Shown: piece by piece, positions 1 through 64,000 of the stretch | How positions within the stretch are numbered: position 1 is the first letter of the stretch | Layout: every line of letters begins with the position of its first letter | Origin: Catajapyx aquilonaris | Lineage: Eukaryota | NCBI GenBank assembly: GCA_000934665.2 | Contig: JYFJ02000731.1 | Coordinates: 1-64,000, forward strand | Length of the DNA: 64,000 bases | Reading direction: 5' to 3' | The notes under the pieces: model-generated | Databases searched by the model: none | The model's input: the letters and a program-made list of their open reading frames with translations, nothing else | What the model was told of the DNA's origin: nothing | Position numbers and translations under genes: made by a program

Positions 1-377
1 GGGGGGGGAAAGCAGTGTTGTCAAAATTTGGCAACTGGTGCTAGGCCTTCGGATTGTAATTTTAGGTGGTCTAAAGTACGTTTTTAATATTTTTTATAAT
101 GCTTTTTTTAAAAGTCAACTGCAACCGGTTTTTGACCGAACAAAAACCGAAATGACGCACGGTATGGTATCGAACGACTGAATTTGTACAACAAACGCCC
201 CCGGACATTTTCTTGTATGGAAAATGTGCAGTGCCAATCCCTTCTGTGATTGAACGGAAGAGGACTGGTGTCCGACGCCCCGTCAATTTCCCAGCGTGGA
301 TCATCCCGTCCGTTGTCGTCCAAATGCTCTGGAGCTCCCATTCGGTTCAAGGAGTCCCTGCGCGTGCCTGGCAGGGT

Positions 378-464
378 GCCCAGATGATCTTCGGTGGTCC
401 GGGGTGCAGGCTTCAAACCTGTAGCTGACTGACGTCAGAGTGGTTCGATTCCACCTTCTGGGCG
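378..464 (+). tRNA. tRNA-Sec: tRNA-Sec (selenocysteine), anticodon TCA
   Basis: 87-nt GCCCAGATGATCTTCGGTGGTCCGGGGTGCAGGCTTCAAACCTGTAGCTGACTGACGTCAGAGTGGTTCGATTCCACCTTCTGGGCG. GCCCAGA/TCTGGGC acceptor pairing, discriminator G, 6-bp D stem, TGCAGG/CCTGTA anticodon stem with TCA at 413-415, long variable arm (CTGAC/GTCAG), 4-bp T stem. Closely matches the metazoan tRNA-Sec sequence. T-runs at about 497-508 could terminate Pol III. Confidence 0.97.
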
Positions 465-559
465 ATCTGGCAACACTGGCATTAACTAACAATCTGTTTT
501 TGCTTTTTCATTGGTCCGAAAAGAGGGATACCCCGGCCGCGATTGGCCAATTCATGAAC

Positions 560-958
560 TGCTGGAACGTGTAAACTCAGCATGCTATCGGATGTAACTA
601 TTAGAATCGTCAATTACTGAGATTTTTTTTTTTTGCGTCCCCTAAGCTGCTTTTGAAGCTTTGTGGAGATGAACACTTTTCTCTGTCGCTCTCTAGAAGC
701 GTTAAAGTAGCTGTATGAAGATTCTAAAGTCGATTCGCACGACTGCAAAATTCCTGGCAAATTTATGCTGCTGGAACGTGTAAACTCTGTGCTATCGACT
801 GTAAACTACTAAAATCATCCATTACTGATATCTTCTAAAGCCGGCTTTTTTTCTGTCTCGCAAGCTTTAGAAGCGTCCAACGAGCTTTTGAAGCTAAGTG
901 AACACCGCTGAGGTAAAAAAGGAGAAACAAAAAAAGCCGCCTGATTCACACGCTAGCT

Positions 959-1011
<53 letters not shown>

Positions 1012-1520
1012 CAAGCTTTAGAAGCTTTAGAACTTGCTTTAGACGCATTATGTAGTTTCTACAGGGCCGAGGTAATAAGGCCGAGTCACGCACCCGCTTT
1101 TTCTCTCTCAAGCTCTAGAAGCGTAAAACTATCTTTGGAAGCTCTGTGAACAGCGGTTAGGTAAATAAAAAGAAGAAGAAAAAAGCGGATTCACACGGCC
1201 GCTTTTTTCTCTTTCAAGCTTTAGAAGCTTTAACGGAGCTTTAGAACTTGCTTTAGAAGCTACATGAAGCTGTAGAAGGAACATGAAGCTGTGGAAGCTA
1301 CATGTAGCTGTAGAAGCTACATGAAGCTTCTAAAGCAAGTTCTAAAGCTACGTTACAGCTTCTACAGCGCTGAGGTAAAAATGCCGATTCACACGCCCAC
1401 TTTCTCTCAAGCTTTAGAAGCGTCAAACGAGCGTGTGAAGCTTTGTGAACAGCGCTGAGGTGTTTTTTTAAAAAAAAAACCAAAAGAGTCGATTCACACT
1501 ACCGCTTTTTCTCTCTGCTC
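560..1520. repeat. Degenerate AAGCTT/TAGAAGC-rich repeat tract with (CT)n microsatellite
   Basis: Recurrent caagctttagaagc and gattcacac units; (CT)n at about 963-1004. Lies just upstream of the splice acceptor before the MED30 ATG. Confidence 0.8.
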
Positions 1521-1530
1521 TCAACAATAG

Positions 1531-2409
1531 ATGTCTGGGACGCCTAACCCATACCAGGCAACAATGCGGCCGCCGTTTGGCAGCCCCGGCGGAGGTCCCT
1601 CGCTTGTCCCATCGGGTGGCGGACCATCCGGAGCTCCGCAGCCTGTGTTTGCTCCGACGCTGCCCTCGCCTGGGGGTGGCTCGACGCCGCAGCCACCCTC
1701 GTCGCAGCAGCCTCCGACCCCACAGCCCATCCCGTCGCCAACACCGTCGACTGCTGCACCATCTCCGGCTCCCACAAACGCAACTCCGTCCCCTGCACCT
1801 CCGCAGGCAGGACCAGCTCCTGCGCCGCCTCCGCCGCCGCCACCGCCACCATCACAGCAGCAAAAGGAGATCAACACGGCGTCTCTCTGCAGACTGGGCC
1901 AGGAGACGGTGCAGGAGATTGTGAGCCGCACCCAGGAGGTGTTCCAGGCACTGAAGGCCATGCAGCCACCAAACGGCACAGCTTCAGGAGCGACCGGTAG
2001 TGCGGAGAAGAAGTCAAAGCTCCAGGAGCAGCTGAGGAGCATCCGGATGCTCTTCAAGCGGCTCAGGCTTATTTACGATAAGTGCGATGAGAACTATCAG
2101 GTAATGAAGTGTGCGGTTTACATTATTATATGGAAACACATCATTGCGGCTAGATGTTAATTTTTATTTATTTTACAGGGCACTGAATACACTCATATTG
2201 AGAGTTTGATACCGTTGAGAGAGGATTTGGTCGAAGGAAAGGCTCAGGATGAGAGGAAGAACTCGGAGGCGTACAGGATAGCCTGCGAGGAGAATCGTGA
2301 GATTGTGGACCAGATAATGATAAGGAACAGGCATCTCAAGGAAATCATAGATCACCTCAGGGCCATCATTTGGGATATTAACACCATGTTGGCAATGAGG
2401 AGGGTGTGA
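1531..2409 (+). CDS. MED30: Mediator complex subunit 30 (2 coding exons: 1531-2100, 2179-2409)
   Basis: EINTASLCRLGQETVQEIVSRTQEVFQ..QPPNGT, KRLRLIYDKC, GTEYTHIESLIPL and C-terminal IIWDINTMLAMR match MED30; Pro-rich N-terminal extension; canonical GT-AG intron. Confidence 0.95.
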
Positions 2410-3399
2410 ACTACGCCAGGACTTAATTTGTGTTGCGTGTATCTGTACTGTTGTACACCACTTTGGTGAAAAGTCATATCTGTGGATATGCGAGCTGCTT
2501 TGCTTTATGAGGTAAAAATATTTCTACCCCAACGCATAGGGATGTGCTCACTTCAAATGTTTCTACGTATAGTCCCAAATGCATCATATGTTGCTTTACG
2601 CGTGTTCTTAATCGTCAATATTTCTGTCGGTTTTTGCAATTTCAAATCTGCCGGTAAGTTGATACCAGTTGTCCAGAATATGAATCTGAAACTTGGCAGT
2701 CAATTTGTCAATTGATAATGCTGTATAAATACATACGTTATGTAATTTTTAAAAAAACACATTTTTTAAACTCCTGACTATTTTTTTTCAGGGTGATATG
2801 CCACATTTGGAAGCACGTGATGCAGTTGGCTCATGCAATTAAATTTTACTAGTTCATGTAGCATCAGCGCAGCCGTAAAAAGTAGCATCTCAAATTATAC
2901 AATCTATAATATTAATATGATTATATTAGTAAATGGGTCGCATTGAACTGAAATTATTTCTCTGCAGCTATGAATTATACTGTTCTTATTGAGATTGCAC
3001 AGTACTGCTGTACAACGACATCACTCCTGCCTATTGTTACCTCATTCACAACAATGAAAGCAATCCTGGGCCTTTTATGAGGCTAAAACTTATCATTTTT
3101 TCCATAAAATTTGAAAAAAAAAACCCGCCGTTTTGCTACAATCTGGCAACGCTGAATGACGTCACGGAATGCGACTTGAACGTGTAAACGGTATATTTGT
3201 GCTAACACATGCTAGTTTTAGAACCAATAGGAGAGCAGATCGGAGCATGTTCACCCAATCGAATGCGATCGACATGCGCGCCATCTGATATCCGGCAGCC
3301 CGAAGCTGGCCTGAGGCTCACCCGGGAAGTGTCCGACCCGTGTCGTACTACAGGTTGGTCCAGTCCGCGTGGTCATTCATTCATCAACTTCGAAGGGCC

Positions 3400-6300
3400 A
3401 TGTCCTGGCGACACCGGTCCGCCTTCAGCCCAGGGGCCGACCTGCTGGCCCACGCAGGAGTGGACGGCCGCCTCAGGATATGGGACACCGCCAGCGGACG
3501 CCTCAAGCAGGAGTACACTCCTAGCGGGCACTTGGCCACCTCCTACTCCTGTGTGGCATGGGTCTCTCCATCGGACAGGGTGAGTACACAGGGGTTTGTA
3601 CTTAGCCAAAGTACTTGACCAGTCGGTGCAAGCAAAAAATGTAGAGGGGAGAAATGTCGTGGGACCAACAGGTCATGAGATAGTCAATGAGATACACTTG
3701 CGACAACACTTCGTCATCATTATTTAATTTATATATTTATTTATTATGTATTAAATGTATACACATTGTATATTTATTAACTGTGTATTAAATGTATACA
3801 CATTGTATATTTCCAGCTGGGTTAGCTTGCATCTCCCTTCATCGCTGACTACCCCTCATAGGGAAATGTCGTGATGTTGTTGTTGTTGTTGTTGTATAGT
3901 GTTTATGTATATACACATTTGTTTATTTATTTGTTATATTTACATATTTATTTGTTATATTTACATATTTATTAGCTATAATTACATATTTATTAGCTAT
4001 AATTACACATTAAATTTACATATTAGTTATAATTACATATTTATTAGTTATAATTACATATTTATTAGCTATAATTACACATTAAATTTACATATTAGCT
4101 ATAATTACATATTTATTAGCTATAATTACACATTTATTAGCTATAATTACATATTAAATTCACATATTAGTTATAATTACATATTTATTAGCTATAATTA
4201 CATGTTTGTTTAGTTATTAGCTATAATTACACGTTTGTTTAGTTATTAGTTATATTTACATATTTATTAGCTATAATTACATATTTGTTTAGTTATTAGT
4301 TATATTCACATATTTATTAGCTATAATTACATACTTATTAGCTATAATTACATATTTATTAGCTATAATTACATATTTATTGGCTATAATTACATGTTTG
4401 TTTAGTTATTAGCTATAATTACATGTTTGTTTAGTTATTAGTTATATTTACATATTTATTAGCTATAATTACATATTTATTAGTTATAATTGCATATTTA
4501 TTATTTTTACGTAAATTTAAGTCGACGTGTTATTTTGTTTATTCTTGTATTGATATTTATTTTATTTGTCGCCACATTTTGTTTCAGAGGAGAGGTGAGC
4601 AGCTTATCCTGGGCGGAGTGAATGGAACTCTGTCCTTGTACCGTCTCTCTCACGGGGATGTCAAACTGGTGACCGCCAGAGGTCACGCCCGGGTCGTGGC
4701 CTGCCTGAGCTGGTCGCAGGAACATAAGTGCGTGTATTCGGGAGGGAACGACTGCCACCTGTTGAGATGGGACCTCAAGTCGCAGGATGTTAAGACGTAC
4801 GATCTTGATGATGGATGATAAATGTTTATATTTTAATTGTATGCGCGCGCCATTTTTACAGGCGGTGGAAGGCTGGGAAGGAGACCATATCTGCCGTCTT
4901 GTGCGTACCTGGCGGACCATGGCTACTGTCCGCAAGTAGAGGGATCACCTTGTGGGACACGGACAAACAGGAGGCCATCAGGAACTATGTGGGGCACGCC
5001 AATCCGGTTGCCCAGCTGGGATGGGCCAAGGGTTTCTGCCTGTCCGTGGCCGCAGGGGAAAGAGTGGTCAACGCATGGGAAGTGGCAATTGCGGGGGACA
5101 AAAAGGGGAAGAAGACGGCCCACACTTCGTTCACGCTGACGGACGAACCGACGTTTATGCACACGCAAGCATCGGGTACCTCAGGCGACATATGGATGGC
5201 CGTCGTCACCAGGATTGGAGCTCTGCAAGTGTTTGACCATCAGATTACGGGGTAAGTCACAATCTGATTGAAGCCATCGCGATTATTGAAACCCAACTTT
5301 TCAGCCCATCCAAGAAGCCAGTGAAGCCGTCGGCCAACATCCACATTGTTATGGATACTACTGGAACGTCTGAACCTGCGAGGCCAATACCGGTTCAAGC
5401 TATTACCAGTGACGGGGAGGGGAAAGCAAGGACCGTTCATGTGGTGTACGGAAACTATCTGCATCCCATCTTTGAAAAACTGGTAAATCTGTGAGCATCG
5501 GAACTTCATTTGTCACTTTTGTGTAACATTACGTGATATTTCAGAAGTCTCGATCTCTGGCGGATAACACGTGCCTGATCCGCAAGCCAGCCTTCAGCGA
5601 ATCGGTAGGAGACACCAGAGTGAGCAAGGTTAAGGCGACTGATGTCTCCAAAGGGGCTGCCCATCTTGCTCCGGGTTACATGTCGTCCGGTTTGGGTCCG
5701 ACTGGAAGAGGGAAACGGAAGATGACAAGTTCCAGCTGCGATATACCCATGGAGAGCAGGTAGATGCTGCTGATACTGAAATTACGACAATATGTAATGT
5801 AATATTTGCAGGAGCGAGCTGGCTAAGGGTGCAATGGGAGGAAGCGTCGGCCAGGAAGGTATGGCCCAGCTGTTGGTTCAAGGACTGAGGAGCCAAGACG
5901 TCGAGCTGATAAGGACTGTGTTCAAAATGGACAGCGAACAGACCATAGTTCAGACGCTTCAGAGGGTGCCGATTCAAGCTATCCTGCCGCTCCTAACGAG
6001 GCTGAAAAGTGTCGTCGAGGAAGGATCTAAAGCGTGAGCGACGGACGGAATTTCAATGTGACAAAAATCAAGCATTGTGCTTTTTTTTATTTATTTTCAG
6101 AGGTGTGATCCACTTAAAATGGCTTCGTTATCTTCTCCAAATTCATTCTTCGTACCTTGCGACTTGTCCGGAGGCGGAAGACCTTCTGTGCTCTCTCTGG
6201 TCCATCCTGGAAGCTCGGACAAGTACCTTTGTTGACTTAACACTTCTGAAAGGTATATTGGAGTTCACTTCAAGCCAACCCATTTATGAGGGAGAGCCTG

Positions 6301-6610
6301 AGGAGTTCCAACCATTGCACACATTCAAAGCACGTAAGTAGTTGCGTTCTATCGGATTTAAAGGGTTCGACTGAAACGCTTCTTTATTGCAGCTTCGGAT
6401 GACGAAGTCGACATGGAGAGCTTGGACAAAGGTTATGCAATGCCAGACAGTGACAAGTCTGATTCTGATGACGACGACGCGTCCGATTCCGAAGGCGATG
6501 ACGACGAGGTTGAGGAGGGCTCGGAGAACTCCAATGAATCGAATAAGGAAGAGCAAGAGAGTGAAAATAGTGAGGAAGACGACAGTTCCTCATCCGATGA
6601 AGAAGGTTAA
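3400..6610 (+). CDS. WDR43: WD repeat protein 43 / UTP5 (multi-exon)
   Basis: N-terminal AFSP..DGRLRIWDT..LKQEYTPSGHL, WD repeats (GHARVV, GHANPV), Utp12-like helical region (QLLVQGLRSQD..WLRYLLQIHSSYL) and a D/E/S-rich acidic tail ending TAA at 6610. Confidence 0.9.
3900..4505. repeat. AT-rich intronic minisatellite, about 21-bp unit (tattagctataattacatatt)
   Basis: Tandem copies visible directly inside WDR43 intron 1. Confidence 0.95.
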
Positions 6611-6977
6611 TTTTCATATTAGCAAAATATTTATAATAAAAACACCCTTGCTTTATATCAGGCGGCAGTTTCTTTTGTGGTACACATTGCTTTCTAGGTT
6701 GTTAATTTTATCATACCTCAACTTGGACAGAACGTCCTATAATAATTCATAAGGGTGCAGTAGCGAAATAATTGTTCAGATTTAGCGAAAACACGTTTTA
6801 TTTTTTATGCAAGTAATGAGTAAGGCAGTGGCGTATAGTACATTGTTAGCCAGGCAAATGTTGAAAATATTACAATTGTGGCACAAACGTTTGCCGAGTT
6901 GACTTTTTACCCAATTTATCGTACATGGCTACAGGTTTTGGATTGCGAAGAGTATTGGACGAAATATTACGTGAAGA

Positions 6978-8474
6978 CTAGAACCCCGATGCGTGCATGA
7001 TGGACAGATGCAGGTACTTGTGCTGCGGTATGTCTCGCAGGAACGTTTCGACATCCGTTGCACTCTCCACGCATGAACCGACAAACCTGAAGTGTTTATC
7101 ACGAGCTGAAATGCGTCATGTGTATATTAGAGCAACGAATAGTTGCTGCCATGAATTATCTCACCGGTCAGATTGATGCAATACATGTTCCGCTTCAGAG
7201 CCTGGAAAATCGTCTCGAGAGGTTCAGTCGGCACATGAGATCTGAGTACGTCGTGAGCAGAGAGCATGGCGTGCATTCGCCTTGTCCAATCAGGCTCGTC
7301 TAAAGGCATCGAAAATTTCTGAGTGAAAGTCCGTTCTGATCCTTCCGGTCTGAAGATGACCGACACCAAACGGCAGTTCAGTTGATCAGTCTGCGATGCT
7401 GATGCACTTGCAGTGTTATTAGTGCCGAGTGTGTTGGGCATTGGTCGCAGCCGTACTTGATGGCCTGCAGGTGGACGTGTTGCGGTGATGGCAACTTTGA
7501 GAGCATCGCACAACATCCAAATCTTGTCGTCACTCTGCGGAAAAAAATTTGAGAATGTTAAACCTTGTGTTTAAACGTATATAGTCTGAAATTATCACTC
7601 TTGTTAGTTGCTGATCCATGATGGTCAACTTCTCGTCAAACAACTTCCGTTCAATGCTATTTTCTCGAAGCAGCATTTCGCATCTGACTTCACTCGTCGC
7701 TGCCTTCACTTCCTCTCTCTGCCGAGCCTCTTCAGTCTTATGCAATCGTTCATGCAGATTTTGCAGTTGACTCGCCTGAAGTTAAGAGTGCTACAATATA
7801 TTGTATGTCCCGCCAGAAATTTAATTGCGTCGTACCAGTTCCTGCGTCTCCTTCTCTGATATTTCCAACTGCTGCCGTATTGACTCATACTTTTCTTGCA
7901 GCTCCTTCGCTCTTGAATCACCATTGTTCCGCACACCCGAATTTTGCAGGTCGTTATAGACCCGCAAGTCTTTCAGCACCTTGCTCTTCAAAGAAGTGAT
8001 CTCCGACCTCTGTTTTTCAGACGGTTAAAATTAGTTCATTAAAAAAGATGAGTCCACATGTGTGCATACCTGCTGATGAAGACGGGCTTCTTTCGCTCCT
8101 ATGTTATCCGTCAAAGAGTGAATGTCAACATGCGAGGGAGTGATTCTGGGTTGTCGCTCCGAAAGGGTTGGCTGCGATCCTTCCACGTTGGTGACTCCGC
8201 TGCAAAGATCTATTGTTAGACACCGAAGACTGTAGCTTCTATAGCCGAATGCAACGTCTGCTCCTTCCCGGAAAAAAAAACTGCCTTATTTTATGTAAAA
8301 GACCCGATAAGTGTACTGTGGTACATTTTCCTAAAAATAGTACGCCCATTTAATTATTAACATAATTGCAAATTGCTTTCTAGTTGCCGAAAAAAATGTA
8401 TGGTAACGACTTATTCCACATGCACACCACAGTAATTGCTCCTTGACTAATAATAATTGCCCAACTTACAACAT
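6978..8474 (-). CDS. Coiled-coil + PB1-like protein, paralogue A
   Basis: Spliced by eye: putative micro-exon ATGTT|gtaagt (8474-8470), exons encoding ..LQNLHERLHKTEEARQREEVKAATSEV.., SDDKIWMLCDAL..LVSVIFRPEGSERTF.., and final ARDKHFRFVGSCVESATDVETFLRDIPQHKYLHLSIMHASGF*. Aligns by eye with paralogues C and D. Start codon uncertain. Confidence 0.65.
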
Positions 8475-9826
8475 GACAAAATCAGATTATAAAAGTAGTT
8501 ATTGCACTTCCAAAAAAAATTTCCTGCTTCAAAATTATGCAAAAAAAATCTAATTTTGAAGCAATAGCACAACATTTAGGTCCAGTTGTATGAGCATGTG
8601 GTTAACGACAGTTTAACTTCTTAACTGACGTCCATACTTACCGGAGCAATCTGGAGGTAAAATACGCCATTAATCAGTCGGATGTGCATGTGACATAAAC
8701 CTATATTAAATAATGCAATTTTAACCGAGATTTTAAAAAAATATTATTCTCGACTGATCAGCAAACTGATATGACGAAACCTCGGCTGGGTTAAAAAACC
8801 TGCCCAAAACTTTTGGTGAAATTAATTTTAAATGCTCATTTTTATGTGTGAATGACTCTTATGCCAATTAGTAATTATTCTCACTTTTTTTTAACAATTT
8901 AAAAAAAAAAGTAATTTAACAGGTCTGTACTGTGCACTGTACAAATTGAAACTGATTTCCAAACACTCTCTTGGGAGGTTCCCGCTGCTAAACGCAGACG
9001 AAGAGGATTGGTTGGCAGACAACCAAAGAGTTGACGCTAATAGTGAAATATGACATATACATGTAAAATTATCTGTAAAAGAATATTTTAATTCGAAAAT
9101 TACTCTTGTAGGGTTCAGAAGTGTACGGATTGATTTGTGAGTAATGTGCATTATTTCAACCACATTTTTATTGTAATAAAAAAATACATTAAGCCCATAT
9201 ACACAATGCCCTTGAAATTATTGTGGACATTGTAATTATATTGTTATTTAATTGTGGCGCAACTATTTTTGGACACTCCTGTGGGCAGTATTCCAAGCCA
9301 TTGAACCTGATATTTTCATGGCTTTATAGCCCAGCCATTGGTTAGTGTCTATCTGCGGGGAAATCCTCCTCCTAAATAAACTACAGGAAATGAGGTCATA
9401 GGTCAGGCGACACAGACGGTGATAAACAATCCAATAATAGCTTATTGCAGGCCTTTTTCCTTCTGGTAGCCACATTTAGGACATAAAACCTGGCACATAA
9501 CTATATCATTATATATGCTTTTAATGACAAATTAACAGTCATTTACACCTGGAACTGGACCCGGTCCACCTTGGAATAATTTATGGCAATCGATCTATAG
9601 TACCCTCCAAACGACGACATTGTGCTCAATTTTTTTGGTTTTCATTTAAATAATTTTTATTATATCCTTTGGCAGCGACCTTGTCCTTATTTCCAAGCCT
9701 GGCCGTATGACGGATTATTTGAAGTACTTGGCGCAACTAAGCGAGTTGCACTTTCTCAGTATCGAAGCAGCTGGAGACGGGAGAGGTTCATTCATCACGA
9801 GGTTTTAATTAGTCACCGACGAAGCA

Positions 9827-12058
9827 ATGAGCAAGTAAGTACATTCACACGATATAATTATTATTAACATAATTATATTTTGGAAGGGGATGGGGAGGAA
9901 AAAAAGTAAGGAAAACGGATTGTTTACGCCAGCAACCGGGTGTTTTAAGTGTCATTTATAGTAATATGATATTGAAAAAAAAATTAAAATCGGTTTTAGC
10001 TTGTACTGGTGTATTTTTTTTTTTGGTTCAAAACTTAAAAACCACTTTTTTTTTGCACTTTTATTGCTAATTAAAATTTTGACAAGTTGCAATTTTTCTT
10101 GACATAATATGATGGGTGATTTTTACATGTGCACTTATTAATTAAAAACTGCAATATATGACCCAAATAATTGCATTTCCCCAATATGTTTTGATAACAA
10201 GTAAACTGATTTTTTAAAAAATAAGCAGCCCCCCCCCCCCCTGCAATATCTGACTGTTACATGGACATGAAGTTCTCTGTATATGATTATTAATTAATGT
10301 TATTTAATTTTTTAAGAGTGGATGATGAGGTGAGGCGTCTGAAGAGGGAAGTGGACAGCTTGACCAGGTCACTGCGAGATGTGGACGACAGGTTCAGGGA
10401 CATCCGAAAAGCATGTGAGGATTCTGCTTCGAGTCAGCGAAGAGAGTTGGACCACTTGAGAAAGGATGTGGTGGATCAACGGATACGAGACAAGACCGAG
10501 ATACGAGAAGCTCTGGTAATGTTTGTATAGGTGATGACCCACTTGCTTGAATATTGCAACGTTGGCAACTACCCTTTTAGAGCACTGGAGTTCGTGACGT
10601 TGATGACCTGAAGAGGCAGGTGGCTTCCTTATCGTCAAATGCTTCGTACGACTATGGACCAGCCAAGCAAAAGGTGAGCTTCTGATTAATGGGACACAGG
10701 ACATAACGAGTTGATTAATGACCCGAGTTTTTAACAATTAAATTTAGAAGGAAAAGCAGCACCATTCTGATGTGACAGGTACTTCTAAAAGTTGGGGCAG
10801 TTACATTCCCATCGGCAACCCTTTTTCATCGTCTTCCAGTTCGTCTTCAACTGACCTGTGAGTTATAATAATATCTGACATAATAATTGGATATATTTTT
10901 TAAACTGCTTCTTGGTGTTAACTACAGGTTAAAAGCAGAAGTCCGCTCGCTGACCACCTTTGTGTATGAAATGAATAAAACGGTTGAAGACATGAAACAT
11001 GAGCATAATTTGATGACACTGGAAAGAGGAAAATTTGAGAGCAGAATTGACGAAATTGCTAACCAGGTAATGCGTCTCATGTTTTGACCAATTGTACCAA
11101 CTGCAATGTCCACTTTACGTTTCAGACCAACTTGAAATTCATGGAATTATCAGCACAAATCACGGGGTTGAAGGCGAAGCAGCACCAGCAGGGTTTGGCT
11201 TTGGAGGAGGTCAAAAATGAAATGTCGATCATGAAAATGAGTCAAAAGCATGATGTTGAGCGACTCCAGGAAACTGTGCAGGACAAGTCGGAAGATAAAG
11301 TGACTGCGGTACGTGTGATCGATGGCCTTGGATGCTGCACCTTCGCCATGTCTTATGGTTATTAATTAATGTGTGACTAATTGTGTGATTATTTTCCAGT
11401 CTAAAGAGGCAAATGCCAAAATCAAGAAACTGCAAGAGCAAGTGCATAAGATGGAATTGGACATGGCTCGGCTGGATGCGGAGTGGAAATGCACTCAGGA
11501 AGTTTATACCAGGTCGCACGAACAGTCTGGTGCAGACGACAGGCCACATTTTTATAGCAAGGTGAGCAATGTTCCACAGCATCATGCGACCCACTGACTA
11601 TGTGTATGTTCAGCAGGGTACGCCAACTCACTCGAGTAAACACCCGAAGAACAAACCAGATCCCAACAAACTTGATGTGTACATCGAGGTTATAAACATG
11701 TCTGCCAATATGAATCATGGGACTGGCGGTGTGTCCAAACACTGCATCCGAGTGTCCAAAAGCAGGCTGCCCACACTGTCCGACCTGATGAATGAATTTG
11801 CCGGACTTGCTTTGCTTAAGAGCGACTATGGCCGTGTCCTCAATTCATGGGACACACTCAGAAACGACGGATACGCTCTATATTGGGAAGGTTAGTATTT
11901 GTTCACTCTAGCAACTGCGAACTGCTACATTCTTCGTGTGGTTTTCAGGCAACCTGGCTGATGAGGACATGAGACTGTTGGACGAAGAGAACATGAAAGG
12001 CGTGTTCCAAGAAGTGACGGAAGAGTCATCCGTCACGTTCAAGCTAATTAAGGATTAG
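9827..12058 (+). CDS. Coiled-coil + PB1-like protein, paralogue B
   Basis: Micro-exon ATGAGCAA|gtaagt, heptad-rich exons (VDDEVRRLKREVDSLTRSL.., LKAEVRSLTTFV..), C-terminal LDVYIEV..PTLSDLMNEF..GYALYWEG|NLADEDMRLLDEENMKGVFQ..VTFKLIKD*; aataaa downstream at about 12168. Confidence 0.7.
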
Positions 12059-13174
12059 TTTTGTGGCGGATTTGTAAAAATGAGAAAGATTCAATGTTAT
12101 TAAACGGAGTCATTACTATCAAGCATCACCTAACTATTATTTGTAACAGTGTATCGTTATACATTTAAATAAAACTGCTAACTGATTTACTACGATTTTG
12201 AATTTCATTACGACGGGAGTGAAATTAAAAGTGCGGCCATGTACTGCTCCATGGTTTGTACTGTATACGTCCATCTATATATTTCAGAAAAGCTTGCTCT
12301 ATGATTAGATAGCTTACGATATGGTGCGTTATCCCAGCCTTTCCTGGAAAATATTCTGCTTATCAGCGACTCGTTACATTTTTATAAAGTTGTTATCTTG
12401 CACTGTGAACATATCGGTACAGTATAAAGTGATCTGCTCAATAATTCACCTAGAAAATGTAAATTAGGAGACACTTTTTGACAGGATGATCTCATAGTCG
12501 TATGTTAGTTATTGCAATTCATTCACTGACGCCATTTGTCCCTTTTTAGCTTATGGTCATAAAATCTAGCAGCATTGCTTCTGATGAGTCATACAGTATG
12601 ACCATACGTGCAATCACTTGTGACCAATTTGTACTGTAGTGTGTAATGTTGGATACCCCTGATCATAGAGCATGTGATGCTGGAGCATTGCCAGCCAGAC
12701 ACAGTCTCTTTCTACTTCCCCTCAGGCTTTTCCGAGAAACAACTCGAGGGAGTTCCCCGCTCACCAATCATGTGATAAAAGACTATCTACGGTATATGTA
12801 TTTTGATATGCATAGCAAAGGTCCACAATAAACAGGTCGGAGTGGGGTGTGGCCGTCAATTGCTATTTATTTTTAACCATTTCTGCGCATTAAATTAATT
12901 ACTGCAATTATTTTTAATGTCCTCTAATATGAATTTTTTCCCCACACATTACCTGTCCTGGGCAACAATGACTTTTAAATGTCAATAACTTGTGAAATGA
13001 AATTATTGATTTCAAAAAAACCATGGATTTCAAATACACAATTTTATTCGATATAACTGACGTAACAAAACATGTGTCGTAATGTGCACCGCATGAGCAT
13101 TAAAGTCACTGGACAAATTATATATGGCAGTTAATGTCGATGAATTCATGCAAAATATAATTATTGCAGCCGTT

Positions 13175-14617
13175 TCAATCGTTGGAGCTGCGACTAGGAG
13201 CAGGACTGGAGTCTCTGGAAGCTCTGCGAGCAGCACTTGATCTTGGAAGCACTTCTTCCAGCCTCGCTTCCTTCTCATCGTCATGGACCACGTACATTGT
13301 CATCCTCCGAGACAAACTTGGATGATCTTCAACCAGGTCACATATGTCATCATGACTCGTGATCAGAGTCCATCGGTTCTCATCTGGAGCTGGAAAAAAA
13401 AAAAGTAGGGAGTCAAATCATTCAGGTCATACTATATTGTTAAATAAGGTTGTACTGACCTACAGTCAGCAGGGAATACCCAGCAGCGTGTATGACCTCG
13501 ATGATATTCTGACCTCGTAGGACCCCGACGGCATCTGCGAGTGGTCCGTAGTCTTTAACAACGTCATCCAAGAAATCCTCCAGCTCATCATCTTCATTGG
13601 TCCTGTGTCGAAACTGTTGCTGGACACCATCTTTAGGACAGAACACCACAGTGATTCTGCCTGGAAGATTAACCTTCTCATGTCGTCTCCGTTGTCTTCT
13701 GCCTTGGAGATACAAAGGTGTGTTCCGTCGGGTGTCAATGGCCGGATTATTATTCCTCTGGAAAGCAATGGACATGTTTTCCAAAGCACTGCAGATCATC
13801 TTGGTGTTCTTGTCGTCCTGGAAAAATGTTCAAGTTAGAAAAGTTGGTACCAAAACATATATTGTTTTTGACTCACCCTGTCCTGTTGGCGGTGCAGAAT
13901 AGCCAGTGTTTCCCTGTGGTTTATTCTGTCTCGTTCATTTTGCTCTCGAAGCATAGTGACCTCCACTTGGCTTTTGGCAGCCTCCAATCTAGCCTGATGC
14001 TTCTCCTCCTTCACCTTGTCCAGTTTATCTTCAATTTGGCGCAATTCTTGTGTCTATAAATTCGGCTGTTTTTAAGTACCGAACAAAAGTAACCAATAAT
14101 AAAATGTACAATCATACCTTTTCATCCAACCTCCTCTGCCTGCTTTCCAGCCTCTCTTTGATCTGGTCCAATCTGACATCCATAACCTTTATCTCGAACT
14201 GGCTTTTGATCAGGTCACGTTCTGATACTTCTCTAGATTGCTGCAAATCTTCATACCTCCTTTGCAAATTGGATCTATCACTCATCTGCAAAATATATGC
14301 AACAAAGTCAATAACAATTTTTTTAAAAATAATCAGAAAAAGGTCACCTCTCGTTCAAGACGATCCCTGTCTTCCTGCAGCTTCTCATTGAGATGCCGGA
14401 TGTCTCGTTCCTTCAAGGCAGATTCGGTCGACTTTTCATGCAAATCACGTGTCAGCTGCTTGTTTTCTTCCTCATACTTACTCCCATCGCTTAATTATGG
14501 ACGAAAAATTAAAATTAAAATGAGCCTGTCAAACGACTAGGAACTGTAGTCTATATTGGTATAACCCCCAAAAAATTTGTTACATTTGGACAAATAATTG
14601 TATACTTACTTTCCCAT
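13175..14617 (-). CDS. Coiled-coil + PB1-like protein, paralogue C (predicted N-myristoylated)
   Basis: Micro-exon ATGGGAAA|gtaagt joined to 14489 gives MGNDGSKYEEENKQL; coiled-coil exons; DDKNTKMICSAL..RITVVFCPKDG..YSLLTVA|PDENRWTLITSHDDICDLVEDHPSLSRRMTMYVVHDDEKEARL; TGA at 13177-13175. Confidence 0.8.
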
Positions 14618-16060
14618 GCTTGCTGTGTTTGAATAAAGGCTTCTTTGAGAGCACACAACCTTCCTCTCTGTATGTCTGCTCGGTTCTGATGATTCCAACA
14701 GCGAGATATTCGTTCAAACGAAAGCCTTGGGCTTGTGCCAGGCTTACAACTACTGTGGAAATAATCCTAAATGTAAAGTATGTGTCACATACACGGTCAC
14801 ATATATGGCATAATTAGCAGGAGTCATACTATGCACGAGCAAAGGTCGCAAATGTTCAGTGGGGAAATCCCTCAGGACTCTGCTGGACATATGCCCAAAA
14901 GGATTTATCACGAGACTCAATCGACACACACAACTAATTATAGACATTATTATATTAAAAGTAGTGTACAACTGGCCAGCAAGTTGGCCCCAGATAAAAT
15001 GCATAGAATGGGGAATTCCCCAGATGGTACTGCCACAGCATCCAGACTAAACTACTGAATGTGTAACCTTGGCTTTGATCCGCCTGTTCTTTCAGGGTCA
15101 CTATATGCTTGCCTCCAGCACACACACACAAAACAGTAAATTATTATGCCACTATTCTCAGCTAACGTCAGGTGATAATATTTCTGTGACTCCTGAGAGT
15201 TCCATTTGTTGTCAAATTTGTTGCCAACTGGACATTCCTCTCGAGGGTTTTCCCCGCGAGTTTGAACAAAAAAAAAATTTACTTGGCTCCAATTCTGGCC
15301 ATTGATACACTGTACGGAGTCCACAGTTCATACTCGATTTAGTTGTAATTCAGAGAATAGTTATATGTATCCAATCACACAACAAGAGATCTATGTCTAA
15401 AGTTGGTTGCGGTTGGTTGACTACCATGAATGATTAGACTATAAGTTCAGATAACAGTTTTTAAGAGGGGGACTTTAGCGGTTTGGGGATCGGATGTTTA
15501 AGAGTATTTTTAGGTCACTTTCTAGGAACTCAGTACTACGCAATGTGCAGGCGGCTTTAACCCATCAATTTCTCTCGGGGTGAAGTGGACAGGTCCATGA
15601 TAATAAACATGTCTTTTACGACTGGGCTTGGAAATAAGTTTGTTCTTCCCACTGCACATAGCAATGAACGGTATGGCATTTTAAAACTGAATAACGTTCA
15701 CTGCAATGTGCTGCATGTCCATGCTTTAAAAAGTTACAATTATGATCGAAGAGGTATTACGTCATCTTCAGTAATTGGTGCACTCCTTCATGAAGCTGTC
15801 ATTAGCCTATAATAATGCAACTATGCGAAAAAATTGCGCAGGGTTTGTTACAAACTGTTGTGGATTCGGAGGGAATTATAATTTTATTAATCATTAAAAC
15901 CTCAATACATGTTTCATGAATTAATAATTCCATTGCAGAAAGCGAACCATTACTTATAAAATTCTGTAACTGAACTTGATTTATTTTCTACTGTAAAAAA
16001 AAACTTCATACACCAAAAAAAGCGTTTGTGGCACTCGTTTAAAAAAAAATTGCAGAATGA

Positions 16061-17417
16061 TCAATCTTGGACCAAAATTTCGTCCAAACGACTCTCCTTC
16101 TCTTCGTTGTGGACAAGGTACAGCGTGATGGTCCTGGGCACTTCCACCTGGTCCTCGATTAGATCCAAAAGGTCATCATGGCTCGTGATCTTGGTCCACT
16201 TTCGATGACCATGTCCTGCAATATATGAGATGGTCAGCTCCGCCAACTGATTGATTCTACACTTTGACTTACGAATAGTTAGAAGCGAGTATTTAGCAGC
16301 ACGAATAGCATCGAAGACACTCTCATTTCTTGTGATTTTAAAGGCTCTCCTTAATGGCTCGTGGTCCTCCAGAACATACTCCAGGCAATCCTCCAGGTTG
16401 TCACCTTCTTCTGGCTTCTTCTGGAAATACTCGAGCTCAGATTCCTTGGGACAGAATCCGATTCTGATTCTTTTTGGAAGGACCAGATCCTTTCTTCGAC
16501 GATGTACTGGCTCCTGTTGGATGGCCTCTGGTTGATTAATTCCTGATGATGTTAAAGATCGGCTGGACACTGCATTTTCAGCAAAATCCATTACTCGTCC
16601 CATGGTCTTGGCTATCAACTCGGTGTTCCTATCATCCTGGAAATAACGCCATTGAGTAAAAAAAAATCAGATTTAGCAATAAAAAATAATAATTGATGAC
16701 TCACCCTGTCTTTCAACTGCAAGAAGAATTCTTGTTGCTCCTTGGCTTTTCCTTCTTCCTTGGCCAGCTCCTGTTCCTTCATTTTATACTTGGTTTCCAG
16801 TATAGCCGATTCTTTCTCCAGGTTCCTCTTTTCCTCTTCTGATTTGGTCACTATGCTTCTTGCTTCATGCAGTTGTTGCTTCTACATAAAGGTACAGAGA
16901 CAGTGAGTAAGATGACTTTGCGAATAAACAGTATTTACCTTTGCTTCATATTTCGCTTTCTTATCGTTGAGCTCACTGGTCATATGATCAACCTGGGTCT
17001 TGACAAATACGTTTTCAAATCCTTTTTCTCCAGAAGCCTTCTCCACGTCTCGAATCTTTTCTTCGGCCAGTTCCAGCTTCCTCTCAAGATCTTTAATCTT
17101 ACTGTCCTAATATATAAAGTATTATTACGTGTTTGAGTCACTTGGTGTCAATTACTCGAACAATATGTCACTTGCTTTTTCTCGTATTTCGTCCTGAGCA
17201 GCCCTCAGCTTTTCCTCCAGGTGATCCACGTCCCTTCTGGACAGCTTAGCCTCAGTGTCCTTCTCGTTGACCTCTCTGGCCAAATGCCTGTTCTCTCGGT
17301 CAAGCTCAGTCTCCTTCTCCGATTGTCCACTGCGCGACAACAACATTCAACAATAACAATGATGAAAGAGCAATGAGAGAGTTTGACTCACCCAAAGATG
17401 TTCTTGAGGAAGGACAT
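16061..17417 (-). CDS. Coiled-coil + PB1-like protein, paralogue D
   Basis: First exon MSFLKNIFG|, coiled-coil exons (ELDRENRHLAREVNEKDTE..), RIRIGFCPKESE..YSLLTI..KWTKITSHDDLLDLIEDQVEVPRTITLYLVHNEEKESRL; clearly homologous to paralogue C. Confidence 0.8.
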
Positions 17418-19920
17418 TTTTTGTCCAGAGGATTCTCTGATGTGTGTTGTGATCGTTTGAGGTCTGAACACGTACTGTGAAGACGACGAACATTTTATAT
17501 GAAGCCCGCTAAAGGGCCTGGCCAAGGGTTGGAAACAATCTAGCCTCACATATTGCAGGGGTGTCCAAACAATAATCTAAAGAAATGATCATTTCGGATT
17601 GTTGCTGCAATTCTTATTATTAAATTATATTTAATGAGCGATATCCTGCAACAATGACATAATGACAATTATTTTCCGCGCAATGAGTAATTGACTGCAA
17701 GTTGTGGTTTGCTCTCTGTAGATGTCAGGATGTCATGAGCAATGAAGTTGATAGGTACTCAGCACTCACGCCATCCACAGGAAGATATCCTAAGTACTTG
17801 GTCTGTACTGTTCAAAGTACGGCAATCGTGATGTGTGCACAATTACAAACTAGTTGCTTCTTTTAAAACCAGTTGCTGGAGTGAACCCCACGCATTTTTG
17901 AAGCAAGTTTGGGGGGAAAAAAATGAAACACCCTGTACAATAATTCGGATATGATGGTGTAATATATGCACTGAAATATGTTGTGTGAAATTCGAATTAT
18001 CAGCTTGGTGTATATTCTATTGTGTTTTGGACTTATCATCCATCATTATCAGGGCTTGAATATATAAAACCGGCTATTAAAAATACATATACTTTTGAAA
18101 GTTACACCTTGCTATTGTTTTACCGGAGCTGCGCAGATTTTTTGTTAAAAAACGCAGCTCCTGATGACATGTGCATGTTTGTTTAGCAGATTTTGTTATT
18201 CCGATTATTGATAAGTAAGTACCTGTAGAGGCGATATCGACAGCAAGGTACTTATTTCCAGGGAGTTCCCCTGCTCACTTATTGTTATCTTAGAGAATGA
18301 TTTTTTTTACAATTTTTTGCGACACTTCGGGTTCAAGTTCACTTAGTTTCCGTCAATTGGCTGATAACTACTGTGCAGGTAAGATGTGTTTTTAGAGCCG
18401 GTTGTTTTGGCTTTCAAGTTTTTAAGCGTTCCAGTAATGATTTCACATTGGCATATCAGAATGTTGTATAATTATTTACACACTAATTTAGGCGTTAAAC
18501 TCATTAAAATGCTTGTACAATACAATATAGATTATAACGGCTCCGAAAAAGGGCAAAAAAAAGTGTGTGTTGTTCACTCCAGCAACCCCAGTTGTTGCTT
18601 TAAATTTTCTTTCGTAAATCAAGTCCATAGTCATAAATTATGTCGAGACTATAGATTGTTGGATACTTGGATTAAAGCACTATCAAGAGTATGACTTTCT
18701 CTGGACAATAATGTATAATTAATTAAAGACTTTCATGACGCGTGGGATCAAAGTATAAAAATAATCGCAATTATTCCGGATGATCGATCGATTATTTCAA
18801 TGTCATGGTCATTAATACAGGGAAGTTTGCGACTGATTGCACGTGTAAATATTAATTGTCGTCATATCTCGCGTATGCAGGTGTCACACTTTGCTAATCA
18901 AATCTACTGTACGTCACGCCCGGCTTATTTGCTCGTACATTGTAGTTTTTTTTTATGCCAATGAAAATTATTAGCCAATTGCACTGCGACCACAATAAGC
19001 TGACAACAATGCCGGTAAGCATTGCTATTTTTGGAATACAAAATTCTCCTCAACGTTACGTACATTTTGAAAAATGTTGTAGTTACACTTTAAAATATAT
19101 TAAAAGGCGTCTAGTGTACCTCTCAACTCCGATTGAACAGAGTTATTGCGTATGTTGTAAAATATTTAAATGAATGGCATTATCAGCAACTTCATAACAT
19201 ACACGAGCTGCTGTATCTATGTAGGATATACTCATCAGGCCTGTACTTCCAGTTATAATAGGCGATAATATATTCGTGTTGTTTCTTTATCATCCTTCAG
19301 TAGAAGTATGTAGATATTTTGCGGCTGAGTTTGGCGTGAGGAAAATATTAATAACTGCAAGGAAAATGTCACTCTTGAAAAAAATCATATATAAGAGAGA
19401 GGAAATGGGAAACCGACGTTGCGCGCAGGATGTTTGAATGAGTCAACGCATGACACACTCAATTTCTCATGATAATAATAATTGCAACATGACTTGATCG
19501 AACCCTCAGATATATTTATTGCTGTGCACTCAATTACATTTTTTTAAAGGAGTTGCAAGAAAAAAAGTGTATAAAGACATCTTGGGTAATATTCAGAGAG
19601 GATGCCAAATTTTTGACTGAAATATTTTTTTTGCATATCCTCAAGTGATATCAGGTGAATGAAATAGTGCACCAACCTCTTATTGTTCTTTCATTTCAAA
19701 TCCATCATATGAACGTGGTTATTATCTAAAGACCTCCAGCCATAAATCCCTCAACATCATCACGCCGTCCTTTTCTATCCATCTTTCTCGACAGTTCGAT
19801 CTGATTAGAGTCTTGTGCTGTGCACGTTATTTGACTCTCTCAACTTTACCTTACATGAACAACTCAGATTGTAACTAATTCTTGTTGCAGTCATGTGAAC
19901 AGCACCCGCTGGACTAAACT

Positions 19921-22744
19921 ATGTGGTGGCGTAGCCAGAAATATGAGGTAGAATCGGAGCCACAAATATGTCAACGAAATGGACACTCGGGAGTCTTCAG
20001 GAACAGAACGTACTCATATGGTAAGTACATTATCCTGAAAAACGCACTTGAAAAGAAAATTGGTCTGATAAGTACTCATTTAAATATTATTGTTCTCTTT
20101 ACATTATTCAGAAGGCAGGGATTCATCGAGAGTACTTTCCGCTAACAAACGAGCCAGCAAACGACGAGCTTCATGCTCTGATTCAAGTGTCGTTCAAAGC
20201 TTCCAAGCTTCTGCTGCAATACCCAGTAAGTGTTGAGACATAATATTGCACATTCTGTATTATTGATTGCGTTTAAAAAGTTGCATGGAAGAGTATTCCA
20301 AAGATTGTTCACTCCAGAAATTAGTTCAAAAATAAAGCAACTTATTGGTTTCTCCTTTATAAACTTGGTTGCTTGGGGCAAACAATCCGTAAATAATTAT
20401 GACATATCCTCCTTGTCGGACTGCGCACTTAAATCTTCACAGTAATATGAGGAAATTGGTGTGTGATGCAATAACCTGCTATTGCAGTACATCGTTGGAT
20501 AATCACTGCAATGAACTTTGCAGTAATAATTAGATTATTAAATCTGATAGTCTATCTGACCATGACTTCATGACCTCTCATTGCAGCTGCGATATTGACA
20601 CGTATGGAATGTGATCTGATAAACGTAACCTGTAATCTCCAATTATTATTATTATTAAGTTAATGTATACAATCTTGTTGGATGTGTTTTGTAACAAGTA
20701 ACTTATTGACGACCCAATTATTACACCCTTTTGCAGTAAGAGCACCGTTGTCCAAAGCAGATGAAGAGTTTGAACGGAAATGGGCAGAAAATTCAAAGGT
20801 CAGCATATTATGTCGAAATTAGGCGCATTTACATATTGGCGATATTTTTTTAAAAAAAATCAGTGCCTATGAATTGACCTTTCATAGCCAAAGCAGGGAG
20901 CATATACTACAAAAGTGGCGCAAACATTCGATTTACTCGTCTCTCTGTTTGGGGGCGCTGCCAAGGCTGGCGGCCATCTTGAAGTGTGGGGTACGCCAAC
21001 GAGGTATAAATAGGGTACAGGCAAAAAATAGGGTCAGCCATCTTTGATTCGCTCGTGTTCTTGCCATGTAGTTGCCATGGCCGCCAAAACTATCAAAGAT
21101 GGCGGACCATATTTTTGCCTGTACTCGTTAGCGTTCCCCACACTTCAAAATGGCCGCCAGCCTTGGCAACGGCCCCAAACAGAGAGACGCGAGCATCAAA
21201 CGCGCCGACAGAAGTTTTCGCCTCTTATATGTAGTATATATGCTCCCTGCTGGCCAAAGGGTCAATAGGCCTTTACATTATAACCCTGCATGTTACTGAC
21301 CTATATCTTTCTGTCATCCTGATTGGAAGAGCACGAGCAATGTGAAGCTGAGCGACTTCAAAGTGAAGAGGACCATCGGCACAGGTTCGTTTGGAAGAGT
21401 GTTCCTGGTAAAGAAGAAAAGCGACAAGACCTACTACGCGATGAAGGTTCTCCGAAAGAGCAGTGTGGTCGGATCGACACAGGTCGAACTAATCCTCAAC
21501 GAGAAGAGAACACTCCTCTGCCTCGACTCACCTTTTCTCATAAAGCTACACTTCCACTTCATGGTGTGCAATTACTTATGCCAACTTCTTGAATAAAATT
21601 TTTTAATATAAAAATCAATCTGCTTTTCACATTGCAGGATAATGCTAATTTATATATGGTCTTAACATATGTTGCTGGAGGCGACATGCGCACTCACTTG
21701 CAACGACATCTCAAATTTAAGTAAGCATTGCGTCATCATCACCATAATTTTTTATTTCATATACTGTATTATTTATTTATTTCAGGAAATATTTCAGGGA
21801 AGAGGACACTCTCTTCTACTCCGCTCAGATAGTTCTGGCCTTGGAGTACCTGCACTCTCATCACATACTGTACCGAGATCTGAAGCCCGAGAATGTGATG
21901 GTGGACCAGCAAGGGTACATTAAACTGGTGGACTTTGGTCTGGCAAAGAGGACCAGGGGCAGGACCTCAACAATGTGCGGTACTAGCGATTACATGGCCC
22001 CTGAGATCCTCATGGGGAAATGGTACGACAAATCCGTTGATTTCTGGGCATTAGGAGTCTTGATCTTCGAGATGACAGCCGGATACTCGCCATACCAATC
22101 GCACCGGGGCTCGGACGCAGGGCAGAAGATTGTCACCGCAAAGGTCGGTCGAAAGACTCATGTATTTGTAGATCTTTTTAAAAAGGAGCGCAACCGAGTG
22201 CGCACCCACACTCGCGCAGCTTCAGAGCCCTGGCAATGTCGCAAACGTCGGTCATTTTGTTCCTCCTCCTAGAGTACAGCCTACTGTACCGCACAGCTAT
22301 CATTGGTAGTGCCAACCCTGCAAGCTGCGCGAACTGTGGTGCGCACTCGGTTGATAATAATCATCTTTTTACTTGCGCAGGTGTGTTTTCCTGAGAACTT
22401 CAGCCCAGATATGAGACACCTGTTGTGGAATCTTCTCCAGGTTGACCAAACGAAGCGTTATGGAAGCCTTCAGAATGGAATAGACGACATCAAAAACCAT
22501 CCTTGGTTCAGATCCATCGATTGGATGGACATTTATTTTAAGAAAGTGCGCAATTGATATTGCGTGTACACAGTGTACTTGTTTTATTGACCACTACTTT
22601 TTGCAGGTTGAACCACCTTGGAAGCCGATAGTGTCCAGTCCAGGTGACACCAGGCAGTTCGACATATGCTCTGAAGATCCGACCTTGTTCAAGAAGAAGA
22701 CCCCACATGCTGACCTCTACTCTGAAGTGTTCAAAGACTTTTAG
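19921..22744 (+). CDS. Divergent cAMP-dependent protein kinase catalytic subunit-like AGC kinase
   Basis: GTGSFGRV, YAMK, NEKR, DNANLYMV, YRDLKPEN, DFG, APE, DFWALG, DIKNHPWF, PGDTRQFD and terminal FKDF* (FxxF) follow the PKA-C layout. N-terminal exons are less certain. Confidence 0.88.
20894..21249. mobile_element. MITE family 1, copy 1 (fold-back, CAGGGAGC termini)
   Basis: Near-perfect palindrome in a kinase intron; flanked by gccaaag...(ctg)gccaaag; homologous to the copies at 28406 and 60565. Confidence 0.9.
22191..22353. mobile_element. Short MITE-like element, family 2 (CAACCGAGTGCGCACC termini)
   Basis: Inverted ends caaccgagtgcgcacccacactcgcgcagct / agctgcgcgaactgtggtgcgcactcggttg inside a kinase intron; related ends recur at 57373 and 58283. 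Confidence 0.7.
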
Positions 22745-23205
22745 GCATCTCATTTGGGTGAATCAGCAAGATTTACCCAATCAGGACTTTGACCATACAG
22801 TATGTTTTGGCTCGAATCATTACAAGTGAACAATTTCCAGCATCGCCGTTGTTCAAAAACTTTCTTTTGAAGGCATATGTACTGTACATAGTGTATTGCT
22901 TATTTATTTGTAGGATTTTTCCACTATCACCCTGTCAATATTGTCATAATAAATTATTTAAAAGGTCATACTTGATTTTTTTGCTGTGTTTGAAAGTTTT
23001 TCTATTGTATATGCCTATTTAAAATTGTCTGCATGACTTTTCTTGGTGGGCGTGAATCTTTACAAGGCGTTACTGTGGATTGCTGAATAATTATTGTGAT
23101 AAGTATGAGGAAGGATATTGGATTTCCTGTTCCCCCCCCCCCCCCTTTCCACAGTCTTTGTGGATTTCCTCGGCTCTCTAGCCACATTTTCAGGGTTGCC
23201 TGACC

Positions 23206-29025
<5,820 letters not shown>

Positions 29026-29554
29026 AGAAAACAACAGTTATATAATTATATGTTACACACGACACGATTGTTTGCCAGGTGCAGTAAAAACCTCGTAAAT
29101 AATGGAATTTGCAATATTATTAAAATGCAAAAAAATAACCATATTCATACTATGTAACTAATCCACTGTAATGCAACGCCTTTATTATAGCAAACTACAC
29201 GAGTGTAATAAGCTGTACTGCAGCATATAGGCTACAAAATAAAGAGGAGTTGTTTCAAAAAATTATTTTCTGGAATATGAACAATTATTGGACAATGCGA
29301 AATTCTGCATGTCTTGTCGAATTGTTGCGATTTTTTTTCCACTGTTGCCGGTGGGCTATTAGTATTGGCTACTAATATTTTACATCACTGTCCAACACGA
29401 CCTGGTCAGATTGGTCAGTGACGTCCTGGGGGGGCATGTAAAATGAATTCAATTAATTTTTTTCATACATTGAAAGGCAGTACAATCGCACTTTTGCGAA
29501 GTTAGTTGAGCAGATAGGAGCTTTCTGTGCTGCCTGGTCAAGTTCAGGTCAAAG

Positions 29555-30389
29555 ATGAGCCAGCTAGAGCAGAGTGGTGGGTCACCTCCTCCGTCACCGT
29601 CGCCTTCTCCGGCGCCGTCTGATCGTAAGTGACCTCGTTGTATACACTATTGTTGTGGTCTAATTGGATTGACCTGAAGGGAGCTTGGACACCCTGGAAG
29701 CGGACGAGGAGGTCGCTATGGTCAACGAGGGTCATCCCGTGGAGGTGTCTGGAGCCCGATTCCTCAGTTCGTCCTCGAGGTCATCCGGGTCATGGGAAAA
29801 GGCGCCCAGGTCGTCCAATGGACCGATTGTGCAGGAAACTGGACAGCAACTGGGACGAAATATTATTGGTGAGATAATAAGTGTGGTAGTTAAGTGTCCA
29901 GCATATTATTTTCGGACAATCTTTTCAGTACCACGAGCGAGGAAGGCGACGAATGGGACAGCATCCGACTGTGGTGTACCGGGGCCAAGCAGTAGCGGTG
30001 ACCACGAAATGTCAGAGGTCAACCCTCCGACTGTGACCCTGAAGATATCCATGCTGGTCGCCCCAATGTTCGAGGAAACTGATAGCTCTGCTGGTAGTCA
30101 TGATGAGTCCAGTGTGACCAATCTGGCACCTGCGTCGATGGAAACTCAATCGACGACGCTTCAGACGTCGTCTGGTCAGATGCCCAAGTCTGCCACATCC
30201 GACGACGTGTCTCAAGTGGAGGACCTGCCTGAAGACCCCTGTATGACCCAACCACCAGGGTCAAAGGTCGACGAAAAAGTGCAAAAGGAGGAGCCTATGG
30301 AATCGGAAGGTTCTGGTGACCAACAAATCGAAGAGGTGTCAAAGGTCAAGAAGCCCACATCTGATTATCAGGACAAGAATCGAGAATGA
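29555..30389 (+). CDS. Orphan Ser/Pro/acidic, probably disordered protein (about 3 exons)
   Basis: MSQLEQSGGSPPPSPSPSPAPSD|RSLDTLEADEE.. joined by a canonical intron to the long open frame ending at 30389; aataaa at about 30470; no recognisable domain. Confidence 0.6.
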
Positions 30390-30624
30390 AAGGCAGTTGG
30401 TCGAGTTTTTAAAATGAGAGGTTTTAAAAATGTTGTGTTCCAAATTAATGTGGATTTGACTTAATCGGCAATAAAGCAACAGGCTCAGAAAAAAAACCAC
30501 GATTGTTTATAGCGGATTTATGCTAATTTTATTAGTTGAGGAAACCAATTAGCCCTCGCTAATGAATGGGTGGTATTTAAATAACGATGGATATTATTTT
30601 TTTCTGCGAAACTATTGAGTTGCC

Positions 30625-32115
30625 TATAATAATTGTGCATAACGTAACAGCAAAAACCTGTACATATCGAAATATCTCGGTGCCGTAAATATTTTCTGAA
30701 ATGTACATGGCCAGCAATATCTTCAGTATGTGTTATTACATTTCGGACTTTTCCAGCTGGGCACTTGAAAACTAGAGGAAATCCCTTGGGGAAATCCACT
30801 GCATTCCTGAGGGCTTAAAAAATTTATTTCTGGTTCATGTTCCACCCCTCAAGTACAGTACATGACTCACTTGTACGCTGTACATTTGAGCAAGGTCAAG
30901 GGGGGGAAAAGTGCACATGAAGGACTAAAAATATCTTTGGGGCCCACCCTAACCAGAATATTTTTCATGTCCACTTTAGGGGATTGCACATGTTTTCGTA
31001 TCATTTGACGCCAAAAGTCTTCCTGAGTATATTACCAGTGTTAGAAATTACATTATTGAAAGCTACCTATTCTGTGTGATTATTTAAAAAAAAAAACTGC
31101 CAGTACAGGAATATTTCCAGCATCATTCAGTATCACCGATAATTGAGCGTAATATTTTTCTCATTATTATATGCACTTTTTGCACAAAAATGTGTCACCT
31201 GAAGCTTAACAAGCATCCATTTAAAAAAAAAATCCAATTCTTGTTGGTATTATTTTGACAATATAACTCGCAAAGGATTATGATTAGTTTAGTAACTTGG
31301 AATTAGGTTATACATTTTAAAAAATAGTTAAAATAATTTAGGACTCGCTTTTAAAAAAAAGATGGGAAAATAACGTATCAATTGAGGATGTGATTACATT
31401 TTTTTCTGCCTTGATGTTCATAATTATACACTGATGCTTTTTTAGAAAATTTAAAGCCTGCTGCGAGATACTATTAAAATATCGGCAGCCCTGCGTTATT
31501 ATCTGATAGGCCTAATGACCTGGCTATCATCGTATGGTATTAAGATTTGTAATCATTATTTTTTTCTACTATTGAATAGCCTAATAATTGCGCATACATT
31601 AAAACTTGCACATATCTCGGTGCCGTAAATATGTTCCGCAGCTGACATGTTTCCGCTATATTTATTGTCCGCAATAGCTACATTTCATTGCATTATTATA
31701 TTCGGACTACTCGCCAGGCACTTGAAACAAAGGTATATGAAAAATCCACTGTATTCCTTCGGCTTTTAAAAATTATTTCTGGTTCAAAAAGTGGCATACC
31801 TCTGCCTCCCCTCCCCTCCTAAAGTACACGAGACTCTTGTACACTGTACAGTACATTAGAGCAAGGTCAAGGGGGGAGAAAGTGCAAAATGCAATGTCTA
31901 AAAATATTTTGGTCCCCCCCCCCCCCCGGGTGAGGAGGGGGCCCACCCTATAACCAGAAGATATGTCCACTTTAGGGAATTATCCAGGTTTTAGTGTATA
32001 CTCCGGCTTCAGGTGACGCCAAAAGATATACATTACTGAAAGCTACATATTCTGTATGATTATTATTTACAAACTTATAAACTGCCAATATATAGGAATC
32101 TTCCCAGCATAATTC
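30625..32115 (+). repeat. Diverged direct duplication of about 500 bp (about 30625-31125 and 31580-32115)
   Basis: Collinear shared blocks atatctcggtgccgtaaatat, gcaaggtcaagggggg, gggcccaccct, tgtccactttaggg, tgacgccaaaag, gaaagctac. Confidence 0.8.
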
Positions 32116-32570
32116 AATCGCGACAATAGTGATTCCCTGTAAATAACGGATGCACTCGAAGCTTGCTCAATTGAAGAAAATGCGATTATTATTTACCGTG
32201 TTTTGAGAGCCGAATTTTCATTGCGTTTCTGTTCATATGAACAGCAAATATTTTTGCATAACAGAGTCCGATTTGGACATATTGCATAATCATAAAACCT
32301 TGATTGCAGCTGAAATTATTTTTGTGTTCTCTCAAAAAATATATATATTTATTAATTTTTTCGGAACGTCCTGGATGTGCCGATTTTTTTGGGGGGGGCA
32401 GTACAGCCCGCTATAATAATATTTAACTGCGTAAAACCTGCTCTAATTTTGTTAATATTGCGGGACTCTAGTTATGTCCATTTCCTTAAAAATTTTGAGA
32501 TGTCCAAAAATCCCCCCTCTCCAGTCCATTCTTCTCAGGATAGGTCCTCTGGAATGACCCTCAGGACCGG

Positions 32571-32623
32571 CCAATCCGAGCGAGCCCTCCAGTGCCCTTT
32601 CACCCCAAACCGGACTATAAAAA
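32571..32623 (+). promoter_or_regulatory. CCAAT box and TATA box upstream of the RING gene
   Basis: CCAAT at 32571-32575 and TATAAAAA at 32616-32623, about 120 nt before the ATG at 32743. Confidence 0.7.
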
Positions 32624-32742
32624 GGGCAGCCTTTGACCACGGTGGGAACATTATCAAGCCAGCTGGACACCTCGGAAGATCTCTAGTCAACATCAGCTGA
32701 AGCCATAACATCGCCTGGATTCAACCTGATCTTTGTTGCCCG

Positions 32743-33315
32743 ATGGAGTCCGAGTCTGCTAGACGTCCACTGCCTGGGGACATCGCTGCTGCATTGTCCT
32801 GCGTGGGTTGCGCTGCCATCAGAGGGAACAAGGGCCTCGTCCTGTGCCGTACCGGACACAACCTGTGCGCGTGGTGCGCCTGGAAGCACCGCTGCCCGTC
32901 CTGCTCTTCTCAGCTGACCACCACCGCTCCTAACCGCACCGGGATGGACATGGTCACCCTCCTCGGCCTGCTGTACGAGGTGCCCATGGTTAACGGGCCT
33001 CCACCGTCGCCGCCACTGCCCAAAGCCTACGACGGTCTCCCGGTACGACAGGTCAGCATGCCGGAGCCTGGGATCGACGTCGCCACCTACCACTCGGTCG
33101 TCGACCAGGAGCAGATGAGATGGCTGCCCAGCGTCGTCTGTGACGACGAAGCCCACACGGAGATGTACGACGTCATTGTCATATCCAGGATCAGCGAAGA
33201 CGGGTTGGAGACCAGGACCGTCTACCGGTACGACGGACCCAGAGAGGGCCATCTGTTGAGGCGGGAGCTGCCCTTGGTACACCGGATCACCCTCGAGGCA
33301 CCCAGCATCTACTGA
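32743..33315 (+). CDS. Intronless SINA/Siah-type RING finger protein (190 aa)
   Basis: CVGC-x11-CRTGHNLCAWC-x5-CPSC..NRTGMDMV resembles the Siah C3HC4 RING (CxxGHxxCxxC...CPxC..RNxAME). GC-rich single exon within AT-rich flanks. The C-terminal half is not recognisable as a SINA substrate-binding domain. Confidence 0.8.
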   Translation: MESESARRPLPGDIAAALSCVGCAAIRGNKGLVLCRTGHNLCAWCAWKHRCPSCSSQLTTTAPNRTGMDMVTLLGLLYEVPMVNGPPPSPPLPKAYDGLPVRQVSMPEPGIDVATYHSVVDQEQMRWLPSVVCDDEAHTEMYDVIVISRISEDGLETRTVYRYDGPREGHLLRRELPLVHRITLEAPSIY

Positions 33316-33362
33316 GATCATCATCAAGATCATCATCAAGATCATCATCATCAGATTACGTA

Positions 33363-33408
33363 CAAAACGGCCCTTTTAAGGGCCAACCACACTGTTCAAA
33401 TGAGAGAA
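33363..33408 (+). terminator. Replication-dependent histone mRNA 3' processing signal (stem-loop + histone downstream element)
   Basis: CAAAAC-GGCCCT-TTTA-AGGGCC-AACCA (stem-loop 33369-33384: 6-bp stem, 4-nt loop), followed 13 nt later by purine-rich AAATGAGAGAA. Confidence 0.85.
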
Positions 33409-34043
33409 TATGCGCAAAAGACAGACCAAAATATTTCAGTAGTTTCCACTTTTAATAAAAATGCAATTAAAAAATGTAACATCTTGCAGAAAAATAATTG
33501 TCATGTAAGGTACATTGACAAAAAGAATGTATTAATTAAAGCTAAATAAAAATTGTAACGACACGGAGCAAAATTGTAAAAAAAAAGGTATTCAAATGAA
33601 AAAGTGAATAAAAATGTACTTGTAATGACTGAGAAAAATGTAATTAAACCGAAATAAAATTTTTTAATAATACGGAAAAATGTGTTATGGAGTTACTTAT
33701 TTTGGGCATTTTCATATCAGCAAACATGATATTCGAAGACATACTTTTTTTTAGGTACAAATCAGTTGGGTTATTGTTAAAAATATTTTTTTTAGGAGTG
33801 TCTGTAGGCCAGCATGCTGGCGTCAAGAGAGTTTCTTCTCTTATGTGCATTTATGTGATTCCTCTGATCCATAATTGAAATTTCGGTACTACGATAATGC
33901 ACACGGAGCATTTGACAATTTGTTCCTATGTGCACATATTCCCATCATGCACTGTGTCAAGAAGTGGGGGGAAGAAAATAGGTAAAACTATTTTGACACT
34001 TGACATGTTACTAGTGGCTTCGAGTCTTGTTGATGTGTGCAAC

Positions 34044-34700
34044 ATGGAGTGGACCGCAAAAGTCACTTACATTGTTCGCAACCGATCTGGTACGTAAGCC
34101 AACAATAACAGTGATATGATATTAATGCGTCGTAACTTATAAGGTGACGACGACGACGATGCTGACGACGCCCCGGGACTTGATCAGGCAGCAAGAAGAC
34201 TGTCCATTGAGGAACAGGAGGTACCGGCCAGGTACGGTACCGATGTCGTCCATACAACACAAAGTACTCATGCAGTTGATTTTATACATACAACAGGCAG
34301 TGCGAGATTTGCAATGATAATACGGACGGTCCGGATGAGCCAAAGTGTGCCACGTGCCTGGCAAAAGGTACGTTTTCTCAAGGTGTTTTCATAATAATTA
34401 GTGAAAATTAATTAACAACGAATTTTTTCAGAGGAGGCAGCAATGGCCCCATTGGAAGTGTCAGTAGAGAAAGATGACGAGCAGTCGGATGCTGCTAAAC
34501 ATAAACCCGACAATTCAGAACTGATGATGCTGCTTGCACCCGATAAGCCCGATCAGTCAGCAGCTGCTGAACCACAGGCTGATGAATCATCTTCTGCTGA
34601 ACCCGGATCTTCCGGAACCAAGAAGAGATCAGCCACTACGACCCAACATCCGGACGAAAGTCCCGAGAAAACAATCAAACCCGACCCAAATCCCGAATAA
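34044..34700 (+). CDS. Small 4-exon acidic protein with one CxxC-x11-CxxC zinc-finger-like motif
   Basis: MEWTAKVTYIVRNRS|GDDDDDADDAPG..|RQCEICNDNTDGPDEPKCATCLAK|EEAAMAPLEV..PNPE*. All junctions are GT-AG and in frame; aataaa downstream. Confidence 0.6.
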
Positions 34701-35189
34701 AAACCCTGATTTTTAAATGACATTATTGTAATGGCGTAAATAAACATTTTTCCTTGTTAGAACATCCCGCCATTTTTTGAATGTCAATGTCGCCAACAGG
34801 AGAGTTGGCCACCCTGAATCGGCAAGGTAGCCAACTGATAATCGGATTGGCGACCCTGAATCCAATATGGCCGCTCATTTTTATTGGATTTGGCGCCAGA
34901 AGGTTATTATTTTTAATGGTTTTAAAGTCATTTTTAAGGCGGTTCTAGCCCGAAATGGACCGGCATATTGTGTAGGTAATATCACAGCATGTAACAGCCG
35001 GATAGACGAAGCAGTAATAAGGAAGGGAGCTGGCTAAATGCTCATTCAATAACCGGTGGACACATGTTCTAATGTTTGGTTGACTTTCTATGATTTGTTT
35101 GAATTAATTTAAAGCACAGTACAACTTGCTGGGTTCATATTTTGATATACATTATTTACAGGTGATGGGACCGTCAAACGGATAAGTTC

Positions 35190-38100
35190 ATGCGAGGCTT
35201 GTTGGTTCAAACGTGGCGCTTGATACGTGCCGCATTTGAGTGGAGAACGGTGCGGTACAGTTGTAGCGGAACAGAGACGATGAAGGTTCTGAACGTTGCG
35301 GAGAAGAACGATGCGGCTAAGAACATTGCGCAGCTGTTATCCGGCGGAACTTCCAGAAGAGTGCGTAAATTATGCAAGAGTCAATAGCCTCGATGAGTGA
35401 CTTTTTTTTGGGGCTTTAATTACAGCGTGATGGTATGTCCAAGTACAACAAGATTTATGAGTTTGATTACATGGTGCAAGGAAGACGGTGCCAGATGCTG
35501 ATGACGTCTGTGTCTGGCCATCTTCTTAACTACGACTTTGTTGGTAGTTACCGGAAGTGGCTGGGGTGTGCTCCGCTGGCTTTGTTTGAAGCGCCGGTGC
35601 AAAAAATTTGCCATCAGGACTATCAACCAGTTAAGGTAACGTGCTACACGTCTTCAGTACATTTCAATAACAACCGAAATGACCGATCTGATAGTTCCTA
35701 ATGGATCGTTTTAGGATGATCTGTTAGGAGCTATCATTGGTGCAATTAGAAGTAATTAAAAAAAAAAAGCATTGCAATTTGTAATTTCAGAACACACTGG
35801 AACGGGAAGCGAGATCCAGCAAAATATTAATAATTTGGACCGATTGCGACAGAGAAGGAGAAAACATTGGATACGAGGTGATCAACGTTTGCACTGCCGT
35901 TAATCCAACTCTGGAAGTGTACAGGTATGCGTCCGACATTGGGATTTTCGGCTGGTTCATTATTTTTAGCAATTTGTTTTGTGTATTTCCAGGGCCAAAT
36001 TCTCGGAGATAACGAAGGCGTCTGTCACTCGTGCCGTCCAGAATCTGATCAGGCCGGACAAGAACACCAGTGATGCTGTCGATGTCCGACAAGAACTGGA
36101 TCTAAGGATAGGTACATGTCGTTTAATAGTCGTCTCATTGACATCACAATGCCAACAAATATTTTCAGTACACTTTATGACTCTTCTAGCTCGTATTGAA
36201 ACTAATATAAGGAAAAAACTCATATAAAAACTAATCTAACTAATATAATCTAACTAATATAATATAAATAATATAACTAAAATATTACTAATATAATATA
36301 ACTAAAATATTACTAATATAATATAACTAAAATATTACTAATATAATATAATATAACTAATATATAACATATAACAAATATAATATAACGAATATAAAAT
36401 AATATAACTAATATAAAATAATATAACTAATATAAAATAACACAACTAATATAAAATAACACAACTAATATAAAATAATATAACTAATATAAAATAATAT
36501 AACTAATATAAAATAATATAACTAATATAAAATAATATAACTAATATAAATAATATAACTAATATATAACCAATATAATATAACTAATATATAACTAATA
36601 TAAGGGAAATTCTTGTTTGCAATTATCCGAACCTGTTGCGAGAAACATGTATGGTTTTTAACGCATTGAAATTCATCCGTACAGGCGCTGCTTTCACTCG
36701 CTTCCAGACGCTGAGGCTGAAGCGAGTTTTTCCTAATGTTCTTGGCGACTCGCTGATCAGTTACGGAAGCTGTCAGTTTCCAACATTGGGATTTGTGGTG
36801 GAGAGATACAAAGCAATTGACGAGTTCATCAAGGAGCCGTTTTGGAAAATTGAAGGTGACGTTTCACTAATGCGCGCTAACGACAGCCTGTTTGAAAGCA
36901 CTTTGTTTTTAATTCCAGTTGAGTACCGTAATGGCGAGGATGTAGCCCAGTTCAACTGGAAGCGGATTCGACTCTTTAATCGGGAATGCTGCTTGGCCAT
37001 CTTGGAAGAGTGCCAGGAAGAGCCGACTGCAACGGTTCTAAGCGTCAAGAGCAAGCCCAAGACCAAGAGGAGGCCATTGCCGCTTGACACAGTGGTTTGT
37101 ACTATTTATTTCTAATTTATTGTGGCAGGTATTCACATTTTCCAATGCGGTCTTATTAGGAACTGGAGAAACTGGCATCACGCAAGCTACGTATTAATGC
37201 CAAGGAAACTATGCAGATTGCAGAGAGGCTGTACGTTCAGGGATTCATCAGTTATCCGAGGACTGAAACCAACATTTTTCCAAACGAGCTGAATCTTGCG
37301 CCATTGGTCGAAATGCAGACGGAGGACCAGAATTGGGGAGGTATGCTTGAATACTGGAGACTCAATCATATGTCGCAAATATTTACATCAATATGTAATT
37401 GGGTTGGAAACAATGATGTGCATTGAAATTGTAGCACTGTTTAAAAAATCGCAAGTGATTGCTGCAAATTGTTCGCATTTCTACGTACTGCACACTTTTT
37501 ACGGACAGCTCTTGTCAGTAACACGACTGCTCTTTACAGAATTTGCAAGACAAGTGTTGGAAAATGGACCGAATCCTTCCCACGGAAAGAAGAGCGATCA
37601 GGCTCATCCTCCCATACATCCGACCAAGTACGCTCCTGCGCTTCAAGGTAACGTATTTCACGACACCGTAGAGGTTGTACTTTTACGTTTTTTGATGCCT
37701 TGAAGGTAATGACAGGCGAGTGTACGAGTTCATCGTCCGCCACTTTTTGGCCTGCCTCTCAGACGATGCGAAGGGAAAGGAGACCAAAGTGGAAATTGAG
37801 ATTGTGGATGAAAGGGTAACTATTCGTTAAACACTGGAGACGTACTGTACATGATCATGATTTTTTCTTCCCAGTTTGAGGCTAGCGGGTTGACCATCTT
37901 AGCTCGGAACTACCTCGAAGTCTATCTGTATGAGAGATGGTCCGATAAGAACATACCAGACTTTACCGAGGGACAGACGTTTGAGCCGTCCCGTCTGGAG
38001 ATGGTGGAAGGTGAAACCTCACCTCCTCCACTTCTGACCGAAGCTGACCTAATTGCTCTCATGGAAAAGCACGGGATAGGTGAGACCATTTGGCTGAACT

Positions 38101-40098
38101 AACTTGCGATGATCCATTGACTTTTTTAAATGGGAAGGTACGGATGCAACACATGCGGACCACATAGAGACGATCAAGAATCGGACGTACGTTGGCGTCC
38201 AGAATGGCCACTTTCTGCCAGGACAGCTGGGAATGGGGCTGGTCGAAGGTTACGATGCAATGGGCTTCGCACTTTCCAAACCAAGACTCAGGGCAGCACT
38301 GGAGGCCGACCTTAAGTGGTAAAGCATAATGGGACAGGAAAAAATTGTCGACAGCAATGAAATTTGCCCAATTGTTACATCTAATTGAACATTTACCGTA
38401 TTATTTTCCAGTATATGCGAGGGCACTAAGCAGCCGGATACGGTTCTTCGTGATCAGATCCGGGAGTACCGAACAGTGTTTGAGAAGGCCATGGATAAAG
38501 CGAACCTGCTGGATGAGAATGTTGGCCGTTATCTTGGAGAGGACCAGCAGCAGTTTGATCCAAACGAGTTCGTCATCCCAGACCCAGTGACGCTGATGAA
38601 GTGTCCATCTTGCAGTTCCGACATGTCCCTAAAGCAGCGGAAGGACGGGACTTCTTGGTACCTCTCGTGTATGACTTTTCCTAACTGCAGGTCTGCCGTA
38701 TGGTTCCCAGGGTCAGTCATTAAGGTCGCCGCGGATGACGCCACATGTCAAACGGTAAGGATACGCAACAGTGATCTGGCCGTAACTAACATGTTCGGGT
38801 CATTACAGTGCAATGGAAATCCGCCAATGCTCAAGTTCACGTTCAAAAAGGGCGCATATGCACCCTTATATCCGGATAACTACGTGGCCTGCATTTGCGG
38901 GTGCGACCGTGACTTTTTGGAGCTGCTTGACATCACCTGGCCGCCTGCTGTCAGCAACTCGACTGCTGGTGAGCGAATTTATTCCGCACTTGCAACTGTG
39001 ATCTGACATGCATTTATGTTCCAGTTCCCCAAGCGGCAAGACCCAACTTCCAACCGACATTCAACGTCGGAACACCAGGCAATGGTTTGATGCCAAGAGG
39101 GGCTAGAGGTGGTAGAGGAAGAAGGGGAAGAGGTGGAGGAAGAGGAGGCGGAGGAAGAGGTGGTCGGACAGGAAGCGATGAGAGCGATGATGGGCCAGAT
39201 GGAAGGGGAGGCCGGGGCGGCAGAGGACGAGGGAGAAGACGAGGCCAGAAGCGACCTGGAGGCGACACGTCGGACCAGTCAGCTCCGAAGAGATGGCCTG
39301 ATTCCGACAGTGGAGCGGCAACCAGCAGTGCTTCACAAGGCGTATCAAGGCTGACAGACTTCTTCGCTAACAATAATCGAAGGGGAGGTAATCAAAGGAC
39401 ATCCGGTGCCGGTGCATCGAGTGGCGGAAATGACAGTGGCTTCGCAAGTGGGACCTCGGGTGGTTCGCACGTCCAGCCGAACAATTCGCACTTCCAGCCG
39501 AACAATGGGCCATTCAGAGAGTGGAATCCAGGTCCCAGCACGAGCGGATACACACCCCAACAGAATCAGACTTCTGGCGGTGCGGATGAAACCGATGCGA
39601 CGAAATGCCAGTGTGACCTTCCTGCCAAGCTGCTGCATGTGAAGAAGGAGGGTCCCAATCAAGGTAAATAATAATCAGGCTTGAAGCTAAGAGCCTGAAC
39701 TTATTGGCCACTCTTTTTCGCAGGGAGGCCGTTTTATAGGTGTGCGATTTTTCCGGCCGTTTGCAACTTCTTCGCTTGGGGTGACGAGCAAGGATCGTCC
39801 GATGCAGGTAAGTTCAAGTGGTACATTTTTAAAAAGGAAAAGCTGATGATCCCGTTGCAGCATCGGCTGGTCGGACATCATTTGGCAACAGTCGCCCTGA
39901 ACGGGGTCGAGGTCGTGGATGGAACAAGGGTGGAGGTCACAGGGGAGGTCAAAAGGGTGGCGGAAGGAAGTGCAGTGTGTGCGGAATGACAGGTTTGTTT
40001 TTTCAACAGTGTTTGACAATTCACGAACAGAACTTACTCCTGGTTTTTCTCTCATTTCAGGCCATAACAAGAAGAATTGCCCGCAGAATGGCGACTAA
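35190..40098 (+). CDS. TOP3A: DNA topoisomerase III alpha
   Basis: MKVLNVAEKNDAAK, TSVSGHL, IWTDCDREGENIG, RQELDLRIG, SYGSCQFPTLG, catalytic ISYPRTET, AHPPIHP, GIGTDAT; C-terminal zinc ribbon, RGG tract, GRF finger and CCHC knuckle (CSVCGMTGHNKKNC). Confidence 0.97.
36225..36602. repeat. A/T-rich minisatellite (about 19-bp aactaatataaaataatat) in a TOP3A intron
   Basis: Tandem copies visible directly. Confidence 0.95.
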
Positions 40099-40723
40099 TT
40101 ACAATAATGCGTTATGTAGCAAAATAATTGCTTGATCAGAGTCGTGATCAATTATGCCGTGCATTTAGCTGTTGCCATTGCCACTCCCAGTTTTGATATA
40201 GTTACGAAGGCATTTCGCAGTCAATATAAGAAAACTGTTGTAATCCAATAATGTTAAGTGCCTTTAAGAGATCAGCACTGCACAGTGCAACTTGTTGATT
40301 AGTTAATTCCCAGTTAATATCATCAGGTTAGTCCACTTGTTGTAAATAGAAGTTACTGTATATAAAAAACTCAGATTGTAAGAATTTTGCTAATCTTGGA
40401 TAATATATTTCTGGTAAGTGTGATGTACAGTGTAACCTGTCGATAAACAGCAGTAATTTTGCTGTCAACAGGTTCGGACACTACTTGAAAATGTGCCAAT
40501 GTTCATCCTGCAGTCTTCCTAGTGTGCATTTTATAAAGGTTCTCATTGCAGTGCAATGATCGAAATAAAATAATGGAAGCATATCAGGTGTTTCATACAA
40601 CAATCTTGAAATGGCCAGGTTTAGCTAGCCGCCCACGAAAATTTACGCAGAGTATGACAACTGCAGTATTATATGGACATCTCTTTCAAACACGTCTGTT
40701 TACTTGATTGATGGCCAGCAACA

Positions 40724-43700
40724 ATGGCCGTTTCCATAGCATCAGGTAAATTTAAATTCTGTTTTGCGATAATACCCGGACCACACTACGCCGTCCGTTT
40801 TATTTCTTCAATCGAGCAGGAGCAGATGACAACCGACGAGAGGCGATGAATCGCAGGCAGTTGTACCAGCCTCAACACCAGCAGGCGAAGACTGGCAGGA
40901 ACAGCAAGCCTAACAATAGCCAGGAGGGGAATGCAACGACCCACGATGCAAGGATGGCCTTACTGAGACAAGTCATCCGTCGACCGACAGTCGTCAAACA
41001 GGGAGATGCACCTGCTGGACATGCTACTGTTGGCAAGGTTCGAAAAATTAATCACAATTCGAATATAACGTCGCTACGTCAGTGGTCTTTGTAAGTACGC
41101 TACTAGCAGTACTATTAGAAGTTACTAAGTATGCTGCTAATAGTACTACTAGTAGTTACTAAGTGTGCTACTAGCAGTATTACTAGAAGTTACTAAGTAC
41201 ACTAGTAGCAGTAAACCATGCTACTAGCAGTATTACTACTAGTTAACTAATTACACTACTTGCAGTATTACTACTAGTTAACTAATTACACTACTAGCAG
41301 TATTACTACTAGTTAACTAATTACACTACTAGCAGTATTACTACTAGTTAACTAATTACACTACTAGCAGTACTACTTCTTGTTACTAACTATAAGTATG
41401 GTACTAGTAGTTACTAACTATAACTATAAGTATGGTACTAGTAGTTGCTAACTATAACTAAGTATGGTACTAGTAGTTAGACCTACTATAACTAAGTATG
41501 CTACTAGTAGATTTATTAACGATAAGTATGCTACTAGTAGATTTATTAACTATAAGGATGCTACTAGTAGATTTACTAACTATAAGGATGCTACTAGTAG
41601 ATTTATTAACGATAAGTATGCTACTAGTAGATTTATTAACTATAAGGATGCTACTAGTAGATTTATTAACGATAAGTATGCTACTAGTAGATTTATTAAC
41701 TATAAGGATGCTACTAGTAGATTTACTAACTATAAGGATGCTACTAGTAATTACTAACTATACGCTATTAGTAGATTTATTAACCCTAAGGATGCTACTA
41801 GTAGATTTACTAACTATAAGGATGCTACTAGTAGATTTACTAACTATAAGGATGCTACTAGTAATTACTAACTATACGCTATTAGTAGATTTATTAACCC
41901 TAAGGATGCTACTAGTAGATTTATTAACTATAAGGATGCTACTAGGAGATTTACTAACTATAAGTATGCTACTAGTAATTACTAACTACCTAACTATAAG
42001 TATGCTACTAGTAATTACTAACTACCTAACTATAAGTATGCTACTAGTAATTACTAACTATACGCTACTAGTAGATATATTAACTATAAGTGGAATTTTC
42101 GTCCTGCTGCTAGTTATTGCTCACTTAGAAGCACCAGACTGTGTTTGCAATATTGTACTAATAAGTTAGCAGTTGCTAGCAGTGGGATGAGCATAAATTA
42201 TTCGACCCAGTAGTTATAAGTGGGCTACTAGCAGTATTACTAGAAGTTACTAACTGTGCTACATACTAGTAGTTACTAATAGTGTACACTGGTGGAATTT
42301 TCGTCCCACTGCTAGTTACTGCTAACTTAGCAGTACCAGTGTTAGTAATAGTACTGCTGATAAGTCAGAGTAAATTCGACACCATATTTTCTCCTGACAC
42401 CTTATTGTAGAGCCATGCCAAGTCCGAAGTCCCTTATTCTGGACAACGCAGCGGGGTGGCGTCCGGCAGGGTCGGTTTGGCCGGCAGTTCCGCTCAGTTG
42501 AAGGATAAGAAGTGGAGGTCAGGGTTGAGCAGACTCAGCCGAGCTCCACCCTGGAAGGACCCCAAGGCGGAGCTGGTGCAGGCCAGCGCTGTTGCCCCTT
42601 CTCCTTCCAGGGACTTCTTCAGGATGGTGGTCACCAGCACAAAGGTCAGGTTCGCTCTAATAGAAGCCTGAATCATTTTATGAAGCAAATTCCCCTGTGA
42701 CGCAGGTCACCATATCCCACTGGCCCATCGCACACTCCCTCCTGTTCTCTCCGCCTCCTCGAGAGTCCTCCAGCAGCTTCGAGGACTTCCTGGAGGACGA
42801 CGACATGCAGTCCGACATGTCCAGGATATTCGGTCAGCATCAACTCCTCTCTATACATTTCTACTGTGGGTTTTATATTATGAACTGTCTGTTTCAACTC
42901 CATCTGTCTTTTTATTATAGGGAACACTGTCTTGAGCTACGTGAACAACATGTGCAGGGGACACTTTGACTACTTCCCCAGGCTGGACAGCGCCATCCTG
43001 AATCAGATACTAATCTTTCTTCCCATTAGTGACATTGCCAGTGTCGCCAGGACATGTCGCAGGCTGTCGCAGGTTAGTTAACCTAGATTGGAATTAGTTA
43101 ACCTGGATTTACATCACGCAACATTTGTTAACATGGACTAGTAACTAACCTGACTTCATTAACATGTCAAGGTGGTTTAACACATGTTAACACGGGTTAA
43201 CGTTTAACCTCGACTGATTACATGTTAACCTGGGATATCACCTAGCATTTTTTTAAACTTGGGTTAACACCATCTAAGATTTGTTATCCTGGGTTAACAC
43301 AGTTATTGTTTATCTGGGTTAACAGCATCTAATATGTGTAAAGCTACATGCTAACAATCTCACAATAAATTGTTAACCTAGGTTGACACGCAGGTTAAGC
43401 CAACACCATTATTTTAACAATGTTAACATCTGATGCAATGTTAACACCTGATAATTAACATGTTAACACATTCTGATATGTTAACATATGATATCATTTA
43501 ACATAATGTTAACCTTTGTTAACATTATCCCTCACTATGCTAACATAAGTTAACAGCATCTAACATTTGTTAACGTGTGTCAACATCGTCTACTGGTATA
43601 TCATGTAAACCTGTGTCAACATCATCTAACATATGTTAACCTGGGTTAACATTTGATTGTTTGTGATGCAGGTGTGCCGAAGCAGCGAGTTGTGGGAGCG

Positions 43701-45180
43701 TCTGATGCAGCGTGACGCGAAGATGCTGGAAATGAAGCGCCATTTGCCTCGTTCGGGGAAGCAGCAGGGGACACACAACAGTAATACCCGTGATAACAGC
43801 CCTCACTGGCGCCAGATGTACATGCTGAAGCTGTGCGGGAAGGACATGGAGGAGCGCCAGTTCAGGCGGTGCATGGCGCAGGCGATGGCGCCTCCAGCCA
43901 GGCTCAAGAGGGGCATCATGGACACCTCCACACTGGTCCTACCGCCGAACCGCCTTGTCTCCTCCCAGAAGGTCAGCGGCTCCACCAGCAACCTCCGCAC
44001 GCCGAAGAAGACCCCGGCAGCAGCACCAGGAGCCATCAGCACCAACAGCGCCAGGAAGAAAAGCGACACTAATCAGAAACGTCCCCCTTCAGCCACCTCA
44101 AGCGTCGCCAGCTTCATGTCGAACAGAAGCACCAAGGTGAGTACATCTCAATAAACAACCAGGGTTAACATAGTCTAACATTTTGTTTAACAAGGTTAAC
44201 GTCACCTTAAAATGTTAAACCTGGGTCAACATCATCTAACAGTAGTTAACCTGGGACAACTGGGATGAAATTTATTACATTAACCTAGGTTAACGCAAGA
44301 TAAATGTTGTTAACATGGGTCAGTAATTTACATCGGTTCCTTAACTTGTTAACCTGGGTTAACTAACATGTACTTATTACATGCTAACCTAGGTTAACAC
44401 AAGATAAAATTTGTTAACATGGGTCAATAATTTACATCGGTTCCTTAACTCGTTAACCTGGGTTAACTAACATGTACCAAGCATGTACTTATTACATGCT
44501 AACCTAGGTTAACACAACATAAAATTTGTTAACATGGGTCAGTAATTTACATCGGTTCCTTAACTTGTTAACCTGGGTTAACTAACATGTACTTATTATA
44601 CAAGTACATGCTAACCTAGGTTAACACAAGATAAAATTTGTTAATGTGAGTCAATAATTATTAACCTGGGTTAACACATGTGAATTTATTACCAGTTAAC
44701 CTAGATTAACACAAGATAAATATGATAACATGGGCCAGTAGTAACCCTGGGTTACTTAACGTGCCTTGCTAGAGTGCTGAAGCTTGTCCCAGCCATTCAA
44801 AAAAATTACATCTTATATTATGGCTGTCACACTGCTAGTTACTGCTACCTTAGCAGTACCACTGCCAACCCTGGTACTGCTTAATAGTTAGCAGTAACTA
44901 ACGAGGAGTGGGACGAAAATTCCACCCTATGTTTTTCAAATACATTTAATGTCTTGCGCTTCTTCTCTTTCAGCCTTCATCATACCAGTCGAAGCCGGCG
45001 GCAACTCGTCGCACCGAGTCCGGGTCCGTCCTGCTGCATTCGGCAAGGGCAAAGATGGACAACAGCATCGTACACACCACCAAACTGGCCTCGCCGTCGC
45101 TCGTCCAAAGCCATGTGGTGCTCGTCTCTCCAAAGCTCCGTAACGCGAAGAAGAGTTCGTCGTCTGCCGGAACCAAATGA
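40724..45180 (+). CDS. FBXO36: F-box only protein 36-like with basic N- and C-terminal extensions
   Basis: APSPSRDFFRMVVT|VTISHW..FEDFLEDDDMQSDMSRIFG|..CRGHFDYFPRLDSAILNQILIFLPISDIASVARTCRRLSQ|VCRSSELWERL..WRQMY matches the FBXO36 architecture including the F-box. Terminal exons are inferred. Confidence 0.82.
41092..42290. repeat. ACTAGT-based satellite (about 30-bp unit gctactagtagatttattaactataaggat)
   Basis: Tandem array inside an FBXO36 intron. Confidence 0.95.
43072..44765. repeat. GTTAAC-rich degenerate satellite in two FBXO36 introns (about 43072-43655 and 44155-44765)
   Basis: Dense gttaacctgggttaac / aacctaggttaac motifs on either side of the exon at about 43672-44136. Confidence 0.85.
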
Positions 45181-45480
45181 CGACGTCGCAAACATTTGTG
45201 TCACACGAGCACAAATAGTGCGAGGCACCAAAAAAAAAATCATGCTGTTATGTTAGGCGATAAATAATATTTACAAACAATAATTATTGTGTTTTTACCA
45301 GATTTAATTATTGTAGAATACGATTGTAATGTTTACGTACATGCTGGTACTAATTTATACCGGACTGTACTTTGTGACGTCACTGATCAGCTCTGAGCTG
45401 ACCAATGGGAATCCAGCACGCATGCGCATTCGTTGACTTGCACATGTAAATTTTGTATCGATATTTTCTCCTCTTCGATA

Positions 45481-45506
45481 TATCGATACACGGGAAAGTA
45501 TCGATA
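45481..45506. promoter_or_regulatory. Tandem DRE (DREF-type) elements
   Basis: TATCGATA at 45481-45488 and 45499-45506, about 110 nt upstream of the MSANTD-like ATG. Confidence 0.6.
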
Positions 45507-45616
45507 CGTTCTAAACCACTCCCAATAATAATTGATAGGTCGTTCGATCTCCAAAGATCGAACCTTTCAGGGGGATTAATAAGCCGGAACCCATTGGAGG
45601 CAGCCTGGGCACGGCC

Positions 45617-47394
45617 ATGGAGGAGTGGGGCATGGTCCATGTGAAGGAGGAGCCGTCCGCAACCGCAGAGATGCAGCCGGAGGGGCATCTTCATCCCGCA
45701 GCAGCTGCAGGGGACGACGAGCCTTACTCTCAGCAGGCCCAGGAGGATCATGGTATGCAGCAGCATCAGCAGGCCGGATGCTGGATGCAGCCCTTGCAGG
45801 CCGGACAGGGTGAGGCTATTGGCCGGTCGACACATTAGATCATAAGGTGCCAGACAATATCATTTCACTATAAGTAGCGCATAAGTCACTACGGTGTAAG
45901 TATAGGGCATAAGTCGCAACAGTGTAAGTAGAGCAAAAGAATCAAGTCAATAGTTTAATAATGAATTGGGGAAAACAAGTTGTTGATAATACCGTAATTG
46001 TGACGCCTGAAGCCTCCCCGAGTGGGTTAGCGTTATTTGCGGGCGTACGAGATGGCAAGCTGCACCAAGAGTTCCGTCCCGTACAGATGCGGAGGAGGTG
46101 CACCGGGGTATGGAGAGGCCCGCCAGCACAAGGGCGCTGAAGAAGTTCACGACTAAGGAGCAACTTCTGCTTGCGAATCTCGTTGTGAAGCACAGGTCGG
46201 TTCTAGAGAACAAGAGGACTGACGCGGTGACGAACAGGGAGAAGGAGGAGTGCTGGAAAAGGCTGGAGGCCGAGTTTAACGCATCGTCGCGGGTCCAGAG
46301 AACGTGGCTGCAGCTTCGGGCTGCTTTCAACAACCTGAAAAAGAAGGCGAGAAAGCAGGCTTTGACCAACAGAAACCAGCCGTTGAAGTCGGGAAGCGGA
46401 AATTGCAGCTGTCAGGTTGATCTCGTGTCTGAGAAGCTGCTGAGCATCCTAGGCGAGTCGACTTCATCGCACCAGCACCATAACGACGATCAAGTGGACA
46501 GCAGCAATGACGGTACATACATAATTCTGTTCATGTTGCGGATGCAATGGCGTATAAACTTGTCTCTTTCGTACAGATCAGGACGAGACTCAACAAGGCT
46601 CATCGTCACTTGCAGCTAATGAAGGAAGTACAGATGATTCAAAGGTACAGCTGATTTGTGGTTGAAATAATACGCATGCTTTGAAGCGTTCTCCATTGCT
46701 TAATTTTGCTCGTGTACAACTGAATGTGATATTAATTTAAAGAGGCATGGAAAAACATATCACGAATTTGATACAATGTGTCATCACACATTATTTCGGT
46801 ACGCTTCATAATGTTTAAGTTACGGTACTCTTCATTCACAGGGTGTTAGCTGCAGGGTTGACTTTTTGCCCTCGGAGATGCCGAGTACTCCCAACACTTA
46901 CGCGGAAGATGAAGAGGCTTCCGGTGGTAGCAGCATACCTGCGGGCATTGATGAGGCGAGTAACATCACAATCCGTAAATAATTATGTCGCATACAATGG
47001 GTTGCACGTACCAATTGAGTAGACAGTTTCGCATACTGAATCAGAATTATTATTTCAGAAGGATGTTGTGTTTAACGGTGCGATTAGCGATGATCGGCGA
47101 CATCTAATCATCCCGAAAAACCCGTGGAACCGACGGCGGAGGCCTGCCCTTCTGCGTAGCGTCCAACTCCCGAGAAGGATGACATGCGACGGTCTGAATA
47201 ATCTGACCAACATGAAGGCGTCGTATTACGCAACCCAGATGAAGCAGGCGGAGGAGCTTCACTCTCTTAAGATGAAGCATGAGATTGAGGACCATCAGGC
47301 AAAGATGGTCGAGCATCAAAACAAGCTGAAGGAACACAGTGCACTCATGGAAGTGCTTGCCGCAAAGGCTGCCTATTATCGCACCAAATCTTAA
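45617..47394 (+). CDS. Myb/SANT-like DNA-binding protein (MSANTD3-like, Harbinger-type Myb domain), about 5 exons
   Basis: KKFTTKEQLLLANLVVKHRSVLENKRTDAVTNREKEECWKRLEAEFNA..RTWLQLRAAFNNLKKKARK is typical of Myb_DNA-bind_5; C-terminal coiled coil EELHSLKMKHEIEDHQAKM; N-terminal VKEE motif. Confidence 0.85.
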
Positions 47395-48116
47395 TTTAAA
47401 AAAAAAAAAAAATCAATTCCTTTGTTGCCATACAGTTTTGGAAAAAAAAAACGTGGTTGTGTGCATTAAAAATGTTTCAAAAACCAAATGCACTTATTGA
47501 TTGCTTTGCGCTAAACCTTCGTCAGCATCGTTGAATACTCTGAAATAATGTGAAGGTTTGTTTATCACGAAACGTGTGAGGAATTTTTCAGTGCCATGTT
47601 TTTTCCTCGAATAGGCGATACATCCAGATCGAATGGCAAAGGGTGACAAACTCAACGATTATTCCAGCGATTCCAGCGAACTAAAACTATCAATCAATTT
47701 GTTTTTCCATAATTTTACGCTACTAATTGAAGTAGATCAGATGTCTGATTGAGATTACGAGAGACAAGGTCAAACTTTGGTCAAAGGTCGACTGGTGGTC
47801 CGCAACGATATTTAATGTAATGGCTAATCATTAATATTGGATTATTACAGTTTTCACGGCTTGGGTGCATGAAATTCAGTGTGTGAAAAAATGATCTTGT
47901 CTGGCACAGTTAATTTTATAATAATTTTAATTATGGTAACTGGTTACTATCTTGATTTATCAGGACTTTATTCGTCAATATTTTATAGCTTTTTACTGTT
48001 GGTCGTGGGTAATTCGCACTTGACTAAGAATTAAATTTCGTACATTTTGTGACAGATAATCCGCAACTTTTTACAAAATAGCTGACGTTGCTTTTCTCTC
48101 GACAGGTTCAGGCGAG

Positions 48117-50397
48117 ATGATGACGTCCGATCCGTCTCCATTGGTTTTCATACCCAACAACATGATGATGCCTCACAAAAACGGACTTCAGGTGCACTCA
48201 ATTGTCTCTCGGATCTTGCGATACCCTGTTTAACAATCTCGTTATTTCAGCCGGGGCCGTCTTCTCCGTCGTTTGAACTTTGGGGCTCACCGTCCAGGTT
48301 TCCGAAGGTGATGGCCGAGTTCTTTGCGATCACAAACCTTCCTGGGAAAAAGATGTCGGCTCAGTGCAAACTCTGCGGAAAGACGTACAAGACCGTCCAG
48401 GGGATTACATCGAACCTACATCGACATATGAGGGTGATTAATTGCTAAAGTGTCACGATCAATTCATGTTCATATCATTATTGGTCGACAGCCAGCAATT
48501 TGTTGACAATGAGTCGTTATTGTTTTGCAGAAATCCCATGAAGAAGTATACGAGGAGATGAAAGGAGGAACCGAAAGCCGGAAGAGAAGGCAGCCTTTGT
48601 TCGTCAAGGAAAGGGATCTCCCCAAATTTGAATCAGATCACCAGAAACAAAAGCAAATAACGGAAGCCATCCTGGACTTCATTTCCGCATCGATAATCTC
48701 ACCGAGCATTGTCGACACCGTGCCATTCCAGCAGCTTCTAACTGCTGCGGAACCTCGTTTTAACGTTCCGAATTGCAAATCTTTAACTTCGGATCTGATC
48801 GGAACCCTCAACACCAAAGTGAAACCAACGATAGCCAACGAGCTCAGAAATGCTCCGAAAGGAAGTGTTCATATCTTAGTGGAAGTTTGGGCTGCCGAAA
48901 GGGAAGGGTTTCTGTGTGCGAGAAGCATGCATGTGAACAAAGAGTGGGAACTGAAGAAGTGTAATTTGGGATCGAAGTATTTCCTCGGTGAAATACCTGC
49001 GGAGAACAAGCAGGCCTTTTTGAAAACCATGCTCTCGGAAGCTGGGCTGAACATGGAGGATGTTGGATATTGCGTGGCCGATGTTCCTCGGAGCATTATT
49101 TCCGCTACTAATATGCTCCATGAATCAAGCCAGTCTTTGTTAACGGAGCAAATACTTTTGCATGAAGATCTGTACGGGCTTGGAGCGACTGAAGGCGATC
49201 TGGGACTGAATTGTGTGGTGCATGAACTGAATTTGGTTGTCCGTGATGCGTTCAGGAGCTGTCCATCTGCTACGGCAACACTGAAGCAATTGGGCGAAGC
49301 GATTACGTTCATCAGAAAGAGTCAGGACCTCACTGGAAAGCTGCTCCGAAGCGCAGGGGTCGACTTGTCAGGAGATGTATGGGGAAGCAAGTCAGTCCTG
49401 GAAATTATCCGAAGCATCTCGCAGGTTAGAAGGCTCTTGTTTTGTACTTCGGCTAGAAATCTTGACGCTGATTTGTTACAGGAATATGCGTTTACGGCTT
49501 TGCGAACGCTGCTGACGGATATGTTGTCGGCGAATACCCGATGCGACCTTCTTGAACTAGTTGCCCTTCTTAGGCCGTTCGAGGAGGCTACGAACGTGCT
49601 GCAAGGTGACGGACTGACCTCTCCGTGGGTAATACCAGCCATATTTGGAATCGACAGAGGTAATGTTCACACATGTAACTGCAAGTATTTTTTGTAAAAC
49701 AAATCTGTTGGCATTTCCAGCTCTTCGAGATGACAAAACTGAACGGAATGCAGCTTTGAGGCAAATCTTGAGGGACGGACTGAGGAAGAGATTTGAAAGT
49801 GTTGTTCACCATAAAGGATACATTCTTTCCTCGTTGCTGGATCCAAGGTTGAAACTGTCGGCTTTTGCAAACGGACAGGCCGAGCCTCTGCAGCCGGTCA
49901 GATTGGATGCGGTTTTGGTCCTGAAGGCTGCTGTGGCGGAGGAAAAAGGAGGCGAGTTGGACGAAGAGCATAAGTCGGATCAACAGAAGCAGGCTCAAGG
50001 TACGTAGGTCCTGAATTACGACTTATAAATACTGAAACGTTATACTTTTAAAGGGCCGGAGAGCAGTTTTTACACGGGCATCCTGAGCTTCCTGGACTCG
50101 AACCGCGAGGTGCATCAGACTGATAGCGAAGTGGACAAGTACATGGAGGAAGCCCGAAGCAACGAGAATCCACTGGAGTACTGGAGAGCCAACGAGCGAA
50201 GACTTCCTCGGCTGGCTCAGCTGGCAAGGAAGCACATGGGGATACCTGTGTCGTGCGGAGGGAACATGAGACTCGCTTGTCGTTCAGGAGTCGCTCCGGA
50301 TGTTGTGAAAGCTTACATGTGCCAGGGAGGAGCGGAGGTGAAGGAGGCGCTTCTAACGTGCAAGTGGTGCAAAGGATCGGAACCCAGTGGCAGCTAA
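48117..50397 (+). CDS. Domesticated hAT transposase / zinc finger BED protein (ZBED-like), multi-exon
   Basis: BED finger AQCKLCGK..SNLHRHMR|KSH; hAT motifs CVVHELNLVV, LLRPFEEATNVLQG, LLDPRLK and dimerisation domain NPLEYWRANERRLPRLAQLARKHMGIP; several introns; no terminal inverted repeats seen. Confidence 0.85.
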
Positions 50398-50691
50398 GGC
50401 TAAATAATTACAATCTGCAACAGGCAACAATTGTTAAATGTAAACTGGTTTAGAGCGATGTGTCAAATGACTTGGTCGCAACGGGATCGACATTTGACAT
50501 ATTAAGCTGTACTCTAAAATAATTCTGTCTTGCGGAAAGTCAGCGACTCGAGTATTCAAATGCTTAATGGTAAATAAACGCACTTGCATGCCCGTGCGAT
50601 AGTGAACCGCATTTTGTTGTTAATCACCTGCTGGATTGAACGAGGGGGAAACAAACTGCAATGTTTTGTTGGTCCATGAGAGAGTTTCTTT

Positions 50692-53600
50692 TTATTCCTG
50701 CGAAGGAGGGACTGGGGAACTACTGTCTGGGGTTTTGTCTTCAGTCTGATCCAAGTGGTTAGGTACCAGTGCGGGTACCGGGGATGGGGGTGAGAGGGAC
50801 GAAGCCACCACGTCAGGACAGGAGGAGGGTGTACAAGAAGTTGTTGGCTGATCCGTTTTATTATTACTCTTCTGCTGGGAAGGAGACGACTGTTCCTGGT
50901 TCTGTCGTACGCTTGATACCGATGGACTCGTATCTGTCTCGACAGGGAGGTCGACTTCTGGCGAGTGTTCAGGAGGCGGAGGGCCTTTCCCCACCAAGTA
51001 GTAGGTCATCAGCTGACCTTTGCCCTTAACAGCCACCAGGCCACGCTGCTCAAATATGTATCCGAATGGACGCAGTATTGTCGACGTCTCTTCAGTCACC
51101 TGTTGCGTTGTTAAAAAAAATGTCATAATATGTATCAAGTCTTGTCATTTTCTAGTAGCGCAGTACCTGTATGCAGCCTGCTTTTCCGGTGCTCTCCATC
51201 CTGGAAGCGACGTTGACCGAGTTGCCCCAGATGTCGTAGTGGGGCTTCCTAGCTCCGATGACCCCAGCGGTTATTGGCCCATGGTTGATCCCCATCTTGA
51301 GCACAAAGTGGTTGAAGCTCTGCTCGTTCAGACTCTGAAGAGCCTGCTTCAAATCCAGGGCAAAGTCTACCAGGAGCGCCAAGTGGGCCCATCGCACCCT
51401 CGCTGGGTCGTTATCCTACGGAGTTGGGTACGGGGTCAAGTCGGAGCCACTTTTTGAAGAAGCAAATGAAGGTACCTTGACTTGTCTAGAAGGATTGAGT
51501 CCACTTGCAGCCATGTATGTTGATCCTATGGTCTTAATCTTGATTATATCCGAGTACTGCGGAAGCTCCAGAAGCTGCGGAGTAATAATAACAAGTCAAG
51601 GCCAGAAGCCCAATAAAATCTGTTGGATGAAAGTGATTTAAATGGTATGAATTAATGGTGGCTATAAACTGAAAATGGCTTGGTGCCCAGTCAGTTTTTG
51701 GCAAACGTCTAACGCTGCGGTATGTGCAGAGTAAAAACTTACAGCATCAAAGTCGGATATGACTTCGTTCAAAAACCGCAGACACTCCAAACCCTGGTTA
51801 TTCACCGTCTCCTCCGAGTAGAACTCTGTCAATCAAATGATATTTCCAAAAAAAAATAATTAATAACATATTTATTTTTAGGAAAGTTGAAAGACTTGCC
51901 TGTAAAATTGGGCATGGAAGCAAATAGGACTCCGACTTCTGCGTAACTCTGGCTGTAAAGCTCCTCGTGCTTTCGCCTCCTTCGTCCGAGGAAATGCGTC
52001 GCGACGTGAGGCGGAAGGATGTTGTAGACAAGAGCCTCGTTGCGGTGTCTAAGATCGTTTGCCCTCTCACGCTGCTCCTCAGCCTCGCTTCTCCAAAGGA
52101 AAAGCACTCTCGAAGCCTTCTCCATCTGGACCACAAACAAACAAACATTTTTACTCTCTCGCTGTGATCAGTAAAGATCAGCCGATTTACTTACATATCG
52201 GTTCAGAAGAGCCAGAACCACGGCTGAAGATACGATCATGGCCACCAAGCAGTAGCGTTCCTGAATTCTCCTGGAATTAATAGATGGGTCATTTCATTTG
52301 AATGTTTCTTCAGGTTTCAGAAGGCATACCCTGATCCCTCTGGTGCGTTCCTCCATTCTGCGCAGTCGATGGAGCTGGGCAGTGCGAAGAGGTCTGCTGC
52401 GGCTGCGGCTGAGGCGAGGGCCCCCAGCACAGCGGCTGATCCCATTTGACCCAAGGAGTCCAACACTGCGGCTGCGGCCAGCAGAAGGACAGCTGCGTGG
52501 GAGAGGTAGGCTGGGTACAGGCAGGCTGAGCCTGGGTCTTCCATCTCCGGAATGGGGCAGTCTTGGATGCCCAGGGCCCAGTCGGAGCAAGGGGCCACGC
52601 CGGCCAGGGTCGCTGCTGAAGCCACCAGGATGCCCAGGCCAGCGCACACCTCCCGGGCAATGGGACGACCCTTCAGAGCTGTACTCCATCTGCTCAGGGA
52701 CTCACCCAGTCTCTGAAACGGACCAGTTAACGAAACCGGACTGGATCTGGAACCGGTCTACTTACCAGAGGAAAGGAGTCAGCGACTGCCAGCAGGGCCA
52801 GGGCTGAGACCAGGGCTAACGCGACTGCGAATGAGAGCAGGGCGGGCAGATCCCGGGGCAGCACTAGGGCCCTGGCCAGGGAGGTCAGGAGCAGGACGAT
52901 GGGGCAGCCCAACACGGCCAGGCCCGAGAACCTCTCTCGGTTCCTCTGGAAGGCCTTCTCTTTCTCCGCATCCTTGAACCGGAGGCTCACCCAGTTGGTG
53001 TGCTTCGTTATGTCCCGTCGACCGTCGCGGTTCACCAGCTCGTCACGAAGACGACGAGAAAACTCGTCTTCTTCAGAATCGCCGCCTTTGCCTTCTGAAA
53101 AGGTAGTGTTTGACATAAGTAACTACAAGCATTCCCCGACTTACGCAAGGGATACGTAAGTTGTTACATAACTCTAACCTACGTAAGTCGAGTTTACGTA
53201 TCTCTAACCTACGTAAGTCGAGTTTACGTATCTCTAACCTACGTAAGTCGAGTTTACGTATCTCTAACCTACGTAAGTCGAGTTTACGTATCTCGAAACG
53301 TAGTAGCTCAACTTTGCGTAACTCGAAACGTACAGTAACTCCAGTTTATGTAACTATAGAAATGCAATCAAATTTGCGCAACTAATTGAATCATGTAAGT
53401 TGAGTTGATCTACGTAGCTCAAATTAACGTAACTCGAAACGTAACTCAAGTTTGCGTAACTCGAAGCGTAACTGGATCGATCTTACGTATCTCGAACCTA
53501 CGCAACTCGAAGCGTAACTGGATCGATCTTACGTATCTCGAACCTACGTAACTCGAAGCGTAACTGGATCGATCTTACGTATCTCGAAGCGTAACTGGAT

Positions 53601-56600
53601 CGATCTTACGTATCTCGAACCTACGTAACTCGAAGCGTAACGATCGATCTTACGTATCTCGAACCTACGTAACTCGAAGTGTAACTGGATCGATCTTACG
53701 TTTCTCGAATCTAGGTACCTCGAAGCGTAACTGGATCGATCTTACGTATCTCGAACCTACGTAACTCGAAGCGTAACTGGATCGATCTTACGTATCTCGA
53801 ATCTACGTAACTCGAAGCGTAACTGGATCGATCTTACGTAACTCGATACGTACTTCTTCAAGTTTACGTAACTCGATACGTATTTCTTCAAGTTTACGTA
53901 ACTCTACATATGTACTTCTTTAAGCGTCATTAAGTTTTCGTAACAAGGAACGTTATGTATCAATAAACATATACGTAACTCGCGAAAGATAATAACTCAA
54001 GTTTACGTGGCCCGAATCTACGTAAGTCCGGGACTCCTTGTACTACTCTACCGTGTGTCTCATAACGTAGCTAACCTGCAGCTCCGCAGCTGGACTCTTC
54101 CCTGACCACAGTTGACTCCAGTTCTGGTTCCGGTTTGTTGTTGACGTGTTGTTGTTGCTGCTGCTGCCCTGCGGCGTCCTTGTTGTTGTCTGGCCCACCG
54201 TTGGCCTCAGGGGCGGACTCGAAGGGCTTGAGGGCTTTGACTATGAAGTAGGTTTTGAGGCCCGCTGTCCTCAGGGCCTCCTCTCGCTTCTCCCCGTGAG
54301 CCGGCTCCACTTCAAAGTCGCTGCTCAGGAACCCCAGGGTCCTCTCCGATATGTGGACGCGACTGAAACGCGCAGGAGATATTAAATAAACAGGATAGGA
54401 TATCTATACGAATGTGGGTTGCCGCGCGTGTCTTGTGTGCATGGGTTGCCAAGCAAGCCTCCGAATAATGTAATCGAATCCGTCAAAAACAAACCTGACT
54501 CAGCTGAATTCCCCCCTCCAATTTTTGGAGGGGTTTTCCCCCTTTGATCAAATCCCCTCCACTCAATCAAGTGGGTCCTACCTTCCCCCCAATTTGTCCC
54601 TGTCCGAGGGATCCATTACCTCCAGAGCTCCTCTTCCCCTTTCTCCCAAAAGTCAACATCTTGAACTCCAGTCGAGTCCCTAGGAATAAGTCACGTCACA
54701 TGCTCTCTGATTGCTCATTACCAAGTCAAATGACCCCCTTGTAGCTGATGACACGCCCATGAATTACAGTCCCCAAGTTCGACTCTTTGTTAACCGGAAC
54801 ACACTCCGCCCTCATTCTGTCGCTTTTTATCACACACACCATTTAACCAGTGTTATTCAGACGATGTGGACAAGCCACTGAACAACTTGGGCTCAAAATG
54901 GCGGCTTACACCCTCTCATTTTACGTGCGATTAACGAGTCTCCGCATCCCCGGATGTGGCGCACTGTACCAAATCTCATTCGGACGGACGACTTCTGAAC
55001 CGTTCTGAACCTACCTAAACTGCCCCATTCAGCCCCCCGTCGGAAGATTCGCTCACCATCCACCCGAATGCGCTTTGGTACACTGCAAAGTGTATTCGGG
55101 CGGATGGTGGGCGTATCTACGGAAGAGGTCTGAATGCGAATTGACAGTTTCGGTAGGTTCAGAACGGTTCATAAGTCGTCCGCCCGAATGCGATTTTTGG
55201 TACAGTGTGAGACTGCAGCGCCAAATCCGGGGTGGCGGAGGACTTGTTAAGAGCACGGGTGTATCAATTGTGCATTTTCAGACTGCAAGTGCCCGTGCGA
55301 GTACACTATGCGTTAGTTTAAATCAATTACGAATCCCTTTGCACAACACGTGCAATAAACGCTGTGGGGCTTGTTGTCCCATCAGGAATGGCTGTGGTCG
55401 GTGTAACCAACGGCAGCTCATTTCCGTCTGCTTTAGGTTACACATCTCCATCCTTTGCCTACTGCTTTGTGCCGTGGAGTCTCATGTGGTTTGGCCACGG
55501 CACACAGGAAACTGTTTGTGGACACTTTGGAGGTCTGTTGACACGAGTCTGCCATTGTCAACGCCTCCCCACTTAACATCGCTCCTTTACACACACAACG
55601 AGTATGTCAACTTGTACTAGTACAAGCTTTGTTTCGTATCATTCTAAGCTCCCGGTCGTGCGACCGATGCTTAAATCGTGAGGGGGTAGACTGTGCTCAT
55701 TTCCCCGACTGTACGACTCACCCTGGTAGTCCGCTGCTCTCCATCTTGTTGGCAAGTTCGACGTCGCGAGAGTAGACGTCAAACTGCCACTGTCGTTGGC
55801 CCAGAACTCCGGCCAATATCGCGCCCGTGTGAATGCCCACTCTCATGTCCACCGGAGAATTGGTCTTCTCACGGACGTATCTGGAGAGAAAATATTACAA
55901 GCCTTTACGATTTGATCATCGGTCGCACGACCAAACATTTCTGTCGGTCGCAAATCGTATGGTCGTGCGACCAACGCTCAAATCGTGAGGGCGACCCTGA
56001 GAATAAAGACCTGCTCACGACTTGAGCTTTGGTCGCACGACCAGACGATTTGCGACCGATAGAAATGTTTGGTCGTGCGACCGATGTTCAAATGTCGGTC
56101 GGAAATCGTCTGGTCGTGCGACCAACGCTCAAATCGTGAGGGCGACCCTGAGAATAAAGGTCTGCTCACGACCTCACGATTTGAGCTTTGGTCGCACGAC
56201 CAGACGATTTGCGACCGACATAAATGTTTGGTCGTGCGACCGATGTTCAAATGTCGGTCGGAAATCGTCTGGTCGTGCGACCAACGCTCAAATCGTGAGG
56301 GCGACCCTGAGAATAAAGGCCTGCTCACGACCTCGCGATTTGAGCTTTGGTCGCACGACCAGACGATTTGCGACCGACATAAATGTTTGGTCGTGCGACC
56401 GATGTTCAAATGTCGGTCGGAAATTGTCTGGTCGTACGACCAAGGCTCAAATCGTGAGGTCGTAAACAGGCCTTTACACTACTGCCACTATCATGGTCGT
56501 GCGAGGGGTTGTGGTACTAGAGGTGATGACTGACCCCGGACAAACAGACTGTGGGCCAGGTTTATACGTACTTGATGGCTCGGACCATGGATAGCCCCAT

Positions 56601-59600
56601 GTGAACACAGAGGATTGCGTGGTCCGGCCTCTCTTCCGGTGCGCCGCTGATGCAGTAGTAGCAGTCGCCCAGGATCTTGATTCGCAGCTGGTGGTATTTC
56701 TGCAGACATTGCATAAGCAAATGTGTAATTAGGCGCTGTGTAAAGACTAATTAGCGCCGCTTACTTTACTTGTGTTCATGCACCTGGAGAACAGTATGTC
56801 AACAATGTGCATTAATTGCATCGTAATTGCGCGAAAAAAAGAGATTGAATCATCATTTATATGCAAAGCCATCGAAATCGACGGCTAGAGACAAGGATGA
56901 TGGATTGATTGGCGTAAATTATATGGTGAGGGGCAAAGGCTCGATATTCGCACAATTTTTTTTTTCTTCTTCACTCCAGCTCGACGCGTCCTGTCGACGC
57001 GGTTTCCATTTAATGGAAATCGATATCTTTTTCGTACAGAATCGGGCTTAATTATGTCTTGAATGGGCCCACTCGACAAGGGATGTCTTTTCCCCCATTT
57101 GACGACACTGCTTTAATTAGTGAGCTGCGCCGCCCAACTTTTACCCAATGGTTGCACTGACTATAATCATTCCAACGCTCGCACATAAAAGGGGGGGCTT
57201 GTCTAATCAGGAATTTAAGATAATTAAGACGAAAGAAGCCGTTATATCGCACATCATTTGCATACACATGATGGGTGAAAAAAAGTCGTAAAAATATCAC
57301 GCATAGAATAAGCGTGATCACGTCACTCATAGCCTATACGCATATAGTCACGCATGAATTTTTTAACGAGCGCAACCGAATACGCACCGAAGTTCGCGCA
57401 GAGTGCAGATTTGGCATTATCACAATGATAGCTGGAAATCTCTCTGCATGGTGGGTGTACATCCAGCTTACGTTTCTCGAATCTAAGTAAGCCGAACGTA
57501 TCTCGAATCTAAGTAAGCCGAGTTCATGTAACTCGAATCGCTTAAGTCGACTGTTACGTATCTCGACTCTACGTAAGCCGAGTTCACGTATCTCGACTCT
57601 ACGTAAGCCGAGTTTTACGTATCTCGAACCTCGTAGCTCCTGTTTACGTAACTCGAAACGCAACTCGAGTTTACGTAACTAGAATCAGGTAAGTCGAATT
57701 TTAAGTATCTCGAATATACGTAACTTAAGTTTTCGTAACTCGAATTTACGTAACTTAAGTTTTCGTAACTCGAATATACGTAACTAAAGTTTTAGTAACT
57801 CGAATATACGTAACTAAAGTTTTCGTAACTCGAATTTACGTAACTAAAGTTTTAGTAACTCGAATATACGTAACTTAAGTTTTCGTAATTCGAAATTACG
57901 TAACTCGAGCTTACGTATCTCGAATCTACGTAACTCGACGAGCTTGTGTCTCGAATCTACGTAACTCGACGAGCTTGTGTCTCGAATCTACGTAACTCGA
58001 CGAGCTTGTGTCTCGAATCTACGTAAGCCGAGTCAACGTAACTCGAGCTTACGTTTCTCGTAATTTACGGAATTTTGTATTGGTAAATAAGCGATGCGCA
58101 CTATTATTTCCAACGCTACGATTGGAGGGGAACAATATGGCCGACGTTTGCGACGTTGCCAATGCTCTGGATGGAACCTCAGAGGTTATGAGTGTGAATT
58201 ATTATGTGTCATCTGGCGAGTAACTCTGGCAACGTAGTCAGAACATCAATGGAGCTGCGCGAGTGTGGGTGCGCACTCGGTTGAATTCGTTTAAAAAAAA
58301 AGAAAAAAGAAATCTCGTCACGTATATTTCTGCACGTTTATTCCGTTTGATCCCCCAGCTAACAAGGGCAGTAACCGGACTCCAGTCCAGAAGACAAATG
58401 TGTGACAATTTCTTTTCCCGTTTCCTCTCCGGGGAACCGAATCATCAGATGTAACTGGAGACAACTGGTGAGAAAGAAAGGAAATGATTGGGAAAGCTAC
58501 TCACATCGGCCAATTTGTCAAACCTGGCGAAGAGCTCGTTGAGTATGGCGACCAGTTCAGAGGCTGAGTAGGACGAAGAGATGGCGGTGAATCCAACAAT
58601 GTCTGCATACAGGATGCTGCAATCAGATAAGGAGTTATTAGCACGTTATGTACACAGTAAAGATTTTTTTTTTTGGGGGGGGGGGGCCATAATTTATATT
58701 ACTTGATGAATCACTAACCTGACATTTTCATGTCGACTCATGTAGATACGTTTGAATTGTCCGTCTCCGGTTTGTCCCCATTCTTGGCGCATCTTGACGG
58801 CCAAGTGCTCCGGAAGCACCGACAGCAGCAGTCGCTCCTTCAAATAACGACAACAACAAACAACATCAGCGACTATAGCATCAGCAGCTTTCCCTTATCC
58901 ATCAGCCAGGCTTGACATTTTGTACGAATCAAGATTGAGAATCTGACTTTTTTTTAGCTGAAAAAGTAGGGGGGAAAAAACGTGACGCGACTCGACCATG
59001 CTTTTAAAAGGTTGCTTTCTACCAGGAAAAGGACGTGACATGAGAGAGAGTGAGCTAGAGAAAAAATGTGACGCCTAACTCAAGTTTTGCTGATGAAAAA
59101 AATGCTATAGGTTTTTATAGTCAGTTGGCAACTTCAATAGTAATGCGATTTGAACGTTTAGAAGACGAGGAAAGCTTCTTGCACTTTGTCAAATTATCGG
59201 TTCTTTGATTATACGGAAACTCGAATATACGTAACTCGAGCTTACGTATCTCGAATGTATGTAAGCCGAGTTCACGTAACTCGAATCGCGTAAGTCGACT
59301 TTTACGTATCTCGAATCAACGTAGCTCAAGTTTACGTAACGAGAATCACGTAAGTCGACTTTTACGTATCTCGAAACGCAACTCAATAAGATTACGTAAC
59401 TCGAATCACGTGAGTCGACTTGTACGTATCTCGAATCACCGTAGCTCAAGTTTACGTAACTCGAATCACGTAAGTCGACTTTTACGTATCTCGAATCAAC
59501 GTAGCTCAAGTTTACGTAACGCGAATCACGTAAGTCGACTTTTACGTAACTCGAATCAACGTAGCTCAAGTTTACGTAACGCGAATCACGTAAGTCGACT

Positions 59601-61195
59601 TTTACGTATCTCGAATCAACGTAGCTCAAGTTTACGCAACGAGAATCACGTAAGTCGACTTTTACGTATCTCGAAACGCAACTCAATAAGTTTACGCATC
59701 TCGAATTTACGAAACTTAAGTGAACTTCTCTGGAAACGCAACTCAACAGATATATTAACCACAGACATTAACTTGATTTCATATTCAAATAATTTTTTCT
59801 TCATAATAATACAAGTAGACCTATCGCAATAGCTTTAACAGTTAAATCACGAATTGTGTAGTGTTTGATGATGATAATTCAGATTAACTTCTGTTCAGAT
59901 ATTTAATGAAATTTTGTGCACATTTGGACAAGGTTGGTTCTAGAATTGCGCCTCTTATTGTTGTGTGTTTTATGGCGCTTTCTTTTTGGAGGCGTATCAA
60001 CGTATAAAGGGAATGATTAACACTCTGCAAACACTAATTACAGACGCGTTTGATTTATTAGATTCATGGCTGTGACAGTTTAACCTCCTGTTTTCAGAGG
60101 TGAGGCGGAATTACTGGCCAATTAATTTTCTCAATGAGTTTTCGACACTCAAATGGGCAAAACGTCACATCTGAAGCGAATTTAATTCCGCAGTGTTTGT
60201 GCGCTTCATTATATTTTCTAAACTGTGGTCATCTTTGAAATGTGCAAGAATTATGCAAAAAAAAAAAAAACCTTTTTCTCAACTATCGGTATATAGGAAA
60301 ACCGACTTTCCTCTTTTGAACTTATTAATAGGAACAACCTCCACCAAGAAAAAAAAAAAATTATTGATGCTCGTGATGAAAATGATCCTGGACTTTTCTT
60401 TGAGGTCGTTTGGGTCAATTTACACAAGAGTCTACAAAGGATGTGTGCCAGGGTCGTTTTTTTGTTGATGCGAAACCTCCGCATTTCTCAGTGGAAGTAA
60501 TTACTAACGATGTAAAAAATGAAGAAAAAAATAAATCACATTATTGAACTATTAAAACCCATATCAGGGAGCGTAATATACTACATAAGAGGCGCAAACA
60601 TTCGATTTCCGCGTCTCTCTGTTTGAGACGTTGCCAAGGCTGGCGGCCATTTTGAAGTGGGGGCACCGCCAACGAGGTATAAATAGGGTACAGGCAAAAA
60701 TAGGGTCCGCCATCTTTGATTCGCGCGTGTTCTTGCCGTGTAGTTGCCATGGCCGCCAAAACCATCAAAGATGGCGGACCCTATTTTTGCCTGTACCCTA
60801 TTTATACCTCGTTGGCGTTACCCACACTTCAAGATGGCTGCCAGCCTTGGCAACGGCCCCAAACAGAGAGACGCGAACATCACAGGCGCCGACAGAAGTT
60901 TGCGCCTCTTATGTAGTATTATTATGCTCCATGCCCATATGACGGAAAAACCGCAATTGAATTTCATAATTTCGCAATTTTTTCACTTATGATCGTCACA
61001 TTTAAAAAAAATAAAAATTCTATCAATCTCTCATAGTATAAACGGGAAAGTTTGTCCGTATGTTTGTATGTCCGGGTTACCTAACCCACTTTCGGACTAC
61101 CGAGAGTTTGAAACTTTGCACACAGATGATGATGATGATGCCCCAAAAAATGAAGAATTTCCCCCTGCTTTCAGCGTGCAGTGTGACTTGAATAT

Positions 61196-61261
<66 letters not shown>

Positions 61262-64000
61262 GATAATAATAATAATAATTCATACCCCGTTATCAGCCGG
61301 CGGCTCTTTAGGGGGGATATTTTTTTTTACTGGAACTCTTCGTTTCGTTTTTACTGCTATTTTTGGGATAGGATAGGAAAGGAAGGAGGCGGCTGTGGCC
61401 TATTAGTTTAGGAAACAACTCCGGAATTCTCCTGGAGGAACCGTGGGAATAAACCACAGAAAACCACGGTTAGAGTTGCCGGCATCGGGATTCGAACCCA
61501 GGACCTCCCGATTAGAAGCCGGATACCATATCCCCTCCGCCACCACTGCTTCGGTGTGACTTGAATATGTACGCACACTTGCAAAATTCTACTTTTTGCA
61601 AATTTTTCTCGCATCAAAATTTGAGCACCTTCCCAGGGTTATTTTTGACTAAATAACGGATTTGTCACACCTTTTTTTTCAAAAAAAAAAACAAAACACG
61701 ACACAAGCGATGAATTTTGGATGATGAATTCATCCCCCTTCCTAGCCCCACCACCACCACCACCACCACCCCAGCCACCCACCCAAAAACAGCAGGGCCT
61801 GCCCTCAATACGGTTTCCATGGCAACCCCTCAGCCTCCCAAACCCCCTCTGCCAACCCCTCCCAAAAAGAGAATAATGTGCATCCCTGTACCCACAGTCG
61901 GTTTTGCAAAATAAAAAAAAATATATCGCGGAAAAAACCAGGTTTAAAAAAAAAAGAGACGAAAGAGTTGTCCAATTTATGGTAATGACAAATGCCATTT
62001 GGACGCTGCTAACACTTTATGTAAATGTTGTTGCACACTGTTCAGGTGTGCAAGGCTATAAATAATTGTTGGAATTTAATTGCACAAAAAAATAATGTCA
62101 TGACCACAGAAATACATTTTCCGGCTGAAAACTATGGTCATTCTTTTCCAGAAGGATATTGGTGCAAACGGACCATTACTTGCTCTGATCATATACAGGG
62201 TGGTCCAACTTCAAGTGTCGTTTTATAACGGCTATTTATAGAAGCGCTTTACGATTATCGTAGCAGCGACGTGTAAAATGGCCCACTTCGGCGCCATCGA
62301 AAATATTAGCTGTGTTTCGTTTGCAGGCTTCCCCCTTGCTTTACAGGTCCTTGGTCCATCTGGTGCCTTGGACGTCACCCATTTCACCCAGGCGCATCGC
62401 AGGTCATGTGTGCACCTACTTTTTTCCAGGTCAACCCAGCAGCAGGGTTAATTACATGTGTGCTGCTATTGGCAGCTAATATTTTCGATGGCGCCGAAGT
62501 GGGACATTTTACACGTCGCTGCTACGTCATCGCAAAATCACTGCTATTAATCGCCGTTATAAAACGACACTTGAAGTTGGACCACCCTGTATACACCAGC
62601 ATATATTCGCAACATTACTGTAATTGATGGGTATATGTTGCTTTAAAAATGGCAATATTCGCAAATGGGTTTCGTGAAGTACGCCGCAGCAATTGTGGTC
62701 TTCGGGTTGTAATTGCAGGGGAGTGATGAGGTGGGGGGGGGGGGAGGATTTTTGTCACCAATGGTATATATTCAGAGGGTAATGACCTGGACAGACCCCA
62801 CGCTGGTTTCGCAATCAGCAAATGACAATTATTAAAGCCGCAACGCCGCAGATATTGAATATTAATTCGTGGCACATCTGACATTTTGCTCTCCCAGTTC
62901 AGTTAATTCAGCTCACGTTCATTGTGAAGAGATGATTGCGCCGATTATGTGCTTATTGTATAAAATTTCCACAGTCTTGTAATTACGGTCATATTATTTA
63001 TTATTCAATTATGGACATAACGTACTAGAAGTAATGCTAACTCTTATAAGTCAGGTTACGTGCTCTATCTGCGGCTTGCCTCCGTCACATCTGAAAACTC
63101 CCAAACTTATTAAATTTTCGCGAAATGCGACGATTTCAGCAAATTCGTCTCATTATATCTTCTGCGCAGTCTGGGTGCGCAGACCACGGCCTATTACTTA
63201 GATCGCGCAACTCCCTCCTCATATGGAAAGATAGGGAGATGCCGGGGGGCTGGCGCAGACTATGTGCGCAGATTGTGTGCGCAGATTGTATTATGCGAAG
63301 TCTGGATGCGCAGACCACGGCCTATTACTTAGATCGCGCAACTCCCTCCCCATATGGATAGATAGGGAGTTGCCGGGGGGCTGGCGCAGACTATGTGCGC
63401 AGATTGTGTGCGCAGATTGTATTATGCGCAGTCTGGGTGCGCACTGACCTGCTCGTTGGCGCGCTCTTCAATCTCGAGCCTGGTCTCGAGGGAATGTCTG
63501 GTCTCGAGGAATGACTTGCGTTGCTTGGCGTCGGCGAGGTAGTAGGCGAGGAGGCCCAAGGAGTTGGCGGCCAGGAGCATCAGGGCATTGGCTGCCAGCT
63601 GCTCGGGGAAATGGGGCGGCAGGGATGCCAGCTGGAGAGTCAGGAGCAGCAGGGATGCCAGGTGGGCGGTGGCCGCAGCCACTCCCAGGAGCACCAGGTG
63701 CGACAGGCGCTGAGGAAGCGTCACGTACAGAAGGAAGGAGAGAAGGAGGAGCCAGCCCAGGGCGTCGCTCGAGGGCGGCACAGGGGCGGTTCGGAGCAGG
63801 TGCGCTGGAGCCAGAGCAGCCAGAGCCAGGAGCCAGGCGACCAAGGGCAGGAGGCGCCAGAAGAGCGACGAGGACGCGGCGCTGCGTCTCTTCCGCCTGC
63901 ACAGCGCCCAGAGAGCCAGGCATCCGCCCAGGGTGACGCCCAGCCACCACCTCAGCCCCCACTGCCACTTGCTAGGAAGGTTGCTGGCCGCGACACTTCC
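50692..64000 (-). CDS. Ac3: Transmembrane adenylyl cyclase, type 3-like (5' end outside window)
   Basis: C1: [60 protein letters not shown]2: [60 protein letters not shown]. Two TM clusters. The KPHYDIW and CLRFLNE variants point to the ADCY3 clade. Confidence 0.93.
54931..55250. mobile_element. Fold-back element, possibly nested MITEs
   Basis: Outer arms ttaacgagtctccgcatccccggatgtggcgc / gcgccaaatccggggtggcggaggacttgttaa; inner arms cactgtaccaaa...tttggtacagtg (about 54962-55207) with long internal complementarity. Confidence 0.75.
55900..56470. repeat. About 159-bp tandem array of hairpin-forming units (GGTCGTGCGACC core)
   Basis: Unit starts at 55961, 56112, 56271 and 56430; each unit holds inverted arms gctcaaatcgtgag / ctcacgatttgagc. 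Confidence 0.9.
60565..60933. mobile_element. MITE family 1, copy 3
   Basis: cagggagc...gctccatg palindrome flanked by a direct 7-bp cccatat duplication. Confidence 0.92.
61199..61553 (-). mobile_element. tRNA-derived SINE with (TTA)n tail
   Basis: Minus strand shows A-box TGGCGGAGGGG, loop CTTCTAA, B-box GGTTCGAATCC, a Nin/Deu-like core (GGTTTTCTGTGGTTT..GGCCACAGCCGCCTCCTTCC) and a (TTA)n tail. Perfect 18-bp TSD gtgtgacttgaatatgta at 61181-61198 and 61554-61571. Confidence 0.92.
62196..62589. mobile_element. Tc1/mariner-type MITE
   Basis: TA-cagggtggtccaacttcaagtgtcgttttataacggc ... gccgttataaaacgacacttgaagttggaccaccctg-TA; long TIRs and TA target duplication. Confidence 0.92.
63162..63445. 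repeat. 131-bp tandem duplication rich in TGCGCA
   Basis: agaccacggcc at 63181 and 63312; about 2.2 units abutting a cyclase splice donor. Confidence 0.9.

Follow-up and report, generated by a model that had tools for sequence, protein, structure and literature searches.

To our knowledge, the 3′-terminal hairpin of histone mRNAs is thought to be reserved in animals for those messages. The locus described here, part of a 64,000-nt stretch of Catajapyx aquilonaris contig JYFJ02000731.1 that was analysed as a whole (hereafter the window), raises the question of whether the same signal can belong to a gene of a different kind. On its forward strand, a reading frame for a RING protein is preceded by CCAAT and TATA boxes and followed by a hairpin of the histone type. 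A coding gene that encodes no histone, yet has the full histone 3′ signal in its lineage-typical form, would constitute a natural exception.

Layout and coding potential of the RING gene

The elements of the unit all lie on the + strand and were located where the original prediction had placed them. A CCAAT box (GGCCAATCC, 32571–32575), whose promoter role is suggested by its position, stands 45 nt 5′ of a TATA box (TATAAAAA, 32616–32623). Transcription presumably starts about 30 nt 3′ of the TATA box, near 32648–32652 (AACATTAT), which would leave a 5′ UTR of about 93 nt (32650–32742); from that presumed start (~32650) up to the reading frame, no other ATG intervenes. The ORF itself runs from ATG to TGA without an intron (32743–33315) and encodes 190 residues, corresponding to a predicted protein of ~21 kDa with a pI of 5.85. 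Past the stop codon comes a microsatellite of about three copies of GATCATCATCAA (33316–33353), then the hairpin, and then, 70 nt past the stem, the first AATAAA (33454–33459), a possible back-up polyadenylation site that had been announced at about 33454. Further AATAAA copies follow within 200 nt downstream of the hairpin. Immediately upstream of the unit lies a tandem duplication of ~970 bp.

By its composition, the ORF looks like a genuine coding sequence. The frame is open over 204 codons without interruption and its GC1/2/3 values are 0.60/0.50/0.80; a GC3 of 0.80 is limited to the RING frame, and the GC3 of nine neighbouring exon frames is 0.49–0.67. Overall GC content is 0.63 in the ORF versus 0.36–0.39 in the flanks, with an abrupt fall past the stop codon. 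Two other interpretations of this stretch were considered and rejected. An antisense frame of 222 aa has no Pfam match, shows a GC3 (0.61) lower than its GC1 (0.73) and is oriented opposite to both promoter and hairpin. The possibility that the ORF is the terminal exon of an upstream gene conflicts with an in-frame stop at 32698–32700 and with the lack of a splice acceptor with a pyrimidine tract.

RING domains follow the consensus spacing C-x2-C-x(9-39)-C-x(1-3)-H-x(2-3)-C-x2-C-x(4-48)-C-x2-C. Residues 20–54 (32800–32904, + strand) fit this C3HC4 arrangement as C-x2-C-x12-C-x3-H-x2-C-x2-C-x4-C-x2-C, with all eight ligands intact; the RING takes seven of the eight cysteines of the protein, leaving one outside. 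When the protein was shuffled 200,000 times the Cys/His spacing never arose, and among the 439 stop-free frames of at least 60 aa in the window only one has the pattern. The original prediction had called this RING SINA-type, and the two halves of that description fared differently: the RING spacing is perfect, whereas the SINA-type label is weakly supported. Pfam scores Sina_RING at 12.2 bits against a cut-off of 29.3 (E 0.21) and zf-C3HC4_3 at 15.0 bits against a cut-off of 27 (E 0.022), both sub-threshold, and the nearest Atlas clusters, all of them Sina_RING or RING, reach 0.89 at best, which we treat as a lead only. Neither SIAH zinc fingers nor a TRAF-like domain was detected by Pfam in the 190-aa protein, and a separate Atlas comparison of residues 62–190 gave no usable match, the C-terminal ~130 residues matching nothing in Pfam or the Atlas. 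Structure prediction, which had been proposed as a check for the protein, gave a single-sequence AlphaFold2 model with a mean pLDDT of 34 that is uninformative on structure. The product would be a small RING-HC protein, with a Sina-like RING joined to ~130 residues of unmatched fold, and would probably act as an E3 ubiquitin ligase or as a ligase adaptor.

The gene reads as lineage-restricted. A near-length word search yielded no protein homologue, phmmer against 1.84 billion representatives returned no match at E ≤0.001, the exact protein sequence is absent from a collection of 15 billion, neither viral nor metagenome contigs yielded a relative, and PDB sequences produced only chance matches to antibodies and lysozyme (E 0.055 or worse). 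This absence of homologues is weak evidence, because the collections seem to lack both the host and its near relatives: for MED30, the best matches with a name come from insects, at 62–78% identity over the domain, none of them near-identical.

The hairpin and its counterparts behind histone genes

By its make-up, the stem-loop GGCCCT-TTTA-AGGGCC (33369–33384, or 33362–33389 with flanks, + strand) is a bona fide histone-type signal. Its 6-bp stem starts with GG, its 4-nt loop has U at positions 1 and 3, and it is bordered by ACAAAAC on the 5′ side and AACCA on the 3′ side; the hairpin is where it was originally described, 53 nt after the TGA. On both strands of the window, no other perfect 6-bp/4-nt GG...CC hairpin has U at loop positions 1 and 3. 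The number of matches to the 16-mer expected from 100 shuffles is 0, and the hairpin is present in both the MFE and the centroid folds of the 3′ UTR. The Rfam Histone3 model (RF00032), a check proposed from the outset, matches 33364–33409 with 33.0 bits, at E 4.6e-8 when 251 nt are searched and E 1.2e-5 when the whole window is compared with all 4227 Rfam families; this is the sole Histone3 match in the window. The score is 1 bit below the Rfam gathering score of 34 bits, so a default Rfam search omits the hairpin.

How little this shortfall means became clear from the comparison with hairpins behind histone genes. The 23-mer 33365–33387, which includes both flanks, is identical to the hairpins behind 28 Pfam-confirmed histone genes from metagenome contigs (27 core-fold and one linker), found among 39 hairpins in 32 fetched loci, and in the fetched contigs this core is shared with hairpins behind H1, H2A, H2B, H3 and H4 genes alike. 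Adding four hairpins whose ORFs are cut by locus ends gives a set of 32 histone-adjacent hairpins, with RF00032 scores from 24.1 to 39.2 bits; seven of them reach the gathering score of 34, 25 stay below it and ten reach 33.0. Since true histone-adjacent hairpins score anywhere between 24 and 39 bits, missing the threshold by 1 bit is meaningless. The distance from stop codon to stem is 53 nt here versus 11–40 nt in the fetched loci, when measured from the frame nearest each hairpin. The spacer is similar to the one of a true H2B gene, L020, with 91.9% identity over 37 nt.

Beyond the stem, 13 nt of separating sequence lead to the purine-rich candidate histone downstream element AAATGAGAGAA (33398–33408, + strand), the very position at which it had been reported. 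The element occupies nt 14–24 past the stem, which falls inside the 7–29 nt span covered by the comparators, and within it a GAGAGAA run begins 18 nt past the stem. In 25 of 37 distinct fetched flanks the first purine run of at least 5 nt is found 7–29 nt past the stem, with a mode of 13–14 (CCTGAGAGCA in L026 and L028 is an example of such an element), and the run considered here starts 4–5 nt later after the stem than its counterparts in the best-matching histone set. According to PMC5054213, the conserved U7 box is UCUUU. AGAGA can pair with this box through one G-U pair, the box used being the conserved one, from which that of the host may differ. The exact complement of UCUUU, a second AAAGA, is situated 33 nt past the stem (33417–33421, + strand) and is probably too distant to be the main element. 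From the known mechanism, cleavage would be expected at about 33388–33390.

Other non-histone reading frames with the same hairpin

The hairpin is not unique to the window in standing behind something other than a histone gene. It also stands behind six complete ORFs of non-histone type that are spread over five public contigs (WLWI01013928.1, WLWI01085578.1, MOXF01003426.1, MOXH01002544.1 and PJEL010059461.1). One of these ORFs, L005, encodes a RING-H2 protein (zf-RING_2, E 2.4e-12), and L025 is its paralogue, in which the middle of the RING has been lost and the hairpin kept. L021 encodes a Harbinger-type transposase (DDE_Tnp_4, E 5e-33) and has an identical hairpin with 29 nt from stop to stem. 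The family of the other three is unassigned; two of them, L015+ and L015−, form a divergent pair in which L015− has its own hairpin, and L014 and L015 are near-identical copies, therefore providing no test of constraint. All six are short and intronless, with 16–40 nt between stop and stem, and their hairpins are identical or near-identical, scoring 32.5–36.3 bits with RF00032. TATA boxes are present upstream of four of the six (L005, L014, L015+ and L015−) and CCAAT boxes at L014/L015, both of which have GGGCCAATCA boxes 5′ of TATAAATA; L025 has a weak TATA-like box only, and the promoter of L021 falls outside its locus. As a separate observation, L005 adjoins a fragment of a non-LTR reverse transcriptase. 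Unlike the shared hairpin, the proteins encoded by these ORFs have no sequence relationship to the RING protein of the window; they belong to other organisms, and their transcripts are, like its own, putative. Even the RING-H2 of L005 differs, being C-terminal and placed after an acidic region, whereas the RING in the window is of another type and in another position.

A literature search returned no description of non-histone genes with the histone hairpin, although older histone-mRNA surveys could mention cases. Because the same arrangement exists in other DNA records, the SLBP/U7 pathway may serve more than histones. We would go one step further, in a proposal that we regard as tentative and rate somewhat short of an even chance: in some invertebrate (probably arthropod) lineages, SLBP and U7 may not be exclusive to histones and may serve a small regulon as well, whose non-histone members share the build of histone genes and include ubiquitin-ligase-like RING proteins and a Harbinger-type transposase; these genes would thereby gain S-phase-coupled or maternally stored expression without poly(A). 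If this is true, RING proteins of the regulon may have histones or newly assembled chromatin as their targets, and in the transposase a mobile element would have tied its timing to DNA replication. More generally, such an exception draws attention to proteins (including RING ligases) whose amount cells may have to keep in fixed proportion to histone synthesis, and it suggests that the histone 3′ signal can be borrowed by mobile elements. Annotation that seeks hairpins only behind histone genes, as in a 2026 preprint, would miss genes of this sort.

Proposed expression of the gene and competing explanations

The explanation that we favour, giving it a little better than an even chance, is that the window harbours a genuine lineage-restricted, intronless RING gene with 3′ ends of the SLBP/U7 type and with AATAAA as a back-up. 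RNA polymerase II would transcribe the gene from the CCAAT/TATA promoter, SLBP would bind the hairpin (33369–33384) and U7 snRNP would pair with the purine element (~33398–33408), whereupon CPSF73 would cut about 4–5 nt past the stem to yield a non-polyadenylated mRNA of ~740 nt. Such an mRNA may be made, translated and destroyed alongside histone mRNAs, either in S phase or as part of maternal stores. The position of the RING gene outside any histone cluster counts against this explanation; PMC4896052 associates efficient U7 processing with the histone locus body. Because of that position, some of its transcripts probably read through and receive their poly(A) at the AATAAA at 33454 or later. 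The original prediction spoke of captured histone-type 3′ processing. For the signal as such, this is borne out by the identity of the 23-nt core with that of 28 histone genes and by its recurrence; the processing itself is what we infer from them.

Could the hairpin and promoter instead be leftovers of a histone gene? They might have been left by a histone gene that died, or by a histone unit that exchanged its coding region for another, and stand beside the RING ORF by accident; we consider this highly improbable. The distance from TATA box to hairpin, ~770 bp, is indeed about the size of an H1 unit (the H1 of L008 has 225 aa), and the promoter is laid out as in histone genes. Yet Pfam reveals no histone similarity in either open frame, and tblastn with H1, H2A, H2B, H3 and H4 from the fetched loci found no histone coding sequence in the 64 kb (best E 0.48), in agreement with the earlier statement that no histone-fold ORF is nearby. 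There is also no room for a remnant, because the interval from stop to stem is only 53 nt and mostly microsatellite, and the other non-histone examples make the association a repeatable one. The idea of a replaced coding region, which had been entertained originally, is thus unsupported, and the same applies to its companion, the idea of viral or selfish cargo. That the unit is cargo or a derivative of a mobile or selfish element exploiting the histone hairpin for S-phase or germ-line expression seems to us improbable: a search for terminal inverted repeats or long terminal repeats around it turned up nothing convincing, it is present in a single copy within the 64 kb, none of the genes next to it encodes a transposase or an integrase or is viral, and viral contigs yielded neither a relative of the protein nor a match to the 23-mer. 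These observations have to be set against the transposase ORF of L021 (DDE_Tnp_4) with its identical hairpin, the reverse-transcriptase fragment beside L005, the ~970-bp tandem duplication directly upstream, and the character of the ORF itself, a compact orphan without introns whose high GC content sets it off as an island from the AT-rich DNA around it.

The remaining explanations concern the activity of the unit rather than its origin. We see a slim chance that it is non-functional, whether because it is young and arose de novo, because it is decaying, or because it is a silent pseudogene in which ORF and signals are intact by chance. The protein does lack a homologue in the searched collections and a confident fold, and L025, having lost the middle of its RING yet kept the hairpin, indicates that such units decay; the strong codon-position bias, the uninterrupted 204-codon frame, the eight intact RING ligands, the absence of an upstream ATG and the intact TATA box, CCAAT box, hairpin and purine element nevertheless all argue for a working gene. 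It is also unlikely, though by no means negligibly so, that the gene is real and its hairpin little used or unused, the product being an ordinary polyadenylated mRNA that ends past the AATAAA at 33454 or later. The hairpin would in that case be a 3′-UTR element, to which SLBP perhaps still binds in support of translation or stability, or else a neutral relic. However, one would not expect a perfect, lineage-typical hairpin to persist idle when both its flanks are in place and a purine element lies within workable reach, and the design recurs at other non-histone ORFs. What speaks for an idle hairpin is the AATAAA 70 nt past the stem, together with several further copies inside 200 nt, although chance AATAAA hexamers are frequent because the flanks are AT-rich (GC 0.36–0.37). 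The purine run, moreover, begins 4–5 nt later than that of the closest histone set, counted from the stem, no histone genes occur in the 64 kb and the locus is outside a histone cluster. A precedent for such polyadenylation comes from PMC2781718: if SLBP is lacking, the histone genes of Drosophila are polyadenylated at cryptic sites located downstream.

Returning to the favoured explanation of a RING gene with SLBP/U7-type 3′ ends, the gene lends itself readily to testing if the hairpin by itself gives other mRNAs histone-like regulation. Its relation to known systems is a mixture of likenesses and differences. With the SINA/SIAH E3 ligases the protein shares the C..GH..C..C...CP.C look of the RING, for which Pfam and Atlas give weak leads, and it differs from them in having neither SIAH-type zinc fingers nor a TRAF-like substrate-binding domain. 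For U7 acting on non-histone RNAs with HDE-like motifs there is a precedent in human cells, where according to PMC11417402 U7 snRNA represses LTR12 and lincRNAs. Unlike the RING gene, this case involves non-coding repression without an SLBP hairpin and not the formation of the 3′ end of a protein-coding mRNA. The parallel with Drosophila histone genes is that an AATAAA within ~70 nt of the hairpin could here yield putative polyadenylated read-through forms. Another comparison is with animal replication-dependent histone genes. Although the ORF encodes a RING protein, stands alone outside a histone cluster and undergoes histone-type processing only putatively, the unit resembles those genes: it is compact and intronless, its promoter has the TATA/CCAAT layout, its 3′ UTR is short, and its 6-bp/4-nt hairpin lies between A-rich sequence on the 5′ side and an ACCA-type flank on the 3′ side, with a purine-rich element downstream.

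Layout of the RING unit and its genomic setting

Every element named in the original prediction is present when 32200-33800 is read and its ORFs are listed, all on the forward strand: CCAAT (32571-32575), the TATA box TATAAAAA (32616-32623), a 190-codon ORF from ATG to TGA (32743-33315), the hairpin GGCCCT-TTTA-AGGGCC (33369-33384, flanked by ACAAAAC on the 5′ side and AACCA on the 3′ side), the purine element AAATGAGAGAA (33398-33408) and a first AATAAA (33454-33459). By position, the presumed start site lies near 32650, some 30 nt past the TATA box, and no ATG stands between it and the ORF in the sequence read. The microsatellite GATCATCATCAA makes up most of the 53-nt 3′ UTR between stop and stem. 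The window holds one copy of the unit, located between a kinase gene and a topoisomerase gene on the same strand as both, and no convincing terminal repeats around it. Directly upstream of the RING promoter, at 30590-32500, a ~970-bp unit is present in two to three tandem copies, with seeded pieces 82-92% identical.

The window is animal DNA. Its protein-coding content includes MED30, protein kinases, an Ig-domain receptor tyrosine kinase, a Myb/SANT gene and a type IA topoisomerase with Top1 zinc ribbons. A selenocysteine tRNA (tRNA-Sec) gene is found at 378-463 (+; Rfam, 80.6 bits), and a sub-threshold mir-9/mir-79 precursor at 1236-1350 (+; 39.6 bits, gathering score 58.6, E 7e-4) sits just upstream of the MED30 exon 1531-2157. 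At 48513-50394 (+), a hAT C-terminal dimerisation domain (E 4.7e-7) occurs in long open frames, which we read as a hAT transposase remnant or domesticated copy. An inverted-repeat element occurs twice (28404-28842 and 60589-60942), and the listed ORFs of the two copies translate alike. It is probably a MITE-like repeat; the plant-miRNA matches that it draws are spurious (MIR1858, 70 bits, gathering score 137). Three minisatellite arrays (41492-42169, 55978-56533 and 59189-59832) are open in several frames, and the ORFs listed there translate into repetitive sequence.

The predicted protein

The product of the ORF is very probably a RING-HC protein. The ORF forms a GC-rich island in AT-rich DNA (GC 0.63 versus 0.36-0.39 in the surrounding DNA), and this richness is codon-phased (GC1/2/3 of 0.60/0.50/0.80; nine exon frames nearby have a GC3 of 0.49-0.67) and falls right past the stop. 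An antisense frame of 222 aa was rejected as a gene: since its GC3 is lower than its GC1 and it has no Pfam match, it is a by-product. The RING pattern, C-x2-C-x12-C-x3-H-x2-C-x2-C-x4-C-x2-C at residues 20-54, takes up seven of the eight cysteines, arises in none of 200,000 shuffled versions of the protein sequence and occurs in 1 of 439 stop-free frames of at least 60 aa across the window. Of the predicted "SINA-type RING", the RING half is thus very probable. Profile matches are weak: Pfam gives zf-C3HC4_3 at E 0.022 and Sina_RING at E 0.21, both under the cut-offs, and the neighbours in a protein atlas of clusters, all RING or Sina_RING clusters, stay at or below 0.89. "SINA-type" is therefore a lead only, and SIAH orthology can certainly be dismissed. 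For the C-terminal 130 residues, neither Pfam nor the atlas gives a match, and the structure prediction that had been proposed alongside HMM searches is uninformative (single-sequence AlphaFold model, pLDDT 34).

No homologues were found in protein collections, in viral contigs or in metagenome contigs, and a collection of 15 billion sequences does not contain the protein. The closest named relatives of the window's MED30 come from insects; they share 62-78% identity across its conserved domain, with no near-identical match among them. This fits an arthropod whose proteome, like those of its close relatives, is probably lacking from the collections. For that reason the absence of homologues is weak evidence for a true orphan.

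The hairpin in histone and non-histone units

The Rfam Histone3 model (RF00032) aligns end to end over 33364-33409 with 33.0 bits (E 4.6e-8 on 251 nt; E 1.2e-5 for both window strands and all Rfam families). The expected Histone3 match is thus there, 1 bit under the gathering score of 34, so that a default search omits it. The hairpin is the sole Histone3 match and the sole perfect hairpin of its type in the window, and it forms in both MFE and centroid folds.

For calibration, the exact 23-mer covering the hairpin and both flanks (33365-33387) was sought in public metagenome contigs, yielding 32 loci with 39 distinct perfect hairpins. Pfam assigned 28 of the 38 frames ending just upstream of hairpins to histones (27 core-fold, one linker) and two to non-histone families; of the eight without a family, three are truncated at locus ends and by eye resemble histone tails, and L031 is doubtful. 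One hairpin, at a locus start, has no frame. Given 28 Pfam histone frames upstream of an identical element, the window's exact hairpin is, on sequence criteria, one that some animals use as a true histone hairpin. The H2B of these contigs has what we take to be an arthropod-like look. Counting four more with histone ORFs cut by locus ends, the 32 histone-adjacent hairpins score 24.1-39.2 bits; ten reach 33.0 and just seven reach 34, and therefore the 1-bit shortfall carries no weight.

In 25 of 37 distinct comparator flanks, the first purine run of at least 5 nt starts 7-29 nt past the stem, mostly at 13-14 nt (...TTTTCAAAGAGC... in L020; ...CCTGAGAGCA... in L026 and L028). Downstream of its stem the window reads TTCAAATGAGAGAA, in which CAAA occupies offsets 13-16 and GAGAGAA offsets 18-24, and its identity to the H2B flank of L020 extends to 37 nt at 91.9% (BLAST). 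A survey describes the UCUUU box of U7 as universally conserved (PMC5054213). The AGAGA of the window element, a candidate histone downstream element, can pair with that conserved UCUUU.

Complete non-histone ORFs precede six of the 39 hairpins, spread over five contigs, with RF00032 scores of 32.5-36.3 bits. The 134-aa protein of L005 (WLWI01013928.1) is acidic in its N-terminal half and carries a RING-H2 at its C-terminus (zf-RING_2, E 2.4e-12); a TATATAAG box precedes the ORF. Its paralogue L025 (WLWI01085578.1) likewise combines an acidic protein with the histone hairpin; the middle of its RING is deleted, leaving RING-H2 intact in L005 alone. L005 also carries a non-LTR reverse-transcriptase fragment at 3-947. 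In L021 (PJEL010059461.1), a DDE_Tnp_4 (Harbinger-type) transposase ORF of at least 370 aa (3-1245; E 5e-33) stops 29 nt short of a hairpin (34.2 bits) that matches the window's exactly, and may represent a mobile element or domesticated transposase using histone-type 3′ processing. L014 (MOXF01003426.1) and the plus strand of L015 (MOXH01002544.1) have ORFs of 106 and 108 aa without a family match, with GGGCCAATCA boxes and TATAAATA upstream; being nearly identical over >1 kb, these loci are uninformative on constraint. Divergent from the 108-aa ORF, on the minus strand of L015, lies a Cys-rich ORF of 132 aa, which has a separate TATAAAAG and a separate hairpin (loop TTTC). The pair is arranged head to head (20-1057) around a common promoter region that contains three CCAAT boxes and two TATA boxes; the hairpins of the two ORFs score 32.5 and 34.1 bits. 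This layout is like that of an H2A-H2B pair, but the cargo is non-histone. No relationship was found between the proteins of the non-histone loci and the window's RING protein. At the level of sequence, the histone-type unit with other cargo is repeatable, and RING proteins recur as cargo. Elsewhere in the set, an H4 gene adjoins the 3′ end of a eukaryotic 28S rRNA gene (L018, 1785-2423; 536 bits) and a U2 snRNA gene adjoins histone genes (L004, 2082-2272; 174 bits).

Proposed processing and alternative explanations

On balance, we lean slightly towards a RING gene with histone-type 3′ processing and histone-like regulation. By analogy with established histone pre-mRNA processing, SLBP would bind the hairpin, U7 snRNP would pair with the purine element and CPSF73 would cut 4-5 nt past the stem. 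The product would be a message of about 740 nt with no poly(A) tail, translated and degraded together with histone mRNAs. That the protein might act in histone supply or on new chromatin is a guess from the predicted co-regulation alone. As presented in PMC5054213, PMC2781718 and PMC8108526, histone mRNAs are the sole mRNAs processed via hairpin and U7, and SLBP is not tied to other, non-histone genes; a 2026 preprint on pathway evolution, as far as it describes its search, sought hairpins downstream of histone genes only. Among the papers covered, our literature search found no description of non-histone hairpin genes, though an earlier mention may exist. What appears new here is known machinery with unexpected cargo.

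A histone gene relic is very improbable: the 53 nt from stop to stem leave no room for a dead histone gene, and Pfam finds no histone family in either open frame of the unit. Moreover, tblastn with H1, H2A, H2B, H3 and H4 from the fetched metagenome loci found no histone coding sequence in the 64 kb (best E 0.48), bearing out the earlier statement that no histone-fold ORF lies nearby. The same distance and lack of matches speak against a hairpin left by an independent histone remnant, which the original prediction had raised against itself. That the unit is cargo of a mobile or selfish element is improbable, with the L021 transposase as a precedent that keeps this explanation alive; that a unit with so codon-phased an ORF is silent or decaying seems no more probable. 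A real RING gene with ordinary polyadenylation is unlikely, if less strikingly so. Histone-type processing would itself allow polyadenylated messages. Because the gene stands alone and, according to PMC4896052, processing factors concentrate at histone loci, a mixture would be expected of hairpin-end forms and read-through forms polyadenylated at 33454 or beyond. The latter would resemble the polyadenylated read-through forms reported for Drosophila histone genes without SLBP (PMC2781718).
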